Assembly (NCBI GenBank): GCA_951406725.2
Contig: OX597816.1
Location: forward strand, 7,936,001-8,000,000
Direction of reading: 5' to 3'
Length of the DNA stretch: 64,000 bases
Origin: Octopus vulgaris
Taxonomy: Eukaryota
Part shown: positions 1-64,000 of the stretch, piece after piece
Position numbering within the stretch: the stretch's first letter is position 1
Layout of the letters: each line of letters starts with the position of its first letter
The notes under the pieces: model-generated
The model's database searches: none
The model's input: the letters and a program-made list of their open reading frames with translations, nothing else
What the model was told of the DNA's origin: nothing
Made by a program: the position numbers and the translations under genes

Positions 1-90
1 CACTTGACCAAAATGTCACATAATGGGATTGAACCCAGAACCATCTGGTTGGGAAGCAAACTTCTTACCATACAGCCACACCTGCAACTA

Positions 91-1245
91 TTGGGGCATC
101 CCATAAATAATGTGGTTTGTTTATACTTCTTTTACACTCCTTCATTTTCTACAATGCTTTTCCATCTATCTGGTAGTCTTACAAGGCTCCTCTTCCAAAA
201 TTCACTTGCCTGTGATGAAAAATACTCTTCCAGTACTGTTCTGATCTTGTCTATAGAATTCATATTTTTTCCATACAAATGATTTTGGAATAAATGATAA
301 TCAGATGGGACCAATATCTGGCGAATATGGTGGGTGGGGCATTGATTCCCATTCAAATTGCTCCAGTCCTCGCTCTATGTGGCCCAGCATTATCCTGACA
401 GAACATCTTTTGTCTTGAAACCAAAGGTGGTCCACAGTAGAACTCCTTTGTTATCGTTTGGTTTGGGTTTAAAAGTTCAAAGTGGACTAAACCTTTCATA
501 CCCCACCAAACAGATAACAACACTTTACGTGGGTGAAGACCTTCTTCAGTCTGGGGTGCCAGTGTTTCTCCTTTCCCTACCCACTTTCTTTGGTACCTGA
601 TATTTTTTTATAGATTTCATTTCTTGTCACCAGTCACTATTTGGCCCCGAAAAGGTTCATTTGTGAAATATGACACCAAAGAAGAGCACACATTCACTTT
701 CTGCACGTGTTTAGACTTGGAAAGTCTATGAGGAACCCATTGACCCAATTTGCTGATTTTCTGATGGCCTGCAGGTGTTGATGAATCATTGAATGACCAA
801 ATCCAAGCTTCTCTGCTAGTTCCTCAATAGTTATGATAGGATTTTGTTCCACCAGGGTTTGCAGGATGTCCTCGTTGAACTCTGCAGACCTTCCGGCTCG
901 TCTTCTAGGCTGTAGTTTCTGGCTCAGAATTTCTGGAATCACCGTTGAATGTCTGATCTCCATATATTCCATTAATATTTCTTGCACTTACCGTTGCATT
1001 GTTGCCTTTATTGAACTCATAAAGCAAAATATGCCAAATATGCTCCTTTGTCATTTCCATCATAGCTTTGGAAAAATAACTGTTAAAATTGAACTGCACT
1101 CTTTAAAACTTGCACTAAGAATAAGTACAAGTTAAAACTACTACCTGCTTTTATAGCAAGTTGATGCAGGTAGTTTATCTCGTCCCCCCTCCGACTTTTA
1201 GTTCATGCAAGTGAAAAAAACCGCATTATCTATGGGATGGCCCAA
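91..1245 (-). mobile_element. Decayed Tc1/mariner (mariner) DNA transposon with transposase pseudogene
   Basis: Imperfect ~30-bp TIRs (ttggggcatcccataaataatgtggtt at 91; rc of aaccgcattatctatgggatggcccaa ending 1245), TA at the left end. Minus-strand fragments MEMTKEHIWHILLYEFNKGNNAT, GRSAEFNEDILQTLVEQNP, HPPYSPD..PSDYHLF and RLPDRWKSIVENEG are mariner transposase motifs, broken by frameshifts. Confidence 0.9.
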
Positions 1246-1338
1246 ACCCAATATATATATATATATATATATATACATACACACACACACACACACACAT
1301 ATATATATCTGTCTGTCTAACGATCACAATACGTATCT

Positions 1339-1397
1339 TCCGGCACTATTAATAGTTTCACATGTCTGAAAATCTAAACCTGTTCTTCAGACACAGA
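1339..1397 (-). ncRNA. Degenerate minimal hammerhead-like motif next to a (TA)n(CA)n tract
   Basis: Minus strand: CTGAAGA, stem II (ACA...TGT), GAAA, then palindromic ACTATTAATAGT as stem III. H17 and stem I are imperfect. Confidence 0.35.
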
Positions 1398-1829
1398 CCA
1401 CTCTTTGTGCTGAATTAAGAACTTTAAATATGGCATCGGACGTGAGAATATGTTAAAAAAAAATGAAAAAATGGTGGCATATAGGAAATCAAAAGGTCAC
1501 TGAGATTCACCTTCTCAATTGCAACATTCTTCTTAAAACCTCCTTGAGTCTTGCATCTGTTATCCTGGCCTCCTCAAACTCTTTTACTCCACTCCACACA
1601 TTTGTTCATCATCCAGTTTCATCTGAAGCAAGGGTTTCTATGGCCTTTGGATCCATTCCAAGTGACTTCATGGTAGTCCTTATGCCATCTTTAAATCTCT
1701 TTTTAGGTTTACACTGATTGCATTTCCCCTCTGCAAGCTCGCCATAAAACAACTGCTTGGGTGTGCATTCATCCACCATTCAAACAATTCTATCTTTACT
1801 ATCTATATATATATATATATATATATATC

Positions 1830-2563
1830 TGATTGGTTCCCATGCCAGTGGCACATAAAAAGCACCATCTGGACGTGGTTGATGCCAGGTCCATCTAACT
1901 TGCTCCCATGCCGGTGGCATGTTAAAAGCACTATCCAAACATGACTGATGCCAGGCCCACCTAACTGGCTCCTGTGCCAGGGGCATGTAAAAAGCACCCA
2001 CTACACTCTCGGAGTGGTTGGCGTTAGGAAGGGCATCTAGCTGTAGAAACATTACCAGATCAGATTGGAGCCTGGTGCAGCCATCTGGTTCGCCAGACCT
2101 CAGTCAAACTGCCCAACCCATGCCAGCATGGTAAATGGACGTTAAACTATGATGATAATGAGCTCCATCCGTTTGTGTCCGTTGCCAGCCTCGCCTGGCA
2201 CCCGTGCCGTTGGCACGTAAAAGCGCCATCTGCTCATGTCCGTTGCCAGCCTCGCCTGGCCCCGTGCCGGTAGCACCTAAAAGCACCATCCGTTCGTGTC
2301 CGTTGCCAGCGCCGCCTGGCCCCCGTGCCGGTGGCACGTAAAAAGCACCATCCGTTTGTGACCGTTTGCCAGCTCTGTCTGGCACCTGTGCGGGTGGCAC
2401 GTAAAAAGCACCCACTACGCTCTCGGAGTGGTTGGCGTTAGGAAGGGCATCCAGCCGCAGAAACACTGCCAGATCTGACTGGGCCTGATGAAGCCTTCCA
2501 GTTTCACAGACCCCAGTTAAACCGTCCAACCCATGGAAAACGGACGCTAAATGATGATGATGA
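1830..2563 (+). mobile_element. Two adjacent RTE-LINE 3' UTR fragments
   Basis: Tandem ~60-bp units, then GTTGGCGTTAGGAAGGGCATCCAGC..., CCAACCCATG and a (GAT)n tail, matching the 3' end of the LINE at 46370-50103. Confidence 0.8.
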
Positions 2564-2890
2564 TATATATATATAATCATTATAGGTAAGGGTAAAAAAT
2601 GATTAATTTATAATTAATAAATTTTACCAAGTAGTTTCGGTAAGGAAAAGAACCATATTCAGTAAAAACTTATACAAGAAGTTTTATATATAATTATAAC
2701 AATAATTAAGGGCTTAGCAACAAGTTGCTTAACCACATACCGAAAATTTTAGAAATAGCAGCCAAAAGACCGTTATTTCTTCTTCGCTACAAAATATAAC
2801 TCCACAGATAACACTATCTGTAACTCACTTGAGTAAAAAGAAAGAAAATAATAAAATCAAATAATGAAATCAAATTATGGACGTGTTTCT

Positions 2891-3140
2891 GGATTAGAAT
2901 TATAAAAATTCATTTCCTTTATCAACATAATATTTCGAGAATTATAAATTTGAAAATGCTAGAAAACTTACCCTTTGCATTTCTGACCAAGCGCCATCAG
3001 AACACGAGCACAAGGCAGTCAGCATATGCAAACTTATACAGACGAGTGAAATTCATAATTGCCTCCAAGTTTACCATGTGCGGCATGAGACAGTACCACA
3101 TTATGTTGATAAAGGAAATTAATTTTTATAATTCTAATCC
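2891..3140. mobile_element. Unclassified MITE-like element with ~41-bp terminal inverted repeats
   Basis: ggattagaattataaaaattcatttcctttatcaacataat (2891-2931) is near-perfectly inverted at 3100-3140. Confidence 0.6.
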
Positions 3141-3215
3141 TGCATAAGTTTACCATGCTGCATAAAATCACCCATAGCAAATTTAATGAATTCTATGTTA
3201 AGAGTACCATCAAAC

Positions 3216-3381
3216 AGGCGCAGGAGTGTCTGTGTGGTAAGTAGCTTGCTAACCAACCACATGGTTCCGGGTTCAGTCCCACTGCGTGGCATCTTGGGCA
3301 AGTGTCTTCTGCTATAGCCTCGGGCCGACCAATGCCTTGTGAGTGGATTTGGTAGACGGAAACTGAAAGAAGCCTGTCGTA

Positions 3382-3426
<45 letters not shown>

Positions 3427-3628
3427 TAATTGTGTGTTTGTCCCCCTAGCATTGCTTGACAACCAATGCTGGTGTGTTTACGTCCCTGTCACTTAGTGGT
3501 TCGGCAAAAGAGACCGATAGAATAAGTACTGGGCTTACAAAGAATAAGTCCCAGGGTCGATTTGCTCGACTAAAGGCGGTGCTCCAGCATGGCCGCAATC
3601 AAATGACTGAAACAAGTAAAAGAGTAAA
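3216..3628 (+). mobile_element. tRNA-derived SINE family A (internal (TA)n)
   Basis: A/B-box-like head (gtggtaag...ggttcagtcc), cttgggcaagtgtct core, internal (TA)n, tail ...gactgaaacaagtaaaagag. More than 12 copies in the window. Confidence 0.85.
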
Positions 3629-4747
3629 CATGTTTACACACAGGTTTAAGAACGAATAAAAACTATACGTATAAATATATTTAAAGAAAGATTTTTTTTA
3701 ATAAGTTACTAGATATTTTTAAAAAATTGAAAAAGAACACTGTCACAAACCTTTGGGTTTTTGTATCTTCAAAGATTTGTGACATTCTGTTCTTAAATGT
3801 TTTTTTTTTTTTAATTGCTAATAACCTTTAAAAAAGTTTTTCTTTAAATATTGTGGTTACATCAAGTACTTTTTGCAAAAAACTTCCAAATATGTATCAT
3901 TATCATCATCATCATCATAGGTTTGTTTTTCCATGCTGGTGTGGACTGGATAGTTTGACCGGTGCTGGCAAGCCAGAGGACTGTGCCAAACTCCACTGTC
4001 TGCTTTGGCATGGTTACTGCAGCTAGATGCCCTTCCTAAGGTCACCCACTTTACAGAATGTATTGGGTGAGGTCACAAAGTAACTTGCAAGACAAAGGTC
4101 CCTCAACTGGGAGAGGGGGCAGTATTGAGGGAGGTGGTTTGAAGCATGATGGTGGGGCAGAAGCAGATTACCCTAGTCAGAGAGAGAGAGAGAATGGGAG
4201 ATGGTGGGGATGTGTCAGGTCCAAGAGGTGAATGTAAATGGAGTATTAGAGGGTTGGACAGGGTTGTTGGAATGTTTGGTATTAAAAATACCTTTTGTGA
4301 TTCTATTTGCTAATTAGAACTATTTAATTATTCAGTGCCACTAGAAATCTCTTATGTGTAAGTAATGCAAACAAGAATGGAAAAAAAAAAAATACAAACC
4401 AACTTTAGAGTAATTAGCTCCATGAACAAAGACATTAATTAAAGCAAATTTCTTGCGAGCTCATTGTGACTGCTTCATACAGGAAGAAAAAAACAATAAA
4501 AAACATCATAGAATATTTATATAACTGCAGTTATGTCTTATTTAATTAGAAAATTCAATTAAAATTTCTCAGCTGTTTTTCTCTTTTAGATATAGAATTG
4601 ATACAGGTGCTGGTGCCACGTAAAAAGCATCTGGTTATACTCTGTAAAGTGGTTGTTGTCAGGAAGGGCATCCAGCTGTAGAAATCATGCCAGAACAGAC
4701 AATGGAGCTTGGTATGGTCCCCTGGCCTTGCCAGCTCCTGTCAAACC

Positions 4748-5159
4748 TATTTCTTTACTACCCACAAGGGGCTAAACATAGAGGGGACAAACAAGGACAG
4801 ACAAACGGATTAAGTTGATTATATCAACCCCAGTGCATAACTGGTACTTATTTAATCGACCCCGAAAGGATGAAAGGCAAAGTCGACCTCGGTGGAATTT
4901 GAACTCAGAATGTAGCGGCAGACGAAATACCTATTTCTTAATTACCCACAAGGGGCTAAACACAGAGGGGACAAACAAGGACAGACATAGGTATTAAGTC
5001 GATTACATCGACCCCAGTGTGTAACTGGTACTTAATTTATCAACCCCGAAAGGATGAAAGGCAAAGTCGACCTCGGCGGAATTTGAACTCACAACGTAAC
5101 GCAGACGAAATACTGCTAAGCGTTTTGCCTGGAGTGCTAATGTTTCTGCCAGCTCACCA
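4748..5159 (-). mobile_element. tRNA-derived SINE family B (Meta-like domain), tandem dimer, inserted in an RTE tail
   Basis: gcctttcatcctttcggggtcgat..aagtaccag domain present twice. 11-bp TSD cctgtcaaacc at 4737-4747 and 5160-5170. Confidence 0.8.
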
Positions 5160-5274
5160 CCTGTCAAACCATCCAACCCATGCCAGCATAGAAAACAGAC
5201 TTTAAATGATGATGATGAATGGTTTTTCAAGGGAAAATGAGTTTATTGTTCTTCTTAGATGTATAAGACAGAAC

Positions 5275-5381
5275 TGAAATGCAATACATACAAATAGGAT
5301 TCAATACTAAGGTCATTGTGTTAAGACCGAACCGAAATGCAATACATACAAATAGGATTCAATACTAAGGTCATTGTGTTA
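5275..5381. repeat. Local ~47-bp direct duplication
   Basis: gaaatgcaatacatacaaataggattcaatactaaggtcattgtgtta occurs twice with a short spacer. Confidence 0.85.
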
Positions 5382-5443
5382 CATTTTGGTAGTCTCTAGA
5401 TTTACGTTTTTATTCAGTTTTGACTCTTCCACTCTGTTGGTTG

Positions 5444-5745
5444 TGGAGGCACATGGCCCAGTGGTTAGAGCCATGGATTCGTAATCGAGGGATTGCGGGT
5501 TTGAATCTCAGACCGGACGATGTGTGTGTTTATGAGTGAAACACCTAAGCTCCATGTAACTCCAGCAGAACATAATGGCAAACTTCTGCTGACTGTTTCG
5601 CCACAACTTTCTCTCACTCTTTCCTCCTGCATCTAGCAGCTCACCTGTGACAGACCGGCAACCCATCCAGGTGGGGAACTTATACACCAATGAAACTGGG
5701 AAACCGGCCCTTATGAGCCAGGCATGGCTTGAGAAGGAACAAACA
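5444..5745 (+). mobile_element. tRNA-derived SINE (third family)
   Basis: tggcccagtggttagagc...gggtttgaatctc tRNA-like head. Related heads at about 27665 and 36620. Confidence 0.6.
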
Positions 5746-6326
5746 CCTACTCTGTTGATTACACAGTGCCCTCTCTCCATCCCCCAAGAACAGAGGCCAC
5801 ATAAAGCAATGAGGTTCCTTTTGTTTTGCAGAGAGCACAACAACCCCACTAGTGCTGGTGTCATGATAAAATAGGTCCAGTATAAGGGAAGACAAGGAAG
5901 GGGGTGAGGACCTGTTAGTCTTGTTTCAACATGTGCATGGTAACCTCTGTGGTGCTGGGGCCACAATTAAAATTCATCTCCTTCCAATACAATGAGCCAA
6001 GTGGTTGGTGGCAGGAAGGGCACAGAGCAGTAGAAATCATGTCAAAAATATCAAGTATGAGTGAGGTGTGGTTCCCTGGTCCATCTGGGAGGGTTAGGGT
6101 GTCTGGTAAAAATGAGTTGTACTTTGTAATTCAAAGGGCCAGCCTTGTCACACTCTGTGTCATGCTGAATCTCCCTGAGAACTACATTAAGGGTATGCAT
6201 GTCTGTGGAGTACTCAGCCACTTGCACATTAATTTCACAAGCATGTTGTTTTGTTGACTGGATCAGTTGAAACCCTTGTTGTTGTAACTGAGAGAGTACC
6301 AGTTCTTTCACTTACATGTGTGTTCG

Positions 6327-6359
<33 letters not shown>

Positions 6360-6680
6360 TCTTGTACAAATACACACACTCAGTGTTTGTGTGGTAAAAA
6401 TAAATGTTCTAATTTCGTTACAGCCAATGTATTGTGTGGTGCAACTTCAGCCTGTCTACCTAATACTCTATACAAATATACAAACTTTTTAACAGCAGTC
6501 CTCTATTATATATACAGAGACTCAATCTAGAAATAACAATCATCTGATGGCACTTGTTCTTTCCAAAATAAATCTATTTACCAAAATATTTTCCCTGCCA
6601 GTTCCTTGTTAGACTTTCTCATGGTTGACCGAAAGACAGTCTATTTAATCTTTACTCAAAACGCTGAAAAAAAAAAAAAG

Positions 6681-7066
6681 AGGCGCAGGAGTGGCTGTGT
6701 GGTAAGTAGCTTGCTAACCAACCACATGGTTCCGGGTTCAGTCCCACTGCGTGGCATCTTGGGCAAGTGTCTTCTGCTATAGCCTTGTGAGTGGATTTGG
6801 TAGACGGAAACTGAAAGAAGCCTGTCGTATATATGTATATATATATATATATATATAAGTGTGTGTGCGTGTATGTTTGTGTGTCTGTGTTTGTTCCCCT
6901 AGCATTGCTTGACAACCGATGCTGGTGTGTTTACGTCCCCGTCACTTAGCGGTTCGGCAAAAGAGACCGATAGAATAAGTACTGGGCTTACAAAGAATAA
7001 GTCCTGGGGTCGATTTACTCGACTAAAGGTGGTGCTCCAGCATGGCCGCAGTCGAGAGTAAAGAGT
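6681..7066 (+). mobile_element. SINE family A copy
   Basis: Near-identical to 3216-3628. Confidence 0.85.
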
Positions 7067-7252
7067 ATGAAATGTGTTTTTCTTTTTTGTTGTTTTTTGT
7101 GTGAAATTCACTTAATGAAACTATCCTAATTAGCTTCTAAATACTAGTTCTACTATAACTTCCTCGAAATGGTATTGTTTGGCATTTAGTTCTGCACTAT
7201 TGAATGTTTAAATAGGAAACGATTTGCTCTATTTTTTTTTGTTTTTTTGCAG

Positions 7253-7370
7253 TTAAAAAAACAGTTTGGAGCGAGTACCTTACCTCCATTCCCACCGAAA
7301 CGACTACTGTCTCTGTCTCAAGCACAATTGGATGAGCGGCGAATCAGCCTGGAGCGTTACATTCAGATGG
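7253..7370 (+). CDS. SNX17: SNX17 coding exon (PX domain): LKKQFGASTLPPFPPKRLLSLSQAQLDERRISLERYIQM
   Basis: Poly-pyrimidine tract and AG acceptor, GT donor, 118 nt. PX proline motif FPPK; resembles SNX17 LRKEYGANVLPAFPPKKLFSLTPAEVEQRREQLEKYMQ. Confidence 0.93.
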
Positions 7371-7860
7371 GTCGGTACAGTTTGTTTATAAAATCAGTGT
7401 TGAATGGCTTTCGATATTTACACAGACAGTCATTGTTGTCTATTGTCTTTTGTTTTGTAATTTAACGTTGCTGCTATCGATATCATTGATGAAGAAGCTG
7501 GTTCATGAACTTCTGGTCATCTTGCAAACAATGTATTTTATTGTATTGATTCTCAAAAATCAATCAGGATTGATTTTACCTTTGAACTCTTCCTTGTGTA
7601 TAAAATTGATACCACCTGATTCCGATTGGCTTTATGACAATTGGCTTTGTGCCTGATCAATAGAAATTGATTTTAAGAAACCTTTTAAGAATGATTTTAA
7701 GAATGTTGTATTCCCTGATTTCAATGAAGTTCCTTGCAAAATATGATTTGGGCTTTGATTTCAAATGAAATTCCTTGCCAAATACTCATGCAAAAGATTT
7801 TGCAATTTTATTGACAATGAAATTCAACATAATTATGTTTCAGGTATGAAAGTTAGTAAG

Positions 7861-8110
7861 AAAACAATTGCAGTGTGGAAGGTGTTTATAAGCCATTTAA
7901 GAAACTCACAAAAACCGTTAGATTCACTTCAACATTTAAATTTAATTTGTCAAGATATTTTTGTCGCTTTGAGACTGTGACCTGTTCACTGACAAAACTC
8001 TGTGCTGCATCTCTTAAATGGCTTATAAACACCTTCCACGCTGCAATTGTTTTCGTTCCAGCACACGATCTCAGATCAAGTCACTCGCTATGCAAATACA
8101 TCTCCGTAAT
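7861..8110 (-). mobile_element. Non-autonomous Penelope-like element family 2 (inverted arms, hammerhead variant)
   Basis: Inverted arms (about 7861-7901 vs 8012-8053) with a longer tail on one arm. TSD aagttagtaag at 7850-7860 and 8111-8121. Hammerhead-like fold at 7946-7996 on -. Confidence 0.65.
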
Positions 8111-9900
8111 AAGTTAGTAAGAGTTTAACCAGAAAGGTATTTCTTTGTGTAAAACATTTCTGTCTCATAGAATAGAATTAAAATTCGGTAGCGATGATGT
8201 GGTGGCACTGATTAAAGTGTCAGATTATTGCTCTAATGGTCGGAGATTCAAATGTTACTAGGAATTTCATGCCTCTGAGCCAGGCATATTTCTCTGTCTA
8301 ATTAACACATGGCATTATATGTTGGAAAATTAGCACCAATTCCATTGTACTGTATAATGGTGGAGGCTATGATTAGAATTGAAATATTGCTGAAAGAAAG
8401 CTGAAGAAAATTTATAGAATTCGTACACCATCCTGTGTGTTTGTGTGTATAATCATCATCATTTATCATCCATCTTCCATGCTGGCATAGATTGGACGGT
8501 TTGACAGCATCCAATGAGCTAGCTGGCTGTATCCAGTTCTATCTGCTTTGGTGTGGTCTCTACAGCTGGATGCTCTTCCTGATACCAACCACTTTACAGA
8601 GTGTACTGGGTGCTTTTTATGTGGCACCAGCAGTAGTGAGGTTGCTAAGTACCTCACAAGACAAGAACCTTCAACTGAAGGGGTAGCGGCATTGAGAGAG
8701 GTGGTTTTGTGCCAGGTGATGAGGAGGTTGGAGTGTGATAGAGAGACAGAAACAGGTGTGTTGCTGTAGGAGAGACACATGGCCACCTCAGCTGGATTAA
8801 GAGAGAGAGAGAGATGAGAAAGTGAAAGAAGCTGGTGGAGATGTGTTAGGGTCTATACCCTAATGTTACAGGGAGGTGAATTATAAGTGAAATGGTACAG
8901 AGAAGTGGGTAGGGTACGTGGGTAGGCAGGCGGTGGAGAGGAGGGGAATGCAGCGAGTGGTAAACATGGGTGGAAGGTGGGCTTGTTAGGAAGATGAGGT
9001 GTGAGAGAATTCTTTGAAACTTTGTCCCCTTTAGCCATATATCTGTATAGCAAGACGCCTGTGCTTGTCCCCCTGTCTTTAACCTTTTAACACCTGGCAT
9101 GCAATCACTCATCTCCACCTTCCCCTCCCAACTACTTCTTCGTAGTGGGAACTTTTCTCCATCTTTTCCCTCTCAAGAGGTTGCCATTCTAATTCCTCGC
9201 AAATTTTATGAAACTTCATTAGTGCCTGTGGCATGAAAAAAGCACCCAGTCCTTTCTGTAAAGTGGTTGGCATTAGGAAAGGCATCCAGCCATAGAAACC
9301 AAGCCAAAGATAACATTGGAGTTCAGCTCAGACCTTCAGCCCACCAGTCCCCCATAAAACTGTCCTGCCTATGCTAAGCATGGAAAATGCTCATTAAATG
9401 AAGATGATTGCAATTAATGAACAATAGTGTTTATTTGTTTACATGGTTGTCGTGGGTTGATTATTGTTTCACTGCACTTCTGGCTGCCAGAGCCTGTAAC
9501 TTGATGACTGGCGTCTGTGTCGGTGACACGTAAAAGCGTCAACCGATTGTGGCTGTTTGCCAGCCTCCTCTGGCCCCTGTGCCGGCGGCAGGTAAAAAGC
9601 ACCCATTACACTCTCGGAATGGTTGGCATTAGGAAGAGCATCCAGCTGTAGAAACACTACCAAATCAGACTGGCCTGGTGCAGCCTCCTGGCTTCCCAGA
9701 CCCCGGTTGAACCGTCCAACCCATGCTAGCATGGAAAGCTGATGTTAAACGATGATGATGATGATGATGACAACTTCCTTTGAAGACAATCAGTTTCCAC
9801 TTTCTCACCAATGTCTTTTATATTCTTTGCTGATGTATGTTAGTAAAAGTTGTACTCTTACATCTGTCTCTGTGTTTCCCCCACACGACAGACATCTACT

Positions 9901-10307
9901 CTTTACTCTTTACTCTTTTACTTGTTTCAGTCATTTGACTGCAGCCATGCTGGAGCACTGCCTTTAGTTGAGCAAATCGACCCCGGGACTTTGTAAGCCC
10001 AGTACTTATTCTATCGGTCTCTTTTGCCGAACCGCTAAGTTACAGGAACGTAAACACACCAGCATCAGTTTGTCAAGCAATGCTAGGGGTCAAACACAGA
10101 CACACAAACACACACACATACATATATATACATATATACATATATATGACAGGCTTCTTTCAGTTTCCGTCTACCAAATCCACTCACAAGGCATTGGTCG
10201 GCCCGGGGCTATAGCAGAAGACACTTGCCCAAGATGCCACGTAGTGGGACTGAACCCGGAACCATGAGGTTGGTTAGCAAGCTACTTACCACACAGCCAC
10301 TCCTGCA
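9901..10307 (-). mobile_element. SINE family A copy
   Basis: Reverse complement of the family A consensus. Confidence 0.85.
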
Positions 10308-10955
10308 GTTTCTGTTAAATTATTGGAGAGATTAAAACTGTGATGTCTTGAACTTCAAACTCTGAACTTTCTGTTGTTTGTAACTAATATAGATTTAAAA
10401 GTGCTCTCCACTTGAGACCTTCACAATCTCTTGTCTCTTCCGCTTTGTCAACACTCAGTAGCCAACATGACAAGTAGTAGTGAAATTTCAAGCAGAAATA
10501 TTATTAAAATAAGATTTGATTACTTATACAGGCGCAGGAGTGGCTGTGTGGTAAGAGGTTCAATACCTCATTTGTGTTTTTAAAAAAAGAACAATGTTAT
10601 CGGGAAGTAACAATCGGCAGGCATTGGCTGCTTCCTCCACCAACCATCTCTTTTTTTCAGTCCATCATCATCATTGTGTCTGTGTCCAGCCCGCAAAGCT
10701 TCATCTCCATTATGCCTTTATGGCAAATGTAATGAAGTAAAGAAGCTTGCTTCCCAACCACATGGTTCTGGGTTCAGTCCCACTGCATGGCACCTTGGAC
10801 AAGTGTCTTCTACTATAGCCTCAGGTTGACCAAAGCGATGTAACTGGATTTGGTAGATGGAAACTGAAAGAAGCCCATAGTAGATTTATATATATATATG
10901 ATAGATCGCTAGCCACTATGCAATCTTTATTTTCTCTTTGTTTCTTTCTGTGTCC

Positions 10956-10991
10956 CTTTCTGTAGAAGAGCGTAGGCTCGAAACATTAAAG
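10956..10991 (+). ncRNA. Minimal type I hammerhead-like motif (PLE-type, third family) inside a ~180-bp insert in a SINE (TA)n tract
   Basis: CTTT-CTGTAGA-A-GAGC gtag GCTC-GAAA-CAT-T-AAAG. Stems I and II pair; A6 is replaced by T. Confidence 0.5.
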
Positions 10992-11698
10992 ACTTTTTCA
11001 CTTCCTGAGCGTTATACTAATACATCTGTTTGTTGTCTACACCACCTATCTTCGTCTTTTGTTTTTTTTGTGAATTCTCTCTATCATCATCATCATCAAC
11101 ATTGTTTAGCGTCCGCTTTCCATGCTAGCATGGGTTGGACATATATGTGTGTGTGTGTATTTGTGTGTCTGTGTTTGTCCCCTCCCCCACTGTCATTTGA
11201 CAACTAATGTTGGTGTGTTTACGTCCCTGTAACTTAGTGGTTTGGCAGAAGAGATCGATAAACTAAGTACTAGACTTACAAAGAATAAGTCCTGGGGTCG
11301 ATTTGTTCAACTAAAAGGTGGTGCTCCAGCATGGCTGTAGTCAAATGACTGAAACAAGTAAAAGAACACACATTATTTTTAGTGCCATCTCAGTTAGTGC
11401 CGAGTCTGTTGTGGCCAGGAAATTCTCCAGCCTGCTTCATGGGACTTAAACAAATAACAAAAGAAACGGACCCTTTAGTCAAGCATTCCTTTTCTCAACC
11501 TGAATGCCTCTGTAGCTCTGTTGGTTTCTGGATTCACACAAGATGGTTGTGTGAAAATAAATCTTCACTGCAAATATTGAATGATAGCCCCTTCCCCCTA
11601 ATTTCTTTACTGTCAATATTTGTTTTCCTGTTGGAAGACATACTCGGATGAGTTCTTTGAATGGTGAGCTAAAGTTTTTTTAAATAGTCGTTCAACAC

Positions 11699-11848
11699 AT
11701 TATTTACATTCGACAGATATTTGACCTCAGCTTGTTTGTTGTTAACACTACACCATTTGCCCACAGGCATATGGCGTAGTGGTTAAGAGCATGGGCTCCT
11801 AACCCCAAGATTCCGAGTTCAATTCCAAGCTGTGACCTGAATAATAAA

Positions 11849-11896
<48 letters not shown>

Positions 11897-12012
11897 TTTC
11901 AACTAGCAATAACTATGCCTCGAATTTACCTCATTGGCCATGGTACTGCCTCTGCGCAAATAATAATGATAATAATAATACCACCACCAACAACAACAAC
12001 AGCAGCAGCAGC

Positions 12013-12044
<32 letters not shown>

Positions 12045-12206
12045 ATACCTTAGGAATGAGAACCCAGGTCTGAAATTTCCCCAAGACACCTGATGAAGGC
12101 TAGAGGGTACATCAGCCGAAATGTGTTAACAACAAACAAGATGAGGAGAAATATCCGTCAAATGTAAATAATGTACATAATTCCTCATCTCTTAAATATA
12201 GAACTG
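11699..12206 (+). mobile_element. Composite tRNA-head + hammerhead Penelope-type non-autonomous element (family 1)
   Basis: Inverted short arm 11699-11748, tRNA-like head 11766-11840 (A box TGGCGTAGTGG, B box GAGTTCAATTCC), (AAT)n/(CAA)n linker, full arm 12043-12206 with hammerhead core at 12085-12127. 13-bp TSD agtc(g/a)ttcaacac at 11686-11698 and 12207-12219. Confidence 0.8.
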
Positions 12207-12286
12207 AGTCATTCAACACTTATGTCTAGTTTTTAATTTCAATTTTTGTCAGTTTGAATAAATGTACCATTTTACTTTCTATCCAG

Positions 12287-12351
12287 TGAGCCAAGTCCCT
12301 GACATAGCCTCATGCAGTATATTCAACAGCTTCTTGTTAAATGCTCAACAG
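12287..12351 (+). CDS. SNX17: SNX17 coding exon: (V)SQVPDIASCSIFNSFLLNAQQ
   Basis: ccag acceptor, gtgagt donor, 65 nt, phase-compatible with the previous exon. FNSFL..AQQ marks the PX end. Confidence 0.93.
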
Positions 12352-12849
12352 GTGAGTATCTTCTTTGGTTTGCAAAACAAATATTCTTCAACTTCCATAA
12401 TAAGGCATTGAGGTAGCTTTTGTAAAGTCTATTTAATAACTGTTCATCATCATCATCACCATTATCATCATTTAACTTCCGCTTTCCATGTTGGTATGGG
12501 TTTGATGGTTTGACTGAGGGCTGGCAAGCCAGAAGGCTGCACCAGACTCCAATCTGATCTGGCAAAGTTTCTACAGCTGGATGCCCTTCCTAAATGCCAA
12601 CCACTCCGAAAGTGTAGTGGGTGCTTTTACGTGCCACCGGCATGAGGGCCACTCAAATAGTGCTTTTTATGTTATTTTCACAAAATCACAACTTTTCAAA
12701 ATGTTAATCCTGTCTTAACAGATGAAATATCTTTTTTGCCAGTGTCACATAATTGGCCCATTTAAAAATACTTTTCAGTCATTGGATAATATGCTGTGCT
12801 TGTGAAGACCTGTTGACCCAAGTGAAATTGTGGTTGTGGCCTGTGGCAG

Positions 12850-13278
12850 TCAAGCCAATGCCAGTGCCATCTGACTGGTAACTGTACTGGTGGCACATAA
12901 AATGCACCATTCAAGCATGGCTGATGCCAGTGCCACCTAACTGATACCCCTGCCAGTGGCATGTAAAAAGCATCATTCAAGTGTGGCTGATGCCAGTGCC
13001 GCCTGGCTGCCCCCTGTGCTGATGGCATGTAAAAAGCACCATTCGAGTGTGACTGATGCTAGTGCTGCCTGACTGGCTCCTGTGCCGGTGGCATGTAAAA
13101 ATCACCCACTACACTCTCGGAATGGTTGGCGTTAGGAAGGGCATCCAGCTGTAGAAACCCTGCCAAATCAGATTGGAACTTTGTGCAGCCTCCTGGCTTG
13201 CCAGTCCTCAGTCAAACCGTCCAACCCATGCCTGCATGGGAAAGCAGATGCTAAACGACAACGATTATGATGATGATA
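12850..13278 (+). mobile_element. RTE-LINE 3' UTR fragment with tandem units
   Basis: Same tandem units and tail as the 46370-47100 region. Confidence 0.75.
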
Positions 13279-13670
13279 GTGGTATTAACTCTATTCACCT
13301 TTTCGTTCTTTGAGAGTCAACATTAACACCTCACTTTTACCATTTCATCTCTCTTTCTACCTCCACCCTAACCACTACCACCCTCTCTTTGATAATGAGT
13401 GGCCATGTAGTTCCCATACAACAAGAAACCTGTCTTGTTCTGGCCCCTTCTCTCTCAATTTAACTCCTCTTTTCACTCTAGCCCCATTCAATCAAAGAAG
13501 ATTTTGGTCATGTGACCTACATGGCAACCTCACTGGTGTTACAAAAAAAGCTCTCGGTACATTCTGTTAAATGTTTGGCATTTGGAATTGTCATCCAGCC
13601 ATGGAGACCATGGCCAAAGCAGGCATTGGAGCATGATACAACATTCAGACTTGTCAGATCTTCTCAAACC

Positions 13671-13898
13671 TATTTCTTTACTACCCACAAGGGGCTAAAC
13701 ACAGAGAGGACAAACAAGTTCAGACAAATGGATTAAGTCGATTACATCGACCCCAGTGCGTAACTGGTACTTAATTTACCGACCCCGAAAGGATGAAAGG
13801 CAAAGTCGACCTCGGCGGAATTTGAACTCAGAACGTAATGGCAGACGAAATACCGCTAAGCATTTTGCCCGGTGTGCTAATGATTCTGCCAGCTCGCC
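13671..13898 (-). mobile_element. SINE family B copy inserted in an RTE tail
   Basis: Meta-like domain; TSD tctcaa(a/c)cc at 13662-13670 and 13899-13907. Confidence 0.8.
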
Positions 13899-14577
13899 TC
13901 TCAACCCATCCAATCCATACCAACATCAATGTTAAATGGGAATGATGATAATGATTTTAATCAGTTCTTCCTCTAATTTCCTTCAAGTGTCTCTTTATTT
14001 CTGGATGTGTACATAATTCCAAACATGATTCCAGCCTCCCTCCCTTCTTCCTTCGGAACCCCCTTCCTCATTATCATTCTTGCCCACACTATTTCTACCA
14101 ATTCCCTCCTTTCTGTGCCTTCAACCACAGCCCTACACTTCATTCATCAACACTTCCCTTATCTGCTATCATTCTCAACACCCTCTCATTTATCATCACC
14201 TCACCTCCACCCCAATGTACCTCTCTATATCTCCCCCTCCACAGCTCCTATACCTTGCCCATCATTCTGCTATTTTCTGATCTATTCTCCTTCCTGAACC
14301 ATTCCTATATTTTCTTATCTTACACCACTCCATCCTGGCATTTCTTATCATCTGCACCCCCACCCCTGTTCATCACTCACTCCATCCATCTCTACTCCAT
14401 CCATTATTCCTCCTTCCCCTCACACTCTTATCAAAATATTTACTCTTTCTTCCCCTCCCACGATCCACTGTCCACATCCTTTCTTATAATCATCTTCTTA
14501 TACCTTAAGAGTTTGCTCTGGCACTCCATCACCACCTTCCTTTTATCTCCTCTCCAGTGACTCCCACACACCCTTTA

Positions 14578-14998
14578 CTCATTTGACTGTGGCCATACTG
14601 GAGTACTGCCTTTAATTGAGCAAATTGACCCCAGGACTTATTCTTTGTAAGCTTAGTACTTATTCTATTGGGTTCTTTTGCTGAACTGGTAAGTTACGGT
14701 GATGTAAACACACCAACATTGGTTGTCAAGTAATGTTGGGTGGGGGACAAACACAGACACACAAAAATACACACACAAAAATACACACACACACATACAC
14801 ACACACACACACAGAGACACACACAGACACACACACATACACACACACATATACGATGGGCTTCTTTCAGTTTCCAAATCTACTCACAAGGCTTTGGTTG
14901 GCCCGAGGCTATAGTAGAAGACACTTGCCCAAGGTGCTACACAGTGGGACTGAACCTGGAACCATGTGGTTGGTAAGCAAGCTACTTACCACACAGCC
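14578..14998 (-). mobile_element. SINE family A copy with expanded (CA)n
   Basis: Reverse complement of family A. Confidence 0.8.
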
Positions 14999-15391
14999 CT
15001 TATATATAATGCAAGATAGCCATGTATCTCCTCTATAGCAAGATGCCTGTGCTTGTCCTCTATCATATTTTAGTCTTTCAACATCATCTGGCATAAAGCT
15101 CCATTACCTGAAAGATTCTGTTTTCTATTTGGATGTTGAAGTAAATTTGAACATCAACTGGTTCCTTAAATAAAAGAAATAGCATCTTAAAAAATATCTC
15201 ATTTAGAATGTCATTTCAATAAACATAACTTTGCACAGTTCGGTATTACAGTCTTTGAATTCTTCATCAGTTGATAGATTGGCATCATTGCCGTAATTGC
15301 TGTTATTGTCTTTGGATGTATTCCATATCTAAACTTATAAAAACCCTATTTGTCTTGGCATTTACTCCCATACCTCACAGGTATATGTTTT

Positions 15392-15700
15392 TAAGGTGGC
15401 GACGTGGCAGAATCGTTAGCACACCAGGCGAAATGCTTAGCGGTATTTCGTCTGCCACTACATTCTGAGTTCAAATTTCGCTAAGGTCGACTTTGCCTGG
15501 GTAGTAAAGAAATAGGTATTTCTTCTGCCGTTACGTTCTGAGTTCAAATTCCGCCGAGGTCGACTTTGCCTTTCATCCTTTTGGGGTCGATAAATTAAGT
15601 ACCAGTTACGCACTGGGGTCGATGTAATCGACTTAATCCGTTTGTCTGTCCTTGTTTGCCCTCTCTGTGTTTTGCCCCTTGTGGGTAGTAAAGAAATAGG
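15392..15700 (+). mobile_element. SINE family B, partial tandem dimer
   Basis: Head ggtggcga.gtggcagaatcgttagc, B box gagttcaaat, Meta-like domain, end aaagaaatagg. Confidence 0.8.
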
Positions 15701-15885
15701 TATATGTTTTACTGGGACAACTAGTTAAAATACTGTTTCATTTTATACAGACAACATCAGTAAAAACAATAAATGAATATTTAAAAAAAAATAACAAATA
15801 AGGTCTGAAAGTTTCCTTACGTATTCTATCCTGTTTTTAAATTTTAGTTACCATCTTTAATGCATTTCATTTTACCTTTAAACAG

Positions 15886-15996
15886 GAAAGTATGCAACAA
15901 ATAGAAGAATCTGTGAATTTAGAAGTATACCTGATGAACGACCACAAATTAACTGTAAATATTACATCAACAGACCAAACAGAAGACGTGTTAGAG
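15886..15996 (+). CDS. SNX17: SNX17 coding exon (FERM F1): ESMQQIEESVNLEVYLMNDHKLTVNITSTDQTEDVLE
   Basis: acag/gtaggt, 111 nt; DQTEDVLE is conserved in SNX17. Confidence 0.95.
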
Positions 15997-16016
15997 GTAG
16001 GTTTGCAGGGTCCTTT

Positions 16017-16530
16017 AAATTTCCCTTTTCTAAAAGAGCACCATACGAGCATGATCATTGACAGAGCGGCTAACTGACTTTCGTGCCAGTGGTACTTAAA
16101 GGGCACCATTCGAGCATGATCGTTACCAGCATCGCCTTACTGGCACTTATGCCCGTGCTAGTAGGGTGCCAAGAGCACTATCCGAGCGTTATCGTTGCCA
16201 GAGCAGCCAACTGGCTTCTGTGCCAGTGGTACGTAAAAGGGCACCATTCGAGCGTGATCGTTACCAAAGTCACCTTTCTGGCACCTGTGCTGGTGGCATG
16301 TGTAAAAGGATTCGTGAGAGGTCGTTGCCAGTACCGCCTGACTGGTCCCCGTGCCAGTGGCATGTAAAAAGCACCCACTACACTCTTGGAGTGGTTGGCG
16401 TTAGGAAGGGCATCCAGCTGTAGAAACTCTGCCAGATCAAGATTGGAGCCTGGTGCAGCCATCTGGTTCACCAGCCCTCAGTCAAAATCGTCCAACCCAT
16501 GCTAGCATGGAAAGCGATGATGATGATGAT
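16017..16530 (+). mobile_element. RTE-LINE 3' UTR fragment
   Basis: Tandem units, conserved tail and (GAT)n. Confidence 0.8.
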
Positions 16531-16878
16531 TGTTTTATAAGAAATAACTTTAAGTAATAACCAAGCTGCCATTTAAAAAGCACTGCTGATGGTGTCGTGT
16601 AAGAAGCACTAGTGTTGGTGCCATGTATAAAGCACCCAGTACACTCTGTAAAGTGGTTGGCATTAGGTAAGGCATCCAGCTGTAGAAACCAAGCCAAAAT
16701 CAGACAATATAACCTGAGGGACATATATAAAGTATTTGAAATAATTTTTTAAAATTTGGGTAATTTTGAAACAGTTTTTTTCCTTTTAAATTTTTCTTTA
16801 TTCTGTGAATTTATTTCCCTCTCTGTCATAGTTATTGTCTTCTGGTCCCAAAATATTTTGACCATTTTCTTTTTATAG

Positions 16879-16966
16879 GCTGTTGCAGCTCAGATTGAAA
16901 TTCCTGAAGAACACACTTACTATTTTGCCCTTTATCTCGTCAAGAGGGAAGATGATCACTGCTGTA
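16879..16966 (+). CDS. SNX17: SNX17 coding exon: AVAAQIEIPEEHTYYFALYLVKREDDHCC
   Basis: atag/gtaagt, 88 nt; resembles AVAAKLDLPDDLIGYFSLFLV. Confidence 0.93.
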
Positions 16967-17930
16967 GTAAGTTGAATTATATTTTCCCTGCCTTTTTTTT
17001 TGCTGTTGATTTTTTAATCTTTTACTTGTTTCAGTCATTAGACTTTCGTCATGCTGGAGCATGCCTTAAAGAATTTTTAGTCAAATGAAATGACCCTGGT
17101 ACATTTTTTTTAAAGCCTCATACTTATTTTATCAGTCTTTTGCTAAACTGCTAGGTTATGGGATGTAAACAGACCAACACTGGTTGTGAAGCAGTGGTGG
17201 TGAACACACACACACGATGATGAACTTTTAGTTTTTGTCTACCAAATCCATTCAAGAGGCTTTTGTCAACCCTAGGCTATAGTAGTAGACACTTGCCCAA
17301 GGTGCCACACAGTGGGACTGAACCCGGAACCATATGGTTGGGAAGCAAACTTCTTATCACACAGCCACACCCGTGCCTTTGTTGAAGTCTTGCCTTCATG
17401 GGGTGAAGCCTGTTAGATGTCTTATTGTTCAGATTATAATGTTGCTAATGGACAAAGTCGTTAAGAGTCTTGATGTAGTGAAACAATTTGTTTTAATTTA
17501 AGAAGACCTGTGACCATAGAGGCACTTAATTAACAAGATGGCTTTGACCCTAGTTCCATCATTTTGGTGTAATATATATTTCTGGCCTTGGCCCTCTCCA
17601 TATCATACTCTTAAACATGGATCATATTAATTAGGTAACATAGTCGTAATGTTGGTATGTTTCTTTTCAAATTGTCATCTACCTGTCTGTATATCTATAT
17701 GCTGATGACACATAAAAGGCACTTGTGCCAGTGACACGTAACGGGGAACCTGTTCTGGTAACATGTTAAAAAGACACCCAATACACTCTGTTAAGTGGTA
17801 GGCATATTAGGAAAGGCATCCAGCCCTAGAAACCATACCAAAGCAGACAACTGGAGTCTGGAGCTCTGGTGAAACCATCTGACCCATGCCAGCATGGAAA
17901 ATGGACATAAAACGATGAAGACAATCATCA

Positions 17931-18025
17931 GTGTGTGTGTTTGTGTGTGTGTGTGTGTCTGTCTGTCTTCTGTCTGTCTGTGTGTCTGTCTGTCTGTGTG
18001 TCTGTCTGTCTGTGTGTGTGTGTGT
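17931..18025. repeat. (TG)n/(TCTG)n microsatellite
   Basis: Directly visible. Confidence 0.9.
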
Positions 18026-18197
18026 CCCTTGTGTTTTTGTCATTCCTCTTTTTTTCTATTCCTTGTGTGTGTGGATGTATGTGTGTATACGTGCAAGTCC
18101 TTGTTGTGCATGTGTGTCCATCCTTGTGCATGCCCACATCCTTTGTATGTATCCCCTATGTTTTATCTCATTCTGCTTTTTTCTGTTTCTTTTCCAG

Positions 18198-18288
18198 TAA
18201 TTCGTAAACTTCAAGATTTCGAATCCCCCTACATCTCTTTAAAATCATTAAACAAAGATGGACCTCATTGTATTGTGCTCCGGAAAAG
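18198..18288 (+). CDS. SNX17: SNX17 coding exon: (I)IRKLQDFESPYISLKSLNKDGPHCIVLRK(S)
   Basis: ccag/gtaaaa, 91 nt; RKLQ.FE.PY.S motif. Confidence 0.95.
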
Positions 18289-18399
18289 GTAAAATTCCAG
18301 ATTTTTTTAATCATTTTGCAAAATAGTCTTTTATCTGAAAAACACCAACCCAGTTTTAAGAATAGGTCTCTTTCTAGATTCTCTTTTGAAGCTCTAAGA

Positions 18400-18830
18400 G
18401 TACCATATAAGCGTGTTCGTTGCCAGAGCAACAAGCTGGCCTGTGCAGGTGGCATGTAAAAAGTGCCATTCGAGCGTGATTGTTACCAGCCTTGCCTTAC
18501 TGGCACATGTGCTGGTGGCACGTGAAAAAACATTCGAACAAGGTCGTTGCCATTTCCGCTGGACTGGCTCCTGTGCAGGTGGCACATAAAAAGCACTATT
18601 TGAACATGGCCGCTGCCAGTGTCACCTGACTGGCCCTTGTGCCAGTGGCACATAAAAGCACCCACTACACTCTTGGAGTAGTTGGCATTTAGGAAGGGCA
18701 TCCAGCTGTAGAAACTCTGCCAGATCAGATTGGAATCTGGTGCAGCCATCTGGTTTGCCAGTGCTCAGTCAAATCGTCCAACCCATGCCAGCATGGAAAG
18801 CAGACATTAAACGACGACGATGATGATGAT
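18400..18830 (+). mobile_element. RTE-LINE 3' UTR fragment
   Basis: Tandem units and conserved tail. Confidence 0.8.
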
Positions 18831-19790
18831 AGTAATTAGCTCATCAAAGTGTACTTCCACAAGTGTAGGATTTTGATTTTTCTTTTGATGGTTTGATCTG
18901 GAAGAAGAGGCTGTTCCCATGGTCTTTATGGGACTTCCAAGACCATTCAGATTGATTCCTCTTGAACAGCGGCAAGGGAAAACATGGAATTCTAGAGGGT
19001 TGAGTGGGGCCCTGAGTAGAGGGATATAACGTGGGCGATAAGAGTGGATGTTGAGGCATGAGATCAGTTAGTGTTGAAGAGTGAAGGCCGTGGTAGGATT
19101 GCTAGAGGAGTATAGTCATATCTGTGGTCCAGAAATTGGACTATGTTGGTCAAAGACTTCAGCTAAATCAGATGGTTGACCTTTTTGTTAGTGACATTTT
19201 GGGGGAGGGGGGGCAGTCGATTACATCGACCCCAGTATGCAACTGGTACTTAATTTATTGACCCTGAAAGGATGAAAGGTAGTCAACCTTTGTGGAATTT
19301 GAACTCAGAACATAAAGGCAGACAAAATATTGCTAAGCATTTTGCCTGGTATACTAATGTTTCTGTCAGCTCGCCGCCTTTAAATAATAATACCAACCTT
19401 TGCTTCAATAGTTGTTCTAATACAATACTTGAATGCACTTTGCTAAAATTTGTTCTTGTTTGTTAATAAATAAAATATGAAGAAAGATTTTAGGTTCAGA
19501 AATAACTCGTGATTCAAATTCACTGCCTGGGGAAGTCAAATGGGTTTTTTTTTTACCTGTTTGAACATTTTTCATCTCTTCAACATCTCAGATTAAGAAA
19601 AAAAAAAGTCTCTTTAAACCTTCCTTTGTAATCTTTCACTAGATATCATTAAAATTGGCAGCTTTTTGCCTGTTTTTTAATTGCTTTCTTTAATTTAATA
19701 CTTTTGTAAGCATTTGATATATCTGTGAAGATTTTCTTCTAAACTTTTATTCTTTTTCAATTTTGATGATTTGCCCTCTTTTTTGTCCAG

Positions 19791-19860
19791 CTACTGGGAC
19801 ATGCAGTATGATAACGACCTCCTCAATAACCGAGTGACCCTGTCTTTGCTCTACACACAG
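19791..19860 (+). CDS. SNX17: SNX17 coding exon: YWDMQYDNDLLNNRVTLSLLYTQ
   Basis: ccag/gtgagt, 70 nt; resembles YWDSAYDDDVMENRVGLNLLYAQ. Confidence 0.95.
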
Positions 19861-19916
19861 GTGAGTTGGAAAACTGCTCCCCCTTTTTTTTTTTTTTTAT
19901 ACATTTTATACACACT

Positions 19917-20422
19917 CATATGAGTGTAATCGTTGACAGAGCGGATAACTGGCTTCCATGCCAGTGGCACATAAAAGGGCACCATTCGAGCGTGATTGTT
20001 ACCAATGTCGCTTTACTGGCACTTGTGCCCATGCTAGTAGGGTGCCAAGAGCACCATCCGAGTGTGATCGTTGCCAGAGCAGCCAACTGGCCCCCGTGCC
20101 GTGGCACGTAAAAGGGTACCATTCGAGTGTGATCGTTACCAATGTTGCCTTACTGGCACCTATGCCGGTGGCATGTGTAAAAAGATTCGAGTGAGGTTGT
20201 TGCCTGAACCGCCTGACTGGCCCCGTGCTGGTGGCATGTAAAAGCACCCACTACACTCTCGGAGTGGTTGGCGTTAGGAAGGGCATCCAGTTGTAGAAAC
20301 TCTGCCAGATCAAGATTGGAGCCTGGTGTGGCCATCTGGTTTGCCAGCCCTCAGTCAAAATCGTCCAACCCATGCTAGCATGGAAAGCATATGTTAAACA
20401 ATGATGATGATGATGATGATGA
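19917..20422 (+). mobile_element. RTE-LINE 3' UTR fragment
   Basis: Tandem units and conserved tail. Confidence 0.8.
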
Positions 20423-21351
20423 TTTTTAGGTTCCAAGAGTGGTTGTGTGATTAAGAAGTTTGCTTCTAAGCCACATGGTTTTGAGTTCAATCTCATTGTG
20501 TGGCATGTCAGGCAAGTCTATTTCTACTATAACCCCAAGCTGGCCAAAGCCTTTTGAGTAGATTTGGGAGACAGAAACTGAAAGAAGCCCATCTCTCTCT
20601 TTCTCTCTCTCCACGTGTGTGTGCATGTGTGTCTCCTTGCCTTGAGATCATGTGATAATGATGATTGTCATGCAAGCATTGTCAGTCGTTCCCAATATTC
20701 TATGAAAACATGTCTGGCCATGGGGAACTTATTACTTTACTTGGAAACAAGTGAAGGTTGGCAACAGGAAAGGCATCCAGCTGTAGAATGTCTCCCTCAA
20801 GAAACTCAATGTCTGACCCATACAAGCATGGGAAAATGGATATCAAAATGAGGAATGGTGATTTATGATCATTTGATGGTTTTATTTTATTTTTTGTCAT
20901 ATCTGATGTTAATCATTTAAGCTGAAACTAAATCCAACCAAGTAATTGAGTAAACTGTGTAACTTGTTAATTTAATTACTTTAATTAGTTAATTAAGAAA
21001 CAGATGTCATTGTTTAGTTTTTTTTTTTTTTTTTGGTACTTTACATTCAGACTTGTAGAGCTTTCATGTCTGAAATTGAAGCTTAACCCTTTAAACCGTC
21101 TGTATCTGGTCAAAAATTCCACCTGTTTTATGTTCAGACTAACCAGATCCAGCCTCTCGCACTAATCCTACAATGTCACTCTAAAAGTAATCAATGACAT
21201 CATCAAAATTTTGAAGCTCCAAGATGAGGCCTGATTAATTCAAAACAATGTGATTAAACAAGCATTATATTTGACAGAATAATATTTTTAGATAACATTT
21301 TTTGACAGGTAATATTTTTTTCAAAATATTTTTGTTGGGAAATATTTTCAG

Positions 21352-21444
21352 GCAGTAAACGATATTGAACAGCAATGGATTATAGCCACAAAAGACCAAT
21401 TTTTACAACTATCAGCATTACAGCAAAAAGGATCAAAAAAAGAT
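21352..21444 (+). CDS. SNX17: SNX17 coding exon: AVNDIEQQWIIATKDQFLQLSALQQKGSKKD
   Basis: tcag/gtaagt, 93 nt; resembles TVSDIERGWILVTKEQHRQLKSLQEKVSKKE. Confidence 0.94.
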
Positions 21445-21514
21445 GTAAGTTCCCATACACTTACTAAATTTAAAAAATTCAACCATATCATCATTGCGAT
21501 AAGTGAGTACATTT

Positions 21515-21915
21515 TATTATAATAATAATAATAATAATAATAATTGTGTACAGTGCTCAGGTGCACTACAACTCATCTAAAGTGCATATAATCAGGTGTA
21601 GTTTCGGCAACTCTGAGCGTGAAAAAATGTTTCCGACAGTCATGGGAGCTGTGTTGTTTTCTGACTTTGTAGGCATGTCCACGTGTGTTGGACACATGGA
21701 GATCAAAAAGGTGTTCAGTGTTGTTGTTGGTGAGGTTGTTGATAACTTTGTGGGTGTTTACCAAGTCCATCGCCAGATGCCGGAGCTTCAGTGAATCCAT
21801 GCCCAGGGAAACAAGGCGCTCAGAATATGGTAGGTGTCTGATGGAGGGTATGCGTTTGGTTGCACGTCTCTGGACAGATTCCAGGAGGTCAATGTTCTGA
21901 GCAAGATAGGGGTTC
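21515..21915 (-). mobile_element. CR1-clade LINE 3' fragment with (ATT)n tail
   Basis: LPYSERL..., TRGHAYKVRKQHSSHDCRKHFFTLRV; same family as 58030-59066. Another piece lies at about 22555-22900 on +. Confidence 0.85.
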
Positions 21916-23271
21916 CTATTTTATTTGTTCCATAGCTTCTGTTTGATTTCTGATGCCGTGGACAGTCAGAAATGCTGGTAACACTCCATCAAAGCATGAT
22001 CTTCTACGTCTTAGTGGTTACGGAATGTCTGGCAACTGACTTGGTAAACACCCACAAAATTATTAACCATTGTACCGGTGGCACGTAAAAAGCACCAACC
22101 GATCGTGGCTGTTGCAAGTCTCACCTGGCACGTTAAAAGCACCAACCAATCGTGGCTGTTGCAAGTCTCGCCTGGCACCTGTGCTGGTGGCACGTAAAAA
22201 GCACCCACTACACTCACGGAGTGGTTGGCGTTAGGAAGGGCATCCAGAAACACTGCCAGATCAGACTGGAGCCTGGTGCAGCCTCCTGGCTTCCCAGACC
22301 CTGGTTAAACCGTCCAACCCATGATAGCATGGAAAACGGACGTTAAATGATGATGATGATGATGATGATGTGCCAACAACCACCTTTTTGAATTCCAGGT
22401 GTGATATGTCCCACATTATGATGACATAATCATCGTCTGCATGATTGGCCCATACGGCGTACCTCGCCAACTGACACTGTTTGTTGTGTCTGTCCACTAT
22501 TTATCAGTAGTGGAACAGCTCACTTCTCACTTGGGAGTGTCCGCCACAACAAGGTGTCAAACACACACGGGCATGTCTACAAAGTCAGTAAACAGCTCAG
22601 CCCCCATGACTTTCAGAAACATTTTTTCAAACTCAGAGTTGCTGAAGCATGGAATAAACTACCTGCATCAGTTGTTAGTTGCCAAAACATTGCATCCTTT
22701 AAAACCTCCATGCCTCCTGAAATTCGCCAACACTACACCTGATATCCACCCACCTCCAAACGCATGCACACATGTATATCATGACTCATACACTGGCCAC
22801 TTTCCTGACTTTTGTACATAATTCTATGTACTGTACATGCACCTCTGGTGAGTTGTAGTGCACCTGAGCACTACACAATAATTTTATTTATTATTATTAT
22901 TACTATTTATTTAATAATTTCTCATTTATGGTACTGCTGCTGTACAATTACTACCACAGTTTGTGATGAGACAGAGAGGATGTTGTTGTTGGCTGATACC
23001 ATCTGGGTTAAATTTAATTGGAAATACAATTTATACAAGAGAACACCTTGGTGGCAAAAACTACCTTTGTGCAACTCACAGTCCATGAATTTCACCACTT
23101 CATATTGCACCCCTGCATTCTCATCTGTCCCGAAGATTTCCCCCAACTTTGCCGAATTTGATGAAGCCCACTCGTACCTAGTTTTTCACCACTAAAACAT
23201 TGTTCCTCAGTCAGTCTCCATCTTTTTTCAGCTCCTCTCTACAACACCCACCATCAGCCTTCTGTAGCATT

Positions 23272-23700
23272 CCACCAGGCCGTCGTGCCTGTTCACCAGG
23301 CCTTCGTGCCTGTCCACCAGGCCGTCGTGCCTATCTACCAGGCCGTCGTGCCTGTCTACCAGGCCGTCGTGGCCGTCGTGCCTGTCCACCAGGCTGTCGT
23401 GCCTGTCCACCCGGCCGTCATGCCTGTCCACCCGGCTGTCGTGCCTGTCCACCCGGCCGTCATGCCTGTCCACCCGGCCGTCATGCCTGTCTACCAGGCC
23501 ATCGTGCCTGTCCACCAGGCCGTCATGCCTGTCCACCTGGCCATCATGCCTGTCTATCAGACCATTGTGCCTGTCCACCAGGCCGTCATGCCTGTCCACC
23601 TGACCGTCATGCCTGTCCACCCGGCCGTCATGCCTGTCTACCAGGCCATTGTGCCTGTCCACCAGGCTGTCGTTCCTGTCCAATCCATCATGCCTGTCTT
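23272..23700. repeat. 21-bp GC-rich minisatellite (about 20 units)
   Basis: Unit ccacc(a/c)ggccgtc(g/a)tgcctgt. Open in several frames (VDRHDGL heptads on -). Confidence 0.9.
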
Positions 23701-23944
23701 CCAAGCTATCATATCTTCCCTAAACTTTTGCAGCTGATCCACAAAGCCATGTCTGTCATAAATATATTTTTACAGAGTTGTTTTGCCTTTTAGCTGGATG
23801 CATCTGATCTCTAACATTGTCATTTCGAACTTTTCTACAATTTTCTGTTTACTAATTTTCACTAAACTAAAAAAAAAAAATCATTCTTACTCTGTCGGTA
23901 TTTTCTATATTGCAAAGTGATCACTCTTTAATTCCTGTTTGCAG

Positions 23945-24085
23945 TATTTACAGTTTGTCCGCACCCTAAAATACTATGGTTACATGCACTTCCGGCCATG
24001 CATAACAGATTACCCTGAAAAGAAAACCAATGTTTTGATTGCTGTGGGAAATGAAGAGTTAAATTTCAGAATCCAGACAGGCAAG
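23945..24085 (+). CDS. SNX17: SNX17 coding exon (FERM F2/F3): YLQFVRTLKYYGYMHFRPCITDYPEKKTNVLIAVGNEELNFRIQTGK
   Basis: gcag/gtttgt, 141 nt; YGY..F..C..D.PEK motif. Confidence 0.95.
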
Positions 24086-24369
24086 GTTTGTTGAATTCAA
24101 TATTATCATCTTTCATATCTATCGCTGTGTGTTTCTTGTAATTTGTTAATTTTATTTATTAGAGTTGTTTAGAGTAGAGTTCATTTAATTTGAAGTATTT
24201 ACAAATTTGGTGATAGCATTACATTTGGTGAGCTGGACATCCCTCTTTGTTCAGCTCCAATGTTCATGACATAAACCTGTTGTCTTTGATTCGACTTTGG
24301 TTTTATGCATCGTTGAGTCCTGCTTTAGACAGGGTTTCCCCATCAAATTCATCATTATGGACGTCAGTC

Positions 24370-24570
24370 TTCATCATCATCATCATCATCTTCTTCTTCA
24401 TCTTCATCATCATCATCATCAACAACAATTATCATCATCATCATCATCAACAATTATCATCTTCATCATCATCATCATCAACAATTATCATCATCTTCAT
24501 CATCAATTATTATCATCATCATCATCAATTATTATCATCATCAATTATTATTATTATTATTATTATTATT
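24370..24570. repeat. (CAT)n/(ATT)n compound microsatellite
   Basis: Directly visible; forms the tail of a minus-strand RTE fragment. Confidence 0.9.
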
Positions 24571-26020
24571 TAACATCAATTATTCATGCTGGCTTGGGTT
24601 GGACAGTTTGATAGGATCTGATGAGCTGAAGGACTGCATCGTGCTCCAATATTTGCTTTGGCACGGTTTCTATGGCTGGAGTCCCCTCCTGTGCTCTCTT
24701 CGTGTCGCTGGCACTACTGAGGCCACCATGTGGCTCGCAAGTCAATAAACCCAGGGGAGGAAGATGGGGGTGGGTGGGTGGATAAAGTATGAAGGAAGTG
24801 GTTGTAGTAGAGCAGGTTTTTGTTCTAGAGGGTCTACATGGCTACTCACATTTAGGAGAAAAAGTGAGAATGAATTGGTGGTGTCTCCTAAGAGACACAG
24901 TAGGGATAAGGCATCCGGGTGGCACCTCAGGTAGGAGTAACAGCAGTGGGTGGGTGGTGGTGGGGGTTCAAGAGAGTATAAAGGAAGACATAAGGGAAAT
25001 GGGGGAGGGAGGTAGGCAACATCTTTAAAGATTGGAGAAGAGTTGAGGGGAGGGTGTGTGCACTAGTTGGGGAGTTTTCAGGGATGCTGGCAGTAATGAT
25101 GCTGTTGGACAACAGCATCTCAAATCTGACATCTTTGGTCTCAGTTACATTGTCGTCTCCTGCTGGTGTAATGTAAAAGTTACCCAATACTCTCTGCAAA
25201 GTGGTTGGCATTAGGAAGGGTATCCAGTCGTAGAAACCATGTCAAAACAGATGACTGGAACCTGGTGCAGCCCTCCAGCCTTGCCAGTTCCTCCCATCAG
25301 TGTTGTCTGTAAAATGGATTGAATTTTTTCATGAACAGACATGATGTATAATTCTCTGTTGCAGAATTGTTAAAAAATGCAAATTTTTTTCAAGAATTGG
25401 AAGCTTTGTATAATAAAAATTGTCACACTTTGCATTACCATAAATATACAATAACATTGTAGGGAAGGTGTGAGAGACCAGATCTGACCAGTTTGGACAT
25501 AAAACGGGTAGAATATTTGGCTCTGATATGGCTGGTCTAACTGCAAAATGGTTAAGTGTTCAGAAATGGGAATAATGAATAAAATGTTATTAAACTGATG
25601 TTATCTATTTTTGTCCCGATGTACTAAATGTACATATATTTGCAGCTCCACCCTCATCTCTCTCTTACTAGCATTTTCATTATCTTACTTCTCCATCTCT
25701 CCTTTGCTTTCCAACTGGGGTATCCATGAATCTACTCTCCAGCAAGGCACCTATCTCTGTCCCTTCTATACTTTAGATAGCTCAACTGGCACAAAGCCAC
25801 ACCTGTTCAGTATTACTCTCCCCTCTCTCCATCTCCCAGCTGAGAGGCTTTTGTCTTGCAAGATACTTGGTGACCCTGCTGGTGCTGGTGCCATGGGAAA
25901 AGCACTGGTGCTGGTGTTGTGTAAATAGCAGCCGTTACACTCTGTAAAGTGGTTGGCATTAGGAAGAGCGTCCACTTGTAGAAATCATTCCAAAACAGAC
26001 AGTGGAACCTTGTGCAGATC

Positions 26021-26168
26021 CTTGCTTTGCCAGCTCCTTGCCTTGCCAGCTCCTTGCCTTGCCAGCTCCTTGCTTTGCCAGCTCCTTGCCTTGCCAGCTC
26101 CTTGCCTTGCCAGCTCCTTGCCTTGCCAGCTCCTTGCTTTGCCCAGCTCCTTGCCTTGCCAGCTCCTG
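26021..26168. repeat. 16-bp minisatellite (cttgccagctccttgc) x about 9
   Basis: Amplified from the gccttgccagctcc motif of an RTE tail. Confidence 0.9.
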
Positions 26169-26322
26169 TCAAACTTGGAAGTTAATAGTACAAGAGCTGT
26201 TAGGAAGTGATAATTTACTAAGTCGTCTGAATAAACCTTTTCATTTATGTTTTATGAACGATATTTCCTATCCAATAGAAACTGTTTCTTATTTCTTTTT
26301 ATACTATTTTCTTGAATTCTAG

Positions 26323-26385
26323 GACCAATACAAAGAAGGCTCTTTCAAAATCACCCGAATGAGATGCTGGAGAATCACGACAATA
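26323..26385 (+). CDS. SNX17: SNX17 coding exon: DQYKEGSFKITRMRCWRITTI
   Basis: ctag/gtaaga, 63 nt; EGSF..TRMRCWR is an SNX17 signature. Confidence 0.96.
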
Positions 26386-26501
26386 GTAAGATGATCTCTT
26401 CTATATCTTTAAATTAAAGTAGGACTTAATCACATCTATGTTTATTTAATTATTGCAGTAGCTTGTGTTGTTAGTTTGTGTTACTCTCTCTCTTTTTTTT
26501 A

Positions 26502-26688
26502 CTCTTTTACTTGTTTCAGTCATTTGACTGTGGCCATGCTGGAGCACCGCCTTTAGTCGAGCAAATCGACCCCGGGACTTATTCTTTGTAAGCCCAGTAC
26601 TTATTCTACCGGTCTCTTTTGCCGAACCGCTAAGTGACGGGGACATAAACACACCAGCATCGGTTGTCAAGCAATGCTAGGGGGACAA

Positions 26689-26749
<61 letters not shown>

Positions 26750-26914
26750 TACGACAAGCTTCTTTCAGTTTCCGTCTACCAAATCCACTCACAAGGCATT
26801 GGTCGGCCCGGGGCTATAGCAGAAGACACTTGCCCAAGATGCCACGCAGTGGGACTGAACCCGGAACCATGTGGTTGGTTAGCAAGCTACTTACCACACA
26901 GCCACTCCTGCGCC
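26502..26914 (-). mobile_element. SINE family A copy (young)
   Basis: Near-identical reverse complement of 55328-55717. Confidence 0.85.
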
Positions 26915-27236
26915 TGTTGTAGACAATTTGAAACCAACAAACTGACATGATGCATTGTAGATTTCATCGCTTGTTCCTGGGGAATGGTTCTGATTTCTGT
27001 TGGGTTATATTCTCAGACCATCATCATAGCATCCATTGTTTGTCAGCATGGCAAATAGGCCTAAAAAGGAATTGGTATGATTTAACTTTGTCATTGTTTG
27101 TTGGGTTGTGTATTCTGCTAAGAAAGGCTTGATTTATTAAGTCGAAACAGAGCTGTGAGACAGGTCGGTGGGTGGCAAGCAATGGTGGCGAAATGTATTC
27201 CAATGTTCCATCATATTGGTTCTGTTTCTATTTTAG

Positions 27237-27350
27237 TATGCTGACAGAGATAATTGTAGTAAAAAGGACCTGAAGCCACAATTGGAAATATCGTTTGAGT
27301 ATCAGCTATCCAGAGATAAGCTTCAATGGATTAACATCAAAAGTGATCAG
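27237..27350 (+). CDS. SNX17: SNX17 coding exon: YADRDNCSKKDLKPQLEISFEYQLSRDKLQWINIKSDQ
   Basis: ttag/gtaaca, 114 nt; LE.SFEY..S.D.LQW..I.S.Q motif. Confidence 0.95.
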
Positions 27351-27846
27351 GTAACACACTTGATTTAATATTTCATTAAGTTTTTTTTTGTTTTGTTTTG
27401 TGAAGGCATATGGCTTAGTATTTAGGAAGCAATATTATTAGTTTTTACTATTTTAGAGTTAATTTTCAGTTTTATTGTCAAATCTTCCTTCAATGTTAAC
27501 TTCATTATTTTTACCAAATTCTTTAGAATTCAAACTGAGCCTACTTTTCTTATTCCCAAATACCAAAACTCTACAATCCTCAGTTTCAATCCTGACTCCA
27601 TTCAATTTCTTTAGCCTTTTTGTGTATATCCTTATACCCTAACCGATTATCAGAAGTGAGTAGGGTTTTGTGGTTACAGGTGTCGCACTCATGATTGTAG
27701 GATTGTAGTTTCAATTCCTGGACCAGAGTGACGCATTGTGTTCTTGAGCAAAACACTTCATTTCACATTGCTCCAGTCCACTCAGCTGGCAAAAATGAGT
27801 AATCCTGCAATGGATCAGCATCCAAGAAGGTATATATACACCAGAG

Positions 27847-28065
27847 CAGTGGCTTTCAAACATTTTGCTGGAGCGAAACCCCAAGGAAACATTCCACTGG
27901 CTCGGGGAACCCCTGTGCAATAATTTAATAGTCTTATGCACACATATCTGCACAGGAGAATTAATAATTACTGCCGATTTTAGCAGTTTTGTAACTTCTT
28001 GCGGAACCCCTGGACTGTACTGGCGGAACCCTAAGGTTCTGCGGAACCCTGGTTGAAAACCACTG
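27847..28065. mobile_element. hAT-type MITE inserted in a SINE
   Basis: TIRs cagtggctttcaaac / ggttgaaaaccactg; 8-bp TSD caccagag at 27839-27846 and 28066-28073. Confidence 0.85.
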
Positions 28066-28205
28066 CACCAGAGAAACCAAAAAACCAGCCTTACGTTTCT
28101 CAGGGAATAATGTGGACTAACTACAGCCATAAACTATTTCCGTTGAACTTTCGCTATTTGGTTCTTATTGATGCATGCCTTTTTCTTTCCTTTTTTTGTT
28201 TCTAG

Positions 28206-28283
28206 GCAATCCTAATTAGCATGTGTTTGGAAGGAATGGTGGATGAATTAGTAAGAAAGAAAAAAGGGAAAAAAATTAAAAAA
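28206..28283 (+). CDS. SNX17: SNX17 coding exon: AILISMCLEGMVDELVRKKKGKKIKK
   Basis: ctag/gtaagt, 78 nt; resembles AIMMSICLQSMVDELMVKK. Confidence 0.95.
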
Positions 28284-28658
28284 GTAAGTTCAACCTTGTT
28301 TTCTATTGGTAAATTTACAACTAGATATGGTCTGTGTCAGTAGACCATCCCTTCCAACTCCGACTTTTTGCCTTTAATTAATAACACATCTTGACTAAGG
28401 GATAGAGGAGAGGAATTTTCAAATTTGTATTCATCCATAGAATGCCTTTATTCTTCATTGTTTCTAGCAAGTTATCCATTATTTTTTTTCAGGATGGGTA
28501 TTATTTGTAGATTTATCAAAAGCTGCACAAAAATCCCATGTGGGCTACATGGGCTTTGCACAATGCATGTTGTGTGTCGTTGTTTTAATATAGAATATAA
28601 TGCTGCATATTATTCAAGTTTTAAGATGTAATATCTTTTGTTGTTCCCCCGCTTCTAG

Positions 28659-28757
28659 CCTCAAGACCGAATGCATTATACAAGGGGAGATTACTTGAAC
28701 AGAGACACTACGTCACCAATTATTTCCAACCAAAATATGAGTCGAACCTTCAGTGAG
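28659..28757 (+). CDS. SNX17: SNX17 coding exon (disordered tail): PQDRMHYTRGDYLNRDTTSPIISNQNMSRTFSE
   Basis: ctag/gtgagt, 99 nt, phase 0, open frame. Confidence 0.8.
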
Positions 28758-30601
28758 GTGAGTGGTTTGAGTGGTTTGATTTTCTGTCTGTCTTTCCCAA
28801 AGTATAAAGATGAAGAAATCTGGGAACTCTCTAAAAGTTTTGATAAAGTGATAAAGGATTTTAAGTTTGTATGACAAATTAACTTTGTATTAAATGAGAG
28901 ATCATTAGGCATCTCTTTATCCTCATTTGCAGTGATGTTCGTTTACTTAATCTTCAGTTAATTATTTACAACACAAGTGGTATTAATATCAGAAGGTAGT
29001 CTTTGTATCCAACTTAATATGGATGCCTTGTTAGAATACCGAATACTGCGTTTTTAGCCTTGAGAGATCCTGTAGGCACTTGATGCATAAAAGCACACAT
29101 ATAGATCGAAGCCAATTGAAATTCGTCTGCCATGGGTGTCAGGATGTCCAAATCACTGGATTTCGTTCTATTGGAACTCAACAATGTAGAAGACTGGTCG
29201 CTGCATGACAGTAAAACCTCATTGCTATGATATATAGAATTTCAACAGAATTGATTCCAGACCAATGTCGCCATCGTTACCAACGTCGCCTTACTGGCAC
29301 CTATGCTGTTGGCATGTGTAAAAAGATTCGAGCGAGGTCATTGCCAGTTACGCCTGACTGGCCCTGTGCCGGTGGCACATAAAAAGCACCCACTACACTC
29401 TCAGAGTGGATGGCATTAGGAAGAGCATCCAGCTGTAGAAACTCTGCCAGATCAAGATTGGAGCCTGGTGCAGCCATCTGGTTTGCCAGTCCTCAGTCAA
29501 AATCATCCAACCCATGCTAGCATGGAAAGCGGGGACGATGATGATGTGTGGTTTTACTCTACAAATAACACAGGATATATATCAAAGAGAAGTGCTGCTT
29601 AGTTATTCGCAAATTTATATTAAATTTCTCACTGAAATTAGTATCAGGATTTAGTTTAGTCGGATGCTGGTGTAGGAAAAAAAGTCAATTCGAATAGGGG
29701 CTATCTTAATTGACTTGATTCCAAAATATTAGTAAAGCTTATTTTCTCAATCCTGGAAAGTGAAAGGTATGGTTGACCCTGCTGGGATTTGAACTCAGAA
29801 CATAGACAAAATATTTCCAAACACTTACTCCGACACTTTACAATTTCTCTCAATTTACTGATCATATTCTTGTTGTCAGTATTGTCTCTCGTTAACATCC
29901 AAAGTGTTATGCTTAGGGAAGTTTAAAATGAACAACCCTGAAATAAAATATAAGGTTTAGAAGCAAGGATTTTTTTTGATTTAAGATAAATGAAGTCGTT
30001 AGCTTTGAAGCTATGTTCAAGTATTTTCTGATTTAATCCCCATATTGCAAAATGAAAATATCGATAATATTGTTAGCTCAGAGATAAGATTTCTGTTGGT
30101 TAAACATGAGACACATGACAAACTTCTTTCAGTTTCTGTCTACCAAATCCCCTCACAAGGCTTTAGTTGGTCCAAGACATTTGCCCAAGGTGCCATGCCG
30201 TAAGACTGAACCTGGAACCATGTGGTTGGGAAGCAGGCATTTTACCACACAGCCACTCCTGTGCCTACACACACGAGGAGAGAGAGATAGAGAGAGAGAT
30301 TGTCCTCAACGTGTTTGGTACTGGAAGTGAAGGGTGTTGGAGCCTTTTTTTTTTTCCAGCTTTCACAGTGTTAACCAAGAGACATTGTCTTGCCTGTGGT
30401 GGAACATATTTTGTCTCTCTGGGAAGAATTGCACTCAGGGATCACTCCACTGAAACCTCCTTCATCTTAATCCAGTGTCAGCATATATTGCCACAGTGCC
30501 AGAGTGATAGAGTATGGGATGACCAAATTTAGAAAATATCTTAGATTAACTTCTCTACAGATTAATGACAGACTCACTTTTATGATTACAGTAAAATTTT
30601 T

Positions 30602-31394
30602 GGAGATGTACTTGCATAGCAAGTGACTTGATCTGAGATCGTGTGTGGGAATGAAAACAATTGCAGCATGGATGGTGTTTATAAGCCATTTAAGAAACAC
30701 ACAAAACCGTTAGATTCACTTCAACATTTAAATTTAATCTAAATTTAATTTGTCAAAATATTTTCATCACTAACTCTAAAAGGACTTGAAAATTTCAAGC
30801 CTTTAGTAGAAAGGATTATTGTTATCATTATTATTATTATTAATCTTTATATATAAAAGTAAGGTTGTGTGTCTGTCTCCTACGATTTAGATTCCTAACT
30901 ACTCCCACATTTTGCGGTGCAGTTTAACCAAAACCGGGTATCTTATAGTCGTGATTCATATCAAGCCCTTCTGGGTATTAGCGCACATCTACAATGAGTC
31001 TACGATTTTAAAAAAATTTACCATCAATTTTTCCCATTTTTAATGCATTTTTGGCATATATAAGGGAAGTAACTCTCTAAAAATTTATTATTAAATCTCA
31101 GAACCCCTTTGTGGTTAGCCATATTGAGATGGCTATTATACTTTACATCTCTAAAAATGCTTATATAGTTATTTCCCTTACAAACCTGAGCAACGCCAGG
31201 CAATACTGCTAGTAATATATAAAGGATTGAGGTAACTCCTCCTGAAGATTTAGAGTCAAAATTAAAAGATGTCGCGGTCTCAAAGCAATGAAAATATTTT
31301 GACAAATTTAGATTAAATTTAAATGTTGAAGTGAATCTAACGGTTTTTGTGTGTTTCTTAAATGGCTTATAAACACCTTCCACGCTGCAATTAT
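30602..31394. mobile_element. Penelope-like family 2 element (inverted arms) with nested insertions
   Basis: Arms at about 30602-30768 and 31270-31394 match 7861-8110. TSD taaaattttt at 30592-30601 and 31395-31404. Confidence 0.65.
30844..31212 (+). mobile_element. Non-autonomous Helitron
   Basis: 5' TC(T)TATATATAAA start, subterminal hairpin cctgagcaacgccagg, 3' CTAG, inserted between A and T. Confidence 0.75.
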
Positions 31395-31489
31395 TAAAAT
31401 TTTTATCTTAATGAAATCACTGTAGAAATAATCGTTAACTTTATGTAAATAACAAGACTGTTTTGTTTGTTTTTTTTCTTTCCCTGCAG

Positions 31490-31525
31490 CCAGCTGGATT
31501 ATATTTATACTCTGAACTTTTGGAA
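31490..31525 (+). CDS. SNX17: Candidate SNX17 cassette microexon: PAGLYLYSELLE
   Basis: Long T-rich tract and ctgcag acceptor, gtatgt donor, 36 nt, phase 0 and stop-free. Confidence 0.45.
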
Positions 31526-32200
31526 GTATGTGCGATCCTCATTGTGTTAGCATGTGATCTTTTCCTTTCTCTCTCCTCAGCCGTTTTTTGTTGTTTTTTA
31601 TAGCTGCCTTTTGATATTTTTATTTTCTGCATGGACAAGCGGTATTTTAACTTTTTCTTTCTGTAGAAGAAAACTTTTTTTTTAAAATTTTAATTTTGGT
31701 TTAGAATGTGAAGAAATAAAATGGCTTTAAAATAAATTTAAATGTTTTTATTTCAGAAAAGGTTTTTAATTCAGTCAGTTTTTTTTTGTGTTGAAGCAAG
31801 TGGCATTTTAATCTAGGAATCTTATATTTTGCTTTCATTATTTGGTTTACATTATTTTTTTTATTTATTTATCACCTGCCTTACTTGTTTTGCAGTCTAA
31901 TAACAGCATGGATTTACAAATATCTTCAATATTTTATTTATTATGCCAGTTTAGCACAGTGTTATAAATAGCATTTTTGTTGTTATTTTATGTAGTAGTA
32001 GTAGTAATGAAGTGGTCATAGAGTCTATGTGCTGAGTCTTAAACTTAATGCTAGCCAGTATTTTATGCCCTTCCACTGTTGTTATGCTTGCCTTAATCTG
32101 CTTGACTCAATAAGTTTTTCTTTATTCAAAGAAGACCAATTAATGTTAAGGGCAGCTAACTCTAAAAGGACTTGTGAATTTCAAGCCTTTAGTAGAAAGG

Positions 32201-32238
<38 letters not shown>

Positions 32239-32432
32239 CATTCTATGTTTGACTTTTGCTTTACATTTGCACAAGCTGGCTCCAAGTCTCACCCATAGAC
32301 CTCAAGAGACAACAAGTTGGAAGTTCATGTTGGTGTTATGCCTAGGGTGCCATGTACTTAGTGTTGTACTAGTGAATGTCTAAAAAAAAAACATACGAAA
32401 ATTGTTTGTTTTAAAACTTGAGATTACATAGA

Positions 32433-32465
<33 letters not shown>

Positions 32466-32468
<3 letters not shown>

Positions 32469-32855
32469 GGTGGTGAGCTAGCAGAATTGTTAGCATACCT
32501 GGTGAAATGCTTGGCGGTATTTCTCCTGTTGCTACATTCTGAGTTCAAGTTCGGCTAGGGTTGATTTTGCCTTGATAAATTAAGTACCGGTTGAGTACTG
32601 AGATTGATCTCATCAACTTAACCCCTCGCCCCCAAATTTCAGGCCTTGTGCCTTGAGTAGAAAGGATTATTATTATTAAGGTGGTGAGCTGGTAGAATCA
32701 ATAGCATGCTGGGTGAAATGCTTAGTGGTATTTCGTCTGCCGCTACGTTCTGAGTTCAAATTCTGCCGGGGTCGACTTTGCCTTTCATCCTTTCGGGATC
32801 GATTAAACAAGTACCAGTTATGCAAATTTGAGGCCTTGTGCTTCCAGTAGAAAGA
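32466..32855 (+). mobile_element. Two tandem SINE family B-type copies in (ATT)n
   Basis: aaggtggtgagctggcagaat heads and Meta-like domain, with ...gtagaaaggattattatt tails. Confidence 0.75.
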
Positions 32856-32890
<35 letters not shown>

Positions 32891-34348
32891 ACAGCCAGTA
32901 TTATTCCATGTTTGTTTTCACAAATGCTAAACTCAGCAGCATTTTACTTCACCTAACATGAAACTATTGTTACTGAAATCTCATATCCTGAAAGCAGAAC
33001 GAATAGAACTTTAGTTTATATCATCATCATCATCATTTAGCGTCCGCTTTCCATGCTGGCATGGGTTGGACGGTGCAACTGGGGTCTGGGAAGCCAGAAG
33101 GCTGCACCAGACCAAGTCTGATCTGGCAATGTTTCTACGGCTGGATGCCCTTCCTAACGCCAACCACTCCATGAGTGTAGTGGGTGCTTTTTATGTGCCA
33201 CTGGCACGGGGGCCAGGCGAGGCTGGCAACGGCCATGAACGGATGGTGCTTTTTACGTGCCACCGGCACGAGGCCAGTCGGGATGGTGCTTTTTATGTGT
33301 CACCGGCATGAGGCCAGTCGGGGCCAGTAAAGTTGAAAATTTTCATAAAATCTAAGAATAAAACGATGAAAGTCCTTCTGTCATCAGGTCCGTGTGGGTG
33401 ACTGCTGTAAGTAGACTTTAGCAGGTGAGATCTTGGGAGCCCAACATCTCTTGGGAAAACAAAAACTGAACCCTTCACTGTAAAACCAACAGAACTCTTG
33501 TCAAGACTGAAATGACCATTTTTGGTATCAATTAGACTGTTATTGTGTGGTGCTTAATTACAGCTAAGTAGACTCAGCCAGTGATTTGTTTTCTAATATC
33601 CTATCAGCTCAGTGGACACAATGTCCTAATCCAATTTTTGATTGTTCATTTTAGACATTTCATATTGTCAAGTAGTTTCACCTGCCGCACTTATCCTTGC
33701 TGCTGCAGATTAAGAGCAGGCCTTGTAGCCCGCATGTGAACCTGCCAGGGATGATTTCTGTACAAGATCAGTTAATATCGATCTATGACAGACAGCCGAA
33801 GGAGGAAGAAGATTTCAGTTAGAACCCATTTATACCCTTTCCTTACTACAAAACTACCATCTCCCTGTCTTAAATCCTTTCGCTTGTCGTTTAATGTCTG
33901 CCTTCCAAGCTACCATGGGTGGGATGGTTTGACAAGAACCAGCCTGGCAGAAGCCTACACCAGTCTTCTGTGACTGTTTTGGTAGAGTGAATTTGCTCAG
34001 TAGAGTGGATTTAGTGCTTTTTACATGGCACGAGCACAAGCGAGGTCAGTTTTGGCATGGTTTTTACAGCTGGACACCCTTTCAAATGCCAACCACTTAA
34101 CAGTGTGGACCAAAACACAAGAGGGACCTGTCCCTCCATGTCACTTCCCAGCATCTGTCTTTCTAGTCTCTTGTTGCTGTAGAGGAGATAGTCTGGTCAG
34201 GTCATGCTGCAAACTGACTCACTGTACTTACACCTATTTGTGTACAGGAGAGAAATTTTCTCCATGACAAAATACAGTGAATAGCCTTTTTTTTTACAGG
34301 TTTGAATATGTCTCAAACAGATTTGAACTGGTAACAAGTTTATATTAT

Positions 34349-34749
34349 GTGAGGTGCATAGATCATCATCATCATCATCATCGCTTAATGTCCGCTTTCC
34401 ATGCTAGCATGGAGGACTGGTGAACCAGATGGCTGCATGGGATTGGAGCCTGGTGCAGACGTTTAATGTCTGCTTTCCATGCTAGCATGGGTTGGACGAT
34501 TTGACTGAGGACTGGTGAACCAGATGGCTGCATCAGATTGGAGCCCGGTGCAGACGTTTAATGTCCGCTTTCCATGCTAGCATGGGTTGGACGATTTGAC
34601 TGAGGACTGGCGAACCAGATGGCTGCATCAGATTGAAGCCTGGTGCAGCCATCTGGTTTGCCAGTCCTCAGTCAAATCGTCCAACCCATGCTAGCATGGA
34701 AAGCGGATGTTAAACGATGATGATGATGATGATGATCTATACACCTCAC
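34349..34749. repeat. Fold-back inverted repeat built from RTE tails
   Basis: Three minus-strand tail pieces followed by a plus-strand tail. The inversion includes flanking gtgaggtg(c/t)atagat. Confidence 0.85.
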
Positions 34750-36385
34750 TGCTTAGCGCTGTCACTCCATATCAAAAGCAATGATCTCTTTTTCCATGCT
34801 ACATCTCTTGAATGAATAAATATACATACCTTCAGTCGTGTCCCTCCCTATTCTACACACTGTATGATCAAATATTCAACTTTACTTCAAACAAGTCTTG
34901 GTTTCTTGAGATTTTTCCGTTCTAATTGACCGCCGTTATTAACATTTTCTTAACATTAAACTCACCTGAACCCTGATAATACTTGGTTACCTGGTCAAAT
35001 TACTTGCGTTCATCCTCATTTACTCTCTTTTCTTCTGTAATCATGACATCTTCTTCTTAAGACCCCTCTTTTTTTGCCATTTAACATTCTTTTGCTTCTC
35101 GTCTGTCTTCCTTACCATCGACTTTTCTTTCGTAATGAGACAGAGAACCACTCCTATCAACAAAAGCAATAATACTCTAAGCTTTCTTTATTATCTCTGT
35201 ATTTTTAACCCATCAAAATGTTTCTCAGTTCATAATTATGAATATAATAGAAATTGCTCTGTTTTGCTGGAAGCTGGTACATATTGGCAGTGGAGAGTGC
35301 TTAAAGGGAGGGAATCACTTCTAAGTTTTTTTTCTCTTGTCTCTTGTTGAAAATTATTATTGAAGAGTGAAAAGTGAAGAGAGGGGACATTTTTCATATT
35401 CTGTTGTGTCTGGGGAGAATCATTTTCTTTTTGTGCCTTATAATTCAACACACTCACCGGTAAAATTTGTATTGCCTTGGGCCGACCAAAGCCTTGTAAG
35501 TGGATTTTGTAGATGGAAACTGAAAGAAGCCTTTCATGTGTGTGTGTGTCTATTTGCTCCCCCACCATCACTTGCCAACTCATGTTAGTGTGTTTACGTC
35601 CCCTTAACTTAGCAGTTCAGCAAAAGAGATGATAGAATAAGTACTAGGCTTACAAAGAATAAGTCTTGGGGTCAGTTTGTTTGATTAAAGGTGATGCTCC
35701 AGCATGGCCGCAGTCAAATGACTGAAACAAGTAAAAGAAAAGAATAAGAATTGTTTTTGAATTAATCCTGTATCACTTTGATGATGTGACTTTGTTTTTA
35801 GAATGACATTGGAGGGTAGGTTCAAGAGGCTGGACCTGGTCAATTTTATCATGAAACGTCTCAAATAATTGGGCCAGATAGAGCCAGTTTGAATGCTAAA
35901 TGGTTAAACATTAATTTTAATATTAAAAACTTCTTAAAGCCTAATAGTTTAACATTTCCCAGTCAGCTACCACAATATTTAATAGAATTAATCTAAAAGT
36001 AAGCCATAGCTGTATTTCTAAGCTGAATAGTTTTATTAGGCTAGAAACCAATGAAATGAAGTGAGGTCCACCACACATACAGAAACAGTCATATAATGCT
36101 AAAATAATCCTACACAAAGCAGAAGTTACCTTTTCTGAACCAAACTCTTAAGTTTTGTGCTACTTTCTTTAAATTTCCCAATTCTGTTAGAATCAGTTTT
36201 GATGAAATGGCAGTTAGGTCAGTGTAAAAGAATTGAATCAGAGAAATGTAAGTTTTTGCATGAATTTGGATGGAATTTGCTGATACAGTATAATAACAAT
36301 CATTGGTGTATATTGTGAATGTGGTTTTTACATTTGTTGTTGATTTTTTTTTTACCTGTTGTCTTTATCACTTTCACCTGCCCAG

Positions 36386-36400
36386 GTAGGTTGAACACAG
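36386..36400 (+). other. Candidate 15-nt stop-containing microexon or recursive splice site in SNX17 intron
   Basis: Pyrimidine tract, then cctgcccag|GTAGGTTGAACACAG|gtaagt. Confidence 0.35.
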
Positions 36401-36889
36401 GTAAGTTTATTACATATAGATGTTTTCACTTATATTTACAAGATATTTATTCCTGAGCATTGGTTTCCTATATCCTGGGTGAACTTGTGCCTCAGGTGTC
36501 TCCTTCAATCTGAAGTTGCACATCTCCCATTAGAATAAGAATTCCAAGACATATCTTCATTTCTTCCATTCAAAGACTTTGTAAGGCTCAACAAATTAAA
36601 AATATTTCCACCTGTTGTGGTGGGCACATGGCTTAGTGGCTAGGTAGCTGGACTCATGATTGTAAGATTGTGGTTTTGATTCCTGGACTGGGTGATGCGT
36701 TGGGTTCTTGAGCAAAACACTTCATTTCACGTTGCTCCAGTCCACTCAGGTGGCAAAAAAAGGAATAATCCTGTGACGGACCAATATCCTGTCCAGGAGG
36801 AGGAATATAAGCACCAAGAAACCAGCTAACTGGTCCTATGCTCCTTATGGAGGGATGTGGACTTATCAGCCTCAAGTGTCTTGCCATCT

Positions 36890-37757
36890 GCCCAAGATTC
36901 CGAGTTCGATTCCAAGCAGTGACCTGGATAATAATAATAATAATAATAATAATAATAGCCATGTGTTGAGAGGGATTCTTTGGGGTTTGAATAATTCACC
37001 CTTGGAAACATGAGTGTTTCATTCAACATCCTTAACTCTTATTCAGGGACCTTTTTAATGGGATGGGCTACTTGACCAGAAGAAAATTCTAACTGGGCCC
37101 CACCTGCAAGGTCATGTGCTGTTTATCTTGATATGAGATCACCATGTCGCACACATATGGTTGTGATGCATGTGCCTGGTGTACCCTTATCAGACGGGTA
37201 GTCATGATGGGTATACTGGGTTTCGTATATTTTACCCCAGTGTCACTTTGATGGCATGCACTGCTCTCTCACACGCAATAATAATAATAATAATAATAAT
37301 AACATCTAAAAATAATCCGAATCGTGGCTGATGCCAGCGCTGCCTTGACTGGCTTCCGTGTCAGTGGCATGTAAAAAGCACCATCCGAATCGTGGTCGAA
37401 GCCAGTGCCGCCTCGACTGGCTTCCGTGCAGGTGGCACGTAAATTGCACCAATCCGGAGTGGTTGGCATTAGGAAGGGCATCCAGCTGTAGAAACATTGC
37501 CAGATAAGACCGGAGCCTGGTGCAGCCTTCTGGCTTCCCAGATCCCCGGTCGAACCGTCCAACCCATGCTAGCATGGAGAATGGACATTAAACGATGATG
37601 ATGATGATGATGATGAAAAATACCTTAGGAATGAGAACCCAACTTTGAAATTTCCCCAAGACACCTGATGAAGGCTGGAAGGTATATCAGCTGAAACGTG
37701 TTAACAACAAACAAGATGAGGGCAAATATCCATCAAATGTAAATAATGTAAATAACG
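36890..37757 (+). mobile_element. Family 1 tRNA-head + hammerhead element, interrupted by two later insertions
   Basis: 3' half of the tRNA-like head (cccaagattccgagttcgattccaagcagtgacct) and (AAT)n, then arm 37616-37757 with hammerhead core at 37660-37702. Inserts at about 36958-37300 and 37313-37615 (RTE tail). Confidence 0.6.
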
Positions 37758-40700
37758 TAATCAACTTCTTATTGCAATAATTCTATTCTCCACATAAACC
37801 CACCAGTCTGCACAGGCCCTACATTTAAAATTCAGGAGTAAATTAATGAAAAGTAGATTGCAGGAGTGACTGTAGCTTGCTTACCAACCACATGGTTCTG
37901 TGTTCAGTCCCACTGTGTGGCACCTTGGGCAAGTGTCTTCTACTATAGCCTCAGGCTGACCAAAGCCTTGTGAGTGGATCTGGTAAACGGAAACTGAAAG
38001 AAGACTGTTTTATATTTATGTCTGTCCCCCCCCCATTGTCTCTTGACAACCGATGCTGGTGTGTTTACATCCCTGTAACTTAGTGGTTTGGCAAAAGAGA
38101 CTGATAGAATAAGTACTAGGTTTACAAAGAATAAGTCCTGGGGGGACAATTTGCTTGATTAAAGGCGGTGCTCCAGCATGGCTGCAGTCAAATGACTTAA
38201 ACAAGTAAAAGAATAAAATAATTAAAACAATAGCAATTACACACACACACACACACTGCACATATGTGTTTGTGTTTGTCTTTCAGTGCTGTGTTGGTTT
38301 GTTTACATTCCTGTAACTTAGCAATTCAGCTGAAATAAGACATGACTTCTGCCATGAATTTAACGGACAAAATCCTTCTTCAATGCAGTCCAAAGTCTGA
38401 AGCCAGTAAAATGTTAAAAGCTATATGTTCTGAGTTCAAATTCTGCTGAGGTCAACTTTGCCTTTCTCCCTTTTGGGGTTGATAAATTAAAAGTACCAGT
38501 TGCATACTGGGGTTGATTTAATCAACTGGCCTCCTCCACCAAAATTTCGAGCCTTGTGTCTACAGTAGAAAAAGAGTGTATTGAGTGCCATTTTTTTTGG
38601 TGGGGGGCACCAGAACTAGTAAGAGCACCATGCAGCCTGCAAGACTATAAACTGTAAGGTGGGGGGACTTTGTTAGGAGATAGGGAATAAAGAAGGGGTT
38701 TTCTATGAGAGAAAAGGGTTGAAGCAGGACAGATTGCTCACATTTTTTTAGAAGAGAGAAGTGGGGTGATCAGGGTGGAGATGGGAAGAGATTAAAATCA
38801 TGGGGACGGTGGGTCAGAGAAGACCCTTTATGGTGCAAAGTAGGGCAGAGGTGGTAGGAGTGGTGAGTGGGCTGGAAAAGAGATTTCTGACAGTAAGGAG
38901 CTGTAGAATAGAAATGATGATACAGTAGAGAGTATGAGAGAGAGAGAGAGAGAACTTGCTGTTGGATGGGGAAGAAAGAGAGGCAGGTGTGGTGTAATGG
39001 GGGTGGGGATAACTGGTCAATGAAAAGGAGAGTGGAAGAAACGAGAAGGAGGGATGAAAGATGGAGAAGAAGCGAATTGGGTCTGGCTAAGAAGAAAAAT
39101 GGTTTCAAAGAAGAACTGCAGTTAGGGAGGTGATGAGTAGTGGGGGGTGCCTTGTGGGGGGGGGAGGAAATTGAGTAAAGGGCCCAGTTGTGGATATATG
39201 TAGCCTGGCACTCCATTGGTTATGATGATGTGTGTCCTGGTCGTTGGGACAACCTGCTCATGAAATTAACATGCAAGTGGCTGAGTACTCCGTGTGTACC
39301 CTTAATGTAGTACTTGAGGAGGTTCAACATGATGCAAAGTGTGACAAGGGTGGCCCCTTTGAATTACTGGTACAACTCATTTTTGCCAGCTGAGTGGACT
39401 GGAGTAATGTGAAATGAAGCGTCTTGCTCAAGGGAACTGAACTCATGACCTTATGATTGAGAGCCGAATACCCTAACCACTAAGCAGGGGTCAGGTAGAA
39501 TTTTTTTAGGGCAGAGCCTTTGTGGTTGGATGCCCTTCCTGTTGTCAACCCTCCTCTGTTTCTGAGTAAGGTAATGGTTCCCCGTAACCAGGCACGTTGT
39601 CACAGAATATTGGGGATGAACGATACTGTCATGTGATGTCAAGACAAGGAGACACAAACACAAACAAATTCCTTTCAATTTCCATCTACTAAATCCTCCA
39701 CTCACATGGCTTTGGTCAACCCAAGGATACTTTGGTCAAGGCCAAGGTGTCACACAGGCGAGCTGAACCCCAAACCATATGAAGCAAGATTCTTAACCTC
39801 GCAACCATGCCTGTGGCCATATATTTAATAAAAGTTTATGTTTGTACAATGAATATGTGTTTATGTTCTAAATAAAACTTTGTAGGTAGAAGTAGAGGAA
39901 TGTGGATTGAATTGTGGGCTCCTGTCTTTGTTCTTCTTTAGGTGGTTATCTGTAGATATTTTCCATAGTTAAGAATTGGTTTCTTTCTGTTCCCTACTTT
40001 TATACACATCATCATCATCATCATCGTTTAACATCCGCTTTCCATGCTAGCATGGGTTGGATGATTTTGACTGAGGGCTGGCAAACCAGATGGCTGCACC
40101 AGGCTTCAATCTTGATCTGGCAGAGTTTCTACAGCTGGATGCCCTTCCTAACGCTATCCACTCCGAGAGTGTAATGGGTGCTTTTACATGCCACCAGCAC
40201 GGGGGCCAGTCAGGTGGTACTGGCAACGACCTTGCTCGAATCTTTTACACATGCCACCGGCACAGGTGCCAGTAAGGCGACGTTGATAATGATCACACTT
40301 GAATGGTGTCTTTTACATGCCACTGGCACGGAAGCCGGTCAACCGCTCTGTCAATGATCACACTCGTATGGTGCTGTTTGCACCCCACTAGCACAGATGC
40401 CAGTCATCGATTTTGATTTCCTTTTTGTCTATTCATTCCTTTGGTTCCCTGAATTAGAACCTGTCTTAGATTTCTTTTATTACAAGCTCCTCTGTGCAAA
40501 CGCAAAATTTTCCATTTTCTTTACCATTCCTTGCCACTGTTTTCTCTTGTATCAAACAAAACTCTGACATTTGTCTTCAACATTTCAGAACTCCTATTCA
40601 GATCATTAACGACAACTGTTGCACTCACACATGCGCTGGTTTAACAAACTTTTTTCCCTGTCACACCACATCATGATAACCTCATTCTCTCTCAGCCATT

Positions 40701-40864
40701 ATGTTTACACATGCATTCTTGAATTATATTCCATATCCTATAATGTTGATACTAATAACTCATTGGTACCATTTTCCAATTTGAGAGATTTTCCTCTGTT
40801 TTTAAGAATCTTTCCATTCCTTCATTATTATGTTTGGATTAATCTTATTTTCTTATTTTTCCAG

Positions 40865-40921
40865 AATGACTACCAACAGAGCGCCATCAACAAAGCTGTG
40901 GATTCTGTGAAAAAGATATCT
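40865..40921 (+). CDS. SNX17: SNX17 coding exon: NDYQQSAINKAVDSVKKIS
   Basis: ccag/gtaagt, 57 nt, phase 0; joins the terminal exon to give ...VKKISDKFANVSF (SNX17 ..KLSSKLS.VSL-like). Confidence 0.85.
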
Positions 40922-40968
40922 GTAAGTAGTTGCCACACTTTATATAGTTTTCCCTTCTCTCTGTATAA

Positions 40969-41173
40969 CAAGGGTTCTCAACTGGGGTTCATATGACCTT
41001 TAGCGGTCCATATAAGATTTTGTTATTAAAATTCATCTGCAATAAATTGGTTATAATATTTAATTATAAAAATTGAATAGGATTATTTTTAAGCACTGAA
41101 TGGCCTGGAGGGTACATCCAAGTAAATTGACAATCAAAGGGGTCCATAGGCCAAAAATGGCTGAGAACCACTG
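40969..41173. mobile_element. hAT (Charlie-like) MITE
   Basis: TIRs caagggttctcaac / gctgagaaccactg; imperfect 8-bp TSD ..tataa. Confidence 0.6.
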
Positions 41174-41366
41174 TTCTATAAGAAAGAACAAATGTGCTGT
41201 GTTCATGTTTATGTAAATATTAACTACTATTGCTACTCTCTGGTTATATAACAATGATAAAAAAACAAACAGACATCGCTTGAGTATTGTAACAAGACTT
41301 CATCACAAATCACAAAAAATAATAGACAACTGAGTTGGGATTAAAAGCAATATTTATAAAACTATC

Positions 41367-41596
41367 TTAACCCTTTTGACACCAACCCGGCTGGAACCAG
41401 CTCTGGCTCTGTTGTGCAAATGTCTTGTTTTCATAAGTTTTGAATTAAAATCTTCCACCAAACCTTAGTCACAATTTATGTTCCCAACACTAGCTTAATG
41501 GTAACTAAGTTATTTTACTAAATTCTTTGTTATATTTAAAATTAATTGAAAGAAACACAGAACATCTCAACAGAAATATGGTAACGAAAGGGTTAA
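41367..41596. mobile_element. piggyBac-like MITE (TTAA-CCCTT...AAGGG-TTAA)
   Basis: TTAA flanks and CCCTT termini. Further copies at about 44985-45190, 59452-59678 and 59695-59921. Confidence 0.8.
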
Positions 41597-43007
41597 GAAA
41601 GCCATGTTGATAATAACAACAAAGTTAATGATGGTGTCAGATTTTGGCTCAAAGCCAGCAATTTGGGGAAGGGCGTGAGTTGATAGTATCAGCCCCAGCA
41701 CTCGACTGGCACTCATTTTATCAACTCTGAAAGGATAAAAGGCAAAAGTCAATCTCAGAGCATGAAGACAGACAAACTGCAGCTAAGCATTTTGCCCAGC
41801 ATGCTAATGAGTCTGCCAGCTTGTTGCCTTCATCATCATCATCATCATCATCATCTTCATTGTTTAACTTCCACTTTCTATGCTGGCATGGGTTGGACGG
41901 TTTGACTGAGGACTGGCAAGCCAGGAGGTTGCACCAGGCTCCAATCTGATCTAGCGAGGTTTCTACAGTTGGATACCCTTTATGATGTGAAAAACACAGA
42001 GAGGTTAGTTTAGCTTCCAGTTATCATTGTTTTAGCATCCATGTGGGTTGGAGAGGTTTGCACAACTGTGAGGCTTTCAGATCTGACCATCCTCCCTTTG
42101 CTATATCCTAGAGTTTCCTGTTTTGATCCAATAACTGGATGTCATTTAACTCTTCAGCATTCAGATTACTCTGTCAAATGTGATGTTTATTTATTCACAT
42201 TGTTTTGAATTAATCATGAGTTATCTCAAATTTTGAGGTTTCTATGATGTGATTATTTGTTTTTAGAATGACATAGCAGGGTAGGTCTGAGAGGCCACAT
42301 CTGGCCAGTATGAACATAAAACAAAATATTTGGGTTGGATGTGGACGGTTTAAATGCTAAAGGGTTACTTGTATCACTCGTTAGTCAACTAATGATGTTT
42401 TTCAGTCAAATCATCATCATCATCGTCCGTTCTCCATGCTAGCATGGGTTGGACGGTTCAACCGGGGTCTGGGAAGCCAGGAGGCTGCACTAGGCTCCAG
42501 TCTGATCTGGCAGTGTTTCTACAGCTGGATGCCATTTCTAACGCCAACCATTCTATGAGTGTAGTGGGTGCTTTTTACGTTCCACCGGCACAGGTGCCAG
42601 GTGAGGCTGGCAACAGCCACAATCGGTTGGTGCTTTTTACGTGCCACCGGCACAGGGATCACAACTACAATTTCCATTGATTTTTGATGTTGATGTACTT
42701 GACTCAATAGGTCTCCTTAAGCACAGGGTTGAAACAGTGTTTTTTTTACTTGCCACTTGCACAGGCGTCAGTCCAACGGCCGGGTGCCAGTCATAGGATT
42801 TGGTTCAATTTCGATTTCACTTGCCCCAACAGGTCTTCGCAAGCAGAGTTTAGTGTCCAATGAAGGGAGGTTGGCATGGGAGCCAGTCGTCAAATAATTG
42901 TCTTATTATTCCCCAATGACAGTTTTCTTGTGTTTCATGTTAGAAATCATGTTGCACCCTTTTGTTAATCATTGGTTACATCTTTGTTTCTTTTAATCTT
43001 GTTTCAG

Positions 43008-43112
43008 GACAAATTTGCCAACGTTTCCTTCAAGGCATCACGAGATGGTCAAAACATCCAAAGTGTTTTGGAAAATAACGCATTCGAAGAAATAGGGGAT
43101 GACGATCTCTGA
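43008..43112 (+). CDS. SNX17: SNX17 terminal coding exon: DKFANVSFKASRDGQNIQSVLENNAFEEIGDDDL*
   Basis: tcag acceptor; ends N.AFE.IGD.DL*, the conserved Retriever (VPS26C)-binding C-terminus of SNX17. Confidence 0.96.
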   Translation, partial: DKFANVSFKASRDGQNIQSVLENNAFEEIGDDDL

Positions 43113-43837
43113 TTCTTCACGATTGCCTAGGCATCAGCCGAGATTCCAGTTTCCTATCATTCTAATCTTCCTTGGTAACCCGCAAGGGTCAGCAAGTATC
43201 ATTCCAGAGCCACCTGCTTGGGCCAGGTCATCGAATCGCTTAAGAAGACATATAGCTATTTTTATAAAACCTCAAATATATTAAAATGGAAAGACAAAAA
43301 GAAAAAAAAAAGGGACACAGAAAAGGACTCAAATTATTGGAACATTGTAGGATCGTTACATCTTTTAATGATGTTCTGGGTGATTATGTGCAGTAGGACA
43401 GACCACATATGCTTTTACTAATTTTGCTATCCATTTAAAACCTGACATTTGTCAATTCATTTAGAAAACATTCTCGGTTCCTTGCTAGTCAAAACAAGTT
43501 GGACTGATCTTCTAGAGTCAGTCCAACAGGTCCATTTTCAAATATATATATACATATATATACATATATTTCAAAATCTTTGTGATATCTGATATACATA
43601 TATGTAGGTCTGATACATGTGTATCTGATCTATATGTAGATCTGAGATTAAATTTTAATACATTTAGATATATTTTCTCTGATATCTGGGAGGGAAACTA
43701 TGACTAATTAGAAGACTCTGTAGCCGAATGAAGAAATTAATGTAAATATAAAGTTTATCAAATGAAAATCTGCTTTCTGAAAAAATGGAAAAAAAAATGC
43801 ATTATAATTGTTGTTTTGTTTCATGCTTCTAATTGTT

Positions 43838-44523
43838 TGGAAAGTTGCTGGCTTCAGTTATGCTTCATCATCATCATTGTTCGACCGTGGTCGAGACAAT
43901 GGAATTTACCATGCTACGCCAGACTTCACGGTCCATCATGGCATTACGGAGGTCCTGTTGCTGGATGTCTGTATCCCTGGAGCTTACATCAGGGTAGGAG
44001 AGTGTGCGCCCTCTGGTATCGTGAGCAGATGGCTTCCAGAGGAGAAGAGTAGAAATTACCTCTTTTTCAGCTCTACAACAATTTCCAGCAAACTGGACTC
44101 TCCTATCTTTCACAAGAGATGACACAGGTGGTAGTTTCCCATATATTTGCATTTTGGTTGGATGGCGCTTCCACGAGAGATTTTGAGCTCTCATAAGCAG
44201 GCGAGTGTAGGTTCCATCCAACCGCCCCTCAAGCTTCTTTGATAACGTCCAGGTTTCTGAGCCATATAGTAGAATTGGTTTGACTGTGGCTTTGAAGATT
44301 TCAAGTTTGAAGTCTCTACTTAGATTTGATGACCAGATCTTATGAATGTCAGTTATGCTCGGTAGCTTGGCTGTCGGGGTTGGTGGCGCTCTTGTAGGAT
44401 TGGGCTCTGTCTTCCTCCCAATTTACGGAAGTGTCTGCCTCTATCGACGCTTGAAGTATCGAAGAAAGGACTTAAATAGATTCAGAACCAACTGTAAGTA
44501 GACTGATTGATTTGATTGTTGTT
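43838..44523 (+). pseudogene. Inverted duplicated fragment of the RNF217 TM exon plus donor, split by an RTE insertion
   Basis: 43838-43864 plus 44360-44523 match the rc of 59145-59335 with 2 mismatches seen; the copy lacks the splice acceptor. Confidence 0.9.
43865..44348 (-). mobile_element. 5'-truncated RTE-clade LINE (second family)
   Basis: ...LLYGSETWT..., DGTYTRLLMRAQNLSW...AMMDREVWRSMV, with (TGA)n tail; 11-bp TSD tcagttatgct at 43854-43864 and 44349-44359. Confidence 0.9.
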
Positions 44524-46369
44524 GCGATACCTGTGCCGGTGGCATGTAAAATCCACCATCTGTACATGGCTGATGCCAGCGCCACCTCGACTGGCTTCCG
44601 TGCCGGTGGCACGTAAAAAGCACCCACTACACTCACGGAGTGGTTGGCATTAGGAAGGGCATCCAGCTGTAGAAACATTGCCAGATAAGACTGGAGCCTG
44701 GTGCAGCCTCCTGGCTTCCCAGACCCCGGTCGAACTGTCCAACCCGTGCAAGCGCGGAAAACGGACGTTAAACGATGATGATGATGATGACTTCAGCTAA
44801 TGAATGGCATTATTAAGAGGGTGAACAAATACCATCATTATTTAATGTCTGAGAGTTTGTTTGAGGAAGTGGTTAAGTGAGGGTAGGTGAGAGGGAGTGA
44901 GTGCAAAAGAATCGGTGAGAGGGGGAGTGAGTGAGTGAGAGAGAAAGTGAGTGACTGAGTGCAAAAGAATCAGCTGGGTTGGTATCGATACCAACCCAGC
45001 TGAAACTGCCTCTGGCTCTGTAGTAAAAATGTCTTGTTTTCATAAGTTTTGAATCAAAATCTTCCACCAAACCTCAGTCACAATTTAAGTTCCTAACACT
45101 AGCTGAATGATAACTAAGTTATTTTACTAAATTCTTTAATTGAAAGAAACACAAAGCATCTCAGAATAAATACAGTAAGGAAAGGGTTAGACAGAAACTT
45201 GGAGGAGAAACATGCATCATAGCAGCAAAAAAGCGAAGCATAAACTAGAGAATAACAGTATTGGCAAGAAGAGTAACCTCTCCTGGCCCTGTGATAGATA
45301 CACTACACCTAGAATATGCCCTTTACTAACCAGGAACAAGAGATAACTACTAAATACCTGATAAAGAAAAGAGGCAAAGATACCAACACATCTCCATGTC
45401 AGTTCTGCTCTACCAGGGTGGAAGATATCCACATCAACAGCAGCTGCCCCAAAATGTCTACAAGATACTCTCTGTCTTTGAGATAAGGTATAGTTTCCAA
45501 GACTATTTACAACCCTATCCATAGCTGTGTTGGTGGTTCAAATACCTGGTTGATAACATCAGAGGAAGGCTTGGGCTATCAAGGTCATTGGAGCTGTGGC
45601 TTTGAATATGAAAGTGAGGTGAAGATCTTTGCTCATCTATCTATCATGGATCTAAGGCCTAGTTTCTCGATGTTTGCAGAAGAATTTCCTTTACAAAACC
45701 AGTGCAGCTGGGACCTAAGATGTCAGTGTCAGAAGAGGGTTTGGGACAACTTTATCAGTGCAATTAGGGCCTATGATAACAATGATAGGGAAGGGCTCAG
45801 GTCATCCTTATCAGATAGAGCTGAGGCTCAATTTATCACTGTTAATTGAGGGGCTTAAGTCATATATATAGCTATGGAGCTGGGGACCAGGTAGGGTCTA
45901 GATTGCCTATGATAGTGGAAACCTTAAGCCATCTTTTGGGGGATTGGTGAACTATATTGGTGGAGCTGGTTCAAAAGTTGTCAGAAGAGCAATTCTGCCA
46001 TCCTTATTTTATGGAGCTAGTTTCTAGATTTTAATGTAAGTAGAGAGTTTAGGTCACATATAATGATGGAGCTGGGTCTATGTCAGTGGATAGCAGAAGT
46101 CTTCTATATCAATGGTGCTTGAATCTTGGTTTCTTTTTAGGTTGAGTGCTTGATGTCTGCTACAAATTTTTTTTGAATCCGTTATTAATTTAGTCCTGTA
46201 TTTAAGAGATTAGGAATTATGTACATTATTTACATTTGATGGATATTTGTCCTCATCTTGTTTGTTGTTAACACAATGTTTCGGCTGATATACCCTCCAG
46301 CCTTCATCAGGTGTCTTGGGGAAATTTCAAACCTGGGTTCTCATCCCTAAGGTATTTTTTGATATTATT

Positions 46370-49300
46370 CATCATCATCATCATCATCATCATCGTTTAA
46401 CGTCCGCTTTCCATGCTAGCATGGGTTGGACGGTTCAACTGGGGTCTGGGGAGCCCGAAGGCTGCACCAGGCCAGTCAGATCTGGCAGTGTTTCTACAGC
46501 TGGATGCCCTTCCTAACGCCAACCACTCCGAGAGTGTAGTGGGTGATTTTATGTGCCACTGACACAGGTGCCAGACGAGGCTGGCGAACGGCCACGCTCG
46601 GATGGCGTTTTTTCTGTGCCACTGACACAGGTGCCAGACGAGGCTGGCAGACGGCCACGCTCGGATGGTGCTTTTTATGTGCCACCGACACAGGTGCCAG
46701 ACAAGGCTGGCAGACGGCCACGCTCGAATGGTGTTTTTTATGTGCGACCGACACAGGTGCCAGACGAGGCTGGCAGACGGCCACGCTCGGATGATGTTTT
46801 TTATGTGCCACCGACACAGGTGCCAGACGAGGCTGGCGAACGGCCACGATCGGATGGTGTTTGTTACGTGCCCACAGCACGGAGGCCAGTCGATGCGGTA
46901 CTGGCTACGGCCACGTTTGGATGGTTTTCTTGTGTGCCACGTGCCACCGGCACTGGCACCACAAAGATACAAATTCCATTGATGTTCATCTATTTGATTT
47001 GGTTTGATTTTCACTTGCCTCAACAGGTCTTCACAAGTATCACAAGAAGGAAGGTATGCACAGGTGGACTGACTACGTCCCAGGTAGGGCCCACGGGTTA
47101 TGGCTTCACTAGTCTTGCCGGGTCTTCTCACGCACAGCATACTTCCATAGGTCTCGGTCTCTAGTCATTTCCATGGTGAGACCTAAAGTTTGAAGGTCGT
47201 GCTTCACCACCTCGTCCCAGGTTTTCCTGGGTCTACCTCTTCCACGGGTTCCCTCAACTGCTAGGGATTGGCACTTTCTCACACACCTATCTTCATCCAT
47301 TCTCGCCACATGACCATACCAGCGCAATCGTCTCTCTTGCACACCACAACTGATGCTTCTTAGGTACAACATTTCTCACAAGGTACTAACGCTCTGTCGA
47401 GTATGTACACTGACGTTACACATCCATCGGAGCATACTTACTTCATTCCTCACAAGCTTACACATGTCTTCAGCAGTCACGGCCCATGTTTCACTGCCAT
47501 GTAGCATGGCAGTTCGTACACATGCATCATACAGTCTGCCTTTTACTCTGAGCGAGAGGCCTTTAGTCACCAGCAGAGGTAAGAGCTCCCTAAACTTTGC
47601 CCAGGCTATTCTTATTCTAGCAGTTACACTTTCAGCGCACCCACTCCCACTACTGACTTGGTCACCTAGATAACGGAAGCTATCAACTACTTCTAGTTTT
47701 TGCCCCTGGAAAGTGACGGAAGTTGTTTTCTGCAGATTTTTGGAGGTCAATGCTCCCGAGCATCTGCCACATACAAAAACTATCTTCCCAGTTTGCCTAC
47801 CTTTGACATTGCTGCACCTCTTATGTGTCCATAGCTCACACTGGGTACATCTTATAGAGTTTCTACCTACACCTTTTCTACAGATTGAGCAGGGCCATCT
47901 TCCTGAAGACATTTGTGGATTGTCTACCTTTCTACTTATTAGTACTTTGGTTTTAGCTAGGTTGACTCTAAGGCCCCTCGATTCTAAACCCTCCTTCCAC
48001 ACCTGGAACTTCTCCTCCAGTTCTGATAGTGACTCAGCAATTAGAGCAAGGTCGTCAGCATAGAGGAGCTCCCAGGGGCAACCTGTCTTGAATTCCTCCG
48101 CAATTGCCTGGAGGACTATGATAAATAGGAGGGGGCTGAGTACTGAACCCTGGTGGACCCCAACCTCTACTTTGAATTCTTCTGTGTACATGTTGCCAAC
48201 CCTAACCTTACTTACGGCATCTCTGTACATGGCTTGCACAGCCCTCACCAGCCATTCATCTATCCCTAGTTTCCTCATTGACCACCAGATGAGGGATCGG
48301 GGGACCCTATCAAAGGCTTTCTCCATGTCAACGAAAGCCAGGTACGGGGGCTTATCTTTGGCTAGGTATTTCTCCTGCAGCTGCCTTACCAGGAATATAG
48401 CATCAGTGGTGCTTTTCCCTGGCACGAACCCAAACTGCATCTCATCTAAACTAACTCTCTCTCTAATTAGTTGGGCTATGACCCTCTCTGTAACCTTCAT
48501 TACCTGATCCAACAGCTTGATACCTCTGTAATTATTTGTATCTAGGGCATCACCTTTACCTTTGTAGCAGTTGACTAGTATGCTGCTACACCAGTCATTG
48601 GGTATGACTCCTTCGTGTATCACCTGGTTGACTATACGGGTGACTAGGTTATAGCCGACACTGCCAGATAGTTTGAGCATCTCTGCAGTAATTCCTGATG
48701 GGCCTGGGGCTTTCCCTGTCTTCATGCTTCTAATTGCCTTAGCTACCACGGAACTATCAACTCGGATAGCTGGTCCCTCTGTTGGGTCAACATTCGGCAG
48801 ACTCTCTTTATCCCATTCATTTTCTTTATTCAGCAACCTTTCATAGTGGCATCTCCAAACCTCTCTCTTTGCATCCTCATTTAGTGCAAGTGAACCATCA
48901 TCCATGCAAACTCACTTCTCTCCTACCACATCACGATTCTCTCTCACACACTGTCTTGCAACACGAAATACCTCAAGTCTTTCATCCTCATGGCTCAGAA
49001 CATTGGCAAATTTTTTCTTATCCGCTTCCCCTCTGGCTAAATAAACCTGTCTCCTAGCTTCCCTTCTGGCTGTCTGATACAATTCCCTGCTACCACCGTT
49101 CTTCCAGTCCTTCCGAGCCTGTCTCTTTTGTCTAATAGCCCTGTCAACCACAGTGTTCCACCACCATGTTACTCTGGGTCGAGATGGTACTTTTCTCCAT
49201 CCACAGATCTGGTCAGTGGCTGTCAGCAGATTGTCCCGTAGAAATCTCCAGTTGTCTTCCACATTAAGTGAAGCTATATCCCCTTCTATTTCGTCAAAGG

Positions 49301-50103
49301 CTTCGAGTAGTATGTCTCTAAATCTCTGTCCATTTGCAGGATCTTTAAGCTTCCAGACCCTTCTCCTCCAAGCTGGTCTTCTTCTGGGCGACCATTTAGC
49401 TCTGATCCTGAAGTCGCTAACTACTAATCTATGTTGAGGAGTACATTCTTCGCTTGGAAAGGTTTTGGCATTTATAATCAGCCCTCTTTCCCTTTTTCTG
49501 GCAAGGATGTAGTCAATTTGGCTGGTGTGTCTGCCAGAATGGTAGGTGACTAGGTGAGAGGTGGGTTTCCTGAAGTTGGTATTGCAGACCATAAGGTCAT
49601 TTGCATCGCAGAACTCCAGCAGCCTGGTTCCCTCCTCATTACGAGAGCCAAAACCGTAGCCTCCATGGACGCCATGGAAGCCCCCGACATGCCGTCCAAC
49701 ATGTCCATTGAAATCACCTGCCACGAAGAGAAGGTCACTGTCATTTGTCAACGAGGTAGTCCGCAATAGGGTGTCATAGAATTGGTCTTTTTGTCCTTCC
49801 GGTAGCCCTGGTTGAGGGGCATATGCCGAGATGATGGTAGCTGTCCTATGGTGAAGGACTAATCTAATTTTAATTACTCTGTCACTTACTCTGACTACCT
49901 CGATTACCTTATCTACCCATTTCTCCGCAAGAAGTATACCCACGCCCCCGACCCCGTCAGTGTTCCCTGCCCAGAAAATCTTGTACCTGTGTTCCTTGCC
50001 TGTGAGGAGCCTAGCGGAACCTCCTCTCCACCTTACTTCCTGGATGCAGCATACATCCACACGTCTCCGTTCAAGCAGCTCTACAATCTCTCCAGACCTA
50101 CCT
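46370..50103 (-). mobile_element. Young RTE-clade LINE, slightly 5'-truncated (APE + RT + PHD-like finger + 3' UTR)
   Basis: One reading frame 50103-47109 with only two TGA stops (48912, 47376). APE motifs CIQE, AYAP, GDFNGH, IDYIL; RT motifs QFGF, FVDMEKAFD, GVHQGSVLSP, YADD; tail RLRWYGHV, GRGRPRKTW; (GAT)n 3' end. Confidence 0.95.
46553..46870. repeat. 63-bp tandem repeat (5 units) in the RTE 3' UTR
   Basis: gtgccac.gacacaggtgccagacgaggctggc...ggatgg.g.tttttat repeated at 46553, 46616, 46679, 46742, 46805. Confidence 0.9.
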
Positions 50104-50326
50104 TATTTATTATTATTCAGGTCACTGCCTGGAATCGAACTCAGAATCTTGGGGTTAGTAGCCCGCACTATTAATCACTAATAATATCGAAAAATATCTG
50201 AGGAATGAGAACTCGGGTTCAAAATTTCCTCAAGACACCTGATGAAGGCTGGAAGGTATATCAGCCGAAATGTTGTGTTAACAACAAACATGATGAGGAC
50301 AAATATCCGTCAAATGTAAATAATGT

Positions 50327-50770
50327 GTTATTAATTTGTTCATTCTTGATGGTTGTTGAAGAATTAGGAGGTATCTTTTTGCAATATTGATGACGACGTG
50401 ATTTCTTGGGTTGTGGGTGATGACAAAAGGAATGTTTATGAGTTCATTTTTATTTCTGTGTGTTTGTTCTCCTCTGAGGTTTGTAGTTGGGATGTTTTCT
50501 GCTTTGGTGATTGCTGTGTTAATTAAACTACTGGGCTATTCTTGTTTTTTTTAGAAATATTTCCAATTTATTTTGCCATATCAAAGGGTTCGTTTCTTTT
50601 GGTATGGGAGAAAGGAATGAAAGTTCAAATATTTGGTGTCTGTAGGTTTGTAGGAGAAATCTGTTTTTATGGTTGTTATTTTCTTTAATTGGAAGTATGT
50701 CTAAAAATGGTAATTCCTTTGTGTGTTGTTCCATGGCGAATTTTTATTGAGGTATGTAAATTATTTAAAA
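50327..50770 (-). pseudogene. Decayed Penelope-like element RT/thumb fragment
   Basis: LNNLHTSIK/FAMEQHTKELPFLDIL, IKTDFSYKPTDTKYLNFHS, LINTAITKAENIP, IPFVITHNP are PLE RT C-terminal motifs. It appears to continue beyond the TSD at about 46120-46180 (SRHQALNLKR). Confidence 0.75.
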
Positions 50771-50893
50771 GTGAGTGAAAGATTCAAAGTCTCTCTCTTT
50801 TTTTTTTGGGTCCTGAATATGAAGCAGTCATCTGGATACCATTTCCACTTTTTTTTTTATATATAAATGGAGAATTGTTTGTGTGTGTGTGTA

Positions 50894-50935
<42 letters not shown>

Positions 50936-52337
50936 TATATATTATATATGCACATGCATGTGTGTGTATATGTGTATGTATGTTGGTATGCATATTTGTA
51001 TGTATATACATTCAAAGGTATAAGGGTTAAGAGGTATATAGATATATTGATGTGGCCGTTGCCAGCCTCGCCTGGCCCCTGTGTCAGTGGCACATAAAAA
51101 GCACCCACTGAGTGGTTGCCGTTAGGAAGGGCATCCAGCTGTAGAAACACTGCCAGATCTGACTGGGCCTGGTGCAGCCTCCTGGCTTCCCAGACCCCAG
51201 TTGAACCGTCCAACCCATGCTAGCATGGAAGGCGGACGTTAAACGATGATGATGATGATGATGCATGTGTGTATATGTACATATGTATATGTGTGTATAT
51301 ATGTATATATATGTATGTATTTATGTGTTTGTGTGTATATTTGTAAACATATGTGGCACGTAAAAAAGCACCATCTGAATGTGGTTGATGCCAGGTCCAG
51401 TCCACCTGACTGGCTCCCATGGCTGTGGCACATAAAATGCACCATTGGAACGTGGCCGATGCCAGTACCCGCTGACCGGCTTCCTGTGCTGGTGGCATTA
51501 GGAAGGGTATCCAACTGTAGAAACACTCCCAGATCAGATTTAAGCGTGGTGCAGCCGCTGTCTCTCCAGACCTCAGTCAAACAGTCCAACCCATGCTAGC
51601 ATGGAAAATTTACGTGAAACAATGATGATGATAATCAGTGGAGAGTTTAGGCCAGTGGTTATAGCAGCCCTTAATGGTTTTCCCTCTATAAATACAACTC
51701 TTCCTTTAATTGAATTGTGTTTTACATTTTTTGGTGCCGATCCCACCAAAAGACTTAGGTTTTGGATATTAAAAATGTTGAGAATCACTGGTTTAGGTCA
51801 TCTGTGATGTTGCAGCAGGTTCTTGTTTGCGAGTTTTATTGGAATTCTTAGCAGCTGCATCATCAATATCAGTCAAGGGCTTAAGCCATCACCATCAGTG
51901 TAATTGAACCACAAGTTAGGAAGATTGGTGGATGGCTTAGGCAATGTATATGGGTGACATTGGCACCTGAGTTAGTTGAGATCTTAAAGCTTATATGTTG
52001 TCAGAGCTAGGTCCTGCTCTGTTAATGGCACTGGAGGGTTTAAGCCATCTATACTGAAGGTAGGGCCCTAGTGTGTCAATATTAATAGAGGTTTGAGGTA
52101 ATCACTTTGAGTTATTTCAGTACAGCTGAACCATAAAGTTGTCAGTGTCTAGATCATCATATTCTGTGCTTTACCTGTTCAATTGTAAATATCAGGGGAG
52201 GGATTAGGCTATCTATAATTTTTTCATCTGTTGCCATATAGATTACATGAGACCTGAGTAGAGTTTTTAAGTAATGGATATCACAGTAGAGCTGAACCCT
52301 AGGTCGTCAATTTTTGTGGTGGGCTAAATTCATATAT

Positions 52338-52552
52338 GAGCAGGTGCTGAAAAGTTCCTGGTTTTAAGGGTATCGTGAAAGGCTTGGTTGGAGGTTCAAC
52401 CTTCTGAGTTCTTTATCAGGGCCTAGAAAAACTGAAGGACCGCTGCAATAAGTGTGAATCTGAGAGGGAAATATGTTGAATAGAATTAATTCACTGATCC
52501 TCCTGTATTTTCTTTTACCCAAAGCCAGGAACGTTTCAGCAGACCTTTGTAT
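52338..52552. mobile_element. mariner-type MITE
   Basis: TIR-like gtgctgaaaagttcctgg.ttt / aaagccaggaacgtttcagca, with TA-like flanks. Confidence 0.55.
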
Positions 52553-55327
52553 ATCCAGGAAATTGGAGGCTATACTGATAAGCAGTGTTGGTGTGTTTAC
52601 ATCCCTGTAACTTAGTGGTTCAGCAAAAGAGACCAACAAAATAAGTACCAGGCTTAAAAAGAATAAGTATGGAGTGCCAACCCCCTTTGCTTGCGAAGAC
52701 ATGTTGGAGCAAGCGAAATCAAAATCGAATTGAACCAGCCAGGATCCCTGGTCTGGTGGTACGTAAAAAGCACTATCCGACTCGTGGCCGATGCCAGCGC
52801 CGCCTCGACTGGCTTCCGTGCCGGTGGCACGTAAAATACACCAATCCAACCGTGGCCGTTGCCAGCCTCGCCTGGCACCTGTGCAGATGGCACGTAAAAA
52901 GCACCCACTACACTCACGGAGTGGTTGGCGTTAGGAAGGGCATCCAGCTGTAGAAACATTGCCAGATAAGACTGGAGCCTGGTGCAGGCTTCCCAGATCC
53001 CCGGTCAAACCGTCCAACCCATGCTAGCATGGAGAACGGATGCTAAACGATGATGATGATGATGGATTCATGAGTGAAATTCAAGGTGGTGCCCCAGCAT
53101 GACCACAGTCTTATAACAGATTATATATATATTTCCAACTCATGCCAGCATGGAAGGTAGATGGTAAATGATGACACACACACACACACACACACATATA
53201 TAAGTAATAGGTAAGTACAATCCAAGTGTAGGAAGTTAGTAAGCTTCAAGAATGTTTGTAGCTAGTTTAGATGACAAAATGTGGACAATATACAAATAAA
53301 AGAGTTTATTAACATTGTAAGATGTACACTTTGTCCCATATTGAAATCAAAGGAAACTTTGATAAGCTGACAGTCACCATACAACTCATGGTTTAGCATG
53401 AGACGATCATATTCTGTGCTTTACCTGTCCAATTCCTTAACTTCTCAAATGAGTGAAATTTTGTACACAAGTTTTCACCACATACACCGACTACAGAAAA
53501 CTGTCTAATATTGGGGTATGTAAAGCCGAAATAGAAAAATGGGTACTAATAGCCATTTTTTTCGGTCTTTTTTTTCTTTATGCCTCATCATCATCATTTA
53601 ATGTCCACTTTCCATGCTAGCATGGGTTGGACGATCTTGACTGAGGACTGGCGAACCAGATGGCTGCATCAGGCTCCAATCTTGATCTGGCAGAGTTTCT
53701 ACAGCTAGATGCCTTTCCTAATGCCCAACCACTCCGAGAGTGTAGTGGGTGCTTTTATGTGCCAGTCAGGCAGTACTGGCAACGACCTTGCTCGAATCTT
53801 TTACATTTTCTATAGTCAATATATATGGTGAAAACATAAGTACAATACACACACACACACACACATACATACATACAAGGTAGAAGACATTTATATCAAA
53901 GGTAGTTTTCAGAAATGAAATGAATTAAGAAAAGCAAGAGAAATTGGTCAGTGGTATGTATTTGAACAAAGACATATATTAAGAAAAAAAAAAAAACATA
54001 CAAGATATACATTTGCGTGTATGATTTATACATCCATGTCAACTGCCAATGCTTAAGATAAGTTCTTCATTTATAAAAATTATTTCCACTTCTTGAGAGA
54101 TTTGAGACAGCAAAATGAGATCAATTTCTAGAAAGAGCAGGACAGGTATTTTGTTCTGCTGGGGACAAGGTAGGTCAAATGCTGTGCTGATGATGCTTGT
54201 TGAGGCAGAAAGAACTGTAGAAGGCAGGCAGTTCTCTTGTTTTCAAATGATCAGATTGTCTTTGCCACAAAGCAATTGTTCTGAAAGCGGGGATAATTTC
54301 AACCAGTGAAATTGCAAATGAAAAACTGAGAACTGTAGACGTCTATAGTTATTGTGTGGTGGGAATGGCAAGGGAGGAAGGGAAACATGGCAGAGGAAGT
54401 TGTGACAAGTGTTGGTTGAGGGGGTGAAAGATAAGAGGGGGCAAAAATGAAATGGAAATGAATCATACACAAATACACTGAAAACTATAATAGTTTGTTG
54501 TGGTGATGGTGTTGGTAAGGCCATAATCATTGGGGTGTGGGTGTCTGTAAGGAGTTGACAGCAAACTATTTTTATTGGCTGAAAAAAAAAAAAAACCCAA
54601 AAAACTGTACAATTTAACCTTTAGCACACTGTAGGTGAATCATATCCCTGTAAAAGTTTTCTCCCTTTTCAATGCAACACAAATACACTTGCAGGTACAG
54701 GGGAGAAAACTAGTATTGTGACATAATTCACCCCCAGTGTGACAAAGGTTAATGCATGCACTTTTCTACACCTGTCGTTGATCAATGCCGTCACCACCGA
54801 CACCACCACCACCTTATTATCACCTCTATAATTTTCATTCCTTTTTTTTTTATGGCTTTCTTTCTCTCTTATGTAAATGCCAACTCTTGAAATGGGAGTG
54901 GGGAGAAGAATTGATGGAGCAGCTTTGTGCCAATTGAGAGGTTAAAGATATAAAGAGACAGAGATAAGGGTCTTGCTATAGATACATGGATTACTCAATT
55001 GGAAGGGAAAGCAGAGAGAGAGAGATGGCAAAGGGGTGTCAGGACATAGCTTTGAGGGATTTTGTGGGTGGTGAGAATATATACAGATTATATTGAGATT
55101 CAAGCAAAAGCCCTGCAGAATGCTATGCAAAGCTTGTCCCCAGTTATTGGCTACCTGGTGTCATCATACAGTGGAAATACTCCCGCAACTGGATATACAT
55201 CAGGAATTCTGTATCTGTAGAGTTTACATAAATAGCCAAATGATAAATAATAACATCTCACCTATGAATTACAGGTGTGAGAATGTGTAGAAACAATTCT
55301 AGTGATTTTGAATAAAGAATGTCATTA

Positions 55328-55479
55328 GGCTGTGTGGTAAGTAGCTTGCTAACCAACCACATGGTTCCGGGTTCAGTCCCACTGCGTGGCATCTTGGGCA
55401 AGTGTCTTCTGCTATAGCCCTGGGCCAACCAATGCCTTGTGAGTGGATTTGGTAGACAGAAACTGAAAGAAGCCTGTCG

Positions 55480-55510
<31 letters not shown>

Positions 55511-55717
55511 ATATGTTTGTGTGTCTGTGTTTGTCCCCCTAGCATTGCTTGACAACCGATGCTGGTGTGTTTACGTCCCCGTCACTTAGCGGTTCGGCAA
55601 AAGAGACCGATAGAATAAGTACTGGGCTTACAAAGAATAAGTCCCGGGGTCGATTTGCTCGACTAAAGGCGGTGCTCCAGCATGGCCGCAGTCAAATGAC
55701 TGAAACAAGTAAAAGAG
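55328..55717 (+). mobile_element. SINE family A copy (young)
   Basis: Near-identical to the family consensus. Confidence 0.85.
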
Positions 55718-55952
55718 AATTCCATTTTCTGCCAGCTCTCTCTCTCTCTCTCTCATATAAATAAATAAAATTCAGACTTAATGATGATATAAATAAAAGA
55801 GTTGAAAGTTCAAGTTGAGAAGAAACCAAACTGGAATTCTTTAGAATCACAATCAACCGTTGGATCATCCTGAAAATGTTAAAAGAGCTGCTGCCTCGTC
55901 AATATCCTTGCTTAAAGATTTATCCCAGTCATACCTCAACTTCCTATGATGT

Positions 55953-56305
55953 TACAGTTCTATATTTAAGAGATGAGGAATTATGTATATCATTTACATT
56001 TGATAGATATTTGTCCTCATCATGTTTGTTGTTAACATAACATTTCGGCTGGTATACCCTCAAGCCTTCATCAGGTGTCTTGGGGAAATTTCAAACCTGG
56101 GTTCTCATTCCTAAGGTATTTTTCGATTCCAGGCAGTGACCTGAATGATAATAATAAATATCAATATTGAAAAATACCTTAGGAATGAGAACCCAGGTTC
56201 CAAATTTCTCCAAGACACCTGATGAAGGCTTCAGGGTATATCAGCCGAAATGTTGTGTTAACAACAAACAAGATGAGGACAAATATCCGTCAAATGTAAA
56301 TAATG
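55953..56305. mobile_element. Family 1 element: back-to-back hammerhead arms with tRNA-head remnant spacer
   Basis: Arms 55953-56126 (-) and 56168-56305 (+), hammerheads at 56034-56079 and 56214-56259, spacer cgattccaggcagtgacctgaat. 12-bp TSD ttcctatgatgt at 55941-55952 and 56306-56317. Confidence 0.85.
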
Positions 56306-57459
56306 TTCCTATGATGTATCTATCGCAAACTGAAACATTATTAGAAGGGTTCTTTTTAAGAAGGCGAGTTCTGGATTATTAACTTTTCTATAACATTTAA
56401 TATAAAATATTTGAATGTCTTTCACTGGTTGGAAAGTATTGGACAATTTGTCCAAGAAAATGATACGAAAACAAAATAGATTTTGGTGGTTACTTTCATC
56501 AAAAAATGCAAAAAATGTTATTGGCTGGGAGTATATTGGATATGGACTGGTTTACAAGGAACAATTCCTTAAAGATTTAACTTGCTTTAGAAATGGATTT
56601 ATTAAAGATAAACCTCAATATTTTAGCAGCTCCTATAAGTTTGGCAAATTGAAATTCAGAAATTCTTTACCTGAAATTACTTCATTTTGTTAGAAGGCAC
56701 CAAAAAGTCAACTGTACCGAAAATAATAAGCTACACTAGAGCTTTCAGGCCCAGAGAAATATTTTAAAAAGGAATAAGAAAAGCTGATACATGTGTTGGG
56801 AATGGTATTTTGCTTGGTCCCAGAAGAGAAATAAAATTAAGACTTTTTTAATATTAATGTAGAATCATGATCTTTTAAGTTTAGCATTGGTAAAAAAAAT
56901 TCCTTGCCCCAGAATAAATGGGGAACCCGCATTAAGATGGATAAAATATAAATTAGTTTATGAAAATAGGGAACATCCCCATGGGGACGTTCAGTCAGCA
57001 ATGAGGATTCATAAATAGAAAGGAAGAGAAAAGAAAATATTAAAATGCTTCCAATTCTATGACCAGACACAATATTCCATTTGAATAAGGCAACAAAGAG
57101 TGGAATGGTTGTCTTGTATTAAACAATAAAAGAATTCTGACAATAAAACAATACATGTTGTATTGAACCATTCCTACAAAAGAAATAAAAAGTTTTTGCT
57201 TTTTTTTTATCTCGTAGGAATTTATGGAAAAATAATCGTTTGTCACAAAATAATAAATAAAACACCTTCAATTAATTAAATATTAATTAATTCATGAAAA
57301 AATAAAACAAAAATTGTAAAATATTTTCTGTAATGATGAAGTGTTTTCTTAGGAAGTTGGTTCAATAAGTTATTGAAACAATTATAGAAATTAACGAAGA
57401 CAAGTCTTATCACAATGTTTTTTTTTCACTCAAAAGATTTGAGGAATAAATTTTTTGGT

Positions 57460-57794
57460 TTAAATATTAGTCGGCAAGTCTAAACGACCTCTACTAGACG
57501 AGGCTGAATAAATGGAACTGTCATCAGAGTCAGAAGGAAAATATGTGTTAGGATTTGATGCTATTGACTCACAACTGTCAGAGACGGACAGGGTAATATG
57601 ATGACCAAAATCAGAATCATCTTGGAGCTGAGACAAACTGCCTGGCAGGTTATACATTCCTTCGAGTTTTATGTCTGAAGAATTATCTGTTTCTTTTGAA
57701 GAGTAATTGTGGATAAAGTCCATGTTTTCGTCTAATATTAGTTTGTGCGTTCTGGAAAAGTAGAGTTGGAGGTCATCGAAACTGTTGTTGGAAT
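57460..57794 (-). CDS. RNF217: RNF217 probable terminal coding exon (acidic Ser-rich tail, ...SSSRGRLDLPTNI*)
   Basis: ttttccccacag acceptor, phase 1 compatible with the TM exon, open to TAA. Confidence 0.75.
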
Positions 57795-58029
57795 CTGTGG
57801 GGAAAAAAAATAAAAGAATAAAATTAAATAATGACAAAAAAAAATTAAATCTAATATAAAAAGCGTTATTAAAAAAAAAAAGATTTCACTTTTTGTATTT
57901 GTTTAATCCATGTATTTGTTTAACATGGAGGAATGTGGTAAAATGGACATAAAACAAACACAAAGAACCATCCATAGAATTCTTAAACCTTTAGCATTTA
58001 AACTTGATGATGATGATGATGAAGACTTA

Positions 58030-59066
58030 TGGTGAAAACTCTCTGCGTTGGGTGTAAGAGACGATCTCTATAACTGGTTGAAGTCCTTTATTATCGTCCG
58101 AAAAGAGGTTGTCACAGTTCTAGGACAGCACTCTTCACCCTATGAGATGACATCTGGTGCTGGTGTACCACAGGGATCTGTTCTTGGCCCCCTTTTATTT
58201 GTTGCATATGTTAATGACATAGATGCCAACTTAAAGAATGCCACAGTGCTGAAATATGCAGATGACATCAAGCTGTACCTCGAAATAAAGAGGTCAGATC
58301 CTGTACACTATAGATCTCTATTGCAAGCAGACCTGGACACAATGCAGCAGTGGATCATGGACTGATAACTCAAGCTGGCTGTGGACAAATGCACCACCAT
58401 GCATTTTGGGAGGAGAAACCCAGCATCCACCTACTCCCTCCACAACACTAGTCTCAAAAAGTCTTCATGTGAACGTGACCTGGGTGTTATTGTCGACAGT
58501 GATTTGCGTTGGACAAAACACATCGCTAAAATTGTCAAGAAGGCTGAGGGTGTCTTGGCATCACTCACCAAATCCTTTGTGAGTTGCTCTCCGGCTATCT
58601 ATCTGAGGTTTTATATGGCTATGGTGCGACCTCACCTGGAATTTGTAATCACCGGTCTGGAACCCCCATCTTGCCCAGGATATTAATCATCTGGAAGCTG
58701 TTCAGCGATGTGCAACCAAGAGAATACCCTCCATCAGGCATTTGCCATATTCTGAACGCCTTGCTTTCTTGGGCATGGATACATTGAAACTCCGACTTCT
58801 GGCAGCTGACTTGGCAGACACCCATAAAATTATTAACCATCTTACTAACAATAACTCTGAGCACCTTTTCAAACTCCACCCGTCTAACACCCATGGACAT
58901 GTTTACAAAGTCAGAAAACAGCATAGCTCCCATGACTTTCGGGAACATTTTTTCACGCTAAGAGTTGCTGAAGCATGGAACAAACTGCAGGCATCAGTTG
59001 TTAGTTGTCGGAGCACTGCATCCTTCAAAACTTCCATGCTTCCTGAGATTCGCCAACACTACACCT
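58030..59066 (+). mobile_element. CR1-clade LINE, 3' RT fragment (decayed)
   Basis: GVPQGSVLGPLLF, KYADDIKL, KCTTMHFG, ERDLGVIVD, MVRPHLEF, FFTLRVAEAWNKL, with stops and frameshifts. Confidence 0.9.
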
Positions 59067-59174
59067 GAGAGAGAGAGAGAGTGGGAGACAACAGGATAGA
59101 AATGGTAGCAAAGTGCCAGGGATATTCACAAGGAATGGGGATATAACAACAATCAAATCAATCAGTCTACTTAC

Positions 59175-59336
59175 AGTTGGTTCTGAATCTGTTTAAGTCC
59201 TTTCTTCGATACTTCAAGCGTCGATAGAGGCAGACACTTCCGTAAATTGGGAGGAAGACAGAGCCCAATCCTACAAGAGCGCCACCAACCCCGACAGCCA
59301 AGCCACCGAGCATAACTGAAGCCAGCAACTTTCCAC
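59175..59336 (-). CDS. RNF217: RNF217 transmembrane exon: (G)GKLLASVMLGGLAVGVGGALVGLGSVFLPIYGSVCLYRRLKYRRKDLNRFRTN
   Basis: ctgcag acceptor, gtaagt donor, 162 nt, phase 1/1. Hydrophobic helix, PIY and a basic cluster, as in RNF217. Confidence 0.9.
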
Positions 59337-61058
59337 CTGCAGACAAACAAGAACAAATTTATTCCCATCAAATTCTTATAATATTGACTTGGAGAACTGG
59401 GAAAATTATTTTATAATGTATACTTTCATGGTGTTTCATCACCATCAACATTTAACCCTTTCGATACCAACCCGGCTGAAACCACCTCTGGCTCTGTAGT
59501 ACAAATGTCTTGTTTTCATAAGTTTTGAATTAAAATCTTCCACCAAACCTTACTCACAATTTATGTTCCTAACACTAGCTTAATGATAACGATGTTATTT
59601 TACTAAATTCTTTGTTATATTTAAAATAATTGAAAGAAACAGAGCCTCTTGACAGAAATACAGTAACGAAAGAGTTAAAGTCATCATGATATTTTAAACC
59701 CTTTTGATACCAACCCGGCTGAAACTGCCCCTGGCTCTGTAGTACAAATGTCTGGTTTTCAAAAGTTCTGAATTAAAATCTTCCACCAAACCTTAGTCAC
59801 AATTTATGTTCCTAATACTAGCTGAATGATAACTAAGTTATTTTACTAAATTCTTTGTTATATTTAAAATTAATTGAAAGAAACAGAGCATCGCAAAATA
59901 AATACAGTAACGAAAGGTTTAACGTCTGTTTTCCAAGCTGGCATGGGTCGGACAGATGGACATGGGTGCTATGTCTTTTCGTCCGATGTCACTTCATCAA
60001 ATGCTTTTTTTATCAAATGTCTTTCTGTCCACATCTTTTGATCCAAAATTCTCAATGGTTATTCGATTTTGATGTTTACCTTGTTTTTTAAAGAGTTTAT
60101 TTAAAATCATCAGACAAAAAGACGTCGGACCAAAAGACGTGGACAAGGAACCATTGGACAAAGTGACATCGGACAAAAAGTCAGGTCACGATGGACAGGA
60201 ACCACTCTAGGTTTCATGGTCTGTTTCGGCTTGATTTCTACAGCTGGATGCCTTTCCTAACACCAACCATTTTACAGAGTGTGCTGGGTGCCTTTTACAC
60301 GGCACCAACACCAGTTGGGAAGCATTACCAAATGTTTGCTTCAAGTATTTATTGGAAGATGGTACAAAATGGGTTTAATCGTGACTGACAGAGCAGATTA
60401 AATTTACACCACTCTCATGGAGTTATAGAATTTATAACTGCAACTTTGAATCTTTGGGTCTTCTACCGTTTCCACAGAAATATCGGTTAAACAAGTGATT
60501 AGATCCCTTATTATTGGGGCCTTTGTTTATCATGAAAAACTTTGCCTCCCTGGGGTTGCAAATCTCTCTTCACTCTCTAAGGAGCCCTTGAACTCAATCT
60601 TTGAAGCCAGTAATATGAGATGTGTCTGTTAATGTGAACCAAACCAACAAACAGCCATGGATGCAGTGACACCTCAATACCAAAATATAAACTATGGATC
60701 CATAAAAATCTTAGTTTAAGTCTTGTCAGCTCAGAGAACAATAATTTTCTGCCCATCTTCTGTTTGTTGAGACGGATGACAATGAGGAATCTGCATAACC
60801 AATAGTTGAAAATAATATCGGAATCTAAGAAAAATATCCAAAGAACTGTAGAAATTGTTCATTCACTGGGCCAGCTATTTTACCACAACTAGCTGCATTG
60901 TTTTGCATCCAAATCATTCTAAGTTGAATCTTTTATTCTTTCTGGATAAAATAAGAATTAATCTTTTCCTCAATTTGTTTTAATAATTTTATGGGTTTCC
61001 CTACAAGAATTACCTTTGTTAGAGTGGAAAAAAAATGAAATCAAAATGTGCTGCTAAT

Positions 61059-61425
61059 CTCTCTCTATATAAAGCTGAAGTTGTCTGTGTCCGGCAGGTT
61101 TGGTAGCCTTCAACTAACACTATCTCCTCCGAGACCTTGCGGTGCAAGTTGACCAAAATTGAGAGTATGATAGAAGAAGTCTTGTTCTTCCTTCCATAGA
61201 AGAAAAAATTCAAATTGGACCATGTTAACACCAAAAATTACTTACATTAAAAACGTGCTTTTTTTCTATGAAAATCCATATTTTTTAAACAATTTTTTGA
61301 CCGCTGTGTTGCCATTTTTAAGTTCACTTAAAGAGAATAACAAGCTACATAATGCAAAATTTTTACTTTTCAAAAATTCCAATTCTAAAGGGTCAAAACA
61401 AACCCGAGCAACGCCGGGCGATAGT
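61059..61425 (+). mobile_element. Non-autonomous Helitron fragment
   Basis: TC..TATATAAA start and cccgagcaacgccgggc subterminal hairpin; related to 30844-31212. Confidence 0.65.
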
Positions 61426-61497
61426 TGTTCTGATAAATTCCAATAAATGATTTGATTCTAAAGTTTATGTTAAGGAATAATCATGGGTTTTACTTAC

Positions 61498-61699
61498 CAA
61501 ATAAAGTTCCTCGAATCAATTTCCTGGCAATATTTTTCTGCGGAAGGAAATGGTATTTGCAACCAAATACACTTAATTTGCTAAAATGATCACCAAAAAA
61601 TTTAATTCCACGAAATTTATCTCCACAAAGATAGCAGAAATTGGTATCACACTTCTTACAAGACATTTGATCACAGCCAGTGGAACGTTGGATGAAAAT
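61498..61699 (-). CDS. RNF217: RNF217 RING2 exon: IFIQRSTGCDQMSCKKCDTNFCYLCGDKFRGIKFFGDHFSKLSVFGCKYHFLPQKNIARKLIRGTLF
   Basis: ttttcag/gtaagt, 202 nt. RBR RING2 GC..M.C..C.TNFCY.CG plus the RNF217-type FFGDH.S.LS.FGCKY. Confidence 0.93.
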
Positions 61700-61868
61700 C
61701 TGAAAAAGAAAGAAAAAAAGGGGAGTGGTGAATATCATATCCTTTTTTTCTTTTTCGTGTTTCAGTCATTTAACTGCAGCCATGCTGGAGCACTGCCTTT
61801 AGTTGAGCAAATCGACCCCAGAACTTATTCTTTGTAAGCCTAGTAATTATCTGCAGAAGGGATTAAAA

Positions 61869-62092
61869 ATACAGTAATTCCTCACCATATTGCAGTTCAC
61901 CTATCGCGGTTTATTATTTAAGCTTACATCGATTCCTCCATGGTGTTGTTATGCAATTATAATAAAATAAATATATACAAATTATAAAAATAATAAAAAA
62001 ATATATACAGTATAGTACTGTTTCTACTTTGTGGATTTTCACCTATCGTGGAGGGTTTTGGAATGTATCACCCGTGATGGATGAGGGATTTC
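61869..62092. mobile_element. pogo/Tigger-like MITE
   Basis: tacagtaattcctc start, repeated tcacctatcg motif, gagggatt end. Confidence 0.45.
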
Positions 62093-62447
62093 CATAATTC
62101 ACCCTGTCACTGCCTACAGGCATAGTATAGTGGATAAGGATGTTGGTCAATGCAGTGTAGTCACCTAGATGTCCAGAGTTCAATCCCAGGCACCAAAATA
62201 ATTCACAAAAAAAAATTTTTTTAAATGCCATGAAATGCAGAGAGTGGAATGAAAACAGCACAAACTCCGTGGATCAAATAAAGTGTTAGGTTTGAAATTC
62301 CGATACAACAAAAGAGTTCAAGACAAGACACTTCAAGAAGGTTGGAGCATACAACAGCTGGAATGTAGTGAAAGCAGCAGTGGAGATGAGGACACCAATC
62401 GAACTAAGGTAAACAGTAAATACATAATACAAATTCTTAGCGGGGCG

Positions 62448-62847
62448 TCCATGCTAGTGGGGTGCAAAGAGCACCATATGAGCGTGATTGTTGACAGAGC
62501 GGCTAACTGGCCCCCATGCTGTGACATGTAAAAGGGCAGCATTCGAGTGTGATCGTTACCAGCATCGCCTTACTGGCATTTGTGCTGGTGGCATGTGTAA
62601 GAGATTCGAGCGTGGTCGTTGCCAGTGCCGCCTGACTGGCTCCTGTGCCAGTGGCATGTTAGTTAGTTAATTTGGCATGTAAAAGCACCCACTACACTCT
62701 CGGAGTTGTTGGCGTTAGGAAGGGCATCCAGCTGTAGAAACTCTGCCAGATCAAGATTGGAGCCTGGTGCGGCCGTCTGGTTCGCCAGCCCTCAGTCAAA
62801 TTGTCCAACCCATGCAAGCATGGAAAGCGAACATTAAATGATGATGA
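62448..62847 (+). mobile_element. RTE-LINE 3' UTR fragment
   Basis: Tandem units and conserved tail. Confidence 0.8.
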
Positions 62848-63943
62848 CAAATACAGAATTGTAAGATACAGTTTGAATAAACAAGTTTTGTTTAACACAT
62901 TTTGTATTTTTTTAAACAGTCCTCTAATATTTCACCGATTGAAACAAACTTAAAATGGAACACACAAAGAAAGCAGGAGTTTATAAGAGAGAGCAGAATC
63001 GCAGGCGGGGAATGTTGAAAATCAGTGAAAGCCAAGACGAAAGAGATGTGGGTTGTGAAATAGAAAAGAATTCCATCAAAACAATCGTTTTTCCTCTCTA
63101 AAGTAATATTCAAACTGAAGTTAATGTTATCAGAGGCACAGACAGGGCTGTGTGGTAAGAAGCTTGCTTCTGAACCACATGGTCCCAGGTTCAGTTCCAT
63201 TGCGTGGAACCTTTGGAAAGTGTCTTTTACCCAAGTGCCTTGGGTTGACCAGACCCATGTGAGTGGATTTGGTAGACGGAAACTGAAAGAAGCCTGCTGC
63301 ATGTATATGTGTGTTTGTTCCCCACTACTGCTTGACAATTAGTATTGGTGTGTTTATGTCCCCTGTAACTTAGCAGTTCAGTAAAAGAGGCTGACAGAAA
63401 AAGTACCAGACTAAAACAAAAAAAGAAAAAAAAAGAAAAGAAAAAAAAAATCAGGCAATGGTATTGATTCATTTGACTAAAAAATTGCTTCAAGGCAGTG
63501 CCCCAGCATGGCCACAGTCCATGGAATAAGCTGCCAGACGAGATGGTGAAGATGCCGACGACCGCTCGGTTCAAAGTCTCCCTTGACCTCAAGTGGCCTG
63601 TACTCTTTACATGAACACCACCCTGTACATAACTCCATGTCCCCCTACATGGCCTTGATCTTTGCTTTTTGAGCCAAAAAATTAATTAACTAACAAATGA
63701 CTGAAACAAGTGAAAGAGAAAAGATTTAAATAATTGATAAGAATCTAGTATAATGAAGGAGAGAAAATGAAGTTTAATTAAAACTAAACCCAAGTCGGAG
63801 AGGTTTTAGACAAGGTTGAATAAGAGGAAAAAAAAAAAAGGTTGCCACCTTTCAACTGTTGGCAAAATTATTTGAACAAACTTTTACCAGTAATAACTGG
63901 GGCAGGATGTATCTAAGAGACAATATTAGGGGTTCTTGACTAG

Positions 63944-64000
63944 TTGGCTTTTGTTGACATGGAGAAAGCCTTTGACAGGACCTCCCACCTCCTTATCTGG
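63944..64000 (+). mobile_element. RTE RT fragment running off the window
   Basis: LAFVDMEKAFDR..LIW, matching the RT at 48280-48340. Confidence 0.7.

Follow-up and report, generated by a model that had tools for sequence, protein, structure and literature searches.

The hammerhead-bearing repeats found in a 64,000-nucleotide stretch of the Octopus vulgaris genome (the window) belong to a Penelope/Poseidon-type EN+ Penelope-like element (PLE), whose placement as Poseidon-type is suggested by domain order, sequence motifs and a match to an Anolis sagrei reverse transcriptase (RT), and whose pseudo-LTR (pLTR) holds what, judged from sequence, is a tRNA-derived promoter. We hold with even confidence that the window copies are solo pLTR insertions of this autonomous element, likely made by its own enzyme in copying the 5' end of an RNA that was likely started by Pol III at the tRNA-derived head. 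The initial annotation had described them as a non-coding family moved in trans; this finds no support, as the same head, linker and arm constitute the pLTR of a coding element, with the arm encoding the N-terminus of its ORF.

The organization of the coding element was reconstructed from loci (L numbers) recovered with its different parts. Two of 30 loci anchored on the arm run upstream of the head into a translation resembling the endonuclease end of PLEs, and in a search with the ORF end the head directly follows that end in 29 of 30 loci, with the arm next in 27 (three of these rows duplicate other loci). A walk upstream from the ORF end recovered coding sequence for an RT and a GIY-YIG-type domain. 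The RT domain matches PF00078 and is 39% identical over 457 aa to the A. sagrei protein, and the ORF's C-terminal end is 35% identical (E 1e-29) to a protein carrying PF01541 (P0097); a direct Pfam search of the decayed C-terminal piece gave no match. At the other end, the tail continues in frame into the ORF N-terminus in L099, and among 30 loci anchored on the N-terminus three (L213, L226, L240) begin with the head and run through arm and tail into the ORF N-terminus, while L238 is a tandem junction in which ORF end, head and arm are followed by an ORF start. Of eight 5' copies that were translated, five keep one reading frame between an ATG upstream of the hammerhead and the end of the tail, and the other three are frameshifted there. 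As the head, linker and arm flank the ORF on both sides and the arm is in frame with it, this unit constitutes the pLTR, with the arm serving as the start of the ORF. The element thus reads head, AAT linker, hammerhead arm (the ORF start), RT and GIY-YIG ORF, stop, about 30 nt, and again head, linker and arm, with pseudo-LTRs from partial tandems that overlap the ORF start, a hallmark of PLEs. All copies of the coding element that we saw are broken. An autonomous PLE with the same pLTR, the partner which the initial annotation had suggested seeking, is accordingly present, with the pLTR at both ORF ends; the suspicion that the repeat might prove an ordinary PLE pLTR was right as to its being a PLE pLTR and wrong as to its being ordinary, because tRNA-derived A and B boxes lie inside it. 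A search of the PDB returned no PLE structure. Relatives of the ORF protein (P0001-P0030) are 58-72% identical to it.

Direct reading of the window and a search with the arm (12045-12206 as query) bore out the four copies at the places where they had been annotated (Table 1). The search gave seven arm matches, namely the query and six at 88-93%, including the truncated 11697-11748 arm, and an eighth, weak one of 43 nt at 62324. The TSDs of the three bounded copies read as they had been described, and in all three one arm is short and the other tailed; for copy 4 an inverted partner was looked for and none was found. The U4 snRNA 5' fragment in the linker of copy 1 had been overlooked in its first description. 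The LINE inside copy 2 has open stretches of 395 and 511 aa and is presumably of the RTE type, a label taken from its RT motif. A further arm-like stretch at 62324-62394, a weak (70%) match with a degraded core, perhaps derives from an older related PLE family.

Table 1. Parts of the four pLTR copies in the window
Feature	Position	Strand	Remarks
Copy 1, left TSD	11686..11698	+	13 bp, one mismatch to its partner at 12207-12219
Copy 1, inverted arm	11699..11751	-	short 3' end, no tail; 5'-truncated ahead of the hammerhead core
Copy 1, tRNA-derived head	11757..11838	+	A box 11772-11782; B box 11817-11826 (one CpG-type change)
Copy 1, near-palindrome at 5' end of head	11757-11769	+	5'-end hotspot of the family
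Copy 1, pLTR linker	11841..12042	+	(AAT)n/(AAC)n
U4 snRNA 5' fragment in copy 1 linker	11892-11963	-	unrelated; Rfam scan
Copy 1, tailed arm	12043..12206	+	first ~50 codons of the PLE ORF; first in-frame ATG 12056-12058; tail about 12175-12206
Copy 1, minimal type I hammerhead	12085-12127	+	decayed
Copy 1, right TSD	12207..12219	+	
Copy 4, broken	36891..37755	+	3' half of head 36891-36932; short arm 37614-37755
Copy 4, repeats splitting the AAT tract	36958-37277, about 37300-37610		two unrelated repeats
Copy 4, hammerhead	37660-37702	+	
Copy 2, left TSD	46181-46191		11 bp; right TSD 50327-50337
Copy 2, inverted tailed arm	46192..46366	-	
Copy 2, AAT tract with later insertions	46367..50100	-	LINE and a second repeat, foreign to the element
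Copy 2, head	50112..50180	-	belongs to the tailed arm
Copy 2, short arm	50183..50326	+	hammerhead 50234-50279
Copy 3, left TSD	55941-55952		12 bp; right TSD 56306-56317
Copy 3, inverted tailed arm	55953..56127	-	
Copy 3, B-box remnant of head	56122-56149	+	then a short AAT linker
Copy 3, head remnant and short arm	56122..56305	+	hammerhead 56214-56259

The head aligns best with the host tRNA-Arg(TCG) (z=7.0), with Ala and Arg(TCT) close behind (z 6.4-6.8) among the six amino-acid types sampled. ARAGORN found no tRNA in the window and Rfam, run on the window and on locus L018, no match to a hammerhead or tRNA model, so that both motifs are identified here by direct reading and by the alignment of the head to host tRNAs. 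The head travels with the arm, as had been proposed: 27 of 30 loci anchored on the head have the arm downstream and two more have it inverted upstream, and in a random sample nine of the ten head-bearing loci also carry it, the exception (L291) being a head-to-head pair without arms. We rejected an independent SINE inserted into AAT tracts as the source of the head, the arm being linked to it in 29 of 30 head-anchored loci. In L036, as in other ORF-linked copies, 3' UTR sequence immediately before the head resembles a short inverted copy of its opening bases, perhaps the scar of a head-to-head event that captured the head.

The mode of insertion is legible from the inverted pairs. Among the 76 examined, 52 combine a long with a short arm, three are short and short, one is long and long, and 20 have unclassable or mis-paired ends, which makes long plus short the arrangement of 52 of the 56 classable pairs. 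A flanking direct repeat of at least 10 bp, with a mode of 12 bp, borders 41 of these 52 as against 12 of 150 shuffled partners; TSDs of inverted pairs are thus more frequent than chance. Each strand has its own fixed site at which insertions end, the two sites lying about 30 nt apart, and the insertions are bordered by TSDs of ~12 bp; the Penelope-type insertion chemistry that had been claimed from inverted pLTRs, a one-sided tail and a TSD is in agreement with this. Many of the loci anchored on the N-terminus (L212-L240) pass from a pLTR through a short beginning of the ORF before switching to another pLTR. Of the 21 ends tabulated there, nine are located in an AC-rich stretch 228-267 nt beyond the tail; these may reflect template jumps to a third start site.

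Column counts over about 130 arms give a hammerhead core with 5-bp stems I and II and an ACGT palindrome as the majority state, and the CUGANGA and GAAA cores, stems I and II and the palindromic positions 15.2-16.2 by which minimal type I hammerheads are recognized are all there. The MFE fold of one real copy contains both stems, I and II; the cofold of two copies gave no dimeric hammerhead, a pseudoknotted form. At the CpG of ACGT, C outnumbers T by 75 to 35 and G outnumbers A by 90 to 21, which supports ACGT as the ancestral palindrome of stem III, and the variants ATGT and ACAT are attributable to CpG decay. The core GGCTG..CAGCC first ascribed to the arms was sound except that not every arm has it: copy 1 reads GGCTA, the plus arm of copy 3 GGCTT and copy 4 CAGCT. 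Copies 1 and 4 are without 3 nt at the cleavage junction, and none of the six core-bearing arms in the window, which are decayed, keeps the full majority core. The arm shares with minimal type I hammerheads the conserved core, a short stem I, a bulged A before stem II, the palindromic 15.2-16.2, the lack of a real stem III and the dual copies on opposite strands 100-700 bp apart, and differs from them in the U at the cleavage position (GUU triplet) and the 5-bp stem II. Hammerheads with a U at this position are slower. Minimal hammerheads, inverted pLTRs and tails are already known in PLEs (accessible sections of PMC8557442 and PMC4209133; the other papers cited below are likewise taken for the sections of them that were accessible). 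The related protein P0007, compared with window 12090-12120, begins MKA...PKR, from an ATG inside the hammerhead core as in the Anolis element PAc; in the octopus family this ATG is shifted by one base from the reading frame, and another ATG, lying upstream, serves instead.

In PAc the RT-EN protein makes nicks in both strands of an AT-rich DNA, and reverse transcription starts internally in the RNA, which defines the tail, while the hammerhead needs protein and is dispensable for insertion (PMC11167929). By extension, the octopus RT-EN would nick both strands of an AT-rich target, and reverse transcription would begin inside the RNA at two sites, on a transcript that Pol III would have started at the head. 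Priming within the 5' pLTR would then run off the transcript's 5' end after about 280 nt and give the short, SINE-looking copies, and priming within the 3' pLTR of a long RNA would give the ORF-bearing, randomly truncated ones; the near-palindromic 5' end may help two cDNAs to join head to head. The hammerhead cut would fall downstream of the start codon, as in PAc. By this reasoning a regulatory role of the hammerhead appears more likely than a requirement for it in insertion, because inserted copies span the cut site.

Evenly spaced stretches totalling 1.2 Mb contained 16 loci of the family, which corresponds to about 37,000 per genome (95% interval 21,000-61,000). Ten of these carry the head and four any ORF sequence, so that short copies outnumber ORF-bearing ones. 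All 30 loci returned by a 40%-identical PLE query were of the octopus family, which thus dominates among families of its type here; in the random sample, pieces of other PLE families (L176, L318, L324, L331) have 25-30% protein identity to the queries. The excess of short copies could also speak for the SINE proposed in the initial annotation, in which solo copies or 3' pLTRs would be transcribed by Pol III into short RNAs, and the copying of these in trans by the Penelope RT would account for most of the short copies; the size of the unit (about 280 nt), its A and B boxes and the lack of a shared T4 agree with that. In Adineta, moreover, the pLTR alone sufficed to mobilise a host gene in trans (PMC3846280), and animal retrozymes have been argued to be non-autonomous PLE derivatives (bioRxiv 10.64898/2026.07.22.740005). 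We nevertheless regard such an origin as quite unlikely, as three lines of evidence run against it. Firstly, 83 solo and 64 ORF-linked head units, the solo ones being partly picked by similarity to the window copies, agree in their majority base at every position except two, of which one matches the search query and the other lies within a 9-nt repeat; non-CpG variants occur in both classes, at 5-9% divergence from the majority. With majority bases and variants common to both, no separate SINE lineage is apparent among these units, and no lineage-specific fixed differences set solo copies apart. Copying of short transcripts in trans from 3' pLTRs or solo copies may be compatible with this lack of diagnostic bases. 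Secondly, inserts in the linker are independent events that daughter copies do not inherit, since eight in-element copies of an AAT-tailed repeat need six changes on the tree and the U4 piece occurs in the linker of one of 30 loci. Thirdly, PAc needs RNA extending to ORF +172, beyond its RT start sites at 111-118, which solo copies lack (PMC11167929). Measured against SINEs as a class, the unit is under 700 bp and has a tRNA-derived head with internal A and B boxes; it is not distinct from its autonomous partner, the whole unit being the pLTR of the latter with no diagnostic bases, and in place of a 3' simple-repeat tail and a LINE partner it has an internal microsatellite, 3' ends at two fixed sites and a PLE as partner.

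Taking one unit per locus and ignoring upstream sequence in the choice, 31 of 35 units reach +5 of the tRNA-like region, and 27 of these 31 stop within -17..+5 of the tRNA-like +1 as compared to about 5% expected from the rate in 27 ORF truncations; the peak is at -8..-6, at the near-palindrome. Pol III starts a few bases ahead of tRNA +1. The pile-up is consistent with such a start, and also with palindromic pLTR ends like those of Adineta, which have no tRNA. The latter leads to a different account, in which the head would be a passenger, acquired by the pLTR in a single capture of a tRNA-derived SINE head, with transcription by Pol II as for other PLEs and the sharp 5' boundary produced by the palindrome through self-priming or cDNA-end annealing. 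Adineta PLEs have palindromes at their pLTR 5' ends and inverted junctions (PMC3846280), and many octopus copies are head-to-head and centred on the palindrome; yet copies without an inverted head (L063, L071, L081, L086, L240) also begin at -9..-6, and the majority sequence of the head keeps an intact A box and an intact B box at the proper spacing. Furthermore, the promoter of D. virilis Penelope is LINE-like (PMC2377424) and in the octopus arm a pyrimidine run is followed by an AG immediately ahead of stem I, comparable to a D. virilis intron end (PMC4209133), whereas no GT..AG joint was found among the 15 contig joints listed of 25. The absence of a shared T4 in 2.6 kb likewise goes against a passenger, while the somewhat scarce AATAAA (one shared site as against about 2.5-3 expected) goes with it. 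Altogether we deem a passenger head rather unlikely.

The T runs bear on Pol III transcription of the element more widely. Along the ORF no run of at least four T is common to more than 11% of the copies covering it (47 runs in 115 kb), and in the pLTR such runs occur at any site in at most seven of 134 copies. Control LINE ORFs of the same genome and T content have 34 such runs in 14 kb and four fragments of other PLE families 11 in 3.6 kb, these controls being few families, within which L331 (729 nt) has none and the window LINE alone only three in 2.7 kb. Codon shuffling gave a probability of zero T4 runs of 0.003-0.083 over eight related, non-independent copies, and of 0.02-0.74 per copy with new mutations counted; G4 runs are also unshared, with shuffle probabilities of mostly 0.08-0.9 and below 0.01 for one copy. 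In nine of 29 sampled host tRNA genes the first downstream run is exactly T4. Codon bias for Phe, taken as further possible evidence that T is avoided, did not differ from that of the LINE controls, and a metagenome scan for relatives gave nine distant loci with T4 at expected levels. The lack of a shared T4 in the 2.6-kb sense strand is suggestive of Pol III transcription, and together with the 5'-end pile-up it suggests that Pol III may transcribe the family, perhaps including its coding RNA. Contigs of four sequencing runs, whose RNA status is a guess, cover parts of the pLTR and ORF in three organisms, with strand, starts and level unreadable. It is possible, as a tentative extension of these sequence patterns, that a coding Penelope switched to Pol III, such that a captured tRNA promoter in the pLTR would drive a 2.6-kb terminator-free RNA serving as both message and template, and SINE-like copies would fall off its 5' end as a by-product.

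The octopus element shares with the EN+ PLEs PAc of Anolis (PMC11167929), Pen2a of Adineta (PMC3846280) and Penelope of D. virilis (PMC2377424) a single ORF with RT and C-terminal GIY-YIG, a pLTR that overlaps the ORF start and contains a hammerhead, an inverted 5' pLTR, a tail of ~30 nt on one side, a TSD and a palindrome at the pLTR 5' end. It differs from them in the tRNA-derived A/B-box head and the AAT linker. The PLE promoters described in the literature accessible to us are Pol II-like, either TATA/Inr or LINE-like and internal. The word tRNA is absent from the main text of PMC3846280 and PMC4209133, no tRNA-headed PLE appears in the accessible sections of PMC5786205, PMC8967140, PMC4758252, PMC13343379 and PMC2377424, and a search of the open literature, outside which lie Repbase, Dfam, subscription papers and the SINEBase supplements, found no description of one. 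A Pol III promoter derived from a small RNA inside a terminal repeat is shared by the TRIMp3 elements Cassandra, Helenus and Ajax (Kojima 2024, PMC10886601); these are non-autonomous LTR elements, whose autonomous partners are argued there to need Pol II, while in octopus the tRNA-derived part lies in the repeat of an autonomous coding element. TRIMp3 elements have direct LTRs along with a PBS and a PPT, no coding capacity and a 4-5-bp TSD, and the octopus family has inverted pLTRs, a ~12-bp TSD and a coding partner with the same repeat.

Short length, a tRNA head and tens of thousands of copies are features in common with tRNA-derived SINEs (PMC3531059). The octopus unit differs from these in its PLE-derived 3' part, its internal microsatellite, its 3' ends at fixed RT start sites and its insertion as inverted pairs. 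Octopus SINEs named OK, OR1 and OR2 were reportedly described by Ohshima and Okada in 1994. The unit, compared without the sequences of OK and OR1, may equal one of these; OR2 is a CORE SINE (PMC4758252). It is possible that PLE end-repeats are among the octopus repeats that have been annotated as tRNA-SINEs.

The schistosome Sm-alpha is a short type I hammerhead repeat linked to PLEs. The animal non-LTR retrozymes are likewise short type I hammerhead repeats linked to PLEs, and form head-to-tail arrays yielding circular RNA, whereas the octopus family consists of dispersed copies, most of them inverted, and belongs to a coding element (PMC7761336; bioRxiv 10.64898/2026.07.22.740005); the accessible sections of the latter contain neither "tRNA" nor "octopus". 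All 16 random loci are dispersed single or inverted copies, and only short partial tandems were seen among the loci anchored on the N-terminus.

In the usual view autonomous retroelements use Pol II and SINEs Pol III. The processivity of Pol III has been argued to bar autonomous elements from using it (PMC10886601). A direct test of this rule is offered by the octopus element, which is coding, has an intact tRNA promoter at its 5' boundary and lacks T4 over 2.6 kb. Should Pol III make the coding RNA, the question arises of how an uncapped RNA gets translated, and a Pol III-driven Penelope would, if true, show the birth of a SINE from the promoter of an autonomous element itself. Should the polymerase be Pol II, the family would still offer natural insertions by the tens of thousands that fit the PAc model of two start sites and two strands.

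The pLTR linker is a hotspot for microsatellite-targeting elements. The window segment 36958-37277, also seen in L008, L011, L013, L227 and L236, represents the 3' part of an abundant AAT-tailed repeat of greater length, which has repeatedly entered AAT tracts, the linker among them; the ~320-nt stretch found in several linkers was for this reason rejected as the body of a subfamily. LINE coding sequence lies in the AAT linker of L052 (1728-3209) and of L010 (upstream of 1497), and looks to us like R4/Dong. U4 snRNA 5' fragments (about nt 3-75), as in copy 1 and in L341-L369, end alike and run into (ATT)n, and constitute a dispersed class of retrocopies with 126 candidates at first look; full-length U4 genes are present at L347-L351 and L362. 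As U4 itself reads ...GAAAACTATT at the fragment end, priming by microhomology on ATT tracts is likely. The U4 piece was rejected as inherited cargo on account of its rarity in linkers. The window is also rich in copies of other abundant repeats and contains tandem arrays of a 21-nt unit at 23215-23748 and a 63-nt unit at 46484-46959.
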